A DNA stretch of 64,000 nt from positions 9,952,629 to 10,016,628 of the forward strand of contig JARFYF010000064.1 in assembly GCA_030265395.1 (NCBI GenBank). The letters are read 5' to 3'. The notes under the pieces were generated by a model. The model was not told the origin of the DNA and did not search any database. It was given only the letters and a program-made list of their open reading frames with translations. Positions 1 to 64,000 of this stretch are shown here, piece by piece. Position 1 is the first letter of the stretch; each line of letters begins with the position of its first letter. Origin of the DNA: Rhina ancylostomus. Lineage: Eukaryota. The translations under genes and the position numbers were made by a program.

Positions 1-45
1 AGGGGAAGAGTAAAGACATCAGGGACCAGGCTCCTGTGATTCAAG

Positions 46-322
46 TAAAACAAACAGAGAGTGTTGGAAACACTCAGCAGGTCAGTCAGCATATGTGGAA
101 GAAGAAACAGAGTTAATGAATCAGGTCCAAGAACCTTCGTCAGAACAGGGAAAGAGAGAAAATGAGTTGAAAGCTAACTTGTTCTCTGTCTATCCCACTT
201 CTAATGAAAGGTCACAACCTGAGATATTAACTTTTGTGTCTTTCTCCACCAATGCTGCATGACCTTCTGAGTGTTTCCAGCATTTTGCGTTTCTGTTTCA
301 GATTTGCAGCATCCACAGTTAT
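46..322. mobile_element. Inverted pair of Penelope-like terminal-repeat (pLTR) fragments
   Basis: The left arm (tgttggaaacactcagcaggtca...aaccttcgtcagaa) is the degenerate reverse complement of the right arm (ttctaatgaaaggtcacaacctga...ctgagtgtttccagca). The same motif ends the GIY-YIG-bearing copies at 2530-3565 and 47845-48985. Confidence 0.7.
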
Positions 323-458
323 TTTGAAACAACGTTGGAGCAGTCAAGTGCCACCAGGATTTTGGTGTCATTGTCCACCCAGATCCCCTGCTAGAGATCC
401 AGGCCAGTGATGTCGCTCATGACTGCACCATCACCTCCCAGCCCAGTGGGATGCTCAC

Positions 459-614
459 CCTAGCCCCTTGTCCCGCCAGACTGCTCCTTCAGTTAGACCT
501 GAAGCAGGCCACGAGGGCTTCTCATGGGACACCGGTGTGGATTCAGAATGAAAAGGAGCAGCCTTCCAACAATCAGGCTGCAGCCACTGCAATGTAGTGG
601 AGGTACATGCAGAC
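459..614 (-). other. Candidate exon, 156 nt, phase 2-2, product unrecognised
   Basis: Minus-strand acceptor cctttcatgtag, donor AGG|gtgagc. One open frame (SACTSTTLQWLQPDCW...DKGL). No family recognised. Confidence 0.25.
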
Positions 615-872
615 CTACATGAAAGGTGATTGTTCAAAATTGATCCAATTCCAGACTTTTAATTCTCTTTCTGGAACATATTCAAATGTAAATGGTTTCA
701 ATCAGAATGTTAGCAAGGTTAAGAAAAGTGAGATCCTAGTTAATTGAATTTACTCCACATTTCAGTATAACTGATTAAATAATCTGTGTCTACCTAATTA
801 CTTCTGTGTCGATAGATTACTATTGCAGAAGGAGAAGATATAACTTAAAAATTCTTACTCCAGATCATGAAG

Positions 873-1062
873 TGCAAGTTGTTAGATTAATTGGCCGTTT
901 CATATTGCTTCAGGTGTGCAGCCAAGTGGTAGAATCTGGACAGAGTTGAAGGGAATTCGGGGAGAATAAAATGGGATTAGTGTAAGTGGTTGCTCGATGG
1001 TCAGCATGGGCATGATGGGCAGAAGGGTCTGTTTCCATGCTGTGTGACTCCATGACTCTATA
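873..1062 (+). mobile_element. HE1/V-SINE-type SINE, 3' fragment
   Basis: gttagattaattggcc...atgggattagtgtaagtgg...gggcagaagggtctgtttccatgctgtgtgactccatga (CR1-type tail), shared with many copies in the window. Confidence 0.7.
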
Positions 1063-1544
1063 CATCTCTATGACATGAAGAGTGCCACTCAAAACACCCT
1101 GCTCCCTCTTCAGATGAGGTGATTTGCTCCCTTTCAGACCAGTGAAGTAATGGAAATTGCAGGGTGATTTAAGCTGCACCTCCCTTTGCATCCTCTGAAG
1201 TCCTTAAATTTATAACCAATACTCTCATGGAATCTGGAATTGGAATTGGTTTATTATTGTCACTTGTACCGAGGTATAGTAAAAATATCATGTAAGAGTA
1301 TTAGACATGAGAGAGGTGCTTACACTGACACCCTGGTGAAAGGGGTGAGTGTTTCCATCACAGAGCCTGACACACTATCTGCACCCTCATAAAGATATCC
1401 TCACTGGTATTTCCAGCAAGGCTCACACAGATTGTATGAAAACCATGTTTACAATTCCAATGTAATAAATCTTCAGGGAGGGATCTCTGGTTTTCCTATA
1501 CATCACTCAGGTGGTGAAAATGAGGGGGGTGAGAGACAACTCAC

Positions 1545-1587
1545 AGCACGAATGTATTTGACAAGTGAATCAGCTTCTCTATATCAT
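1545..1587 (-). other. Candidate small exon (43 nt; 62 nt with an alternative start at 1606)
   Basis: Donor GCT|gtgagt and an upstream pyrimidine tract. Reads DDIEKLIHLSNTFVL and is phase-compatible with 459-614. Confidence 0.22.
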
Positions 1588-2529
1588 CTGCTTTGCCGGA
1601 GTGATGCTCAAAGAGAAAGAGGAAGGAAGAAATAATGATTCATTTCAGACATTTAAACAGAATAAAACAGGCACACAAACTGCACGTTCAACCCGTCTTC
1701 CTAGCCTCTAGCATTGATTCACAAAGGTAAATATTCTATAATTTAATCTACCAGATACTGTACATACATCCAAGAAGCAGATTGCAGTATACATTCTAAT
1801 TGCCTCCAATTAGTTTCAAATTGAATTCTATCAAAGAATAGAAAAGGAAGAAAACAATTTGGTTTAAATTGTGTTTGCAATTAAAATCACTTTTAATATA
1901 TTGGGTATACTGTCGTACATCATTTGAATAGTGCAGCAGCAAGCTCATGCTGCAATCTGCAGCCTACATTAACTATTAATAAAAGCAGTAAATAGATGGT
2001 AATAGATGGCTGAAAATGAATTACAAGCTAGTAATGTAAGCAAAGAGTTGTGATGGCATGTATCATGAATAATGGGTACCTGTGACTGATTGCAAGGTTA
2101 GAATCTGATTCAAAGCAGGAGGTATTAAACATAGAATAATCTGCAGTTGGTGAATGTAAGGGCTCGCTGAGTTTGATGTGATGTGTGCACTATCGGCAAA
2201 CATCAGCAGAACAGAAACCCTGACAGGATTCATTGCCTGGTGCCTATTTTCCTTGAAATACTTCTCCTCAGNNNNNNNNNNCATGTGTGGCTCCAGAGGA
2301 TGGATAAACCTAGGGTCACACTCACAATCCACTGCTCATTGGGCTGTGGTCATGGGGAAGTGTGGAGCTGCAACTTGCTACACAGGGCAGAGGCAGGAAC
2401 CATTTCCAGCTTCTTCCACTGGCTCTGGATGAAGGACATGTGAGATTGGTTTGGTAAGGAGCTCTTGATGAAGTAAAGGAACCTGTTTAAAATGAACAAA
2501 AGGCACGAGACCAGTGGTTCTTTTAATCT

Positions 2530-3565
2530 TGTTTCCAGCAGTTGAAAATCCAAAAACTGCAATAAAAACAGAGAATGCTTGAACCATGCAGCAGGCTAGG
2601 CAGTATCTGTGGAAAGAGAATCAGGATCAGGTTTTTTGTCACTGACGTGAAATCTGTTGTTTTACAAAGCAGTACAGTGCAAAGACATAAAAAGAATGGA
2701 CATGGCCCACTCTTCCAACTCCACCAAACACTTCCCACTTCATGGCACTTGCTCGTGAGCCTGCAGGAGATGCAACATCTGTTCTTTTACTGCATCCCTT
2801 TCCACTACCCAGGAACACAAGCTGTTGATGAAGCCTAACTGGTTGATAGATTAAGGAGAGTGAAGCATCAATTCACTTGCACTTCTTCCAATTGAGTCTA
2901 TTGCATTTGATTCTCAGGAAGTGGTCTCCTCTGCAGTGGAGAAACCAAATGTAGATTCAATGAAGCTTTGTGGACTACCTTTGTTGGTCTCTATGGACAA
3001 CCCTGAGCTTCCAGTTGCCTGTCCCTTTAAATTTCCATCCCACTCCCACTCTGGCCCATCTGTGGCTGCCAGCACTGGCAGCAAGACCCAACGTAACCTT
3101 GCTGAACTGCACCTCATCTTCCGTCTGGGCATGTTGAACTTTGGGACTCAGTAATCAGATCTTACAATTTCAGGTGACTTGCTTTCTCTGTTTCTATCAG
3201 AACCGGACATTTCTGTAGTTGGTTATCCAATTGGAATATGTACCCAATTTTTCTCTCTCTGGTGACACCACCTATTCTGCTTAATGTTTCCAGCAGGTCT
3301 AACCTGTATTTCACAGCAAAGTTCTCTCTCTCTCCATCCACTCTCAATAATCTGTCAACAACATAACTTCATCAACAGCTTAAAACTACAGCAATCCTGG
3401 TCCCATCTAGTCAGAGATAATCTCTCTGCCCCATCCATTCTTCCCCCAGTCTCTCTGCAACTTCAGACTAACTAGATTTCTCTTTTATCTGGTCTGATGA
3501 AGGTCTGATGAAGGGTCTTTGACCTGAAACATTAACTTTATTGATCTTTCCACAAGTTTGGTAGT
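2530..3565 (+). mobile_element. Degenerate Penelope-like element: GIY-YIG endonuclease remnant with terminal repeats
   Basis: ORF 2921-3154 contains PELPVACPF..PSHSHS..QRNLAELHLIFRLG, typical of the PLE GIY-YIG C-terminus. An inverted pLTR piece lies at ~2530-2640 and the 3' pLTR ctgatgaagggtctttgacctgaaacattaact at 3505-3537. Confidence 0.8.
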
Positions 3566-3929
3566 TTCCTGACTGAGACATGCAACGTTCAGCCCACATG
3601 TCTGTGTTGACTCTTGAATTATCCTCTGCAGATGTGGTGTCCTGGTTCTGAGTGCTCTGATCCAGCATGACACCAGGGAATGGAAATAAAAGTTAAAGGA
3701 AACATTTGGACCGGGCAGTTAGAGGAGGGTTTCCACAGCCCTGTACCCCTTTCCATTTCACAGATTTATCCAATTTCCCTTCAACAAATCCCTAGATAAA
3801 GAACTTTTTCTGTGCTCCTTTCCTCATTCCCATACAAGTAATTTTACATATATGAATCCTTGCCCCTGACCTCCTCAATTATAGGAAATAATCTTTCATG
3901 TTTCTCAACATCAGATATGGTCAACATTC

Positions 3930-4262
3930 ATGAGGTATAGCAACTATAGTGCACAGCAAGCTCCCTGAAAGATCAATAAGATAAATGCCCAAGCAATCTC
4001 TATTTTGATACTGATTGGTAGGCAAATCCTGACCAGAACACTGGGGAGGTCTCACCTACGATTTGTCTGAATTATTCATTGTGGAGCCAGTGTGACCTTT
4101 CTTCTGCTATTGCTCTGAAAGATAGCACATCTGACAGTGCAGCATTCCCTCAGTACTCCACCATTCTTTCAACCATGATTTCAGGCTCAAGTCTCTTGAA
4201 TTGGTCTTAAATCCACAGCATCCTACCTCAGAAGTGAGAGTAATACCAACTAAAGCCTTCTT
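3930..4262 (-). mobile_element. SacSINE1/Deu-type SINE
   Basis: Contains ctgaaagatagcacatctgacagtgcagcattccctcagtact and tgcacagcaagctccc, reverse-complement hallmarks of the Deu-domain SINE. Confidence 0.65.
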
Positions 4263-6139
4263 AACACAACATAATTTTAAAGAAAACTCTCATTGAATCT
4301 CATCTTAGCCTGCACTGCTGCAGTGAAAATACTTTCTGTGTCTCAGTTCTTTCTTCTTATAGTTTCCAGTTCTGACATCCTCAAGAATGTACTCTGACTC
4401 TTCTCAATAGTGTCAACATCCTATCTCCAACAGGGAGCCCAACACTTCCCACAATCCTGACCTGCAGCTTAAATCAATAATTTGCCCAGTTCCATCATAA
4501 AACTTCAGTATGCCACTTGCTTTTTTAAAGCTTTATCTAACCACATGGAGATTTATGATACTGGCAAAGTCTTTTCTATCTGACTGCTGATTAGCAGGAT
4601 TCATGAGCACCCATGTGGCGAATGTGTGATTAAGGTATCAAGTCACACTGCATCTGTTCATCCTATGCCTTTGAAATGATATTATCACATCAACTTAAGA
4701 TGCTGTTTGACTGTCCATTGGCAATGTAACCAAAAAAAAATAATCAGAGCATGAGACTGAGAACCTTTAGCAGCCGATATGTTCATCTAAACTGGAGCAT
4801 GAGCAGATCGATGAAATGAATGGTGGGGGATTATGGGATTTATGCGCAAGACTTGACATAAATTTAGACTAATTGGTCATGACTGAGGTGATGAGAGTAA
4901 CAGGTTTAAAGGCTTACTGTGTTTGAATCTCTCCCTGTAATCATTAGGTCCGCCACCAAGGCTGGGACATGAGTTAAGGGTTCCCGGTGAGGCTGTTATT
5001 TCAGCTCATGTCATAACCAAGATCTCCCATCATTAATCCAGACCCATTGATNNNNNNNNNNNNNNNNNNNNNNNNNNNNNNNNNNNNNNNNNNNNNNNTT
5101 TATTCTCAGAATCCTGTTATTAAAATGTCACATTTTTGCTGCAGTAGCTCTCTGATAACTGTGTGTCTCTGTAACTCAGTCCTTGTGTCAACCAACCACT
5201 GCTCACTAATTTTCACCATTGGTCACCACTCATACGATGAGGAAAGAGAGGATGAAGCCTGAGCAGAATGTATATGTGGGCATTGACTTATTTGGTCAAG
5301 TAACCTCTTTTGTGACATGTATCCTATGTAATCGTATGTAAACAAACTAAAGCTAACCGTTATACCCTGTTTGCTTTGGTCTGTTTGGAAGTGCTGCTGT
5401 GCACCCAACGTATTCTGTCTACCTCTCTTCATAATTAATTATTAAAGTGGTGTGCATTAACCCACTCATGGGCTTAATAAAGCCACAGGCTTCCATTCAC
5501 AGAGCTGAGATTTCTTATAGAAATGCCAGTCTTGCTGTGAAGAGTGATCAAGTGTGGATAAAACACTCATACTATAATGATTAATGACCATCTCTCCTTC
5601 GCACTCTGCTAATGGTTCACTGTGGGTTGACCTTAAACTACTTCACCCTTTAAATTCTTCCAATTGATTCCATTAGGTGAATTCCAAATACAATGACTGA
5701 AAATGGAAGGTTCCATCCTGTTATAACAAGAAATCTCCTTTGATTAAAAAAAAATTCCTTCTGCTTTAATCTGCAGTGGTGGACAAAAGTATTGAAAACT
5801 ACGAACTTATTAAGGATCAGTCTGGATTTCCTGTGTTAGGCTGAAATTCAATGCCAGTTGCATTTATCACCATATCAATCTGCTTTCTAGTTTTCTGGGC
5901 TAATCCCAAGGGCAATGCCAAGGAAATGATGCACTCTTGAGAGTGATCTTGACCAGAGAATTTTCTTTATGATGTACTTGTTTTATCTCAAAGGTGAAGC
6001 AATCTTGAGGTTGATTCAAAATTTTCAAACATTGCTATCTCTGCTTGAAAAAATGTTGTGCGTAACAGAGCCTCAAAAGCTCGATCAGGAGTCACTCGAG
6101 CTCAGTATTGTTTGGAGAACAAAGGGTAGAATAAAATGG

Positions 6140-6350
6140 CCTTTCTGGGAGCCTGGTTTCCTCCCACATCCCAAAGACTTGTGGATTGGTAGGTTAACTG
6201 GCCACTGTAAGTTGCCCTGAGAGTGCAGTGAGTGTAGAATCTGGAGGGACTTCTNNNNNNNNNNNNNNNNNNNNNNNAGTGGGATGAGTGTAAATGGATC
6301 CTTTATAGCCAGCACAGACTTGATAGACCAAAGGGCCTTTTTCTGTGCTT
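6140..6350 (+). mobile_element. HE1/V-SINE-type SINE fragment
   Basis: ggtttcctcccacatcccaaagac...ggtaggttaactggccactgtaagttgccc central domain. Confidence 0.7.
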
Positions 6351-7299
6351 TAGAGTGGCCCAGCAATCTCTGCTAGGAAAAATCTTAACAACTGGTGATT
6401 ATGATGGGAGCACACACAGATTGGAAGAAATGTAGAAAAGATCAACAATAACATATGCTGGTGAATGTTTCCAGAATTTTCTGTTTTGTTTTCAGATGAT
6501 ATGCAGTCTTGATCTAAGAAAATGTCCCACGGAGCTTCAGAGGGTGAGAACAGAGCACAAGGAGCACTGAGAGTGTGACCAAGAGCGGGTCTGTGCATCG
6601 GTCCAGGAGGATCATTGATTGATGTGAGGGAGATGGCAAGAGGTTGGGGAGAGAGTATCAGACTGAGATGGCTTGAATCAAAAGGTAGGGAGAGGATTCA
6701 AAGGACGTCAGAGAGAAGTGACACAGCTAGAATATCTGGCTGCAAGGGTTAGAATGTTCTGTTAGAAAAAGTAATTTTCTTCACAAAATTGAACTTCATA
6801 AAATTTCTTTTGTTTTCCCAATAGTGATGACATTTCAGAAGTGATGGATTGGATGTGAGAAGACGAGGAATATGATAAGTTGCCAAAGAAATGCAACATC
6901 TTCTATTGTGTTAATATTTCCCAATTTGTAGTGCTAACACTCAGTGAGGTGGAACATAGTTTTTGAGATGAAGGAGCTGGGATGTACTGTTTTATTGAAA
7001 GCTGTAATTCACAACTATCTCAATAACAGTGAGTGCCAAATCAAAAGATGAATTTTCTGCTGTTAATGTCTCCAAGGGTCCAATTTTCCAAGTAATGGCC
7101 AGCAACAATGCTACGATTATTGTCAACTCTATTTACTTCCAGTAGCAGGCAATATGGGAGACCCTGTGGCATCAAACTGGCCAGTTACCTCAAGAGCAGG
7201 AGAGAGAGGACCACCAGATAGGGGGATGGGCAGGGCAGGTTTCACAGGAAGAACAAGGCTATCAAATAGAAGTCCTGCTGTATGCAGGCATAGATGTGG

Positions 7300-8580
7300 T
7301 TATAACTCTCACTGGATGCAGACTCGGAGATATTGGATGTTACGGTGATATAGGTTCAATTGTTACTGACTGTCCTTGAGATACAGGTTCCACAGACACC
7401 CTTAGCCACTGGATGGGGGTTTCATGACACAGTGTCTCATTGGATAGGGTTTCAGAGACACTGACATTTCCCCATTGCCACTCGCTTCTACTCCCCCTCC
7501 CACTCCATCACAGATATGTCAGCCCTTGGCCTCCTCCACTGCCAGGAGAGTTCCAAGTGCAACCTGGAGGAACAGCACCTCATTTTCCATCTTGCAGCTG
7601 AACCGCCTGAAGATTGAANNNNNNNNNNNNNNNNNNNNNNNNNNNNNNNNNNNNNNNNNNNNNNNNNNNNNNNNNNNNNNNNNNNNNNNNNNNNNNNNNN
7701 NNNNNNNNNNNNNNNNNNNNNNNNNNNNNNNNNNNNNNNNNNNNNNNNNNNNNNNNNNNNNNNNNNNNNNNNNNNNNNNNNNNNNNNNNNNNNNNNNNNN
7801 NNNNNNNNNNNNNNNNNNNNNNNNNNNNNNNNNNNNNNNNNNNNNNNNNNNNNNNNNNNNNNNNNNNNNNNNNNNNNNNNNNNNNNNNNNNNNNNNNNNN
7901 NNNNNNNNNNNNNNNNNNNNNNNNNNNNNNNNNNNNNNNNNNNNNNNNNNNNNNNNNNNNNNNNNNNNNNNNNNNNNNNNNNNNNNNNNNNNNNNNNNNN
8001 NNNNNNNNNNNNNNNNNNNNNNNNNNNNNNNNNNNNNNNNNNNNNNNNNNNNNNNNNNNNNTGAAGAAGGGTCCTGACCCAAAACATTGACTGCCTGCTT
8101 TTCTCCACGGATGCTGCCTGGCCTGCTGAGTTCCTCCAACATCATAGTGTTTTACATTCAGAGAAACTGACTCTCATTGGATGGGGCTTCAAGACACAGA
8201 CTCTTATTGGATGGCGTTTCACAGACACAGACTATTAATGGATAAGGTTTCAAGACACAGACTCTCATTGGATGGGGTTTCACAGACACTGACTCTCAAT
8301 GGATGGAATGTGGGGAAGGTGTGAGGAAGATACTTGGGCACAGACTGTCTACTCTCACCAGGTGGGGATGTGTGGGGGCTTTCACAGACACGCTGGATTG
8401 ATGGTTGGGAGGGGGCTGATGGAGGGTTCCACAGACTGATTAGATCGATGTTTCATAGACATTAACTCTCACTAATGAAGGAATTTTAGAGGCATATGAT
8501 TCTCACTGGGGAAGGGATCCAATGAACATTGACTTTCACTGGACCGTGGGTTCCACAGTCACACTGGGAAATGGGTTTGA
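7300..8580. repeat. Degenerate 30/31-bp tandem array, split by a Penelope insertion
   Basis: Unit ~ctctcattggatggggtttcacagacacaga. Unit starts at 8171, 8201, 8232, 8262 and 8293; the same unit occurs at 7300-7470. Confidence 0.85.
7470..8158 (+). mobile_element. Penelope-like element 3' part (GIY-YIG C-terminus, gap, pLTR end)
   Basis: The frame from 7474 reads IATRFYSPSHSITDMSALGLLHCQESSKCNLEEQHLIFH. After the gap comes tgaagaagggtcctgacccaaaacattgactg...ctgctgagttcctccaacatc. Confidence 0.85.
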
Positions 8581-8884
8581 AAGTATTGTGGTCAGACGTG
8601 GTTTGAGCTGGAGAAGGAGACAGATTGGAACCAGCACTGGCTTGATGGCTGGACAGACCTCCTTCCCTGCCATGGTGGTTTATGTTTCTACCATCACATC
8701 TTCAGCATTTTATGGTTTGGTTCTCCATCTTTACCTTGGTGTCTACAACGATCAGGTTTTCTCATAAACCCCATTGCTGAGGTAACAATGGATCTGGTTC
8801 AGCTTGGTGGTGAGGCTAATTCCCATCATCCCACCCTTTGCTGGTTCAGCTAGTTTTAATAATTTTTGCATTTATCCATTTTTC

Positions 8885-10020
8885 AGGATTTGGGTGTTAC
8901 TTATTTATTGTCCATTATTTTTTGTCCATCTCTAACCACCCTTGAGAAGGTGGTGGTGAGCTGCTTTCTTGAACCACTGCAGTCCTTCCAGTGAAGGTAC
9001 TCCAAAGTTAGTGTTAGGAAGGGATTTCCAGGATTGAGACCTATTGAGGATGAAGGAGAAGCGACATTTTTCCAAATCAGGATGGAGTACAACTCAGGGA
9101 GGAACCTGCAGGTTGTTGTAGGGCTCCCATGTACCCACTGCCCTTGTCCTTCATGGTGGTCAGAGGTGTTGGAGGTGGTGTCAGAGTAACCCAGGCAGGT
9201 TACTGCCTTGTATTTTGTAGACTGCTCACACCGTAGTCACTGTACAGCAGAGAATCAGGGAATGATTGAAAGAATGTCACATCAGTTAGTGTCACAATTC
9301 CATAGATCCAAGATCCATCCTGACCTCCAGTGATGTCTGTGCAAAATTTGCCTGTTGTCCCTGTGACTCTGTGGTATGCTTCAGTTTCCTTCCATATCCC
9401 AAAGATCTGCAGGTTCATGTGACATAATTTCTATATGTTACCCCTAGTGTCGATTAGTGTCATAAGTATCAAAAGGCAGTTGATGGGCATAGGAGAGAGA
9501 TTAAGTTGCAGGATCACAGTGAAATAAGATGGGAAATGGGACAAATGGGATTGCTGGGATCTGGCATGGAATGCAATGAACCAAATAGCCTCCTTCTGCA
9601 TCATAATAAGAATCCTTTGGTGGTTGATGGGACGCCAATCAGACAGGATGCTTTATCCTGGATGGTGCAGAATTTTTTGTGCGTCTTTGGAGCTACACCC
9701 ATCCAGGCAAGCGGAGAGTATTCTATCACATTCCTGAATTGTGCCTTATAGGTGGTGGGAACTCTCTGGGATGTCTTGGGGTGAATACCGAGCCTGTGAC
9801 CCGTTCTTGTAGCTGTAATATATCTGTGGCCGATCCAGTCGCATTTCTGTCATTGGTGACCCTCAGGATGTTACTGGCGGAGCTCTTAGCCATTGAATGT
9901 CAAGATGGTTAGAATGTTTCCTGTTGGCAATGCTCATTTCCCAGAAATTTTGTGGCACCGATGTTACCAACTACTTTTCAGCCCATACCTTCATGTTGTC
10001 TAGACCTTGCTCCATACCTT
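8885..10020 (-). mobile_element. Old CR1/L2-group LINE 3' region with a nested + strand HE1-type SINE (~9285-9610)
   Basis: cttgagaaggtggtggtgagctgctttcttgaaccactgcagtcc motif, repeated at ~14970 and ~37170. SINE central domain (catatcccaaagat) at ~9390. Confidence 0.65.
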
Positions 10021-10314
10021 CACGTTTTAAACAATCCAATATATTCCTGTGGTGTGGGCACTGAGTGAACACATGGTCTGATGTTCCACCATAGTTAAAT
10101 CAGGAACACAACATCACAGATACAATCCGAGTTAAGTACAATACTAGCGTAATTAACAGACAAGTGTAAAAGAATGAACATGAAGAAGATAGTCTAAAAT
10201 ATGAGCCTGTCTCACCTTTACAAGCACTCCTAATCCGTGTGGAAAGCACTTTGATGTGAACTCTCCCTGACTATTCTTCCACACTCTCAACAGCTCACCC
10301 AGCAGTTAATTGGA

Positions 10315-10430
10315 GACACAAGAGACTGCAGATGCTGGAATCTGGAGCAACAAACAAGATGCTGGAGGAACTCAACGGGTCAGACAGCATTTGTGGAGGG
10401 AAACATTCAGTCGATGTTAAGGGTCAAATA
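10315..10430 (-). mobile_element. Penelope pLTR fragment
   Basis: agacacaagagactgcagatgctggaatctggagcaac...gctggaggaactcaacgggtcagacagcat is the reverse complement of 24430-24512. Confidence 0.75.
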
Positions 10431-11564
10431 ATAACTATTTGCTGTGTGTATCTAATTGATTTGATTTGAAGTGATTCAGTCTTTGCAAACACCCATCGAG
10501 GATCTGATTGAAGGTATCAGGGGGATCTGTCCGCCTTTACAAAACTGCAACTGGGTACTCAACTCTTACAAGGCATTAATAAATATTGGAAAAGTTTATC
10601 CAGTCGATATCTCTCCCAAAGGAAAAGGTTTGCAAGATGACAAAGATGGGATCCAAAGTGTGGAAACTGAGTGACCTTCTACTCTTGGAATAATTTCACA
10701 GAGTTAGTTATGGAGAAGATTAACAAGATAGATTTTATGCTGGCAGTGGTAGGAATGGACTCTGATGTGAATGGGTTATTCTTAGTCAATGAATTATGTC
10801 CTTAATTGAAATGAATACAGTCCTGCAGCAACAGTCTAGATGATTGAAGACTGCAATGTGTCAACAGATACACAGTCAGCCAAGTACGCCTCATGATGTC
10901 ATAAATTGGGAAAGTAAAGTTCGAGTGGTTTATGAATCTCAAGAGGTCTGTGGTTTGAATTACTATTGCAAATTCCACCCAGAATAAATACTGAATCACT
11001 TACTTTATCTTTTGACTTTTCTTTTACTTACACAAAAATCACACGTGAGTAGTTTAGCAGAAAGTAGGTGAAAGCTGTTGGTGACATTGATGACACATTG
11101 CAGCGTATAAGACATGTGACAGCATTGGGAAGTACTCTCCTAAATCACTCGGTTCTAAGCTATTCTATGCAGAGGAATCTAAGTGTTTCTCTCTGAATTA
11201 GTAAAGGGACATCATTACCACCCAGCTTTTATAGTCCATTCCTCAAGAATTGAATTGAAGTACCTGCAACCTTTATTGCCTTATCAACTTATGCTGCTGC
11301 TTTTACTGATTTATTCATCTGCAGTCCCACATCTGTTGTTCATCTCCTCCATTTAGCCTCTCACTTACCAAAGAGGAAGTGCTTCTTTAATGAGTCACTC
11401 ACACTTGCTGCATTGCATTTCATTTCTCATTTATCCATTTACCCTCTGAATCTGCTTCTGTTTTCTTGTGCTTTGCTGCAGTGTCATTATTAGCTCAAAC
11501 CTGCAGTGCTAGCAATTGGCTGACTGAGGAATTTTAATACTCTCCCCTTCTATTTCTCCTAGAA

Positions 11565-11940
11565 TGATAGAATCATACAAGTCCTTGGCCCACTGAGTCT
11601 GTGCCAACCAACAAGTACCCATTTACCACATCCCACGCTCATCCCAATTTATTTTTATTTTTTTCACTAATGCTACCCTAATCCATTTTATTCTTATCGC
11701 ATTCCCATCAACTGCCCCCAGCTTCTATTACTCACCTACTTACACATGAGGGGCAATTTACAGGGGCCATTTAAATTATCAACCCGCATGTCTTTGGGAT
11801 GTGGGAAGAAATTGGAGCACCAGGGGAAACCCTCGTGTACCAGGGAGAACATGCAAGCTCCACAGAGGNNNNNNNNNNNNNNAGTTTGAAACCAGGTCTC
11901 TGGTGCTGTGTGGCAGTGGATCTGCTAGCTGCCCCACCCC
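11565..11940 (-). mobile_element. HE1/V-SINE-type SINE
   Basis: tctttgggatgtgggaagaaattggagcac...tttgaaaccaggtctctggtgctgtg (tRNA-like head in reverse). Confidence 0.75.
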
Positions 11941-14914
11941 TGTCTCGTTCTTAATCTTTTTTTCCCTCTCCCCATTCTTGGTTTGACTCCAATTTCTTTT
12001 TAGTTATTTCTCTGATTCTCCTTCAATCTCCTTGTTAAGGGAGCACACTATTGGTTCCATTGATCACTGAATCTGGGTTACACCTTCACCTACACCAAGC
12101 AGTCATCCACCTACGCTCCAAACAATTTACAGCACAGTTGGAGATCAGCAGAGGCACACAGAAGGCAGCAAAGTATTGGTCACCCAGCCCAATGAAGCTA
12201 ACATTTCCTCTTCTCAGTTTATGGAATGTCTGGTTTCAAATTCCAATGGAAATAAAAATTCCATTTACTTGATATGAGAGGGCAAGTTTCTTGGACTGAG
12301 AGCAAAATGAAGGAACAGATTGAAATGAAGGCACTTGAGGTTCAATAGATCCCCAAGACCTCTACAGGCAGTCACCCAATAGGAAGCCAAACAGTCAATT
12401 TTGTTTCCTTGTTCAGTGTTCTGTGCATCAGTATCCCTACTACATCAACACGCGAGGCCATAAGGAACAAATGGTGCTTGGCTTCTCACACCTGCTCAGC
12501 CATTCAATGCTCCTGGTTGATCCTTGATTTCGTGTCCATGTCCCCATCTTATTCCCATAACTTTTTATTTGTTTTGTGTCAAATGCCTATTGACTTCAGT
12601 ACTGCACCAGCTGAGCACACACAGCCCTCTGTTATAGAGAATTCCAAAGATTCTTTGTGGCATCTGTCATATTGGTTGGTGCCATGTTTAGAACTGCAGC
12701 AAATGACCAAGTGCTATCTGTATATTGCTTCAACATTTGAGTGTAGAAGCTAGCAGAGACTGTGTGCAGAAAAACCCAATGTAAATTCCTTAATAAACAA
12801 AATCCTGTTGTTTGAATCATCAAATATTCTTGTCATGGTTCTAAGTTCTGGCCCTCAATTTGGCTCCTTTAATGCCTTGTTGTCCAGCACATGGATTCCA
12901 TGCTGGNNNNNNNNNNNNNNNNNNNNNNNNNNNNNNNNNNNNNNNNNNNNNNNNNNNNNNNNNNNNNNNNNNNNNNNNNNNNNNNNNNNNNNNNNNNNNN
13001 NNNNNNTCTGAGGCAAGATTCCTTCCAGTTGCTGCCAGTGTTTGTCCTGAGGAAGTATCCTGACTCCAGTCTTGTATCGGTGTACTGTATTTGGGTTCTC
13101 TGTGAGCTTGCTCCTTGATCAACATTGTGACAATTCTCTGGTTTATAAGAGAGTATAGGAGGAGATAAAGGTACTGGGATAGATGTGTCCAAAGTGCTGG
13201 TTAGTGAAACAATCAACTCTGGATGCGGTACTTGAATTGGAATAACAAACACCAGGAATGACCACTCCAGATTGAGTAACATATGATTACCTGCTGATAG
13301 ACAGTGGTGCTCCCACGATGCAGGGTACTTCCTCACTGATCTCCAACTTGGTTTTCACTAAGAAAGCATCCTCGGTGACCTTCCTGAGATGGTGCCTCTT
13401 CCTTATTCACAACTTCCTATAAACTTCTCATTTCAATCCTACTTAGCTGGGCTCTGATCCCACGTTTGTGCTCTCTGGTTCTGTACTCTCCAACCAGAGG
13501 AAAGAGTTTCAAAGAAAGGATGGAAAGAGAGCAAGCATGCTAGTCCCTCAGAATAGGTTTTGAGTATAGGTTTTCATTCTTCAAAACCTGAGAACATTGA
13601 ACAACTGTACTTGGTGCCTCCAAGTCATAGAATCCTGCAAATTGGGAGAGCAGAAATGGAGCCAGGAAGAAGTTGTAAAGTAAAGTAGGAACTATTGGGA
13701 CTGGATACCACTTATTAACAAGAAGACTGAATCAATGGAGTGTTTAGAAATTTTTAAGAAGGACAGGTTGAGGAATTTGATCCTGAAATAAGAAAAGAAA
13801 ATGCTGGGCAGAAATCAGGGAAAGAAGCAAAATCAGAGAGCCATTTCGAACCAAGATTTTCAAAAGTGCAATTGGTGGCACAGTTTCACTGAGAAGCTCA
13901 TTCAGTTTGTTTAACTGTTTGAGAGTCACAAGAGTGACAGAGCTTTATCCCCTCTGAGACACAACACTCGGCCCATAAATCCTTCTCTCATCATGATGAA
14001 ACATTACCCTGGGGAAAATAGAGGGAAGGATGGAGGGAGCTGCATTTATACATTGTGAAAAATTGGGTTCAATGTTGTTTTAAGAATGAAGAAGCTCACC
14101 TTATGTAAAATAATCAATGAGTTTTGGGTGCTTCTGAAAAGTGATGGTGTTCTGTACCATCTGAACCCACCTCTCTTCCAAATTTGAAGTGTGTGCATGT
14201 CATAGTTCTCTTTAAATCCCTGCATTCATATTCAAACTACCCCTCATTAACTCCACAAGCAGCACAATTTGTACACTTTAAATATTAACCTGCTGAATGG
14301 AATTGCAATTGACTTTTAACACTGTAATTTCTATTGATGTCTTTGGGTGCAAGGAATCTCTTGGGTGCGAAGGAACATGGGTGATGCAGACAAATGAAGG
14401 GACTTGTAATGTTCTGCTAAGAAGTAAAAATCGACTGGTGTTCTTTTTAATCTCATTGTGAAAAGGGAGTAATGCTCAGAAATAATTAACTCTCCTTTGC
14501 CGAGCTAATTGCTTTGTTTCTGATCTGTAACGCAATTCCATAAAATGCTTTCCTCGGTGAAATGAGGTGGGACTGCGTAACGTCTAGACCCATTGCTCAG
14601 ATTATCGTATAATGCTGAGTTCAAGAAACATGTTGCACAGCCCATGAATATTAACTGTATACAGGCATATGGCCCAAGCTTCTCACATCACCTCTCCCCT
14701 TGCTGTTTGGAACCAGGAAGAAAAATATTTCCACTCACATCAACAGAGGGATCTTTGTGACATCACAATGTTTTTTAAACTGGTACACCATTAGTTTCAA
14801 GACACCACTTGTCCAGAGTTCATGGCTCAGTGGATAGCTCCCTTCTTCAATGAGTCAACAGATAATGAGTTCAAACTCCAATTCACAGTTTCTTGAATTA
14901 ACTTTTTTTGTGGA

Positions 14915-15720
14915 ATATCATGGGTGTTGCTAGTGAACGCTGCATTTGTTGCCCATCCTTAATTGCCCTTCAGATGGTGGTGGCGAGCTGCCATTTTGAA
15001 CCACTGCAGTTCTTCTAATTGAAGGTGTTGGGCAGGGAATTCCAAGATTTAGACCAGCGACAATGAAGCAATGATGACATGTTTCCAAGTCAGAATGACG
15101 TGCAGCTGGAGGGAAGCTGCAGATGATGGTGTTCCCAGGTGCCTACTGCTCATCCTCCTTGATGGGAGAAGTAGTAGGTTTGGGAGGTACTGTTGGAGTA
15201 GCCCAGGTACAATGCAATTTATAGAGGGGACTAACTACAGTCACTCTATGCCAGTGTGGAGGGAATGAATGCTTGTGCTGGTGGATGGGATACTAATCAA
15301 AGGAGCTGCTTTGTTCTGGGGTTTCCTGAGTGTTGTTGGAATTGCATATCATCACAGAAAAGTGGAGAGTGTTCCATCACAGTCCTGATTTGTGCCTTGT
15401 AAATGGTGGAAAGGCTTTGGAGAATCATGAGGCGAGCCACTCATTGCAAAATATCCAGCCTCCGAACGTTTTTGTTGCCACAAGATTTCTGCGCCTGCAC
15501 AGGTTAAGTTTACATTCCATGGTGACTGATAGTGGTGGACTTGGCCAAAACTAAATGGCTATTCTCCCTCTTGTCAGAGGTGCTTATTGGCTGGTATGTG
15601 TGCATGAATGTTGCTTGCCATTTACCAGCCAATAGTTCTGCTGCATGCACAAATGGGCTGTTTCATTGTCTAAGAAGCTGTGACTGGAAGTGAACCTGGT
15701 GCAATCACCAGCAAACGTAA
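14915..15720 (-). mobile_element. Old CR1/L2-group LINE fragment
   Basis: Same family motif as 8885-10020 (gcccatccttaattgcccttcagatggtggtggcgagctgcc). Confidence 0.65.
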
Positions 15721-15799
15721 ACAGAATCCCTGCCTGCCTTCTCAAGTGCTTGTAAAAAATCCCATGGCACTACTTTGAAGAATACTATAGAATAGAAAC

Positions 15800-16300
15800 T
15801 GGCTAATAGGCTAATAGAAACTGGATTTAATATCTTGAGGACTATTACATAATAAGGCTAAGCAAAACCCTGATTAGACCACACCTGGAACACCATAAAG
15901 GCAGCGCACCTTGGAAGTTATAGATTGGTCTTACAGTAGTAAATATTGGCCGGAATGATACCTAGACTCTGTTAAATTATGAGGAGGGATTATAGAAACA
16001 GGGGTTAATTTCCTTGGAATTTGCAAAAGAGGGGTGTGATTAAAGAGCCAGCCTTTCAGGAGCAGTTAGGAAACAGTCCTGTATGGAGAGTGTGGTAGGA
16101 ATTTGGAATTCTCTTCTGCAAATAGCAACTGATATTCATCCAATTTTTAATTTAAAATATGAGAAAGGCAAGTATTATTTTAATAAAAGGCATTAAGGAA
16201 CATAGGCAAAGGTGAGAGTATGGAGTAAAATCTGTTATTGAATAGGGACACAGGCTCAGGGGATGAATGTTCCATTCATATTCCTATATTTCTTTGTATA
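15800..16300 (+). mobile_element. Highly degenerate CR1 LINE 3' region
   Basis: aaaaccctgattagaccacacctggaacac (KTLIRPHLE motif) and a downstream CR1-like 3' segment. Confidence 0.5.
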
Positions 16301-16709
16301 GAGCCTTTTCTTTCCCTGCAGTGTCCCGTNNNNNNNNNNNNNNNNNNNNNNNNNNNNNNNNNNNNNNCCACTCACCATTTCTCAGAAGCTCTCTATCAAA
16401 CTTTGCCTGCGGGAAACTTCACTCACAATGACCAATTTCCTCCCAAACCAACCGTTCAGTAGTTCCAGATGTTCAACAATATATATATCCATAAAGAGTA
16501 GCCTGTTGTAGCAGCCTATTAATTCACTTCACTGAATACCAACCTTGATCATTAACATTCTCATCACTGTAGCTGAAGATGAGCTCCCATAAAGTCACTT
16601 CAAGAGTTTCCCCTTCCAATGTTCTTGACAGTTTCAAAACCGTGATTGACAGATATTTGAATTATAGGGGAGTCAAGTGGTAATAATACAGTGGGAAAGT
16701 GCTGGTTTC

Positions 16710-16975
16710 AGGGAACTTCTGGCCTATGATCATGTAAGATGGAGAAGAAGCATTAGGGATGATTTTGAGAACGTCCAGGCCATGTATCAGGAGCACAGGA
16801 AGACCTGTGCAGGCAGAGGAAGGAGCACACCTCACCTCAACTACCCTCTCACCCACCTCATCAGCCACCACCAACCCCATCTACGGAAGAGTGTACAGTT
16901 CTCACGTTGGCCTCATTAGCCGCAGTACAACAGTGGAAGCAAGTCATCCTCGATCCCAATGTCCCATAGCCTACA
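16710..16975 (+). mobile_element. RTE-clade LINE 3' end
   Basis: Translates ELLAYDHVRWRRSIRDDFEN and PIYGRVYSSHVGLISR (decayed terminal zinc knuckle), followed by gtggaagcaagtcatcctcgatccc. Confidence 0.7.
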
Positions 16976-17989
16976 ATGTTGAGGCTATGATTGGATCAAC
17001 CATGGTCATTTTGAATTGACCTGCTCCTCCTCCTGTTTCTTCTGTTCTTATGTAATCAATCATCAGAAAGACAGGAAATAGCCAGGGATAGATTTAGACC
17101 CTGAATAGATAACTTTAAACTGTAGTGCAGGATGGAGGAGGAATTCAAACTATCAAAAGGCAGATTTTTATATCAGGAAATCCTTGCCACAATGAGTGCT
17201 TGACACAAGGATGGACTCAGGATTGGTTAACTTAGATATGTGTATGGATCAGTCAGATGCTGAGATGGTGGTTGGGGTGTGGAGCTGAGGGGGACTCTAT
17301 ATTTAGCAAACTAGTGTGGGCTGAAAAGTGTTTGTCCTCCAGGTGTGTTTTCTGAGCTTCTGATCAAGAACCAGTGAAGATCATTCGGAGGACTCTCGCA
17401 CCAATCTCCTGACTTCACTGCATCAAAAATCTGAACTTGTTTTCGGAGCATCCAAAAGCAAGCAAACAGCCTTTGAGCCTCCAGTCATTTCTGAAAGAAG
17501 CAACATCCTTTTCCCTTAGCTCACGTCCATCTGAGGCCCTGGATATTGATGTCCACTCTTTCCTCAGTGAGAAGTTGTGTTTAGAATTGTGCTTAAAACC
17601 TGCTTCTTCAATGCATCACTTAAGAAAATCTTTATTTTCCCAGTTAGTGAAGGTACTTTTAGTAAAGGGAATTAATGGGCAAATTAATGGACTGCCTGGG
17701 AAATCTGCACTGATTTTTCCACCTCACATTGTCTTTGTTGCCTGTAGGGGCACTGAGTGAAATGAGTTCTGATTGACAATACTTCGGGTTCCACTTGGCA
17801 AAATGGTGCTTCATATTGGAGATGTCCCAGTGTGTGAGAGCCCATGACAGTGCACTGGGACAGCTTGTCATACTCAGTCACAGTCTGAGTTGGAGAGCTA
17901 TGATTGCGGTAATAAAGCATAAGGTGAGGGTATTAGTGGTGGATTGATGTTTCATGTCAGAAAGATAATGCCAACTGAACTTGGCTCAA

Positions 17990-18290
17990 GGAGCAGCGCA
18001 GTGGCACCTCACAGTCCCAAGGACCCAGGTTTGATCCTGACTTCAGGTGCTCTCTGTGTGGGGTTTGCATAGTTTGTTTGTGACCACATAAGTTTCACCC
18101 AGGTGCTCCAGTTTCCTCCCACATCCCAAAGGTGTGCTGGTAGGTTAATTAATACCACAAATTGCTCCTCAATGTAGGTTAATGGCAAAAAGAATAACAA
18201 ACAGTTGATGGATGAAATATTAATTCTGTTTTTCTTCTCATAGATGCAGCCTGACCTGCTGAATATTTCCAGCATTTTCTGTTTTTATTT
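17990..18290 (+). mobile_element. HE1-type SINE 5' half followed by a Penelope pLTR fragment
   Basis: cctcacagtcccaaggacccaggtttgatcctgac (B-box-like), ctcccacatcccaaagg, then agatgcagcctgacctgctgaatatttccagcattttctg. Confidence 0.7.
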
Positions 18291-18458
18291 ATGTTACGAA
18301 CCAGCAACAAAAGAAACACACCGAGACATGTATAAGTGTTAAAATCTACTTNNNNNNNNNNNNNNNNNNNNNNNNNNNNNNNNNNNNNNNNNNNNNNNNN
18401 NNNNNNNNNNNNNNNNNNNNNNNNNNNNNNNNNNNNNNNNNNNNNNNNNNNCCTGCCG

Positions 18459-18470
18459 CCCCCCCCCCCC

Positions 18471-18507
<37 letters not shown>
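18459..18507. repeat. Poly-C run plus (CA)n microsatellite
   Basis: Directly visible. Confidence 0.95.
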
Positions 18508-18509
<2 letters not shown>

Positions 18510-18944
18510 TCTTAAAGGAACACTAATAGTCCTAGTCCATTATTTTATTGCTGTTTGAGCAGCTTTCCCTCATAAATGGGAGGGATTTGCAAATAATCTA
18601 CTGTGTGAAGGTTTTTGTAAAGTTTCTGTGCAATGCTATAGTTGCTTTTAGATATTTAGCTTAATTCATGATCAATAAATCCTCAATGTGTAACAACAGG
18701 CTACAACAGTTAACCTCTGTTTAATGGCTTTGGTTGAGAAATGGTGATCAGGGAAGGAGTTCCAAGGCAGCATCCAAGACATTCTGTTCAGATGTTGCCT
18801 GGGATTTATTGAATACCCTTCTGCTCATCTGTACAGGCATGGGCCTTGGTTATGTTTATCCTCTTAGCCACCTATTAAGCCTCCAACACTTATTAGAGCT
18901 GACCGTTAAGAAAAGTCGAACAGGCAAGTCATTACCCCAAACTC

Positions 18945-19105
18945 TTGACCATAACTCATTATCCAGAACGCACAAACCAGAATTCATGGATCAATAGTCG
19001 AATGCGCAATTCATTAACCAGAATTCATTAATCACAAGTCACTAACTAGAAGTCATGAACCAAAAGCTGGACAGACAACTCATGAACCAAAATAAATAAC
19101 CAGTG
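18945..19105. repeat. Degenerate ~14-bp tandem repeat (aaccagaattcatg/t)
   Basis: Recurrent aaccagaattcat, aactagaagtcatg and aactcatgaacc units. Confidence 0.6.
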
Positions 19106-19153
19106 GGTCTGTTACCATTGGGATTGGTTGAGCAGGGCACATTGGCAGGCTCA

Positions 19154-19372
19154 CAAACAATCTTCTGGATGAACTCAACAGGTCAAGCAGCATCTGTTGG
19201 GGGGAAGGAATTGTTGAAGTTTCAGGTTAAAACCCTGCACCAGACAGTCCTGATGCAGGATCTTGATCCAAAACATTGACAACTTCTTTCCCCTCACAGA
19301 TGCTGGCTGACCCACTGAGTTCCTCCAGCAGATTGTTTGTTGCTCCAGATTCCAGCACCTGCAGTCTCTTCC
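19154..19372. mobile_element. Back-to-back inverted Penelope pLTR ends
   Basis: caaacaatcttctggatgaactca at the left end mirrors tgagttcctccagcagattgtttg at 19317-19339; the centre is near 19245. Confidence 0.8.
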
Positions 19373-19439
19373 ATCTCCATTAGCAGGCACACATTACACG
19401 TCAGCCTGGGAGGGAGACTTGAGCCAACAACCTCTGAAC

Positions 19440-19810
19440 CTTCCAGGACTCAGTGAGCAGCCACTTCCATCTCTAAACCAGGATTAAATCAAATTCCAGA
19501 GAGTTGAGCATTCCCCTGCAGTACAGAGTGAGCACTAATCTATTGAATGTGCTTTCATTTGGATGCAAGGGAAAACTGAGGCCTTTCTTGGTGTTGGGTG
19601 CTTATAAAAATGGTATTATTTTAAAGATAAACAAAATTATTTTCCAAATTACCTAGAGAGTATTTATTTCTCAACAAAGAGATGATCACATCCCTGTAGA
19701 TGGCAGCTTGCAGTGCTCAGTGCTCAATGTACTGAAACACTTGCTTAGTTGTGAGGCACTTTGGAAAGTTGAAGGCCTTGAAAGAGTTTATATCAATGTG
19801 ATTTCTTTCT
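19440..19810 (+). mobile_element. SacSINE1/Deu-type SINE (degenerate)
   Basis: tgcagtacagagtgagcact...ttggatgcaagg...gaggcactttggaaag...tatatcaatgtgatttctttct follows the same motif order as the other copies. Confidence 0.55.
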
Positions 19811-21279
19811 GTCACAGAGCAGTGACATTTAGAAATGATCAAGAGATTTACAGCTGCTTTTAGATAACTTGTGGGGCTAAGTAAACACTGAAGGAGCTGG
19901 CTGAGTAAGGTAGTTTAGAAAGATTAATGACAAGTTAGTTCACAGCCAAGACACTGAGTGTGGTCAGAAAGCCTGCTGCACCCTGCTGGCTGTTAATGAA
20001 ATCACAAGGTCTGTTCCAGACAGGAACTACTTTTGTGGAACAATTTTCATGCGACTCCAATTCATGTGTCGCAGAATCAGAGCAGGAGCAGGGATCGATC
20101 CAATTCCTGGAACCCTATTGCTGGTCTCTGGATCTCATATTTCTTGTTGTTGGCAGATCCTGTTCTTAACAACAGACTTTAGCTGTCAGGAGTGAATATT
20201 GCGTTGCCTAGGTTACTATCAGCTTCGGAATTTCATGTCTTCCGCACCTTAAAGAGGCCTTTAATTAATTTCTTATGAAGTATTAATGGTTCATGTGTAA
20301 AATATTAATAATTAAGTAATAACTAACACAGGAAGAAGTTGTGTTTACTGAGTGTTGAATATTAAGAACTGATTTGGTAAAACAGATGAGTAATTCTTCA
20401 GCTATAAATGTCAGGCTAATGTAGAATCAGAATAAAGGTAACCAAGTTAGGGTGATCTGACAATGTGTGAGGTCAGATTTGGATATCTGATTATAAAGTG
20501 GAATGCCAATGTGACCCCATTCAGACAGAGTAACCACTGAAAGAGCACGCTTGCATTTATTCAAAGAGGGAAATTATTCATCCATTTCTCTTTTAAAATT
20601 TATGGGTTCATTTTCCAGCACTGCACCAAGGCCTGAGTAAATGTCAAGGTCACAGGAATTGAAACTTGAGGAGATCCACCACAGCACGATGGACTGAATA
20701 ACTCTCCTGTGATGTAAGATTTGATGATTTTAAAGCTGTGGCTTTCATTGAAGGTGAACAGTAGTTAAAATATCGTACTCTGCAACATGGAGCTTAGGAA
20801 AACAGAGGGCTCTGGATAAGCCTAGTAAGTTCTAAGGTAGGGACTTGTTCGAAACAGCTTTGTGGGCTGAAGGCCCTGAATTGTGCTGTAGGTTTTCTAT
20901 GTTCTGTGTTCTATAGTGTCAGGATAAACCCTGAGCCAGATCAACTTTATTCAATGTTGTTCCTTGTTACTTTAATAANNNNNNNNNNNNNNNNNNNNNN
21001 NNNNNNNNNNNNNNNNNNNNNNNNNNNNNNNNNNNNNNNNNNNNNNNNNNNNNNNNNNNNNNNNNNNNNNNNNNNNNNNNNNNNNNNNNNNNNNNNNNNN
21101 NNNNNNNNNNNNNNNNNNNNNNNNNNNNNNNNNNNNNNNNNNNNNNNNNNNNNNNNNNNNNNNNNNNNNNNNNNNNNNNNNNNNNNNNNNNNNNNNNNNN
21201 NNNNNNNNNNNNNNNNNNNNNNNNNNNNNNNNNNNNNNNNNNNNNNNNNNNNNNNNNNNNNNNNNNNNNNNNNNNNNNC

Positions 21280-21537
21280 CCCCAGCCCCCCAGCCATATT
21301 CCCATCAACTCATCCCCACAGGTTCTACCACTCACCCACAAACTAGGAACTATGTACAGTGGCCAATTAACCTACCAATCCACATGTTGTTGGGTGGAAA
21401 CCAGAGCAGCCGGAGGAAACACACACAGTCACAGGGAGAATGTGCAAACTCTGCCTAGACAGCACTCGAGGTCAGGATTGAACCAGGTTTGCTGAAGCTG
21501 TGAGACAACTTCTCTACTAGCTGTACCACTGTGCCAT
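21280..21537 (-). mobile_element. HE1/V-SINE-type SINE
   Basis: ggccaattaacctaccaa...gtcacagggagaatgtgcaaactc...gaggtcaggattgaaccagg...actgtgcc. Confidence 0.8.
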
Positions 21538-21985
21538 CGTCTCGTCACTTGCCCTGTCTTCCCTCATCCCCAGTCTCCTCACACTCCTCTCTCTCCTCCC
21601 AGCTGCTGACTCATTCCTCCTGACTCTTTACATCCCCCTGTATGTCTATCTTCACCATCTCCCCAGTCTCTCATCCTCACCTTCCTCATCTCTCCTTTTC
21701 ACCAACCCTACCCTCTCCCCTCACCCTCCCCTGCCCTGCTGTCTCTTCCTATCACTGGCATCTTTCCTGGGGACCTGTGAGTGAAATTATTGGACACATT
21801 CTCAAAACTAAACCGCCCCAAGAAACAGCAGCCCATTTCAACTGATTGAACTGGGAATCTACAATCCAATCTACAAAACCTGCAATTCTAGTGAGTTTTT
21901 TTTAACCTTATCAAAACTCTGGCAGTTACAGGTTTTGAACCACTGTTCCCTTCTCTGTGGCTTCTTTGAGTGTAAGTATCCTTCT

Positions 21986-22170
21986 TGTAATGTTTGTTCT
22001 TCAACAAGAGACAAACTTCGCGTGGGTTTAACATCTAAACATTTTATTAATCAACACCAGACTGGTTTCCTTTCCCTCTCTTTTTACAGCCACTTCCTGT
22101 TCCCCCATGTGACCCCCTTGCATTGCCTACTGGGAACTGTAGTTCTTTATTATAACTACATAATAACGCA
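21986..22170 (-). mobile_element. Probable short solo LTR (Gypsy-like)
   Basis: 185 bp with TG...CA termini, flanked by cttct (21981-21985) and ctcct (22171-22175), a 5-bp TSD with one mismatch. Minus-strand AATAAA at 22043-22048. Confidence 0.5.
22124..22143 (-). promoter_or_regulatory. ZNF143/SBS-type motif ACTACAGTTCCCAGTAGGCA
   Basis: Matches the ACTACAnnTCCCA promoter motif. An ETS core (acttcct) lies at 22092-22098. Confidence 0.45.
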
Positions 22171-22329
22171 CTCCTGAAATTTACGTCCTCATATTTCTCC
22201 GAATGCAATTCATTCAAGGTCGCTACGTTCATTCTATTGGCTTGCCTTTGAGATCCTGAAGTCTTCCAGCAGCTGCTCATTATTTTAACCATGAAGCTGT
22301 CTCGATAAATTGGTGCTACCTGCAGTTAG

Positions 22330-22700
22330 CTATGGCTCAGTGGACAGCACTCACACGTCTAGGTCAGGTGCTTGTCAGTTCAAGCTCCAATACTGATTGT
22401 GAAATCTACGTCAGTTTAACACCCAGGGCATTCTACACGGATGGAGATGATGGTGAAACACTGACTGTCCTCACATTTGGATATTAAGTGTCCTGAAAAA
22501 GAGCCATGTACTGGGCCCAATCATTACCCTTCAATTAATACCACTAAAAATGATTATGTGGATATTGTCACATTTCTGTGCAAACAGATGCTGCTGCATT
22601 TCCTACATTTCAATACTGACACTACTTCACTGGCTGTAAAGCATTTTGGGATGTTCTGAGGCTGTGAAGAAGGATATATAAATGTAAATATTTTTCTTGA
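22330..22700 (+). mobile_element. SacSINE1/Deu-type SINE
   Basis: tggctcagtggacagcactc head and ctggctgtaaagcattttgggatgttctgagg...tatataaatg tail. Confidence 0.7.
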
Positions 22701-23496
22701 ATGGTAGCAGAGAAGATCACCAACAATGGATTAACTTATCGTCCACTTCATTGCTGATTCTGGGATCTGTTTAAAAAAAAACAAGTAATAACAGCAACAG
22801 TAACAGAGGGTCACCAAATCTCAAAGCCCCTGGGGAACTTATGAATACAACTCTATGCCTTTTAGCAGAACTTTTAACAGAACATCCCAACACAAACATT
22901 TCCCAGGTAACTTGATGCCGCAGCATCAAATGTGTAATTAATGAAACATGAATCTTCTAACTGGATAACAACTGGGAAAGTCGACAATATCAAAGTTAAA
23001 TTAGCACTTGATGAAACCAAGAGAGGTCGGCTATGGAAGAAAGCAACTTGAGCTAAGTGGCCTGGAGAACTAAAGGGAAATAGAAACCTTCAAAAAGTTA
23101 AAATCAAGTCTCTCAAGTGCATCAGTTTATTTCACTGAACTCTTCTGCTCAGACTATTTTTACATTCCTTGATATGTAAGTGAGAGTGAAATGCATCACA
23201 GGTGCTGCATGAAGGAACTCAACACTTCAGGTAATACAACAGAAAATAATCCCTTCAATTGAACCTGATGTAGATTATAATACTGAATCATATGAGATCA
23301 TATAACAAATGGGGATACAACAAGGTGTGCTGCCACAACAGTTGTAGGAATAATAGTGTGAGGATAAACAGTACACAGATATTACAGTGTGCTAAAATAA
23401 TAGCAATTAAAATATTGCACTGCCACAACATTTGAGGGAATATTACAGTGTGCTGATCAACAATGATGGGGGTATAACAATGTGCCAAAATTAGTT

Positions 23497-23727
23497 AATT
23501 GGTTTATTATTGTCACATGTACTGAGGTACAGTGAGAACCTTTGTTTTGCATGTCATCCATACAGGTCATTTCATTACAACAGTGCATTGAGGTAGTACA
23601 AGGGAAAAGCAATAACAGAGTGCAGTATATAGTGTTACAGTTACAGAGAGAGTGCAGTGCAGGCAGACAATAAGGTGCAAGGCCATAACGAGGTAGATTG
23701 TGAGGTCAAGAGTCCATCTTATCGTAC
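23497..23727 (-). mobile_element. LINE 3' end (Rex/Babar-like), relatively young copy
   Basis: ttggtttattattgtcacatgtac...gaggtcaagagtccatcttatcgtac, closely similar to 39237-39547. The clade assignment is from memory. Confidence 0.6.
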
Positions 23728-24139
23728 NNNNNNNNNNNNNNNNNNNNNNNNNNNNNNNNNNNNNNNNNNNNNNNNNNNNNNNNNNNNNNNNNNNNNNNNN
23801 NNNNNNNNNNNNNNNNNNNNNNNNNNNNNNNNNNNNNNNNNNNNNNNNNNNNNNNNNNNNNNNNNNNNNNNNNNNNNNNNNNNNNNNNNNNNNNNNNNNN
23901 NNNNNNNNNNNNNNNNNNNNNNNNNNNNNNNNNNNNNNNNNNNNNNNNNNNNNNNNNNNNNNNNNNNNNNNNNNNNNNNNNNNNNNNNNNNNNNNNNNNN
24001 NNNNNNNNNNNNNNNNNNNNNNNNNNNNNNNNNNNNNNNNNNNNNNNNNNNNNNNNNNNNNNNNNNNNNNNNNNNNNNNNNNNNNNNNNNNNNNNNNNNN
24101 NNNNNNNNNNNNNNNNNNNNNNNNNNNNNNNNNNNNNNN

Positions 24140-24512
24140 GTGGGAAGGGAATCAGTGGGAGGAGTGTGTGGGTGATGAGCAGCTGGAGTGGGTGGAGGAA
24201 GGGAATGAGACAGAGTACTGGGGGCTGGGTAGTTCAGGAGGAGAGGGAAAAGGGACAAACATGGAGCATTTTACCAGAAGCTGGAGATTTCAGTTCAACC
24301 TGGATCCACCTATCGCCTGCCAGTTCTTGTTCCACCACTTCCCTTCACCTTTTTACATTGGCTATTTCCCCTCCATCTTCCAGTCCAGATGAAGGGTCTC
24401 CATCCAAAATGTGGACTGTCCATTTCCCTCCATAGATGCTGCCTGACCCGCTGAGTTCCTCTAGCCTTTTGTGTGTTGCTCCAGATTCCAGCATCCGCAG
24501 TCTCTTGTGTCT
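24140..24512 (+). mobile_element. Penelope pLTR with an inverted purine-rich segment
   Basis: cagtccagatgaagggtctccatccaaaatgtggactg...gatgctgcctgacccgctgagttcctc. Confidence 0.75.
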
Positions 24513-25479
24513 CTATTAATGAACTGTGATTGGGGATATTACAGCGTGCTGACACCAACAGTAATGAAGGTATTAAAGTATGCTGAAACAACAGTGATGG
24601 AAATATCACAGTGTCCCTGCCACATTAGTGATGGGGACATTGCGGTCTGCTGACACACTGTAACGGTGATTTTATTGTGTGCTGCAACAATATTAATCGG
24701 GGTGGTGAAATCAACTTTTCGACTCATTTGCTGAAGCATATGAGAGTATAGGTCTCACACTCAACATAGCAGTGGGAAAATTAATGTGTTCTGACATGCA
24801 GCGTTGGAGATTATTACAGAGTAGTAACACACAGTGATGATATTACTGTGAAAACAAGAAGATATTACAACGAGTTACCACAATAATAATGGAGATATAA
24901 CATTGTGCTGAAAGTTGTATTGGAGATATTATAGCAATCAAAATATTACAGTTGTTGCTCAGCAGTGATGGAGATAATGCAACACAGCTAGAACAATGAT
25001 AGAGATATCAGTGAACTGCCACCACACTGCAACAGATTTGGGGATGTTTCAGAGTTCTGAAACAATAGTAATGGAGATATTACAGTTTGCTGAAAAAGTA
25101 ATGATGGAGATATTACCAAACTCTGACATAATAGTGATGGGGATAGCCATGTAAAGGAACAACAGTCAGAAAGATATGACAGTTATGACAAGTGTTATGG
25201 ACATCTATATGCTGGCACAGCTGTAATAGGGATATTATAGTGTGCTGTTACAAAGTAATGGAGATATTACAGTGTGCTGAAACAATGGTGGTGGATATAT
25301 TACCGTGAACCACAACATGTATGGAGATATAACAACATGCTGAAACAATGCAAATGAAAATATTACAATATGATGCCACAAAAGTAATGGAGGTGTTCAA
25401 GTGTAGTGAAATAATGCAATGGATATATTGATGTGAGCTGCCAAAAAGAGTGATGAATATATTAGTAACATAGAAAATA

Positions 25480-26960
25480 GAAGCAACAAGAGGCCATTCA
25501 CACCTGGGGCCTGATCTACTGTTCAATACAATTATGGCAGATCATCCACTTCACTTCCCTCTCCCCATTACCTCTTTGGAATTAAGAAATATATCTATCT
25601 CCTTCTTGAATATGTTTATTGGTTTGGTCTCCATTGCCTTTTGTGGGAGAATTGCATGGGTTCATCACTTTCTGGATGAACAGATTTCTCCTGATACCCC
25701 ATATCCTGAGGCTGTGACCACCATTCATGACTCTTTAGCCACTGGCAACATGGTCCCATTTATTTAATCCTGTCTGGAGTTTATTAATTTCTGTGAGATA
25801 TCCTCTCATTTTTTTGTACTTCAGTGAACGTAAGCCTGACTGACCCAATCTCTCCACATATGTCAGTTCCTCCATTCCAAGAATCAGAAAAATACCTGGA
25901 GATTCACAGCGTTATAGAGCACAGAAACAGGCCCTTTGGCACAACTCATCCATGCCGACCAAGATGCCTATCTAAGCTAATCTCATTTCCCTGCATTTGG
26001 CCAATATCCCTTTAAACCTTTCCTATCCATGTACCTGTCCAAATGTCTTTTGAACATTTTAATTGTACCTGAATCTGTCACCTCCTCTGGCAGTTCATTC
26101 CATTTACCCCACCATCCTATGTGTGGAAAACTTGCCCCTCAGATCCCCTTTAGATCTTTCCCTTCTCACCTAAAATCTAGACTCCCCTACCTTGGGAAAA
26201 AGACTGTGACTATGTATCTATGCTCCTCATAATTTTATAAACCTCTATAAGGTTATCCCTCAGCCTCCTTCACAGAGAAAGCAGTTCCAGTTGATCCAAT
26301 CTCTCCTTATAACTCAAGCCCTCCTGTTCTTGTGAATTATTTCTCCATCCTCTCTAGCTTAATTAAATCCTTCTTATCATGTGGTGACCAGAACCACACA
26401 CCCAATACTCCAAGTGTGGTCCAACCAACACTTTGTGCAACTATAACATGTCCCAATTCATGTATTCATTGCTATGGCTGAAGGAGGCAAGCATGCCATA
26501 CACCTTCTTTACCACCCAGTCTACCTGTATTGGCACTTCCAGGGAAATATATTGCACTTCGGTCTCTCTCTGTTCAATACCACTCTCCAGGACCCTGCCA
26601 TTCATGGTGTATGCCCTGGCCTGGTTTAACTTCCCAGAATGCATCACTTTTCACTTGTCTGAGCTAAATTCCGTCTGCCATTCCTCTGCCACTTTCCCAG
26701 TTGATCAATAACCTGTTGCAATGGTAAACCACCTTCTTCACTGTCCACTATACCACCAATGTCGGTGTCATTTGCAAACTTACTAATCTACCTTTCCATT
26801 TTTGGAATGAATGTGAATACCCCAAGATTCCACATTAAAATACATCTGCCCTGCATTTTCCCACTCACCCAACTTGTCTAAATCACACGGGGTCCTCTCT
26901 GCACCCTCCGCATAGCTCAGATTATGTCCCCACCCCTGCCCACCAGCCGCTTCCACCTTT
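25480..26960 (-). mobile_element. Nested CR1 LINE fragments (RT C-terminal region and 3' end)
   Basis: ORF 26441-26647 reads QVDWVVKKVYGMLASF. A younger 3' end (cacagaaacaggccctttggc) starts at ~25905 inside an older copy. Confidence 0.85.
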
Positions 26961-29747
26961 TTAGTGTAGTCTGTATAACCAGAGATATCAGTGTGCTGAT
27001 GGAGATATTGTGCTCCAGTAAGGGAGATATTACAGTGTGCTGAAACACAGTGATGGATTGATTACAGTGAGCTTCCCCAACTTTTATGAGAATGTGTGCT
27101 GAAACAATAGCAGTGGGGATATTACAGCGTGATGCTACAACGCCAATGGAGATATCACAGTGAGTTTCAGCAACAATGATATAGATGTTACAGCATGTTG
27201 ACACAACAGAGAGAGTGATATTATTATGTGCCACTACAAAAGTAATGGAGATATTAAAGAATGATGGAACACAGTAATGGAGGGAATCACCTTGAGATGC
27301 CAAAACACTGACGGAGATATCACAGTGATTTAAAAGGATATAATAATGTCCTAAAGTACTGGGGATATTACCATTTGATGGTCTAACAATGGTGTAGAGT
27401 TACATTGAGCTACAAAAACAGTGATGAGGACATTACAGAGTTCTGATACAATAGTGGTGCAGCTGTTACAGTGGGCTGACACACAGTGTTGAGGATATTA
27501 CATTGCACTGAAACAACAATGATAAAGATGTTACAGTGCACTTCCACAAGATTTATGTTGACATCACAGCATGCAGAAAGAAGATGATGGAGGTATTACA
27601 GTGTGATTCTACAACAGTGATGGAGATATAATAGTATGTATATTGAAATAAAAGTGATAAAGATATTACGCTGAGCTTTCACAGCAGGGATGGAGATGCA
27701 GAAAACAGTATTAGGGATATTGCGGTGTGCTACCACAAGTGTTGGAGATCATGTAGTATTCTGGCATGCAATGATGGGGCATTACAATGTGCTGACACAC
27801 AGTGATAGAATTGTTACAGTATGCTGCCACAACAGTGCTGGTGATATTGCAGTATTCTGGCACACAGCAATGGAGATACTTTGGTGTGCAGACACACAGC
27901 AATGAGGATATTACAGTAAACTGCCACAACATTAATGAAGATATTACAGTTTGCTGACACAATGGTGATGATATTATATTGTACTGAAACAACAATGTTA
28001 TGATATTACTGTGTGCTGACACAGTAACAGTGTGATGCCACAATAGTGATGGGGATGTTACAGGTTGCTGCCACAAGAGTCATGGATACATTTTTGTGCT
28101 GAAACTAATGGGGAAAACTACAGTGTGTAATCACAGTGTGCTGACACAGGTAACAGAGGTATTACAGTGTGCTGAAACAATAGTGAAGAGGATTTTGCAA
28201 GGTTTTTCCCCACAGCAGAGCATATTACAATGGGCTGATACACAGTCATGGGGATATTACAATGTTGTATAATGACAGTGTGTTGATACAAATGTGCTTT
28301 TATTATTGCTGTGTGCAGGGATAACATTATAGATATTGCAATTTGCTGATGCAGCAGTGATGTGGATATCTCAGTGTGCTGAGCACTGCTGTGGTGGGGA
28401 TAATATAGAGTACAGTTGATGGTTTTTACAAAGTGTTTACAATGCAATGCAGTGGATTTTTCCACCATCTTTATCCTGTTGGAACCTGAGGTTTGAACCT
28501 TTTATTCTCTGTATATTCCATCCCTACTGAGTATTGCTCACTCTCTTTACTCTGCAGCTTCAGAAACCTGCCACTGACAGAGGTAGATGGTCCAAAGTGG
28601 TTCACTCTGTTGCATGTAATTGGTCCCTTCTGTTCCTGACTAAACTCTTGGGTTTCATTTAATATGAAAAAGTGATTGGTCCAGAAGAGTTTCTCCCCTT
28701 CAGGTTGAGTACCGATTTGAATTGATTATTTATTCCCAAACTCCTCAAGTTATCAGCCACCTGACAACTGGTCAATTGCCTTCTCGTATGCTGACTGACC
28801 TGCTGTGAATTTTCAGCAATCAGTTTGTTTTATTATTATAAGTAAAAGGAATATTTGTGGCTGTAAACTGCCATTGGATATATCCACAGGAACTTATTGA
28901 CAGATTACTGAAATACTAAACAGATGTTTGTTTGGAAAGGCACCCACTTCATTGAGTCCCAGTGCTTTGATCCATGAGACCTTACCATCAGCTACTTCGG
29001 AAAATATTCCGACGAAGTCATCTGAGTTGAATTGATGTGTGAATAGCAAAAAGCCAGTATGCTTTCATTCCATTCTAACACCATTCTTAAACTCAAGTGT
29101 CTCCTTCACTGACCTGCTCTGTTGAACAAGAGATGGAAGATGAAGTTTCGAGCTCTCAAATTCTTTCACTGCTGATGCTGTCAGTGCATTTGTGCTTCAC
29201 TCAGCCCTATCCTCAGTGAACAAACATTTCTTTAACTGTAAACACCATCAAAACATTCAGCCACACACGTATTTTAGGCTTTGAATAAATGTCAAACAGC
29301 ATTTGTTTAATCTAAGGCGTGCTTGTGGAGATGACGAAGGATTATACTGACTGGGAGTAATTAAATCTCTTTCACCTTGTATTATTATTCCCAGACCTCC
29401 AGTAAAAGTGACTGATCTGCAGCTTATGGAGAGATCTAGCTCATGGGATCAACAGCATAATCTTGTTTTATATGTAAAACCTCCAAATCATAACAGTGTG
29501 CTATGCTGAAATCGCAAAGCACTGAATTTATTTCCAAACTTTAAAATGATGGCACATTTCATTCTGTCAGACATTTTCTGTCTTTACAATGTCCTGGAAT
29601 TTCTGGGGAGGTCTCATCCATCACACTCCCTGTTAGCCTAAATTCACATTGCACTCCTCCACCACTTCCAGGAAAGTAACACTAGCAACAAAGATTCTCC
29701 CAGAGCCAACAGTGCATGTCCTAGATGATGGCAGGGTCTTTCACATA

Positions 29748-29970
29748 CTCTTAGTGGTGTGGAGGAACAGACAGATCTTGGGGTCCACGTCCATAGATCC
29801 CTCAAGGTTGCCACGCAGATTGATAGGGTTATTAAGAAGGTGTATGGTATGTTGGCCTTCATTCATCTGGGTATTGAGTTCAAGAGACGCAACGTAATGT
29901 TGCAGCTCTATAAAACTCTGGTTAGACCACACTTGGAGTATTGTGTTCAGTTCTGGTCGCCTCATTATAG
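29748..29970 (+). mobile_element. CR1 LINE ORF2 fragment
   Basis: EEQTDLGVHVHRSLKVATQIDRVIKKVYGMLAFI..GIEFK..VMLQLYKTLVRPHLEYCVQFWSPHY. Confidence 0.95.
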
Positions 29971-30070
29971 NNNNNNNNNNNNNNNNNNNNNNNNNNNNNN
30001 NNNNNNNNNNNNNNNNNNNNNNNNNNNNNNNNNNNNNNNNNNNNNNNNNNNNNNNNNNNNNNNNNNNNNN

Positions 30071-30470
30071 AGAGTTCTATAGAGCTGCAACATTACCTGG
30101 CAGCTCTTGAACTCAATACCCCGACTAATGAAGACCAACACACCATACGCCTTCTTAACAACCCTATCGACCTGCGCGGCAACCTTGAGGGATCTATGGA
30201 CATAGACCCCAAGATCCCTCTGTTCCTCCACACTGCTAAGACCCCTGCCATTTACCTTGTATTCTGCCTTCAAATTCGATTTTCCAAAGTGTATCACTTC
30301 AACACGGGTTCAACTCCATCTGCCACTTCTCAGCCCAGCTTGGCATCCTATCAATGTCCTGTTGTAACCTACAGCAACCTTCCACACTATCCACACCACT
30401 GCCAACTTTCATGTCATCAGCAAAGTTACTAACCCAGCCTTCCACATCCTCATCCAAGTCATTTATAAAA
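30071..30470 (-). mobile_element. CR1 LINE ORF2 RT fragment, opposite orientation
   Basis: IFINDLDEDVEGWVSNFADDMKV (RT catalytic FADD) and EEQRDLGVYVHRSLKVAAQVDRVVKKAYG. Confidence 0.95.
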
Positions 30471-31209
30471 ATGAGGGAGAACTTTTCTGGTCGTCTTTGG
30501 AACAGAGTACCTGGGGTAGACAAGGGTTTGATTTTATGCCCCATCCAAAAACAAGTACATCTGACCCTGTAATGCACCCTCTTTACTGTGGAGAATTGCC
30601 AGCCTAAGTTTTGTGCTCAAATCTCTGGAGTACACCTTGAACTTGCACTTGTCCTGACTCAGGGGTGAGAGTGCAGGCTCCAGTCATTTCTACAACTTTG
30701 CCGCACCCGAACAAAAAAAAATACCGTTCCATGGATCTTGGTTGATCACTCATGAAGTGGGGGTCACACAGACTGTCGGAGAGAGTGGTGGAAGCAGAGT
30801 CACTGACAACATTTAAGAAGTATCGAGATGAGCACCTGATTCCCCCGGGCATTAGAAGGCTTGCACCAAGTGGGGTTAATTCAGATGGGTGCCCACTGGC
30901 CATGTGATGAAGGTCCTCTTTCCATGCTGTCTGAACTATGACTCTATGTCATCCTGTTTCTTGGATAAATCCATATTTTCCAACATCCCACAGAAATGAC
31001 TTGCTGAATCATCTAATGATTACAGCTGCACAACAGGTTAATAGATTGCGTCAATGATAATATTTTTCCTTTGAAATTACGAGATTGTGGGTCTAACTTC
31101 AATTCCAGGATTTAATAATTCCAAACCTGCGAGTCAGCTGCATTGACTGAGACACTGTCTTTCAGACAATACACCAAACCAAAGTCTTGGTCGCTAGTTC
31201 TGGTTTTCA

Positions 31210-31810
31210 AGTTGCAGGAGGAAGATATAAGGGGGTGTCAGGGGTAAGTTTTTTACACAGAGAGCAGTGGGTGCATGGAACGCACTGCTGGCAGAGGTTG
31301 TTGGGGCAGATACATTAGGGACATTTAAGAGCTTCTTAGATGGACACATGAATGATAGAAAAATAGAGGGCTATGTGGGAGGGAAGGGTTAGATAGATCT
31401 TAGAGGAGGATAAAATGTTGGCACAACATTGTGGGCTGAAGGGCCTGTACTGTGCTGCATTGTTTGATGTTCTATGTAATCATGGAGAGATAGATCACAG
31501 AAACAGGACCTTCAGCCCACCAAGCTTGTACTGACCATCAATCACCAATTTACACTAATCCTACATTAATTCCACATTTTTTTATATTCCCCTCACTCTC
31601 GTCATATCTGCCAAGATTCTACATGCCGGGGACAATTCACAATGGCCAATTAACCTACCAATCTGCACATCTTTGAAATGTGGGAGGAAACTGGAGCACC
31701 CAGAGGAATCCACAGAGTGACAGTGAGAACATGCAAACTCCACAAACATCCAGGGTCAGGATTGAACCTGGGTCTCTGGTGCTGTGGGCAGCGGCTCTAC
31801 TAGCTGTGAT
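31210..31810. mobile_element. CR1 3' end (+, ~31210-31478) abutting an HE1-type SINE (-, ~31480-31810)
   Basis: ttttacacagagagcagtgggtgcatggaac...gggctgaagggcctgtactgtgctg, then ggccaattaacctaccaa...gtcaggattgaacctgggtc. Confidence 0.8.
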
Positions 31811-32784
31811 ATGAAAAGTAACCAAGGCACATGTGTGGGCGAATTAAACCCCACCCATAAATCCTCAGAAGACTTCTAGAACTTCTAACTGATGAAAAAG
31901 CATTGCCCCTCCCTGCCCACTTTATCGTCTCTCAAAGCTGTCAAGATTTCCAATGCCTCTGAAAGAAAATTAAAAACAAAATTGCAAACACAGATAATTA
32001 GAAAAGGTATTTGTATTATTTTTACCTCTCGTCCTTGCAGATGAAAATCCCAGTTTAATGAATGGGCAGTAACTCGACACATGATACAGAGCAGATTCCC
32101 CAGTGTACGGGCTGGGAATTTTCAGCATGTTGCTGCATCCACCCATGAGTCCCAAACCTGCTGGAACTGATGAGGATAAGTGTGGGGAACTGGTGGCAAA
32201 ACCAGCAAACTCCACGCTAAAGTGTATCTGAGTAAACGGAGTGCGTGGCCAAACCAAAACATTGTCATCCATGTTGCACATTCTAATTAATGTCTTCCTT
32301 TCTGTCACAGTGCGTGTGGTTAACAGGGTAGGCCACCCTGAGAAAATAGCCCAGACTGTTTTGATGCAGAATAGTGCTGGCTTAATGTTCAGTATTCACA
32401 GTGATAAAGGCTACTTAATTCATTTATAAATATGTTGCAGATTTTGTCTTTATTTCTATTTGTTTAGAAGCCTGAGGTANNNNNNNNNNNNNNNNNNNNN
32501 NNNNNNNNNNNNNNNNNNNNNNNNNNNNNNNNNNNNNNNNNNNNNNNNNNNNNNNNNNNNNNNNNNNNNNNNNNNNNNNGGGGCACTGATCTTTGGTCTG
32601 GTTACATTTTGACAAGATGGGCTGGGATCTCACAACCATACATAAGGTGCTGGGGTGGAGAAGTGCAAAGCCTGTATAAAACTGATGGGAAGTTCCTGAA
32701 GAAACCTCCCCTCTTCTTGGAGACGGTGTTGTGCTTGTGGGTTGCATCTCTCCACTGGTCCTCTCTCTCTCCCATGGATGGAAC

Positions 32785-33190
32785 ATGCTGCTGGTGCTAC
32801 ATAAATGTGGCTCTTGTTCCTGCTGGTACATTTCCTTTTGCTGGTGCAATTCCTGCTGGTGCTGTTCCTGCTCTGGAAGGAAGAGCTTCTGTTCCTGCTG
32901 GTGCAACTCATGCTGTTGCTCCTTCTGCTCTTGCTGGTGTTTCTCCTGCTGGTGCTTCTCCTCCTCCTGCTGGTGCTGCCCCCCCCCCCACAGCCAGTGC
33001 TGTTCCTGTACAGCTGGTGTGATTCCTATTCCTGCTGGTGCTGCTCCTCTCGGCCCAACTCCTGCTGCTCTTGTTCCTGTTGGTGCTCTTCCTGCTGGTT
33101 CAGTTCCTGTTGGGTTGCTCCTTTCCTGCTGGTACTCCTCCTAATCCTGCTGATATGGTTTTGCTCCTTCTGGTCCTGCCCTGGACCCAG
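32785..33190. repeat. Degenerate 15-bp minisatellite (cctgctggtgctgtt)
   Basis: Recurrent (t)cctgctggt at roughly 15-bp multiples. Translates as PAGAV-like units (+) or QQEQH-like units (-). Confidence 0.8.
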
Positions 33191-33407
33191 TTACTCCCTA
33201 TCCTTAGTGGGATTGGTCTTCCTTTCACGTACAGTTATCCCTTTACCTTGATCCCCTTGTCAATTCCAGAGTGTCAAGGAGCTCATAAGATTTTCTTTTT
33301 ATTGTTCTCCATTGGCCTCCAGGCCAGAATGNNNNNNNNNNNNNNNNNNNNNNNNNNNNNNNNNNNNNNNNNNNNNNNNNNNNNNNNNNNNNNNNNNNNN
33401 NNNNNNN

Positions 33408-33680
33408 GACCTCTGGTGCTGTCTGTGCAGAGTTTACACATTCTCTCTGTGACCGTGTGGATATCCTCTGGTTTCTCCCCACATCAAGTTGGTAGGTTAA
33501 TTGCCTATTGTAAATAGCCCCTAGTGTGTAGCTAGGCAGTAGAAGCTGGTCAGAATGTGGGGACAACAAATGGGATCAGTATAGGATTTGTGTAAATGGA
33601 TGTTTGATGGTTGTCACGGGCTATGTGGGCTGAAGGGCCTGTGTCCATGCAGTAACTCTCTATGGCTCTATGACTATGAC
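33408..33680 (+). mobile_element. HE1-type SINE
   Basis: ggtgctgtctgtgcagagtttacacattctc...ggtaggttaattgcc...gggctgaagggcctgtgtccatgc. Confidence 0.8.
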
Positions 33681-33974
33681 AGTTCCTGTGACCCACATAC
33701 TGACTGAACTGCTGCTGCTGGGACAGGGTTGTTGATGCCACCGAGCACAGTTCATGGAGTTCAAGCCCTTTGAGATGATTTCCTATTGATGTGTTGTATG
33801 TTCATGAATTTGTCACCATTTAACTCAATAGGTGCAGCTTCTGAGCACCCCTGGGTGAGATGGGGCTGGGTTAACTCCCACACACATACATTGATGACAA
33901 TCTGCCTTCATTGCCTGTAGACCTTACATTCAAATCAATAGCCTAGATTTTGCTCCACTCCATTGCTTTAGAAT

Positions 33975-34295
33975 ACAGCAAGGACACAGAGTTCACACCA
34001 ACATTCACTCACATTAATCTCATTTTCAATTCTCCCCACATTCTCATCAACTTCACCCAGATTCCACCACTCACCTACTGTCCAGGGACAACTTACAGCG
34101 GTCAGTAACCTACCAACTCACACATCTTTGGGATGTGGAAGGAAACCGGAGCACCCAGGGGAAACACTCACATGATCACAGGGGAAACACTCACATGATC
34201 ACAGGGAAAACTCCACACAGACAGCACCGGAGGTCAGGATTGAACCCAGGTGTCTGGTGCTGTGAGGCTGCACCTCTCCGAACTGCACCACCCAT
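33975..34295 (-). mobile_element. HE1-type SINE with an internal 23-bp tandem duplication
   Basis: catctttgggatgtggaaggaaaccggagcaccc; caggggaaacactcacatgatca occurs twice (34156, 34179). Confidence 0.8.
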
Positions 34296-35099
34296 GCTGT
34301 CCTTGTGTGTCACTCAGGTGTGGTTTGTGAAAGCTGCATAAAGGGAAAGAACAGCATACTAACTGTGGCACCATGCGATGAATTAAGTCCTTGCATAACC
34401 AGCACACCGTTTCCTATTGACCTGTTGCATGTTCACAGGTTTGTCATTTAACTCAACAGGTGCAGCCAGCTCTTAAAGAGATGGTTCTTAAAGGGACATA
34501 ATACAGTACATGCAACACTCTTGCAGATGCAGGGGAGTGTTGTTACAGAATGAATGAATGCCACAGTGGTAGTTATGAGAGTTTAACCCTTGAGACCAGA
34601 GCTACCAGGACATCCTTTTGAAGCTTGTTCAGAGCACAAAGGAGCCACAGAAACTCTCCACAGTTACAGCCAAACTTCACTGGCACGTCACTGGAATTTG
34701 ACATTTTAAAATTCCCTTTACCATGACCACAAGGACGTGAGTGAAGCTATGAATGACAGTACAGGCCAATGCCTGCACTCATTCTGCCTGCTCCGAAGGG
34801 CTGAAAGAAAAGTAGGTGAAGTCTCCTTCCTGTATGACCCACAACTGTGAACAGCAAACCATGGGATGTACTGAGGTTAGCAGGAGCAGTCCTGTGGAAT
34901 GGTCCTGAGGCTAGAAAGCTGAGAGTGACGCAGATCCTGACCTGCATGGCAAAGGTGTGAAAGTATATGTGAGGTCACAGGAGGTGACAGAGCTCAGCAA
35001 GGACAACAAACACAGTATGAGTGTCAGAGCATGGGAAATGGATTGAGTAAAGCTTGATTCTTCTTAGCAATAAAGAGCTGTCATTCTTCAGACCAAAGA

Positions 35100-35465
35100 G
35101 GTTGTTGATCTCCGACCCCCACCATGCTTCCCTTCTTCCCTCTCCTAGCCTATCTCTCTTTTTTCTACCTCTTTTTTCCTTTCTCTCCTCACCTTTGACC
35201 CATTCCTCTGGTGGATCTGCTCTCCCCTCCTCCCTCACACCCGCCTATCACTCCCTCTTACCTGCATCTACTATCACCACCTTGTTCCCACCCTGCCTCC
35301 CCTCTTTTGTTCACCTATCACTGCTCTGATCTTCCCTCCTAGATATTGGGCTTCCCCTTTTCCTATCTTCAGTCCTGAAGAAGGGTCCTGATCCGAAACG
35401 TTGACCGCCTGCTTTTCTCCATCGCCTGGCCTGCTGAGTTCCTCCAGCATCATAGTGTTTTTCAT
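35100..35465 (+). mobile_element. Penelope pLTR (pyrimidine-rich body and conserved end), young copy
   Basis: The end is nearly identical to 8062-8158, which is linked to a GIY-YIG remnant. Confidence 0.8.
35370..35407 (+). ncRNA. Minimal type I hammerhead ribozyme motif (Penelope-associated)
   Basis: CAGUC (stem I) - CUGAAGA - A - GGGU[CCUG]AUCC (stem II) - GAAA - C - GUU - GACCG (stem I'). The core boxes are intact and stem III is reduced to the palindrome ACGU. Confidence 0.7.
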
Positions 35466-35809
35466 ATTGATTCCATCAGTCCTTTCTCTAGGTTGTTGAT
35501 CTCACTGCAGCTAAACTTTTCATGTTACATGGCAGTTGACATGATTTGTAAGAGTTTTACACTGAAAAAAGTGCTAGGGAGAATGAAATTCCCACAGAAA
35601 AATGAGACAACTTTCCTGACAGGCACTAGGGCACCTGGAAATGTTCACAAACTGATCAATTCCAGGTTAAGCCAATTTTCAACAGCACAGTGCATTTTAT
35701 ATTTGGAGTTATGTGAACACATTTCTAGCCCAAGTGTTCAGAGCAAAGCAGAGCTATGAAAGTCATCAGAATCACAATCTGGGTGGTTATGAAGGGACTT
35801 TACTTCATT

Positions 35810-36204
35810 GCATGATGCTACAGTTAGTACAGCTGCTGCCTTATAGGCCCAGTAGCCCAGGTTTGATCCTGACCTCCAGTTTGCAAACACAAGAGACTGC
35901 AGATGCTGGAATGCGGAGCAGCAAACAACATGCTGGAGGAACTCAGTGGGTCAAGCAGCATCTGTGGGGAGAGGAACCATCAACGTTTTGGATCAAGACT
36001 TTGCATTGGTCCTTGTAACTATGCAGTGTTCCTCCAGGTGCTCTAGCTTCTTCCTACATCCCAAAGACATGCTGATTAGTAGGTTAATCATCCACTGTAA
36101 TTTGCCTTGAGCGGTAGAATCTAGAGGAAGTTGATGGGAATGTAGGAAGATTTAAATGGGATTAGTGAATGACTGGGATAAATATGTGCTTGATGGTCAT
36201 TGCA
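35810..36204 (+). mobile_element. HE1-type SINE interrupted by a minus-strand Penelope pLTR (~35885-36010)
   Basis: SINE head cccaggtttgatcctgacctcc, then acacaagagactgcagatgctgg...caacgttttggatcaagac, then the SINE resumes at cctacatcccaaagac. Confidence 0.75.
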
Positions 36205-37114
36205 NNNNNNNNNNNNNNNNNNNNNNNNNNNNNNNNNNNNNNNNNNNNNNNNNNNNNNNNNNNNNNNNNNNNNNNNNNNNNNNNNNNNNNNNNNNNNNNN
36301 NNNNNNNNNNNNNNNNNNNNNNNNNNNNNNNNNNNNNNNNNNNNNNNNNNNNNNNNNNNNNNNNNNNNNNNNNNNNNNNNNNNNNNNNNNNNNNNNNNNN
36401 NNNCTTACAGCAGGCTGTTTACTGACTGACTGGTTCCCTAAATCCAGCTTTGATGCTGCACATTAATCAAGGATGGACTATTTACTCTGTAATCTGCCTA
36501 AAGAACTGTGTGCCAGATGGAATCGAGGCTGCGTCAGGAAAGAGTGGCCCATTACTAATGATCTCTTTCCCATCTCTGCTAAATATTTCAACAATATTAA
36601 CTAGTAATCCTCACAGCTTCACTCCAACTCTCAATCTTCAGACGTGGGTGAACTTATCACATACTCTTTCTATATGTGTAACATTTGAGAGGCCTGGCCA
36701 GATTTTGGCACTGATCATATATGAGATACTTGTATCAGATAATGGTTCATCATACTCTGAGAGATTTATTGCAAACATTCACCAGCCCAAAAATCTAACC
36801 TGTAATCCAGGAAGGTGATCTTAAGTACCACACTGGCAGTTTAATAGCTGGAATTCAATTTAAGAGACCAGGAAATTAAGAGACTTGTTAAAAGCGTAGC
36901 TTCAGGATTGTCATAAAGTCTATTTCACTAATGCTAGTTAGGAAATGAAATCTATCATTCTTACCCAGTCCTCCAAACCCATGGAAATGGGCAATTATCA
37001 ACAGTGCTTGAAGTGGGCCACCAGGCCACTTAATTCCAGACAATAAATGACATCTCAAATGTCCACATCTCTTGACTGAATAAAAATTACATGCAATTAT
37101 TTCTTCTTTGTTCA

Positions 37115-37580
37115 TTTATGTCAGCATCAGTGACAGGGCCATTATTTGCTGTCCAAACATAATTGTCTTTGAGAAGTGGTGGTGAGTTGCCTTCTGTTCC
37201 CACTGCAGTCCTCCTGGTGAAGGTATTCCCCCAGTTCTAGGATTTCGACCCAGCGACAATGATGTAACCGAAATGTTTCCAGGTCAGGATGATGTGTGAC
37301 TTGGAGGAGAACTGCTGCCTTTGATACTCTCAATAGCAGAGATCCCAGGTTTAGGAGACACCAAGGTGAGAAACAACAATGCATTTTGTAGATGGCAAAC
37401 TGTAGCCATGGCATATCATTGGTGAAGGGAATGAATGTTTAGTGCAGTACTCTCCTGGATAGCACTAAGCTTCTTAAATGCTGTTGGAGTGATTCATCCA
37501 ACCGAGTAGATAGTATTTCTTATTCGTGCCTTGTAGATGGTGAAAAAATATTGGGGTGTTAGGTGGTGAGTCACTTGTCA
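37115..37580 (-). mobile_element. Old CR1/L2-group LINE 3' fragment
   Basis: tgagaagtggtggtgagttgccttctgttcccactgcagtcc family motif. Confidence 0.65.
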
Positions 37581-37659
37581 AAATGTAATCCAAACCATGC
37601 ATCGTTCCTGTCCTAACTCTCCATTGGATTCCCTCAGTTTTTCATTCAATTATCTTTAT

Positions 37660-38420
37660 TTTTTATTTCAAAAATAAACTTTACTCCTAAAAATATATAT
37701 ACAAGAAATACAAAAAAACAGTGTGTGGCTTTCTTTTCATTCATGGTGTCATTTAGTATATACATTCATAGTGCTATCAGTTCTATACGTTTGTAGTGTG
37801 AATGAGTTCTGTACACAGAGCACCATTGCCACTCATGTGGCCCCCTTTGGGTGATACAAACTTCTAGTGTTTGAGAGGCTTTTATACAGGGCTTAGCATC
37901 TCAATGTCTAGTGGAGGAAAGACCTTGGACTAAGTCCTTCACCACAAAACTTTTGTGTTGGCTACAGCAAGCTTCAGTGTGTCCCTTAGCACGTACTCCT
38001 GCCGCCTGGAATGTGCAGTCAGCAGCATTCCTTTATGGAGCTCTTGTTGTACTGGAAGACCAACAAATTTTAAGCAGATGAAAGAGCGTCTTTCTCCAAG
38101 GTGATGATCTTCCAGTAGCACTTGATGTCTGACTCAATATCAGAGATCACCGAATCCTTTGTTACCCAACTGCTCTGGATGAACCTTAACAAGACCCCTT
38201 GTATCCTTCTCCAGAGCTTCTTTGCAAATGCACAGTTCACAAAGAGGTGGGTGATCATCTCATCCTCATTGCAGCCATCCCAAGGGCAGCATGTGTTGTA
38301 AGTGAGAATCTAACCATGCAGGAAGAATCTGACAGACAGAGCCCCTCTCGCTGCCAGCCAAGCAAGGTCTTGATGCTTGTTGGTGAGTTCTGGTGATGAC
38401 ACATTCTGCCAGATGGTTTT
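37660..38420 (-). mobile_element. Tx1/L1-group LINE 3' end with zf-RVT zinc knuckle
   Basis: The minus strand gives C.WDGC.ED..ITHLFVNCAFAKKLW...CYWKIIT..KDAL and AHSRRQEYVLRD.LKL (frameshifted), ending near aataaa and an A-rich tail at ~37660-37700. Confidence 0.8.
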
Positions 38421-38666
38421 GGCGGTTTACTCAGGGAACCATCCCACATCATTTAATGAACCATGGCCAGCCACACACTGATCTTACACTTCAATTAGTT
38501 TCTTCAAATCAGGTCTGGCCAATCCCAAACCCTCTTCCAACACATCACCCTGACTATACTTTTGGGAAAGGTAGCATTAATTAAATCTATCTTTATACCA
38601 CTTGTTTGGTTTTACCTCTGAGTGTTACTCAGGTTGATTAAAATCTGCCTTTTTCATTGTCTCCAG

Positions 38667-38796
38667 AGACAATATTGTCTGTTAATGGCTTAGGAAAAAT
38701 AGAGTGCATAGGTTTTCTGGGATTACAGGAGATGGATTTCATTTTAGAAGGCTGGAACACCCTCTTTAAGACCTCACACTTCCTCCACAATGAGAG
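38667..38796 (+). other. Candidate 130-nt exon, product unrecognised
   Basis: Acceptor ctttttcattgtctccag, donor GAG|gtaaat. Single open frame TILSVNGLGKIECIGFLGLQEMDFILEGWNTLFKTSHFLHNE. Confidence 0.25.
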
Positions 38797-39236
38797 GTAA
38801 ATGAGCAGATCGGAAACCCCATTTGTTCTCTTCCTAATGATTAGCATGCCTTGAGGAAAAAAACACTGTTTGTTGAATTATTTTTAATTGTTCATTCATT
38901 TGTCTTGGCATGAACTTCAGTGAATCAAATGAATTACAAACAAAGCTTTGCATTTATTGAGTTATATATTTACACAGCTCCTCATCACAATTCTCAGAAA
39001 CTCACAGACGTCTCAGATGTATCAAGTTACTTTGAAATGCACTGATTGTAGTTACAAGAACATCAGCCCAGCAAGCGTTCACAAACAGGAGTGAGATAAA
39101 TTAATGGATAATTCATTTTAGCTGCTGGTTGAGCGATAAATAGTCAGGACAAAAGAGATTCTTCCCTACACTTTGTCAAATGGTGTGTGAGGAGCATTTA
39201 CACCCAACTGCGAGAGTAAAAAAAACCCTTGGCTTT

Positions 39237-39547
39237 AATTGGTTGGTTTATTTTTATTGTCACATGTACAAAGATATAGTAAAAAACTTTGTTTTGCATG
39301 TCATCCATACAGATCATTTCACTATAACAGTGCATTGAGGTAGTACAAGGGGAAAGAATAACAGAATGCCGAATAAAGTGTTACAGTGAAAGTGCGGTGC
39401 AGGTCATCTATAAGGTGCAAGGCCATAACGAGGTAGACTTTGAGGTCAAGAGTCCATCTTATCGTACTAGGAGACCGTTCAATAGTCTGAAAAGCTGTCC
39501 TTGAGCCTGATGGTAGATGCTTTCAGCCTTTTGTATTTTCTGCCTCC
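39237..39547 (-). mobile_element. LINE 3' end (Rex/Babar-like)
   Basis: Closely similar to 23497-23727, extending to aagctgtccttgagcctgatggt. Confidence 0.6.
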
Positions 39548-40037
39548 CTTTTAGGATCTTATTTGAAAGATAGTGCAATCTTGGTACTATACCTCTGATG
39601 GTCGAACACTACCCTTCATACATTATGGTCCAGCCCCTTTGATGGTGTGGATGTCCCTCAGTGCTGATAATCAAAGGTTCCTTTATTTCTGCTGCTCTCA
39701 GAGTGCACCATGCCTGTATTGTCTCTCTGACTCTGTAGTTGACCCTAAAAAATAAATCAGTGTTCCCTCAGTGTGGTCTCTCTGCCCATGTGGCACTCCC
39801 TCATTGCTGCCTACCTGAGGTATTGCTCAGTACTGCTCCTTCAACTATGAATCACTCCTGCAGTATTGCTTCATTAGATAGGAGTACTACTCCCGCAGAA
39901 TTATCCTGAAGGTCTCCCAATACCACTATTCTGATTGTGCCTCATTAACTCCATGATACCTCTCCAACAGTGTAGCTTTCTCTCGGTACCACCACTTAGT
40001 GTGTGCAGTACTTTCTCAGTCCTCACAGTGCAATGTT

Positions 40038-40440
40038 ACCATAGAACCATAGAACCATAGAACAATACAGCATAACACAGGCCCTTCGGCCCACCATGTT
40101 GTGCCACCCAGCAAACCACACCTCACACTATCTAACCCTTTCCTCCCGCATTTCCCTCTATCCCACATTCCTCCATATGCCTATCCAANNNNNNNNNNNN
40201 NNNNNNNNNNNNNNNNNNNNNNNNNNNNNNNNNNNNNNNNNNNNNNNNNNNNNNNNNNNNNNNNNNNNNNNNNNNNNNNNNNNNNNNNTTCTTCCCCTGA
40301 CCTACTCCTCCGGTTCCCTCCCCCCTCACAAACTACTTTAAACCCTCCTGAACCACCCAAGCAAACCTAGCCACAAGGATATTGGCCCCCTTCTGGTTTG
40401 GGTGTAACCCATCCTCTCTGTACAGGTCATGTTCCTTCAG
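40038..40440 (-). mobile_element. CR1 3' tail and ORF1 esterase fragment
   Basis: (accataga)3 terminal microsatellite. After the gap, LYREDGLHPNQKGANILVARF matches the SGNH-esterase DGLH motif of CR1 ORF1. Confidence 0.8.
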
Positions 40441-41599
40441 AACTTCCCCTCTGACAGAGCAGTACTCCCCCAGATGTACCCAGCACAGCACAACCTCAGC
40501 ACCACCCCTCCAACTGTGCAACATCCTCTCAGAAATCTCCTCTGAAAGTGCAGCACCTCCTCAGTGCTGCTCCTTCTGCAATGTAGCACACGCTTGGAGC
40601 AGCCGTTCCAGCAATGCTGTGCTGCAGTGGAGTGTAGCTTAGATGTTGCACATCTATGAAACTGGGTTTGAATTGACAACCAGGAAGCCCAATGAGCTGA
40701 ACTCTGCAAGAAATACTCTCAGCTCCCCTTTTAGTGTTACTTAGCGGTGAGGATTAAGTGAGGATGTGGATGCAGTACAGTGAGGTGTTTAAATTCATTG
40801 CTATCTCATTGTAAATGAATGTAGAAAGCTGTTTTATCACTTGTTATGTTCCAGAGTTTATGATGGATCATTCTAATCAGCATGCAAATTTTTGAGCAGC
40901 AGATTTAAAAATAGGCACGTATCGATGTACCAACTAATCAGCTGAATATATTACCCTCATCAATGACACCATTCCTAAGAACAATTCCAAATCATTTCTG
41001 CTTTTCATTAAGCAATAATACCATGTCATACAGATCAGTATGCTCACTGTAGATCAGAAAATTGGAATAATAGTTGGGAAAACAGGCAATTGTCTCCATC
41101 TTCCTCAAATTTAACACATCGATGTTAGTGTGCAGTTAATTAGCTCTGATTATTATGCAAATCATCTTATTAATATGCATGCATATGCTAAAGATGTTCA
41201 ATATATTTAGATTCCATCCTCTCATATTCCCTGCAAGCCTCTGGATAATTATTGATACAGTTTAGCAGATATTATTTCCAGATGATTAAATAAAGCTAAT
41301 CATAATGTAGATTTACACTTAATTAACTTTTAAGATTATGATTATATTTCACCGTGCAATTTGCAGCACTTTACAAAGGGGAAGCTGACAGTTGTGGCTT
41401 CCTAACCAGACAGGATTTCTGACAGAGGCACGACTATGGGATCTCAAAGCTGCTACTCCATTAATGGGTTTCACTGTTCTCCAAATGAAAAACATTGAGG
41501 GGTTCACCCCATTCTGAACCATGATTATCAAGGGAATCTTTCATGAGAAATGGATCTTCCTCAACCCACTCATTGTATCTTGTCTGAGATGAACAGAGT

Positions 41600-42430
41600 T
41601 GTAAAGTGCAGAAATGGGCCCTTCAACCAATTATATTCATGCCAGCCTTTTTGCCCATCTACACTAATCAGATTTGCTGTCATTAGGTCTACATCCTTCT
41701 ATGCCTTGCCTATTCAAGTGCCTGGCTAAATGTCTTTGAAATGTAGTAATTGTGTCTGATTCACCACTTCCTCTGATAGCATGTTCCAGATGTCAACAAT
41801 TCTCTGTGTGAGAAAACTTACCCCTCAGATCCCCTTTAAAACTCAATCCTCCCACTTTAAACCTATGCTCTCTTGTTTGTGATTACTCTACAATGTGTAA
41901 ATGATTCTGACAATCTACTCTATGCCTCATAATTTTATATACCTCTTTCAGATCACCCATCAGCCTCATGCACTCCATGGAAAACAAGCCCAGCTTATCC
42001 AATCTCTCCCCATAACTAAAATCTTGCAATNNNNNNNNNNNNNNNNNNNNNNNNNNCTGCACTTTCACCATCGCAACCACACCCTTCCTATGGTGTGGCA
42101 ACCAGAACTGCACACAGTACTCCAAGTGTAGTCTAACTATTGTTTTGTAAGGTTTTGTAACATAATGTCCCAACTTTTATATTCAATGCTCTGACCTATG
42201 AAGGCAAGCATGCCATATGCCTTTTTCCCCAACCTATCTACCTATTTTGCCACTTTCACCAAATTATGAATCCCAAGGTCCTCTGTTCATCAGTGTTCCT
42301 TAGTACCCGACCATTTACTGTATGTGTCCTACCCTATTTGATTTTCCGAAGTGCATCACCTCGGGCATCAGGATTAAATTCCATCTGCCAATGCTCCATT
42401 CAACTTTCCATTTGATCCATATCCTGCTCT
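41600..42430 (-). mobile_element. CR1 LINE ORF2 3' region
   Basis: YKTIVRLHLEYCVQFWLPHHRK...SYGERLDKLGLFSME..RLMGDLKEVYKIM. Confidence 0.9.
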
Positions 42431-43699
42431 TGCAGTGTGGGTCTGCATGGAAGGTTAGGCTGTATGAATCATTGACTTCAACTGTCAATAGAACTTATTT
42501 ATTAGGATGTGGAATACAACTGAAAATAAAATTCTGACCACCCTGAGAAGGTGATGCTGCACCTTCATGTCAACCAGGAAAGGAAATTGATTCAACTGAA
42601 TGCCTGGCTAAGCCAGTTCAGAGTGAACTACACTGGTTTGAGACTGGAAAGACATATACTGTAGGTCTGGACCAGGTAGACTGCATTGCCTAAAGGACAT
42701 TAATGAACTAGTTAAGATCCTATCATAATCCAGCAGCTTTGAGGTCACCTTTGCAGTTTTATTGATTTTAGCATCTTTCGTAAAACGGAATTCAAACAGC
42801 TGTGATGGGAATTGAGCATATATTTTCTGATTTTGTGGGCAGACTTAAGGATAATTAGTGCCACTTCATTACTGTGGTACTAGTTGGAGTAGTTTCTCTG
42901 GATGCACAGGTGTAGAGGTGAAAGCAGTTCCACTGAGGGTGTCAGGGGATGTCTCTAATTCAATACTTGTACCTGAATGCTGGCACAGACCCAGAAGACT
43001 AGAGTTATGTTGTGGTGTATATGGGCTCCTGTCTCTACCTTCACTCAGTCTTCACGGACACTGAGAAGTAGTGATGGAAGATTCCCATACAGCGGACACA
43101 GGTGGAAACCTGNNNNNNNNNNNNNNNNNNNNNNNNNNNNNNNNNNNNNNNNNNNNNNNNNNNNNNNNNNNNNNNNNNNNNNNNNNNNNNNNNNNNNNNN
43201 NNNNNNNNNNNNCCTGATGAATAAGCAATTTTATCTCTAAACAAAAGCACTTCATGAATGGGTATGGGAAGGTTATGATCACTGTTTCAGAATGTAGGTT
43301 AAGCACTGGGAATACCTCCAAGTGCCGTCGTTGTAACTGCATAACATTAAAATTGCAATTCAAAAATAGATTGCTATTAAATATCATAGTAACTACGAAG
43401 TAATGCCACAAAATGAAATGCTAAGTAATAGATCATAGGTAATAATGGTGGTAACTCTAGTGCAGTACTGAAGGGGTGCTGAACTATCAAAGATAATAGA
43501 ACTTAATGTGAAATTAAACCAGGACTTTGTTTACCTTTCTCTGCGGATTGTACTACTCAAAGAGTTGGAGGTTCTGCAAATGTTCAAGACTACAGTTTTC
43601 TGCCAGCAGAAAAGATGACCTGTACGTATCTCATTGTTGTCAGTAGGATCTTGCAGTTCATTAGATCGCTGTCACATATTCATCCACGAAACACCAGTA

Positions 43700-46260
43700 A
43701 CAACTCTGTCCAAAAACCTGTGTACCACTTCTTTGAAAGCCTTCTGAAAGTCCAAATACACCATGTCCACTAGTTCCCTTGTACCTATTCTGCTTGTTAT
43801 CACCTCAAAAAACTCTTAAGATTTTTTGATCACAATTTTCCTTTCACATATCCGTGATGACTCTGCCTCATCATACTTTTATTTTCCTAAAGGCACTGCC
43901 ACCACTTCCTTAATAATATGTTTCAATATTTCTGTCTTTATTGATATCAGGTCAATGATATATTTTTCCCTGCTTTCTCAGCCCTGTTCATACCCAAACA
44001 GTGGTATGCATTTGCTACTGTCCATTATGTAGGAACTGTTCAATAGAGTTTTGAAAAATGACAACCTGATATCCACTACCTTCACAGTTACCCCTTTTAA
44101 ACCTGGGAAGATAGGTCAACGGATCCAGGGGATTTATGAGCTTTCAGTCTCATTAACAATTGCAATACTTTTTTTCAATTAATGCAAATTTCTTTCAACA
44201 CTTTATTCACTCTAGTCTTCTTGTTCTTCACTATTTTGGGGAGATTCCCTATGGTCTTCCATGAAGACAGATGCAAATTTAATTTCCCTACCTTTATTCC
44301 TCAGCATAATTCCTCTTGCCTCAGTTTGTAAGGGACCCACCCACAATAGCTTTAGCTGGCCTTTTCCTTTATCTATAGAATCTTCTACAGTTTGTTTCAT
44401 TCTTAATGTCATATTCTACTTTCCTTATCATTTTTTTATTCTCAGCCTTTAAAGAAATCTGAAATGTTCATATTCCTCAGACTTACTTCTCTTTTTGCCA
44501 ATATTATTAGCCCTGTACAATCTTTAATTTTTCTTGTTGGATCATTTATTCTGCGGAGTTTTGTGCCATAAAGGGGGAGATAGCTACTGAAACAATATGT
44601 TAGTTCTTCAAATGTTAGTCATTGCTCGTTTACTCTCACACATTTTAATGTACTTGCCCAGTCGAGCAGAGCCTTATAACCTCCAAAGTTTACTTTGTTT
44701 ACATTTCAGAACCTGAATGCAGATTGAACTAAATCAATCTTTATATGAAATTTTATCATAATGTGATCACTCTTCCTTCAAGGTTCCTTAACTTCCAGAT
44801 TATGAACTAGTTGTGGTGATGCAGAAGTTATTGCTGCTACCTCACAACTCTGGAGACTGGGATTCGATTCTGTCCTCCAGTGCTGTTAGAGTGAAGTTTA
44901 CACATTCATCCTGCAACCATGCAGATTTCCTCTGGTGCTCCAGAGGTTAACTTCTTAGTGTAGGTAATAATCAAAAAGGGAAATTTGTGTACATGTGAGA
45001 GGGAGTAAGTCGCAGGGCTACTGGGAAATAAGGAGGGGGAATGGGACTAATGGGATTGCTCTGCTGGGACCCAGCATGGACTTGGGCTAAATGGCCTCCT
45101 TCGGTGTTGTAATGTTAACCCTTTCTCATTTTATAATAGTAAATCTAAAATAACCTGTACCTTCATTGGTTTCCCCAACCTAAATGGCCCAGAAGACTTC
45201 TTCTTATATATTGCATGAATTTGTATCTACACCTTTACTGCTAATTTATTTTCCCAAGGCAACATGCAGTTTAAAGATCCCATGATTATTGTAATACCCT
45301 GGTAAATAGGTCACTGACTTCCAGAATCCTCACGTCACTAGGGGCCTATTAAAAAGCTTTTATCTACTACAGCACTAGTTGAATAACTAGAGCTGTAGTA
45401 GATAAAAACTCACGAGAACTACCCTCTCACTAGAACTCCAGTCCCAGGCCAATCCCAATTAAACATCTCCTTATTTTACCAGTTTTGATACCAATATTCT
45501 ATAAACTGAAAGCCATTTCTCCCACACCACTCTGAGCCAAGTATCACCTCTCTGATTTATTGCTCTTAGACCTTATGCCAACTTGTTTGTGACTCATGCA
45601 ATAATCCAGAATTTATTACCTTTGTGGTTTGGTTTTCTGATTTGGACCCAACTGTTCACATTCCTTCAGCAGAACCTTCTTTTTTGATCTGTCACTGCTG
45701 ATGGTTCTAAATGGTTGCTTCCCTCCCACACCAAGTTCCTCTTCATCCTTGTTGATGTGCCCCTAATTCTGGCATCAGGCAAGAAACACAACTTTCAGGA
45801 CTCACACTCACAGCTGTGGAGAACAGTATTTACCCTCTGAACTATACTGCTCCTATCACTAATACATTCTTTTTACTGCTTCCCCCCTCGCTCAGTTTGA
45901 ATGGCCCCCTGAATCATGGTGCTATGGTCAGTTGGCTCATTGACTATGCAGTATCTGCTCTCATCCACACAGGTTGCAAGAATTGCTTACCTGTTGGACA
46001 AGTGAGGATCCTCCAACACTAGCTTTTGGATCTACCCCATACCTGCCTCACTTGTGGTCAGGAAAAGAAATGTGACTGCCTCCTGGAACAAAATATCCAA
46101 GTAATTTTATCCCTCCATGATACATCCCAGCTTCTGAATCTGCAACTCCAGCTCAGTAACTCTAACCCAAACTTCCCTGCATTATAGGCACACTCTGCGG
46201 ATGGAGAACACTGGCTTCCATTGGCTCCCAATTGCAACACATTACCTGCCATTCCTGTCT
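43700..46260 (-). mobile_element. Old CR1 LINE body (ORF2 linker to ORF1) with a nested HE1-type SINE (~44810-45110)
   Basis: VGPLQTEARGIMLRNK...FASVFMED (CR1 linker motif). SINE head gctgctacctcacaactctggagactgggattcgattctg. Confidence 0.6.
45355..45410. repeat. Near-perfect inverted repeat (hairpin)
   Basis: ttttatctactacagcActagtt - gaat - aactagAgctgtagtagataaaa: 23-bp arms, one mismatch, 4-nt loop. Confidence 0.95.
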
Positions 46261-46639
46261 TAGTTTAATCAGTTTATTTTATTAATTAATTTACTTCTTA
46301 AAATATAGAATAGCACTATTGATCTTACCAAAGTCCCTTACTTACAAAGTCTACGATATTTAGGCACTGCACTCTATATGCTGTGCTAAAACACACAGTA
46401 CCTTACCTGAACCCACAGCCTTGTATTTCCATTTACTCTCTGTCAGCGGAGCTGCTCTCATAGACCGGTGGCTACAGTATAGGACCCACTCAGGCCGACT
46501 TCATTAAAACTACCTTTCATATCTGTTTCTAATTTAAATCCTGTTGGAAGAGAGAGATTTTGTTGCATCTTGAATGTCACCTCTCAATCTCTTGCAAATG
46601 GATCTATTTCCTCCATTGAATAAGAACCCAGTGAAAGTG

Positions 46640-46850
46640 ATCTCTCCTCTCTCGTGTGTGCCTATCTTCTCCAGTGTATCACCTCCTCTCTATCCTTTCA
46701 CTGGGTGACCTGTCCAATGTGTGATCTTCTCCAATGTATGACCCTGTCCTCCAGTGTGTGACATTCACCTCCACTGTGTGATCCTGCCCTTCAGTGTATG
46801 ACCTTGTCCTCCAGTGTATGTAACCTCTATCCTCCAGCACATCTGATCTC
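46640..46850. repeat. Degenerate ~20-21-bp tandem repeat
   Basis: Recurrent ctccagtgtgtga(c/t)c(ct)nt units. Confidence 0.7.
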
Positions 46851-47369
46851 ACTTTAACTCTATTTAATAGGGCATTTATAATTATCTCCTGTATAAAATT
46901 GCTAGAGTCATGCTTCAAAAGAATTTATCTCTTGTCCAACAAGGCATTAGAGTCCTGTTTAACAGATGCATTTCTCTCCTCTGCAGAGTTTTGCTCCAGT
47001 TCCTACATTTCTGAGGAAAAAAAACAGTATCTTCTTGCATTAACAACACATAATTCTCAGGATGTTGCACAGGAGTTATCAGTGAGATGAAATCTGCCTC
47101 AGCTCTAAACCAGTGTCAGCTTTAATACGATCAAATACAGAATACCCAAGAGTCATAGTGAAATTCTGTTTGCAAAGCTTTATTCAAACAGTTAGAGGTA
47201 ATCCTTACCCGATTGTAGCAACTTGTTGAATCAGCTGTGAAGTTCTTGTCCACTGTATCCAATGAATTTGCAGGGATGGGAATGGGTAAAGATAATCATG
47301 AGCAGGAGCACTTTGATCTCTAACATTGGCTGTGGATGAAGATGGAAGAATCATGGCAAACTCGGCATT

Positions 47370-47620
47370 TTTCATGAGTAAAGTGGCAGTACCAACAAAC
47401 CGCATGTAACATCAGAAAACTTCCCAAGGTAATTCAGGAGGGTAACTTTGGAATAAACTGAAGCCAGGTTTGAAGACAGGAGAGCAAAAGCTCTGTTAAA
47501 TAGGGCAGGTTTTAATGAGGATCTTAAAGGAGGAAAGAAAGGTGAAGAGGTGTAAAGGTTAATGAAGAGAATTCCAGAGATTTGAATCCAGATGTTGGCT
47601 GCCAATAGTGGAGCAATGGA
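47370..47620 (-). mobile_element. L2-like LINE 3' fragment
   Basis: gaggatcttaaaggaggaaagaaagg...gagaattccagag; similar to 58050-58510. Confidence 0.5.
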
Positions 47621-47844
47621 AGATGTAGTTAAATGAGGTCATGAACTCCAGGGTGCAGAGGACATTGATACTGCTCAAATTTCTCTCATTTATGTCAATT
47701 TCAAAGAACAAATATAAAAGATTTTAATCTTGACAACATCCCAAAAGGTCTGATGGTAATAAATTGTTCAGATGATCAAAAAATTCAACTGAGGCATAGG
47801 TCTAAGCCAGGCAGTACAAACAGTTCAAATTTGTCTTTATACAA

Positions 47845-48985
47845 GAGAAAACTGCTGTGGATTTTGGGAATCAGAAATAAAAGCATAAAATGCTGGAAGC
47901 AGGTCAGGTGATGTCTATAGAGAGAGAAACAAAGCTAATGTTTCAGTTCCATGACCTTACATCGGAGTTGGGAATAGTTAGGAATAAATGTTTCACAATG
48001 CAGAGAAAGGGGGAAGAGGAAGATCTGGGACTGGATAGAAGCAGAAGGTCTACGACAGTGTTGGGGAATTGTGCAAGGTGAAAGAAGGTGGTCATAGGGA
48101 ACAGGATTCTGCTACCATCATCCCTCTCTTCCCCAAGACTCTTCCCATGTATACATAGGAGATACAACTCCTTTAAACTCCTCCTTTCCATTGTCAAGGG
48201 CATTAAGTTCTCCTCTTGCACGAAGCAGCAGCAATTTGATGTACCGCTGCTCACATTGTGAGCTCCTCTGTGTGGAAGAGACAAAAAGCAGATTGGCTTG
48301 CACTTTGTGGAACACTCCTGTTCACTCTGCAAGCATGGCCCTGGGCTTCCAGCCACCTGGCACTTCAGCCTGCCTCATCCATTCTGTTCTCTTGGTCTTC
48401 AGCCTCCTGAACAATTCTGACAAAACTCCAGGAACTGTTGTCCTGATGCAAGGTTTTGACCCGGAACATCAACAATTCCTTTCCTTCCCCCCACCCCCCA
48501 CAGAAGCTGCCCTCCCTACCTGCTGAGTTCCTACAGCCGGTTGTTTTTTGCTCCAGCTTCCAGCATCTGCAACCTCTTGTGTCTTCAAGGAAGTGCACTT
48601 CATCTTCCCACCAGGCATGTTGTGGTCTCCGAACTCACACTGAGTTCAACACTGGCAGATGATCAGCATTTCCAGTATTTTTGGTTCAGGTTTCCAGCAT
48701 TCATTCCACATTTGCTTGGTAATTCCAGACAATTAGTCTCATTTATATCTCCTCCAGAATAATCCTTTGTTCTTTAAAACCTTTTTTTAAACCTTAATGC
48801 ATCATCCTCTTTGTCATTTAATCTCTCTTGCCTTCATCCAATCATGAAACTCCCTTTTGTTCCTTTTCTCCCCCTTCCTTTTCCCTGCATCTTAAAATGT
48901 CTTCTTACTCAATCCTGCTTCCCTCTCCATGGGTGCTGTCTGACCTGTAGGTTGTTTCCAGCATTTTCTGGTTTTAATTCAACAT
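47845..48985 (+). mobile_element. Penelope-like element with inverted 5' pLTR, GIY-YIG remnant and a nested second pLTR (~48430-48585)
   Basis: SSNLMYRCSHCELLCVEETKSRL (decayed GIY-YIG, consensus-like SNLVYCIRC..C.LLYIGETKRRL). The end motif ctgtctgacctg...tttccagcattttctg mirrors 47850-47965. Confidence 0.75.
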
Positions 48986-51164
48986 AACTATTTCCTGCAG
49001 AGACTGTGGAATAAATGAAGCCATGGAACATTCCCAAGCTATACAGAGGGCATGAAGATTGAATATTTCCTGTCTAATTAATAATCTACTGATGGTTATA
49101 AATGATTGAGAATCATTGTGTGTAGCAATTTTGGAAAAGCATGATCACAAGTGTCAACTGTGATTAATTTATATGCAAATATTCTTATGCTCTGAAGTAA
49201 TTAAAAAACTTCAACTTCACTTAACCTCTGGCACATCTGCATTGGATGAATGTGGCTCACTGGTGGACACGGTTAACTTTCTGGGGTAGTAAATCCAGGG
49301 TCTTGGACTAACAATCCAGAGACCTGTGTTCAAATCATAGTAGCTATGGAATTTAAATTCAGTTGTTGAATTAGAATTTACAAAAACAAAGCCAGTCATT
49401 ATTAACGATAGCCACAAAACTACCAGAGTATTGTTAAAAACCCATCTGGTTCATTAATGTCCTTCAGAGGAGGAAACTGCTCTGACTCCAGACTCACCAG
49501 TGTGGTAGTCTCTGAAATTACCTATAAGCCATTCAGTTGTACCATAACTGATATGTTGAAACAAAGAACAAGTAAAACTGGGCAGATCACCTGGTGTTGA
49601 ACCGGGCACTGCAGACACAACAAAGTCACTGTAAGCCCAAGTGAGGCTTCAGCTCTAGGGCACTGGTGTCTCATATGAGTTTTCATATCAGACTTGTTCC
49701 ACAGATCAATCAATAGCCTGAGATAGTAGTCCTCACAGAATCGTACCTTATGGACAACATGCCAGAATACTCAATTATCATCTCTGGGTACACCCAGTGT
49801 GGGAGCAAGTAGCCTTGGGATTCATCGAAATTGATTCCAGATCCCTGTGGGGTTCCATGATATCAAAATAAACATGGGCAAGTAAAACCACCTTCTGATT
49901 AAAGATGAGTGTTCTTCAGCTAATGAATCAGTGCTTCTCCGTACTGAACACACTGCCAGATCAGGTCTAGAGAAAGTTAAGAGTGAACCAACATGAGGGA
50001 TAAACCAATGCAACATCATGCTCACCATTATATCTATGGCAAACGTATCTGTCCATGAAAGCTTTGATAGAAAGGACTACTGCACATTCCTTGTGGAGGC
50101 ATCGCATCAAGGACACCTTCCACTGGGTTGTAATAATGTTAATTTGGATGGTTAGTTCAAACTGGCATCCATGAAGGATCTTCAGTTGAAAAGTTAATTT
50201 TACTCCTCTTTCAACAGATGCTGCCTGACTTGTTGAATATTTCCACTATTTTCTGTTTTAGTTTCAAACACTAAAACCAGCCCCACGCCAATAACCAGCA
50301 TTCAAAACCAAGGACTTTGCATTCTTTTTCATTCAGAAATGATTCCAAGACAATCGATGGGTCAGTTTAATTTCATGACTTTTCATTTGAAGCAAACCTA
50401 TCAGTAGAGTCATATACAGCACAGGATAAGGTCCTCAGCCTACTATGCCAAGCATCAGGTACCTATCTCCTGTTTGAGTTGAGACATTGAGGCATGAAGA
50501 GCAGAAAAGCTCCTGGTTGTNNNNNNNNNNNNNNNNNNNNNNNNNNNNNNNNNNNNNNNNNNNNNNNNNNNNNNNNNNNNNNNNNNNNNNNNNNNNNNNN
50601 NNNNNNNNNNNNNNNNNAGCTCACACACTTCATTTGTCTTCCAAGGTTCAGGCTCTGATTCCTCAGGAGGGGATGATCCCTGTATCCTTGTGGCTTAATT
50701 CATGGAGAAAACAGGAAGAGTGAAGGATTGCCCCAAGCTGCAGCTTCTAACTGTTCTTACATCTAGTTTTCATTAACACTGAACCAAGCTTAGTGGACTA
50801 GGATCTCTCAGGCAGTTCTAGATAGGATTGCAAGTAGGTGCAGACAGCCACAGATCCACTGTGAAACACAGACTGCCCAGGATATCTGACAGCTGATAAA
50901 GAATTCCAGGGTGTTTTGGGTGGAGCTCTGTCGGTGCACCATAAGAGGCCGTCCAGACCATTGTGTTGGAGACTGGGACACTTCGAGCCAGCCTTTGCAT
51001 CTGGTCTAGCTAAGCAAGGGCACAAAGAGACCATGGGCAGAAAACCAAGATGCAAGGGGATGGGGTGGTGAGAGCCAGTCTGGCGCAATAGAACAGACAG
51101 TAAACAGTTGTAACTTCAGCCCTACTTGTTGATCTGAATTCTGATACCTGTTCCTTTTGTGTTA

Positions 51165-51530
51165 TAGAGAGTCATAGAGTGATACAGCATGGAAACAGGA
51201 CCTTTGGCCCAACTGGTCCATGCTGACCAAGGTGTCTTCCTGAGCTAGTTCTAGTTTCCTGCATNNNNNNNNNNNNNNNNNNNNNNNNNNNNNNNNNNNN
51301 NNNNNNNNNNNNNNNNNNNNNNNNNNNNNNNNNNNNNNNNNNNNNNNNNNNNNNNNNNNNNNNNNNNNNNNNNNNNNCCACCCACGTGTGAAAAAGCTGC
51401 CCCTCAGGTCCCTCTTAAATCTTTCCCCTCTCTCCTACCCTGGCAAAAAGACTGTGACCATCCTCATCTACGGCCCTCATGATTTTCTCTATTTCTATAA
51501 GGTCACCCCTCAGCCTCCTACATTCCATAG
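51165..51530 (-). mobile_element. CR1 3' end
   Basis: agagtcatagagtgatacagcatggaaacaggacctttggcccaac...ctataaggtcacccctcagcctcct. Confidence 0.85.
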
Positions 51531-51637
51531 GGCTAATTGTATAGTGAGGTAGTGACCAGGTCATGGCAAAAGTGGCTGGCAATTCTCTCACTCTTTGCTA
51601 TCACCATTGAAGAGGTTCCCACATCACCAACTCGTGA

Positions 51638-51840
51638 TAAAAACAGAAAATTCTGGGAATAGTCTGCAGATCAGGCCACAGCTGTGAGAAGAGAAACAGA
51701 GATAAATTTCAGGTTGAAGAAGTTCTGATGAAAGGACTGGAAAAGTTAACTTTATTTCTCTTTCCACAGGCTGACCTGCTGAGTGTGCTGGCATTTTCTT
51801 TTTTTACTTCAGATTTCCAGGATCTGCAGTTTTGTTTGAT
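51638..51840. mobile_element. Inverted pair of Penelope pLTR ends
   Basis: aaaacagaaaattctgg...gagaaacagagataaatttcagg is mirrored by agttctgatgaaagg...ctgacctgctgagtgtgctggcattttc. Confidence 0.65.
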
Positions 51841-52789
51841 TTTCACCAGTTCGTGAGCTTGATGCAGTCTCACTGCCTCACAGCACAGGGAAAGGAGAGC
51901 CAAGTGATGTTTGCAGAAGTGAAGGAGCATCTGGCCACCTGCCTGAGAAATAACAATTAGCACCAGGCAGAAACATTGGAACTGAGTCCTCGCCAACCTC
52001 ACCACCAGCTGGCAAAATGAACTGCAAGACCTGCCCTCCTAAATTCACCGAGTCTGACAGCCTTGGTGAGTGGTGTGTGTGGTCTCCACACTTTCTGTGT
52101 AGTCTCACAATTTACCAACAGCACTAAAACAATTCTCTCTTAAGTGTGCTCAATGACTTCCATTGACCCCTGCGATACTTCATAAAAACAATTGGGTAAT
52201 GACAATAATTAATTTCAAAGGATTTTTAGTACAGCCATAGCTATTTTAGTTTCATTCCATCGGTGGAGATCTCCTTTAAACCTGTTAATTAAATTGTATA
52301 TTTGTTATTAAATCCCAGCTCTCTCACCTCACTCTCTGTTTCATTTGATTTGTAAAGCTCTCCTGTTATGGATCATGTAAGGTACAGATCTTCCCTGACT
52401 TAATCTAATGTCAGAAGAGGCACTTGCTGATAATCCCATGAGTGTATCTGAAAAGGCTCCCAAACTGTGAGGCTGTCTTCTTCTCTTAATCTTCCATCGA
52501 CCGCCATTGATTTGTAGCATTCGAAGACTGCGTGCCTTGGTCAACATTGCTCCATTAACACTTTTCAACCCTTGCCTCCTGAAAACTGTCAAATATTCCT
52601 ATCTTGTTACTCACTATCAATTTCTAGCACACTCTGGTCATAAATTGAATGAATTCAATTAAAGTTAAACTTACTGTGATTCAAGTTATACGGAAGCACT
52701 TCCTATTTCACTTGTGTGGAAGTTCTATTTCCCAGTCCTGTGAGCTCTGTAAAACGTCATGCATATTCCTTCAACGTGAACGTAATTTC

Positions 52790-53060
52790 ACCATCCTTGC
52801 CTCTCTCTTGTCCTCTCTCCCTTTCTTCCCATGCTTTTTTCTCTCTCTGCTTCCTTCCCTCTCTTTCCCTACTCTTTCTCATTCTTCCCATCCCCCATCC
52901 CTCTCCTCCAGCTTTCTGTCTCTTTCAGTTTCTCCCTTCAACCTCTTCCCCTCTGTCTTACTTGCTCTGTTCCTTTCACCTTCACCTGCTTCTACCTTCT
53001 CTATCATTCTAATGCCACCTCTCTTCTCTGTCACTCCCTCCCATTCACTCTCTGGGATCA
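52790..53060. repeat. Pyrimidine-rich low-complexity tract
   Basis: CT-rich run that explains the overlapping spurious S/L/F/P-rich ORFs. Confidence 0.8.
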
Positions 53061-55069
53061 TCCTTGCTCTCCAACATTGGATATCAGTACAAGAAAAATA
53101 GATTAATTTCAGCCATTTTAACTTAATTAAGGTGTTACTTACTCAGATTTCATAAGGTACAGGTTCATAGATGGGGGAAATCAGGTGTCAAAGTGGTGAA
53201 GCAACAGCACTAACACTGACCTCAAAGGAACCCATCTATAACCATCTTGGAGACTCGGCAGCAAAACCTTCTCCTCTTCTGCACCCACTGTTACTTCAAG
53301 TAGAACACTGGTGTCCAGCAACTGTGATGTCATTGATTCTATTAATCCTGTTGTCACATTGAAGAATTTTCACACTGCAAAGCAGAAAGCATAATTTTAA
53401 TTCAAATTAAAGTATTTTACAGAACATGAAATAAAGCTTGGAACATTGACATTGAATGGGCTATAAGCAAACTTAACTTAAAACCCTAACATTAAAAAAT
53501 ATCCCTTGTATTTTGAAAGATTCCAAACATCACATGCAGAACTAGGTTGCCAGAGACAGAGAATTTTCTAAGCAATAATTCTGTGTTGGAACTCCACATA
53601 AAGCTCACTTAAAAATGGAACAGGGAATGAAATGTTTTGGGCATTTTACAAGGACAAGTTCATAAATAGCCTAAGTTCATGTCAATTCAAGGACGGTCCT
53701 TAATCCGGGTGGAGAAGATCGAGGAAGGTGGAGCCCACGGAGAGCTAATGAAACATTCTCAGCAATATTGGTGTGTGTGGAAAATCCTTAAATTGTTGTC
53801 TGAAGTTAGTGAATGGTATATGGGTGGAGGAATATAATTGGTGGCTGATAATACAATGTCTGTGCAGCATTAGTGATCTAAAGTGAATTTCTGCTCCTGA
53901 AATGATCCCCAAACTGATTGCAACAGTTCCCAGCTTAACCTCCACCAAGGGCTGTGGACCCTCAGTCACTGAGCATGCTCAAGTTCAGTTGATCAAAAGG
54001 AATCAGGAAGATAGGGAATGTAAGAAAAATGTTCAATGCCAGGATCATCAATGATCACATTGGCTGGGCGAGCAGGTTTGAGGGGCTGAATGTCTTCCAC
54101 CTAATTGAGGTTTGCACCTTGCTGAGATGTACCCTGATGCAATACATTAGGACACAGTCTTTAACATAAAACAGATGAAACTTAAAGCAATTCAAGAACC
54201 CAGGGCTGAATGGNNNNNNNNNNNNNNNNNNNNNNNNNNNNNNNNNNNNNNNNNNNNNNNNNNNNNNNNNNNNNNNNNNNNNNNNNNNNNNNNNNNNNNN
54301 NNNNNNNNNNNNNNNNNNNNNNNNNNNNNNNNNNNNNNNNNNNNNNNNNNNNNNNNNNNNNNNNNNNNNNNNNNNNNNNNCTCCTAGTACATGCCAGTTA
54401 AAGCAGCATTTTCAGCTACTCTAGGCCACTATGTTACATGGCAAGTTGTTTGGGTCTGGGATTCCCTACCAGGGGTCATAATGGAGATGGATTCAGTTTC
54501 AGAAGAAAAGGAGAATGATAAACATCTGAAAGGGAAGAACTTGCAGGGCTGCGAGGAGATGGTGGAGAATTGGGCATTGCTCTGATATTGAGATGGACTA
54601 TGGGCTAAATGGCCTCCTTCTCTGCTGTAACCACCGTGTGATCCTGTGATCTTGTCATCTTTGTACAGTCAACTTTTATGTAACAGCTTTTGGCAGAATA
54701 ATGCAAGTTAATTTACTTGATCCAAATGAAGGCTGACAACTATTACATCTTGGAAAATAAGTTGGACTACACTGACAAGTAAAACTTTGTGATTTATACC
54801 CTATCCTAGAGTGACCCTCATGATATCACCGTCCTTGCTGGTCCTCACTGCCGTGCTATCTCGCAGTACATTAGTTTTAAAATCTTTGTGTGGTTAGCCC
54901 TTTCCAAAGCTCTTGCAACCAGCAATCACAGCCCTCTCACACAGTGTCCTTGTGTGCAACATGCTTCATGGTGGCACTCTCCCTCAGTGGGTGCTACTGA
55001 AGTCCTGGGATCCATTCCAGAGACTGGAGTGCGCACGACCATTGATGGGCTATCATAGTGGCCTCCTGG

Positions 55070-55205
55070 GTCACACGGTGGTGCAGCTAGTAGACCCACT
55101 GCCTCACAGCAGCAGAGACGCAGGTTCAATCCTGACCTCGGATGCTGCCTGTATGGAGCTTGCATGTTCTCCCTGTAACTATGTGTTTTCCTCTGGGAGC
55201 TCCAA
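55070..55205 (+). mobile_element. HE1-type SINE tRNA-derived head
   Basis: cacggtggtgcagctagtaga (A box) ... ggttcaatcc (B box) tgacctcggatgctgcctgtatggag. Confidence 0.8.
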
Positions 55206-55929
55206 TTTATTTTAAGGCAACCAAAGCTGATATTAATTAAATAAAAACATAGATATACATTAAATAAAGAAAAATAAACTGAAACCTACCTAAGTTTACC
55301 TTGTAAACGAAGAGCAACAGCCCCTTTTGAATGAGAGGGACCACACTAGATGTACCAGCTTTGGCATGCATAACATTGAGGGGCCAGGTACAAAGTATAT
55401 CCATCCCCTCAACCCTGGTGCACTCCAAATTTGTGCTGCCATCCACACTACAGCTAGCTAGCATTTCCCTATGGAATGTCCCTACAGATTGCTGTCAGTT
55501 TGCTCTGGCCCATTACCAACTGAGCCACTGTGCAGACAATCATTTTGAACAATTCACTGCAGTGCATTACAATTATTAAAATACTTTCTCTGGCCTTTGA
55601 GTGGCCCCGGAGATCACACTGAGATTTAGGACAGGAGTCTTCACTCTTCAATCAGAGGTATTTATTTTGTGATGTTTGCAATTACACAAGTGCTGGTAAG
55701 GTTAATGTTGATGATTTAATTTTCTAAATTTAGCCTCCAGGACCAGGATGCCTCCATGGATACAGTCTGCCAGGGAAACTAATAACATCTCTGCAAAGTC
55801 AGCTGGCTAACTCTGAATCACATAACTGACTCCTTTTCTCTTTAAACCAGGATTGTTCTCTGGTATTATCAGTATCGAACTGACAGACCTGCAGTTAAGT
55901 TCAGATGTACATTGTGGGTTGTGAGGAGC

Positions 55930-56305
55930 ACTGGTGGAGACTGTGAATCCAAGACCCACTGCAGAGTCTTGCAGCTATGATCTGTATTACCTGAAAGACT
56001 GCTATTGTTATCCAAGGTACACTTTGCAGTCGAGCTGCGAAACTTCTCACTCAAGTTCCTGTAAAAATTCCCTGGGACCATCCAAAGAAGAGCTACAGTG
56101 TTCTCCCCTGTGTATTGGATTATACCTATCATTCAGTTAATGTAACAGACACAAGTTACCTGTTCGTTATTAGTGGAATCGTGCTGAGCACCAAGTGGCT
56201 TCAGTATTTCCTACACTGCTGAAATGGCTACCCATCAAAAACATCTCACTTTGTAACATCCAAAAGTCACAGACAGTGCTCCAGAAATGCAAGTCTTCCT
56301 TCTTG
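55930..56305 (+). mobile_element. SacSINE1/Deu-type SINE (degenerate)
   Basis: gtaaaaattccctgggaccatccaaagaagagc...gtgctccagaaatgcaagtcttccttc. Confidence 0.55.
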
Positions 56306-56699
56306 AGAAGATTGTTGACTACCTGCTTCCCAGACTAGTGACAGGAAGCTTAAGCNNNNNNNNNNNNNNNNNNNNNNNNNNNNNNNNNNNNNNNNNNNNN
56401 NNNNNNNNNNNNNNNNNNNNNNNNNNNNNNNNNNNNNNNNNNNNNNNNNNNGCTTTCACTAGCCCCACTGTCAAGCCAGCGCCAGCACCTCTGCCAGTGA
56501 CCTTGTTCCAAAGCAACCAGTTGAGATTCAAGCCAACCTGGCAGTGCCAAGCTGACATGGGGAGAACATCAGGTGAGTCCGGCACAAAACCACAGGTAGC
56601 TGAAGATGGGGAAATTGATGGGTCAAACATCAAGATCAGAACTTTATTTTGGGACCATCCCTGTTCCTCCTGACTCTTCTCAGATCAAAACTGAACATG

Positions 56700-57480
56700 C
56701 CATAGTGTTGTTAGACATCATTCAGGCCTTTCAGCCCATCAGGTCTATGTCAACCATCAAGTACCCATCTCATTTCCCAACACTTGGTCCATAGGTTACT
56801 ATGCCTTCATGATTCAGGTGTTCATGCAGATGCTTCTTAAATGTTGTGAGAGCACCTGCCTCCACTGCCCCCTCAGGCAGTGTATTCCAGATTACAACCA
56901 CCCTCTGGGCTCCTTCCTCAGATCCCTTCTCAACGCTAGTACAGCGCCAGCAACCCAGGTTCAATTCTCACTGCTGTCTGTAAGGAGTTTGTACATTCTC
57001 CCCATATCTACGTGGGTTTCCTTTGGGTGCTCCAGTGTCCTCCCACAGTTCAAAGATGTACGGGTTAGGAAGTTGTGGGCATGGGAAGTTGGGAAGTTGG
57101 CGCCGGAAGCGTGGTGACACTTGTGGGCTACCCCCAGAACACNNNNNNNNNNNNNNTGCCCCCAGAACACTCTACGCAAAAGATGTATTTCACTGTGTGT
57201 TTTGATGTACATGTGACTAATAAAGAAATCTTATCTTGTCTTATCTTATCCCTCATCTTAAATCTATGACCCCTGGTCTTAGACCCTTCTGCTATGGGGA
57301 AAGGTTTCTTACTATCCATGCCTCTGATAATCTGATACACCTCTGTCAGCCACCCCTCCAATCCCTGCAGCATCCTCTACTCCAAGGAAAACAACCCCAG
57401 CCCATCCAGTCCCTCTTCATGTCTGAAGCATTCCATCCCAGGCGACATTTCAGTGAAGCTTCTCTCCAGTGCAATCACTT
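56700..57480 (-). mobile_element. CR1 3' region with a nested + strand V-type SINE (~56933-57245)
   Basis: QRVVVIWNTLPEGAVEAGALTTFKKHLHEHL and LTEVYQIIRGMD flank acagcgccagcaacccaggttcaattc...aataaagaaatcttatcttgtcttatc. Confidence 0.8.
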
Positions 57481-58049
57481 CATGTCTTTGGCCCTTTAAT
57501 TCAGTGACCTCTCATGGCCCTTCTAAAGCCAAAGGTTCAGGGCTATTGGATCTCTGGATAAATAGGTGAAGCATCAATGACACTTGCTCCTCCCAGTTAT
57601 ACCTCAAAATCTGCAGCACCCAAACAACATTAGAATCTGGGAAGTAGAAGCATCAAGTCAGACGTCCAGCTCCTCCAGTCTACTCCCCATCATTCAATAA
57701 AATCATGGCTGGTCAGATCATGGCCTCAATTCCGAGTTCCTGTCTGTTCTCCATAAAACTTAACTTTCCATAAAGATCTGTTCATCTCAGGCTTGAATAT
57801 GATTAGCCTCCACAGCTGTGGAGAATTCCATAGATTTGAGACCTCCCTCATAGTAGGAAGTCCTCTTCCTCTCTACCTAAAGTGCACAATCCCTTGTTCT
57901 GACACTATACTCCCTACTTCTAGGGCCTGAATTTTCATGTCACTGGCAACCAGCCTGAAACAGGACCCAGACCATGATGGCAATAGGCATTGGTAATGAT
58001 TTGGCTTAAGTAGCCTAATGCGCTATCAGGGCAACAGACAGTGGGAGAT

Positions 58050-58510
58050 AGTTGCTGCTACAGAGTGTGTGACCCATTCCTCCATCATCCTGAGATGATC
58101 AAGAGTTCAGAATTGAAGGAGTGAATATCTCAATGACAGAGTTGCAGGAGATTCCAGAGAAAGAAAGGGCAAGATGTTGAAGGAATTTGAAAACAAAAAT
58201 GAGAATTTTAAAATTGAGTTGTAGATTAACTACGGGCCAGTGTAAATCAGGGAGCACAGAGTCAATGGTGAACCAGACTTGGAGCAAGTTAGGATACAGG
58301 CAGCAGAGCTTTGGTCAGGTTCAAGTTCACAGAGGTAGAATGAGGGACACTGACAAGGCATAGAGTGGAATAGTCAAGTCCAGACATGATAATGGCATAT
58401 AGAAGGACATCAACTGCAGAAGGACAGAGGCAGGACTACAGTTGGGTACGGTGACAGAGTTGGAAACATGCAATCAAGTGAAGTTGCAGGTATGATCTCA
58501 AACTCATCCC
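58050..58510 (-). mobile_element. L2 LINE ORF2 C-terminal fragment
   Basis: VLPDLHWPVVNLQLNFKILIFVFKFLQHLA resembles the L2 motif LHWLPV..RI.FKIL..VFK.LHGLAP. Confidence 0.7.
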
Positions 58511-59689
58511 AAGGTCAAATATTAAAACAGTAAGCAAATTAAGCTGCCGGTCTTACACACAATCATTGCAAGGCTTTTTTCCTGTCAGAATAAATATTCT
58601 GTGACATTAGCTGTTTAATCTGCAGAAGTCAGATATTTCCTCTTTCTGAAGTTGGTCAAAACTCTATCGTTAGCTTCTTCCATCACCAACCTGGAACCAA
58701 GCTTACAAAAGCACGATTTGATCAGCCATCTACCAGCAAACTCTGCAGCAAAAGACTGAAGCACTTATACATCTGAGGACTGCGTCTCCCAGCCCTGAAT
58801 AATATTTAACTCCTATTACAGTGGGCAGTGTCATTATTAAAGACAGCCTGCGTTTCCTGCTGACACTGTAAGTGAATCACATCAGTCAACACCACACTTT
58901 TCTCCTCCACAAATCTCACTCCAGACTGGTTTAATGATTCATAATCATGGACATTATGTTAAAAAAAAATCACTGACAAAATTAATGATGCCTTTTGGGA
59001 TTTTTGCCATCTATACGACCGAGTGACATTGAGCACAGAGATTAATCCAGAACCATCCTATTACCCAGAGTGAGAAAATTAACCAGCTTTTGTTTTCTGT
59101 GCCCGTAAGCAATTTAGCAGCAAGGAATGTGACAAGATCAGGGCAGGGTTTGAGATATCGTCACATAAAGCCAACTGCAGCTTATTATATGCAGCACATT
59201 CATCACAGAGAGTTCCTCTTACTCAGCAAGTGATTTATTCCCTTCAGTAAATGGTTCACAAGTTGCTATTTTTCCATCCCAGTTGCTACGTCAGTTTCCG
59301 TGAATTTTTGGCCATGAAAATAATAGGGAGGGCAGCAGAGAAATGAAGTGGCAAACCTCACGAGCTCTTGACCTCTAAGAAGAACAAGGGTATCAAGCAG
59401 ATGACATTGNNNNNNNNNNNNNNNNNNNNNNNNNNNNNNNNNNNNNNNNNNNNNNNNNNNNNNNNNNNNGTTCCTCATCACCACTGGGTCCAAATCTTGG
59501 AACTTCCCACTCTTAACCTGCACCATGTACACTGCAAACAAAAAATAAAGTAGCTCAGCACATTTGGCAGTAGTTAGGGCTCTTACCAGTGACACCCACA
59601 TCCCTCAATTTAAAAAATCAAAATATATGTACAATATCAAAATATCTCACATGGTGGAAATCTGAAAGAAAATTTTCTGGAAATACCCA

Positions 59690-60035
59690 GAGATTTCCTC
59701 CCACATCCCAAAGACGTGCAGGTTGGCAGGTTAATTGGCCACTTTAAATTACCCCTGGCAACTGGTAGAATCAGAGGGGAGTTGTTGGGGATGTAGTGAG
59801 AACAAAAATGGGATTAGTATACAATTAATTTAGAGGGATATGAACCAAATATGGGCAAATGGGACCAGCTTTGACAGATATCTTGGTCTGTGTAGACGAG
59901 TTGTGCCAAAAGGCGTGTCTGTGCTGTATTACTCTACGACTAACACTCTAGTATAAATGGGTTCTTGACGGTCAGTGAAGACTCTGTGGGCTGACTGTCC
60001 TCTTTACATGCCATTTAACTCCATGACTCTATGAT
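59690..60035 (+). mobile_element. HE1-type SINE with a nested CR1 3' tail (~59830-59945)
   Basis: ttcctcccacatcccaaagacgtgcaggttggcaggttaattggcc; ttagagggatatgaaccaaatatgggcaaatggg is inserted between duplicated tagtata. Confidence 0.7.
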
Positions 60036-62959
60036 TGGATCAGCATTAGTGAAGAGAGAATCATAGTTAATGTTTCAGATAAATTGTATACACTGCAGCC
60101 ACAGTAGAGTGAAGTCAAAGTCAAAGCCAAGTTTATTATCATATGCACAGGTGCAGTGAATGTTCAATGTGGTGGATGGGACACAGATCTAAGAGCTGTA
60201 TTATCCTGGACATACCAAGCTCTATGTATGTATAAGTGCATGTATGTTTTACAGCATCTTCATGCTTTACCACACATGTAAAGTTCTGCCCCATTTTTAA
60301 GAAAGAGTAACTAAAGCAGGCATTTTTACTAGTTTATTTTGACTCTGGGGTTAAGAATTGGAGATTTACAAATAGAACCAATAGGCAGTGAGATCTCCAA
60401 GCCAATCAATACCTTAAATCCAACTCAGGATATTCCTATTTCCCAGTGTAAGAACCGGCAGTGTCTGAAGGGCCAGCTGTCTGAAGCAGTCTGTGAGCAG
60501 CAGGATATTACACAGTGCAATATTCCTGTTCGATGTAACAGCACCATTTTAATAAAAAGCAAGAAAACTGCAGATGCTGGAAATTTGAAATAAAATCAAA
60601 TTGAAGGAAATGCTTTGCAGTTCTGGCAGTATCTGTGGAGGAAGAAGCAGAGCTGATATTTCAGGCTGATGACCAGAACTAGGAAAAATTAGCAAAAAAG
60701 ATTGTTTTAAGTTTCAGAGNNNNNNNNNNTTCAGAGAAGGGAGAGTTCCCTTCTGTGAAGGATATTAGTGAAGCAGATTTAACCTGTGCCACTGTGTGTG
60801 TGTCTGTGTATCTATGTGTCTGGGTGTGTATGCATGCAAGTGCATGTTTGTAGAATGTGTGTGCTGGGAGGGTGCATATGTGGTGCCTGAGGAGTGTAAA
60901 CTTGCATATATGTGGAGCATGCAGGTGTGTGGTGCATCTGTGGTGTGTCAGGGTGCTGAGTCAAGGCAGCTAATCTGTCTGCAGGAGGTGTAAATAGAGG
61001 GCACTCAGAAGAGAAGAAAAAACAGTGCAGGAACTCTGGAATACAGAATACTGCTGATGCTGGAAGTCTGAAATAAAAAGAGAATGCTAGAACTACCCAA
61101 CAGATCAGGTGCTATCTGTGGAAATAGAATGTTACAGGTCGATGGCCTTACATCATGGTGCCTCTGAATGTTTGGGGAGTAGACTCTTTTTAATTTATTT
61201 GGATCAGAGAGGGGCAGAACACACCAAAACCAGACCAGAGGTAAAAGCAACCAAAGGAAATACAGAGCTCTTAGCAAAGAAGGAGAACCTTGAGAGCCAG
61301 CTTTCTGAGTTAGACATTGTATAAAGGCAAAGATGCTACCACACCACAAATAGGCACCATAGCACTGGCTGCAGGTTAAAGGAGGATCCAAGTCAGTTGA
61401 AAAAGTTTGTGTTTCAGCTGAATTTCTCAGTTGTGATTAATCTGTGATTCACTTCTGCAATAGCTGTCAGTGAGCAAAGCATTAATTTCCTTCCTTAAAA
61501 ATAATAAGGGGCTTTCTTCTATGTAGGCCTCAAGCCACACAGAGTCTGGGTGTAAATAATTGTGATTAGTTGACATCTGTGACTTCAAATAGACTGAGGG
61601 AGATGAACTTTATCAAGGTCTTCACTTATTGGGCAATTCTAGTTGTAACCTAGCCTTAGTAAAGACACTGCAATGTACAGTAAAAATTACTGTTCTCAAA
61701 ACAAACTGATTATTGGTGCTAAAGGTGTCATTTGTAGAATATATATGTGGAAATCATGTGATCATGTGCACAGTGCACAGTGCACAATTATGGCATTTTA
61801 TATGTCCCTGTGTGTGTGGAGGGGAAGGGGGTTGCAGAGTAGAGGTGCAAGGGTGATGCCGAGGAAGAGCTAGTCCCCAATATGCCTTTGCACTGCTGTC
61901 TTGAAGAATCAGGTTCTAGCAACAAAAATGAGTCTGAGTTTGGACTTAACAATATGCTAAGTATAAGGCTGGAAATGAATCTCCTGACAAATTGAACATC
62001 TAAACTCTTTTCTGGCAAATGATCTAATAGTACTGGCCAGATTAAGCATCTTCTATTAAAGATTGTGAAGATTAAAATTGGAAGACTTATTCACATCAGC
62101 TCAGCTGTTATTTAAGAGATAATAATGCACTTAGATATCAGTAAAAGTTCCTTCCAGGAAAATGCTAAGTAAGATAAGGTATAGTGGTATTAACATGATT
62201 GTGGAGTTAGAATGTGAATCTCATTGTAAATCTTTTAATTAATTGGGAGAGATTACCAAATACTACCATTGGATTCCTTAAATATCTTTTGTCTAAAATA
62301 TAAATGTCAAATCATAATTGGTCCAAGATTATAGCTAAGTCTTTTGTAAAAGAAAAGTGTTAAAGGATAGACAAATGGATCTGGCACTAAATAGATACCT
62401 TCAGGATTTGTAATGACCCACAACACTGAGAGAAAATGAAGGTTTTTATTTAAGTACTACCTTTTCACATCTCAAAAACCTACCAAACAGTTTCATGTTC
62501 AATGAATTAATTTGGAGCTCAGGATCTGTTGTTGTGTCATCAACTATGGCAGCAATTTTGTGCAAGGTAAGATCTCACTAACAGGAATAACCTCACTTGT
62601 GTCTGTGAGAAACTTTGATCAGTGAAGGAACTCATCAATGTGTTACTGGTGCATTCCCCACAGGTCCAAAGGGCATCATGGAGCACTGCCAACAGCAGTA
62701 CTCCTTCACACATTACAATATTTCCACCTACTGCAGACAGTGCAACATTCCCTCAGTCTGACATTGGAGTCCTTCAACACGGCCCTGTGTTAATATCACC
62801 CTCCAACATTAACCAATCCTCAATATTGCCCCTCTTGTATTGGAGTGCTCCCACAGCACAGCCCTTCTGGCAGTGTGCACATACTCATGACTGACCTTCT
62901 TATAGCTTAGTTCTCATTTAGAATTGTTCCTCTAATGATGTAGATTGTGTGAGTGATGA

Positions 62960-63370
62960 CCCTCTGACAGTGCAGCACTCCCTCAGTACTGCCCCTCCCA
63001 CAGTGCGGCACTCCCTCAGTACTGCCCCTCCCACAGTGCGGCACTCCCTCANNNNNNNNNNNNNNNNNNNNNNNNNNNNNNNNNNNNNNNNNNNNNNNNN
63101 NNNNNNNNNNNNNNNNNNNNNNNNNNNNNNNNNNNNNNNNNNNNNNNNNNNCCACAGTGGAGCACTCCCTCGGTACCGCCCCTCCCACAGTGCGGCACTC
63201 CCTCAGGACTGCCCCTCCCACAGTGCGGCACTCCCTCAGTACTGCCCCTCCCACAGTGCAGCACTCCGTCGGTACTGTCCCTCCCACAGTGCAGCACTCC
63301 CTCAGGACTGCCCCTCCCACAGTGCAGCACTCCCTCGGTACTGTCCCTCCAACAGTGCAGCACTCCCTCA
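62960..63370. repeat. Young 33-bp minisatellite (ccctcccacagtgcggcactccctcagtactgc)n derived from a Deu-type SINE segment
   Basis: Near-perfect units giving 11-aa repeats (TVRHSLSTAPP) in the ORF track. The unit matches tgacagtgcagcattccctcagtact in the SINE at ~4132-4157. Confidence 0.95.
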
Positions 63371-63554
63371 ACATTGATCCTTTGACAGTATGGAAGTCCC
63401 TCCTTTCCGCCTCTCATTTCTCCCTTAGTACCACTCCAACAATGCAGCAATCCCTCACTACTCTCTCTCTTTCCAGAGACAGTTCCAGTCCTTACTGTCA
63501 GAGAGGTAGAATTAGAGAAAAAGAGAAATGTAGAGAGAGGAATAGAGAGAGTGT

Positions 63555-63990
63555 TTAGGATGGTTCGCAGGATGCCATTCCAGCAGGTTGCTATGTTCTA
63601 AATGGCGTCCAGCTTTCTTAAGAGTTGTTGCAATGGCACTCATTCAAACAAGTGGATAGCATTCCATCACATACTTGACTTGTACCTTGTACATGGTAGA
63701 AAGTTTTCAGGAGGTGAGTCACTCACCATTGGATACCCAGCTTCTCACCAGATCTTGTAGTAGGATATTTATATGGCTGGTACAGTTGAGTGTCTAGTTA
63801 ATGGTGACCTCCCAGGTTATTGATGATGGGGAACTCAGCATAAAACTGTTCATTTCAATACATCAATTATAGTATGTCTTCCACAGTTGAACTTCATCAA
63901 CGATAGTGCCACATTAACGGGATCTCCCTATTGAAAGGCTGTGTACAGTTGCCCACTTTGTAGGATTTTACCCCTGATCTGAATGTTGGC
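63555..63990 (-). mobile_element. Old CR1/L2-group LINE fragment
   Basis: caagtggatagcattccatcacatacttgacttgtaccttgtacatggt, the same family as ~9710-9760 and ~15360-15410. Confidence 0.6.
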
Positions 63991-64000
63991 AGCATTGTGT

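What the first reader, a model, noticed from the sequence alone, without database searches (positions are those of the whole stretch)
35370..35407. Intact-core minimal hammerhead ribozyme in a Penelope terminal repeat
Seen: CAGUC-CUGAAGA-A-GGGUCCUGAUCC-GAAA-C-GUU-GACCG has type I hammerhead topology. Stem I is CAGUC/GACCG (4 of 5 pairs), stem II has 4 pairs, and the core boxes CUGANGA and GAAA are intact. An NUH triplet (GUU) would give cleavage after 35402, and stem III is reduced to the palindrome ACGU. Known: Penelope-like elements carry minimal hammerheads with palindromic stem III that are thought to act as dimers. Inference: this is the best-preserved copy in the window and might self-cleave, possibly only as a dimer, if transcribed on the + strand.
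Basis: partly seen in the sequence, partly recalled or inferred. Interest (0 to 1): 0.7.

Follow-up and report, generated by a model that had tools for sequence, protein, structure and literature searches.

The report
Leftover Penelope retrotransposon end with hammerhead
The self-cutting RNA motif is really there, but it sits in a short, protein-less tail-end copy of a known kind of jumping gene that is repeated thousands of times in this genome, and it is likely an inert relic that stayed intact by chance, so it is ordinary.

Summary
Observation confirmed. 35370-35407 is a minimal type I hammerhead matching the published consensus for Penelope-like elements (PLEs). It is the only one of 12 such remnants in the window with an intact core. 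It lies in a 377-bp insertion (35113-35489) between 14-bp direct repeats: a solo, 5'-truncated PLE 3' end with no coding sequence. Longer relatives carry RT, zinc-linker and GIY-YIG sequence just upstream, on the same strand in 76 of 76 cases (Neptune-like, inferred). The GUU site and the stem I mismatch are family traits, not decay. 321 genomic copies match the family motif exactly, so this copy (one G-C to G-U change) is unremarkable. Compensatory stem changes between subfamilies support a real structure in the mobile ancestors. After insertion the catalytic G12 decays like other CpG guanines (33 of 99), so copies show no clear selection. No intact same-strand partner lies nearby, and a predicted hairpin hides the core, so cleavage here is unlikely. 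The scan noted this family before in other windows of this genome. Side finding: sub-lineages with off-consensus cores (U4A, A9C) also amplified.

The parts
35099..35112 (+). 5' copy of a 14-bp direct repeat, read as the target-site duplication (inferred)
   Evidence: Identical to 35490-35503; a shared 14-mer arose in 1 of at most 5000 random window pairs
35113..35489 (+). Solo, 5'-truncated 3' end (pseudo-LTR) of a Penelope-like retrotransposon, 377 bp, no coding sequence
   Evidence: 3202 first-look candidates, the 39 best other copies 84-89% identical; aligns at 74-89% to the segment that follows the GIY-YIG stop codon in longer copies
35113..35369 (+). Pyrimidine-rich (81%) 3' untranslated part of the element
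   Evidence: in 4 longer copies checked the GAAA box lies 285-311 nt after the ORF stop
35366..35371 (+). Strand complementary to the core box (pairs with 35376-35381); predicted hairpin that hides the core
   Evidence: Predicted pair probability 0.69-0.99 in three flanked folds, against 0.03 or less for stem II; median 0.92 in 53 family copies; prediction only
35370..35407 (+). Minimal type I hammerhead motif: stem I, CUGAAGA, extra A, stem II with CCUG loop, GAAA, palindromic ACGU in place of stem III, GUU site with predicted cleavage after 35402
   Evidence: matches the published min-HHR consensus; one difference (35392) from the family majority
35408..35465 (+). Downstream segment shared by all subfamilies; this copy has a 6-nt deletion after 35421
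35466..35489 (+). Degenerate optional 'tail' of the element
   Evidence: Present in 67 of 138 family ends scored; alignment; optional 30-40 bp tails are described for PLEs
35490..35503 (+). 3' copy of the 14-bp direct repeat
7453..8157 (+). Second copy of the same subfamily in the window: GIY-YIG C-terminal remnant (7453-7611), assembly gap, hammerhead remnant with G12 changed (8062-8093)
35977..36014 (-). Nearest other hammerhead remnant: another subfamily, opposite strand, four core positions off consensus; not a cis partner

Best explanation
This is the minimal hammerhead motif in a solo, protein-less 3' end of a Penelope-like retrotransposon (likely Neptune clade), and at this locus it is likely an inert relic whose core survived by chance. 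Shown: the motif, the insertion limits, the family, its place downstream of RT and GIY-YIG coding sequence in longer relatives, and CpG-rate decay of G12 among copies. Inferred for the mobile ancestor: a tandem transcript carried two hammerheads; their ACGU palindromes paired to build stem III; probably with help from the element's own protein, the RNA was cut after the NUH triplet. Inferred for this insertion: reverse transcription began at the tail, stopped after about 377 nt, and left a 14-bp duplication. Inferred for this copy today: as a monomer it has no stem III and its core box is predicted to be paired with the upstream strand, and it has no intact partner in cis, so cleavage in vivo would be negligible.
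For: Family: 321 exact 37-mers, 0 in the reversed control; 1484 canonical-core matches. PLE link: 76 of 76 subfamily ends found 100-500 nt after a GIY-YIG C-terminus are on the same strand, among 151 C-termini examined. RT motifs, the CX2-5CxxC linker and CCHH spacing appear; Atlas neighbours at 0.95-0.96 carry GIY-YIG or RVT_1 in part of their members. Published consensus, with GUU sites common in its alignment. Decay: G12 changed in 33 of 99 copies against 38/101, 39/99 and 29/102 at other CpG guanines; non-CpG core in a fresh sample 13 observed against 12.1 expected. 6 of 102 copies are as intact as this one. Compensatory changes between subfamilies. Published tests: a single min-HHR showed no cleavage and dimers were weak; the anole PLE hammerhead cut only with protein, and no RNA-seq reads ended at its site; 8 of 9 Xenopus dimers did not cleave.
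Against: Raw divergence at the 10 non-CpG core sites is lower than in the flanks (44/983 = 4.5% against 740/11072 = 6.7%). In the first sample the deficit survived context matching (31 against 43.3, P=0.03; position-level P=0.006) and pooled it is borderline (44 against 55.1, P=0.07). This copy keeps all three CpGs inside the motif, and its insertion is shared with at least two related organisms, so it is old yet intact. The orthologous hammerheads could not be read. Pfam did not name the decayed ORFs: one GIY-YIG hit below its cut-off, none. Folding results are predictions. No host gene or transcription direction was established.
Confidence: 0.85

Rival explanations
1. The copy is an unselected relic but still cleaves at a low rate when transcribed on the + strand, by pairing in trans through its palindrome with another intact copy or with help from a PLE protein or chaperone.
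For: The core is complete. At least 1484 canonical-core relatives exist in the genome. GUU is listed among active NUH sites. The palindrome extends to AACGUU, predicted duplex -3.5 against -1.7 kcal/mol for ACGU. Protein-assisted cleavage is published for a reptile PLE.
Against: Stem II is weakened by G-U, stem I has 3 contiguous pairs, and the competing hairpin dominates predicted folds. Even linked dimers cut weakly in vitro. No intact full-length ORF was seen among the loci fetched.
Confidence: 0.1
2. This copy was domesticated: the host keeps it as a working cis-acting ribozyme in an intron or non-coding transcript.
For: Intact core with all three CpGs kept; insertion shared by two related organisms.
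Against: 6 of 102 unselected copies are equally intact and 321 match better. The flanks of this copy diverged normally (6 of 106 sites plus a 6-nt deletion). It lacks stem III, so it is not predicted to work as a monomer.
Confidence: 0.03
3. The repeat is an independent non-autonomous element (SINE-like or retrozyme) that spreads as a fixed unit rather than a truncated PLE end.
For: Many solo copies; retrozymes derived from PLE ends are described.
Against: 5' ends are ragged and run to variable depth into the GIY-YIG and RT coding sequence. There is no tandem array at this locus.
Confidence: 0.02

Closest known systems
Minimal hammerheads (min-HHR) of metazoan Penelope-like elements (Cervera and de la Pena 2014, PMC4209133; read main text parts 1-2 of 4 and supplementary file 2 parts 1-2 of 3)
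   Same: Type I topology, CUGANGA plus one extra nucleotide, G10.1-C11.1 pair, palindromic 15.2-16.2 in place of stem III, NUH site (often GUU in their alignment), short helix I, U-rich 5' flank, mostly solo copies from truncated elements. The oyster entry has the same inner stem I and core spacing.
   Different: Stem II is short (4 bp). No cartilaginous fish is among the species in their Figure S3. The upstream strand complementary to the core box is not mentioned in the parts read.
Neptune (or Nematis) clade endonuclease-positive PLEs (Craig et al. 2021, PMC8557442; passages read)
   Same: C-terminal GIY-YIG with CCHH spacing, CX2-5CxxC linker, strong 5' truncation, partial tandems and inverted copies, optional 30-40 bp tail, hammerhead near the 3' end.
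   Different: Clade not placed on a tree here; no intact full-length element recovered; this insertion has a clean 14-bp direct repeat and is not in a microsatellite.
Poseidon element PAc of the green anole (PMC11167929; passages and section 3 part 2 read)
   Same: Minimal hammerhead in the pseudo-LTR; optional tail, which there marks two reverse-transcription start sites.
   Different: PAc is of the Penelope/Poseidon clade, which lacks the linker, and its ORF starts inside the hammerhead; this subfamily has no ATG at that position (N7 is A).
Non-LTR retrozymes of animals (bioRxiv 10.64898/2026.07.22.740005, parts 1-3 of 5 read; PMC7229834, passages read)
   Same: Type I hammerhead in PLE-derived terminal sequence; one cartilaginous fish genome was positive in that survey.
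   Different: Retrozymes are tandem repeats with a hammerhead in each unit; this copy is a solo end with a direct repeat on each side.

Membership tests
PLE minimal hammerhead (min-HHR) | Core boxes CUGANGA and GAAA with NUH | tested here: met
PLE minimal hammerhead (min-HHR) | Extra nucleotide between 9 and 10.1, and a G10.1-C11.1 pair | tested here: met
   A35382; G35383-C35394; features listed
PLE minimal hammerhead (min-HHR) | Palindromic 15.2-16.2 instead of helix III | tested here: met
   ACGU 35398-35401; family majority
PLE minimal hammerhead (min-HHR) | Compensatory stem changes between consensus families | tested here: met
   Innermost stem I pair C-G in 88 of 113 subfamily A copies, U-A commonest (21 of 52) in D; pair 10.1-11.1 G-C in A, A-U (21) or G-U (12) in D; clusters made on the downstream flank only. 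Two events, one old and noisy subfamily.
PLE minimal hammerhead (min-HHR) | Self-cleavage as a dimer or with protein | not testable with these tools
   needs in vitro assay
Canonical type I hammerhead (Rfam) | Stable helix III, longer helix I with loop-loop contacts; match to an Rfam model | tested here: not met
   no hammerhead family hit at E up to 10; the hammerhead-compatible monomer fold (-2.9) is not the lowest-energy fold (-4.7 kcal/mol)
Endonuclease-positive Penelope-like element | RT followed by C-terminal GIY-YIG upstream of the terminal repeat, same strand | tested here: met
   In relatives, not in this copy: (76 of 76 same strand); Atlas. Pfam gave one sub-threshold GIY-YIG hit and none.
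Endonuclease-positive Penelope-like element | 5' truncation, inverted and partial tandem insertions, optional tail | tested here: met
   Ragged 5' ends; 27 divergent, 18 direct and 13 convergent neighbouring pairs, other subfamilies included, and tail in 67 of 138; 8 loci with ORF remnants between two same-strand ends
Endonuclease-positive Penelope-like element | Intact ORF flanked by two terminal repeats | tested here: inconclusive
   none among the 280 loci fetched; assembly has many gaps in repeats
Neptune clade | CX2-5CxxC linker between RT and endonuclease | tested here: met
   complete in L074, partial in L069, decayed in L073; the linker is shared with Nematis
Neptune clade | Placement on an RT tree with reference elements | not tested
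   no reference PLE proteins in hand; a survey reports only Neptune and Poseidon in vertebrates
Non-LTR retrozyme | Tandem units each with a hammerhead | tested here: not met
   no tandem array at the locus; single copy between direct repeats

The most novel reading that the evidence does not exclude
In this PLE lineage the hammerhead is a protein-switched element: a built-in anti-core strand locks CUGAAGA until the element's protein remodels the RNA. Sister sub-lineages amplified with off-consensus cores (A at position 4, 252 matches; C at position 9, 223 matches). The genome would then hold a natural allelic series for asking whether PLE hammerheads must cleave at all for transposition.
Probability: 0.12. 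Interest if true: 0.5.

Novelty: new member of a known kind. Interest (0 to 1): 0.12.

Why it matters
As a single locus it matters little: it is one of thousands of decayed ends, and intact cores turn up by chance. The family extends the known PLE minimal hammerheads to what is probably a cartilaginous fish (taxon recalled from repeat content and earlier scan notes, not tested). The role of these hammerheads is an open question. Amplified sub-lineages with altered cores, and a predicted core-hiding hairpin, give ready natural variants to test whether cleavage is needed.

Tried and rejected
Rfam scan of the window: no hammerhead hit. Pfam on decayed family ORFs: one sub-threshold GIY-YIG hit, nothing; PDB sequence search gave nothing meaningful. 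Host gene: 150 of 361 stop-to-stop frames of 55 aa or more (window 26447-53359) scanned with Pfam, none above a curated cut-off; this does not show the site is intergenic. Expression: no RNA holder listed, which is no evidence either way. Orthologous hammerhead: contigs of related organisms break inside the repeat, so it could not be read; run X3 was not counted as bridging the junction. Rejected: that GUU or the stem I mismatch are decay (they are the family majority). Rejected as unproven: selection on the core after insertion; the deficit seen in the first sample did not replicate once context was matched in 32 new copies. Rejected as family-wide: the anti-core hairpin is 7 of 7 complementary in this subfamily but 4-5 of 7 in the others. 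A splice-acceptor reading of the downstream segment was dropped because this subfamily lacks the AG. Lunse et al., RNA Biol 14:1499, is not held; only its title was seen in a reference list. Searches for a description in cartilaginous fishes listed none beyond the 2026 preprint; its supplements, file 1 of PMC4209133 and Repbase were not seen and may already list this family. A search for U4A or A9C hammerhead variants by those labels found nothing relevant.

Full report
Observation. A strict descriptor matches once in the window and never in 100 shuffles. A profile of the downstream flank, plus the opposite-strand copy near 35980, gives 12 remnants of this repeat superfamily in the window; only this one keeps all 11 core positions and the ACGU palindrome. 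Rfam has no matching hammerhead model at E up to 10.

The insertion. The motif lies in a 377-bp segment, 35113-35489, between two identical 14-mers at 35099-35112 and 35490-35503 (1 chance match in at most 5000 random pairs). I read these as the target-site duplication. A genome search gave 3202 candidates, of which 40 were scored; the 39 other than this locus are 84-89% identical. Their 3' ends fall at two places, with an optional tail in 67 of 138 ends scored. Their 5' ends are ragged. Contigs of two other coded organisms cross the 5' junction with more than 31 letters on each side (X2 34741-35161; X5 34895-35198), so the insertion predates their split. A third run (X3) was inconclusive.

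Link to Penelope-like elements. Longer relatives continue upstream into an ORF ending in a GIY-YIG-type domain with CCHH spacing, preceded by a CX2-5CxxC linker and RT motifs. Among 151 such C-termini in the fetched loci, 76 had a subfamily end 100-500 nt downstream, all on the same strand. Pfam barely sees these decayed frames. The protein Atlas places them at 0.95-0.96 next to eukaryotic clusters in which part of the members carry GIY-YIG (12-26%) or RVT_1 (10-62%). The linker marks Neptune and Nematis (PMC8557442, passages), and a vertebrate survey reports only Neptune and Poseidon (preprint), so Neptune is the likely clade; no tree was built. The window copy starts after the stop codon and has no coding sequence. 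No intact full-length element was seen in 280 loci; 8 loci hold ORF remnants between two same-strand ends.

Is the hammerhead real at family level? It fits the published consensus feature by feature, and GUU sites are common in that alignment (PMC4209133). The GUU site and the A-C mismatch in stem I are the majority state of this subfamily. Clustering 236 ends on the downstream flank alone gave five subfamilies and a cluster of 6 that was set aside. Between this subfamily and the most diverged one, the innermost stem I pair changes from C-G to U-A and pair 10.1-11.1 from G-C to A-U or G-U, with the core majority unchanged. That is two compensatory events, consistent with structural constraint while the elements were mobile (inference).

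Is this copy special? It differs from the family majority at one motif position, a G-C to G-U change in stem II. 321 genomic places match the family 37-mer exactly, and 1484 match a canonical-core pattern. The catalytic G12 sits in a CpG and is changed in 33 of 99 copies, like the three other CpG guanines (38/101, 39/99, 29/102). The other ten core sites have lower raw divergence than the flanks (4.5% against 6.7%). After trinucleotide matching the deficit was significant in the first 70 copies (31 against 43.3, P=0.03), absent in 32 new copies (13 against 12.1) and borderline pooled (44 against 55.1, P=0.07). I read this as no clear selection after insertion; a small residue may reflect several source elements. 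6 of 102 copies are as intact as this one, so one intact copy among the remnants of a 64-kb window is uncommon but unremarkable.

Could it cut here? Predicted folds put the hammerhead stems at 0.17 in the bare 38-mer and at 0.03 or less with flanks, because 35366-35371 pairs with the core box (0.69-0.99). The same hairpin is predicted in most family copies (median 0.92 in 53 of the 70 that had no gap or N). The nearest remnant is on the other strand with four core changes, and every same-strand remnant in the window has core changes or is cut off. In print, a single min-HHR did not cleave and dimers were weak. The anole element's hammerhead cut only with its protein, was not needed for insertion in vitro, and left no RNA-seq ends (PMC11167929). 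8 of 9 Xenopus dimers did not cleave. Transcription of this locus was not established.

Side finding. Exact-pattern counts show 252 copies with A at core position 4 and 223 with C at position 9, of 2176 with those positions left free. In the 100 rows listed for each, they go mostly with their own loop II and N7 sequences, and they are the majority in three flank-defined clusters. They therefore look like amplified sub-lineages rather than random decay. Core changes usually cut activity sharply, with rare tolerated exceptions (PMC3088659, passages). Whether these variants cleave is untested.

Verdict. A real, correctly described motif of a known kind in a dead retrotransposon fragment. Six earlier notes of this scan describe the same family elsewhere in this genome; they are leads, not support. 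Interest 0.12.

Noticed in passing
G000 genome-wide; window examples 24381-24418 (+), 19245-19282 (+): Sub-lineages of the same repeat carry off-consensus hammerhead cores: A at position 4 (252 exact matches) and C at position 9 (223), against 1484 canonical. They appear to have amplified with these cores.
   Followed up: partly
window 35366-35381: The 7 nt upstream are the exact reverse complement of the CUGAAGA box in this subfamily (7 of 7; 4-5 of 7 in the others) and are predicted to hide the core.
   Followed up: partly
window 35408-35465: The segment after the hammerhead is shared by all five subfamilies and folds into a predicted hairpin; a candidate protein-binding or reverse-transcription start region (inference). 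This copy has a 6-nt deletion in one arm.
   Followed up: partly
window 35397-35402: With U at position 17 the palindrome extends to AACGUU, which could strengthen dimer contact but pair away the cleavage-site base (inference).
   Followed up: no
window 19191-19330 and 86-257; loci L008, L029: Head-to-head pairs of element ends form fold-back structures; they account for weak Rfam miRNA and snoRNA hits. 27 divergent pairs among fetched loci.
   Followed up: partly
window 34156-34330: tRNA-derived SINE-like piece with a short tandem duplication; the likeness to the HE1 SINE of sharks and rays is recalled, not tested.
   Followed up: no
window 32580-33330: Degenerate CTG-rich tandem region with long open frames on both strands, glutamine-rich on the minus strand; no Pfam hit above cut-off.
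   Followed up: no
window 24978-28725: Diverged 32-33 bp tandem repeats spread over several kb.
   Followed up: no
window 38073-38309 (-): Weak zf-RVT match below cut-off, probably a LINE remnant.
   Followed up: no
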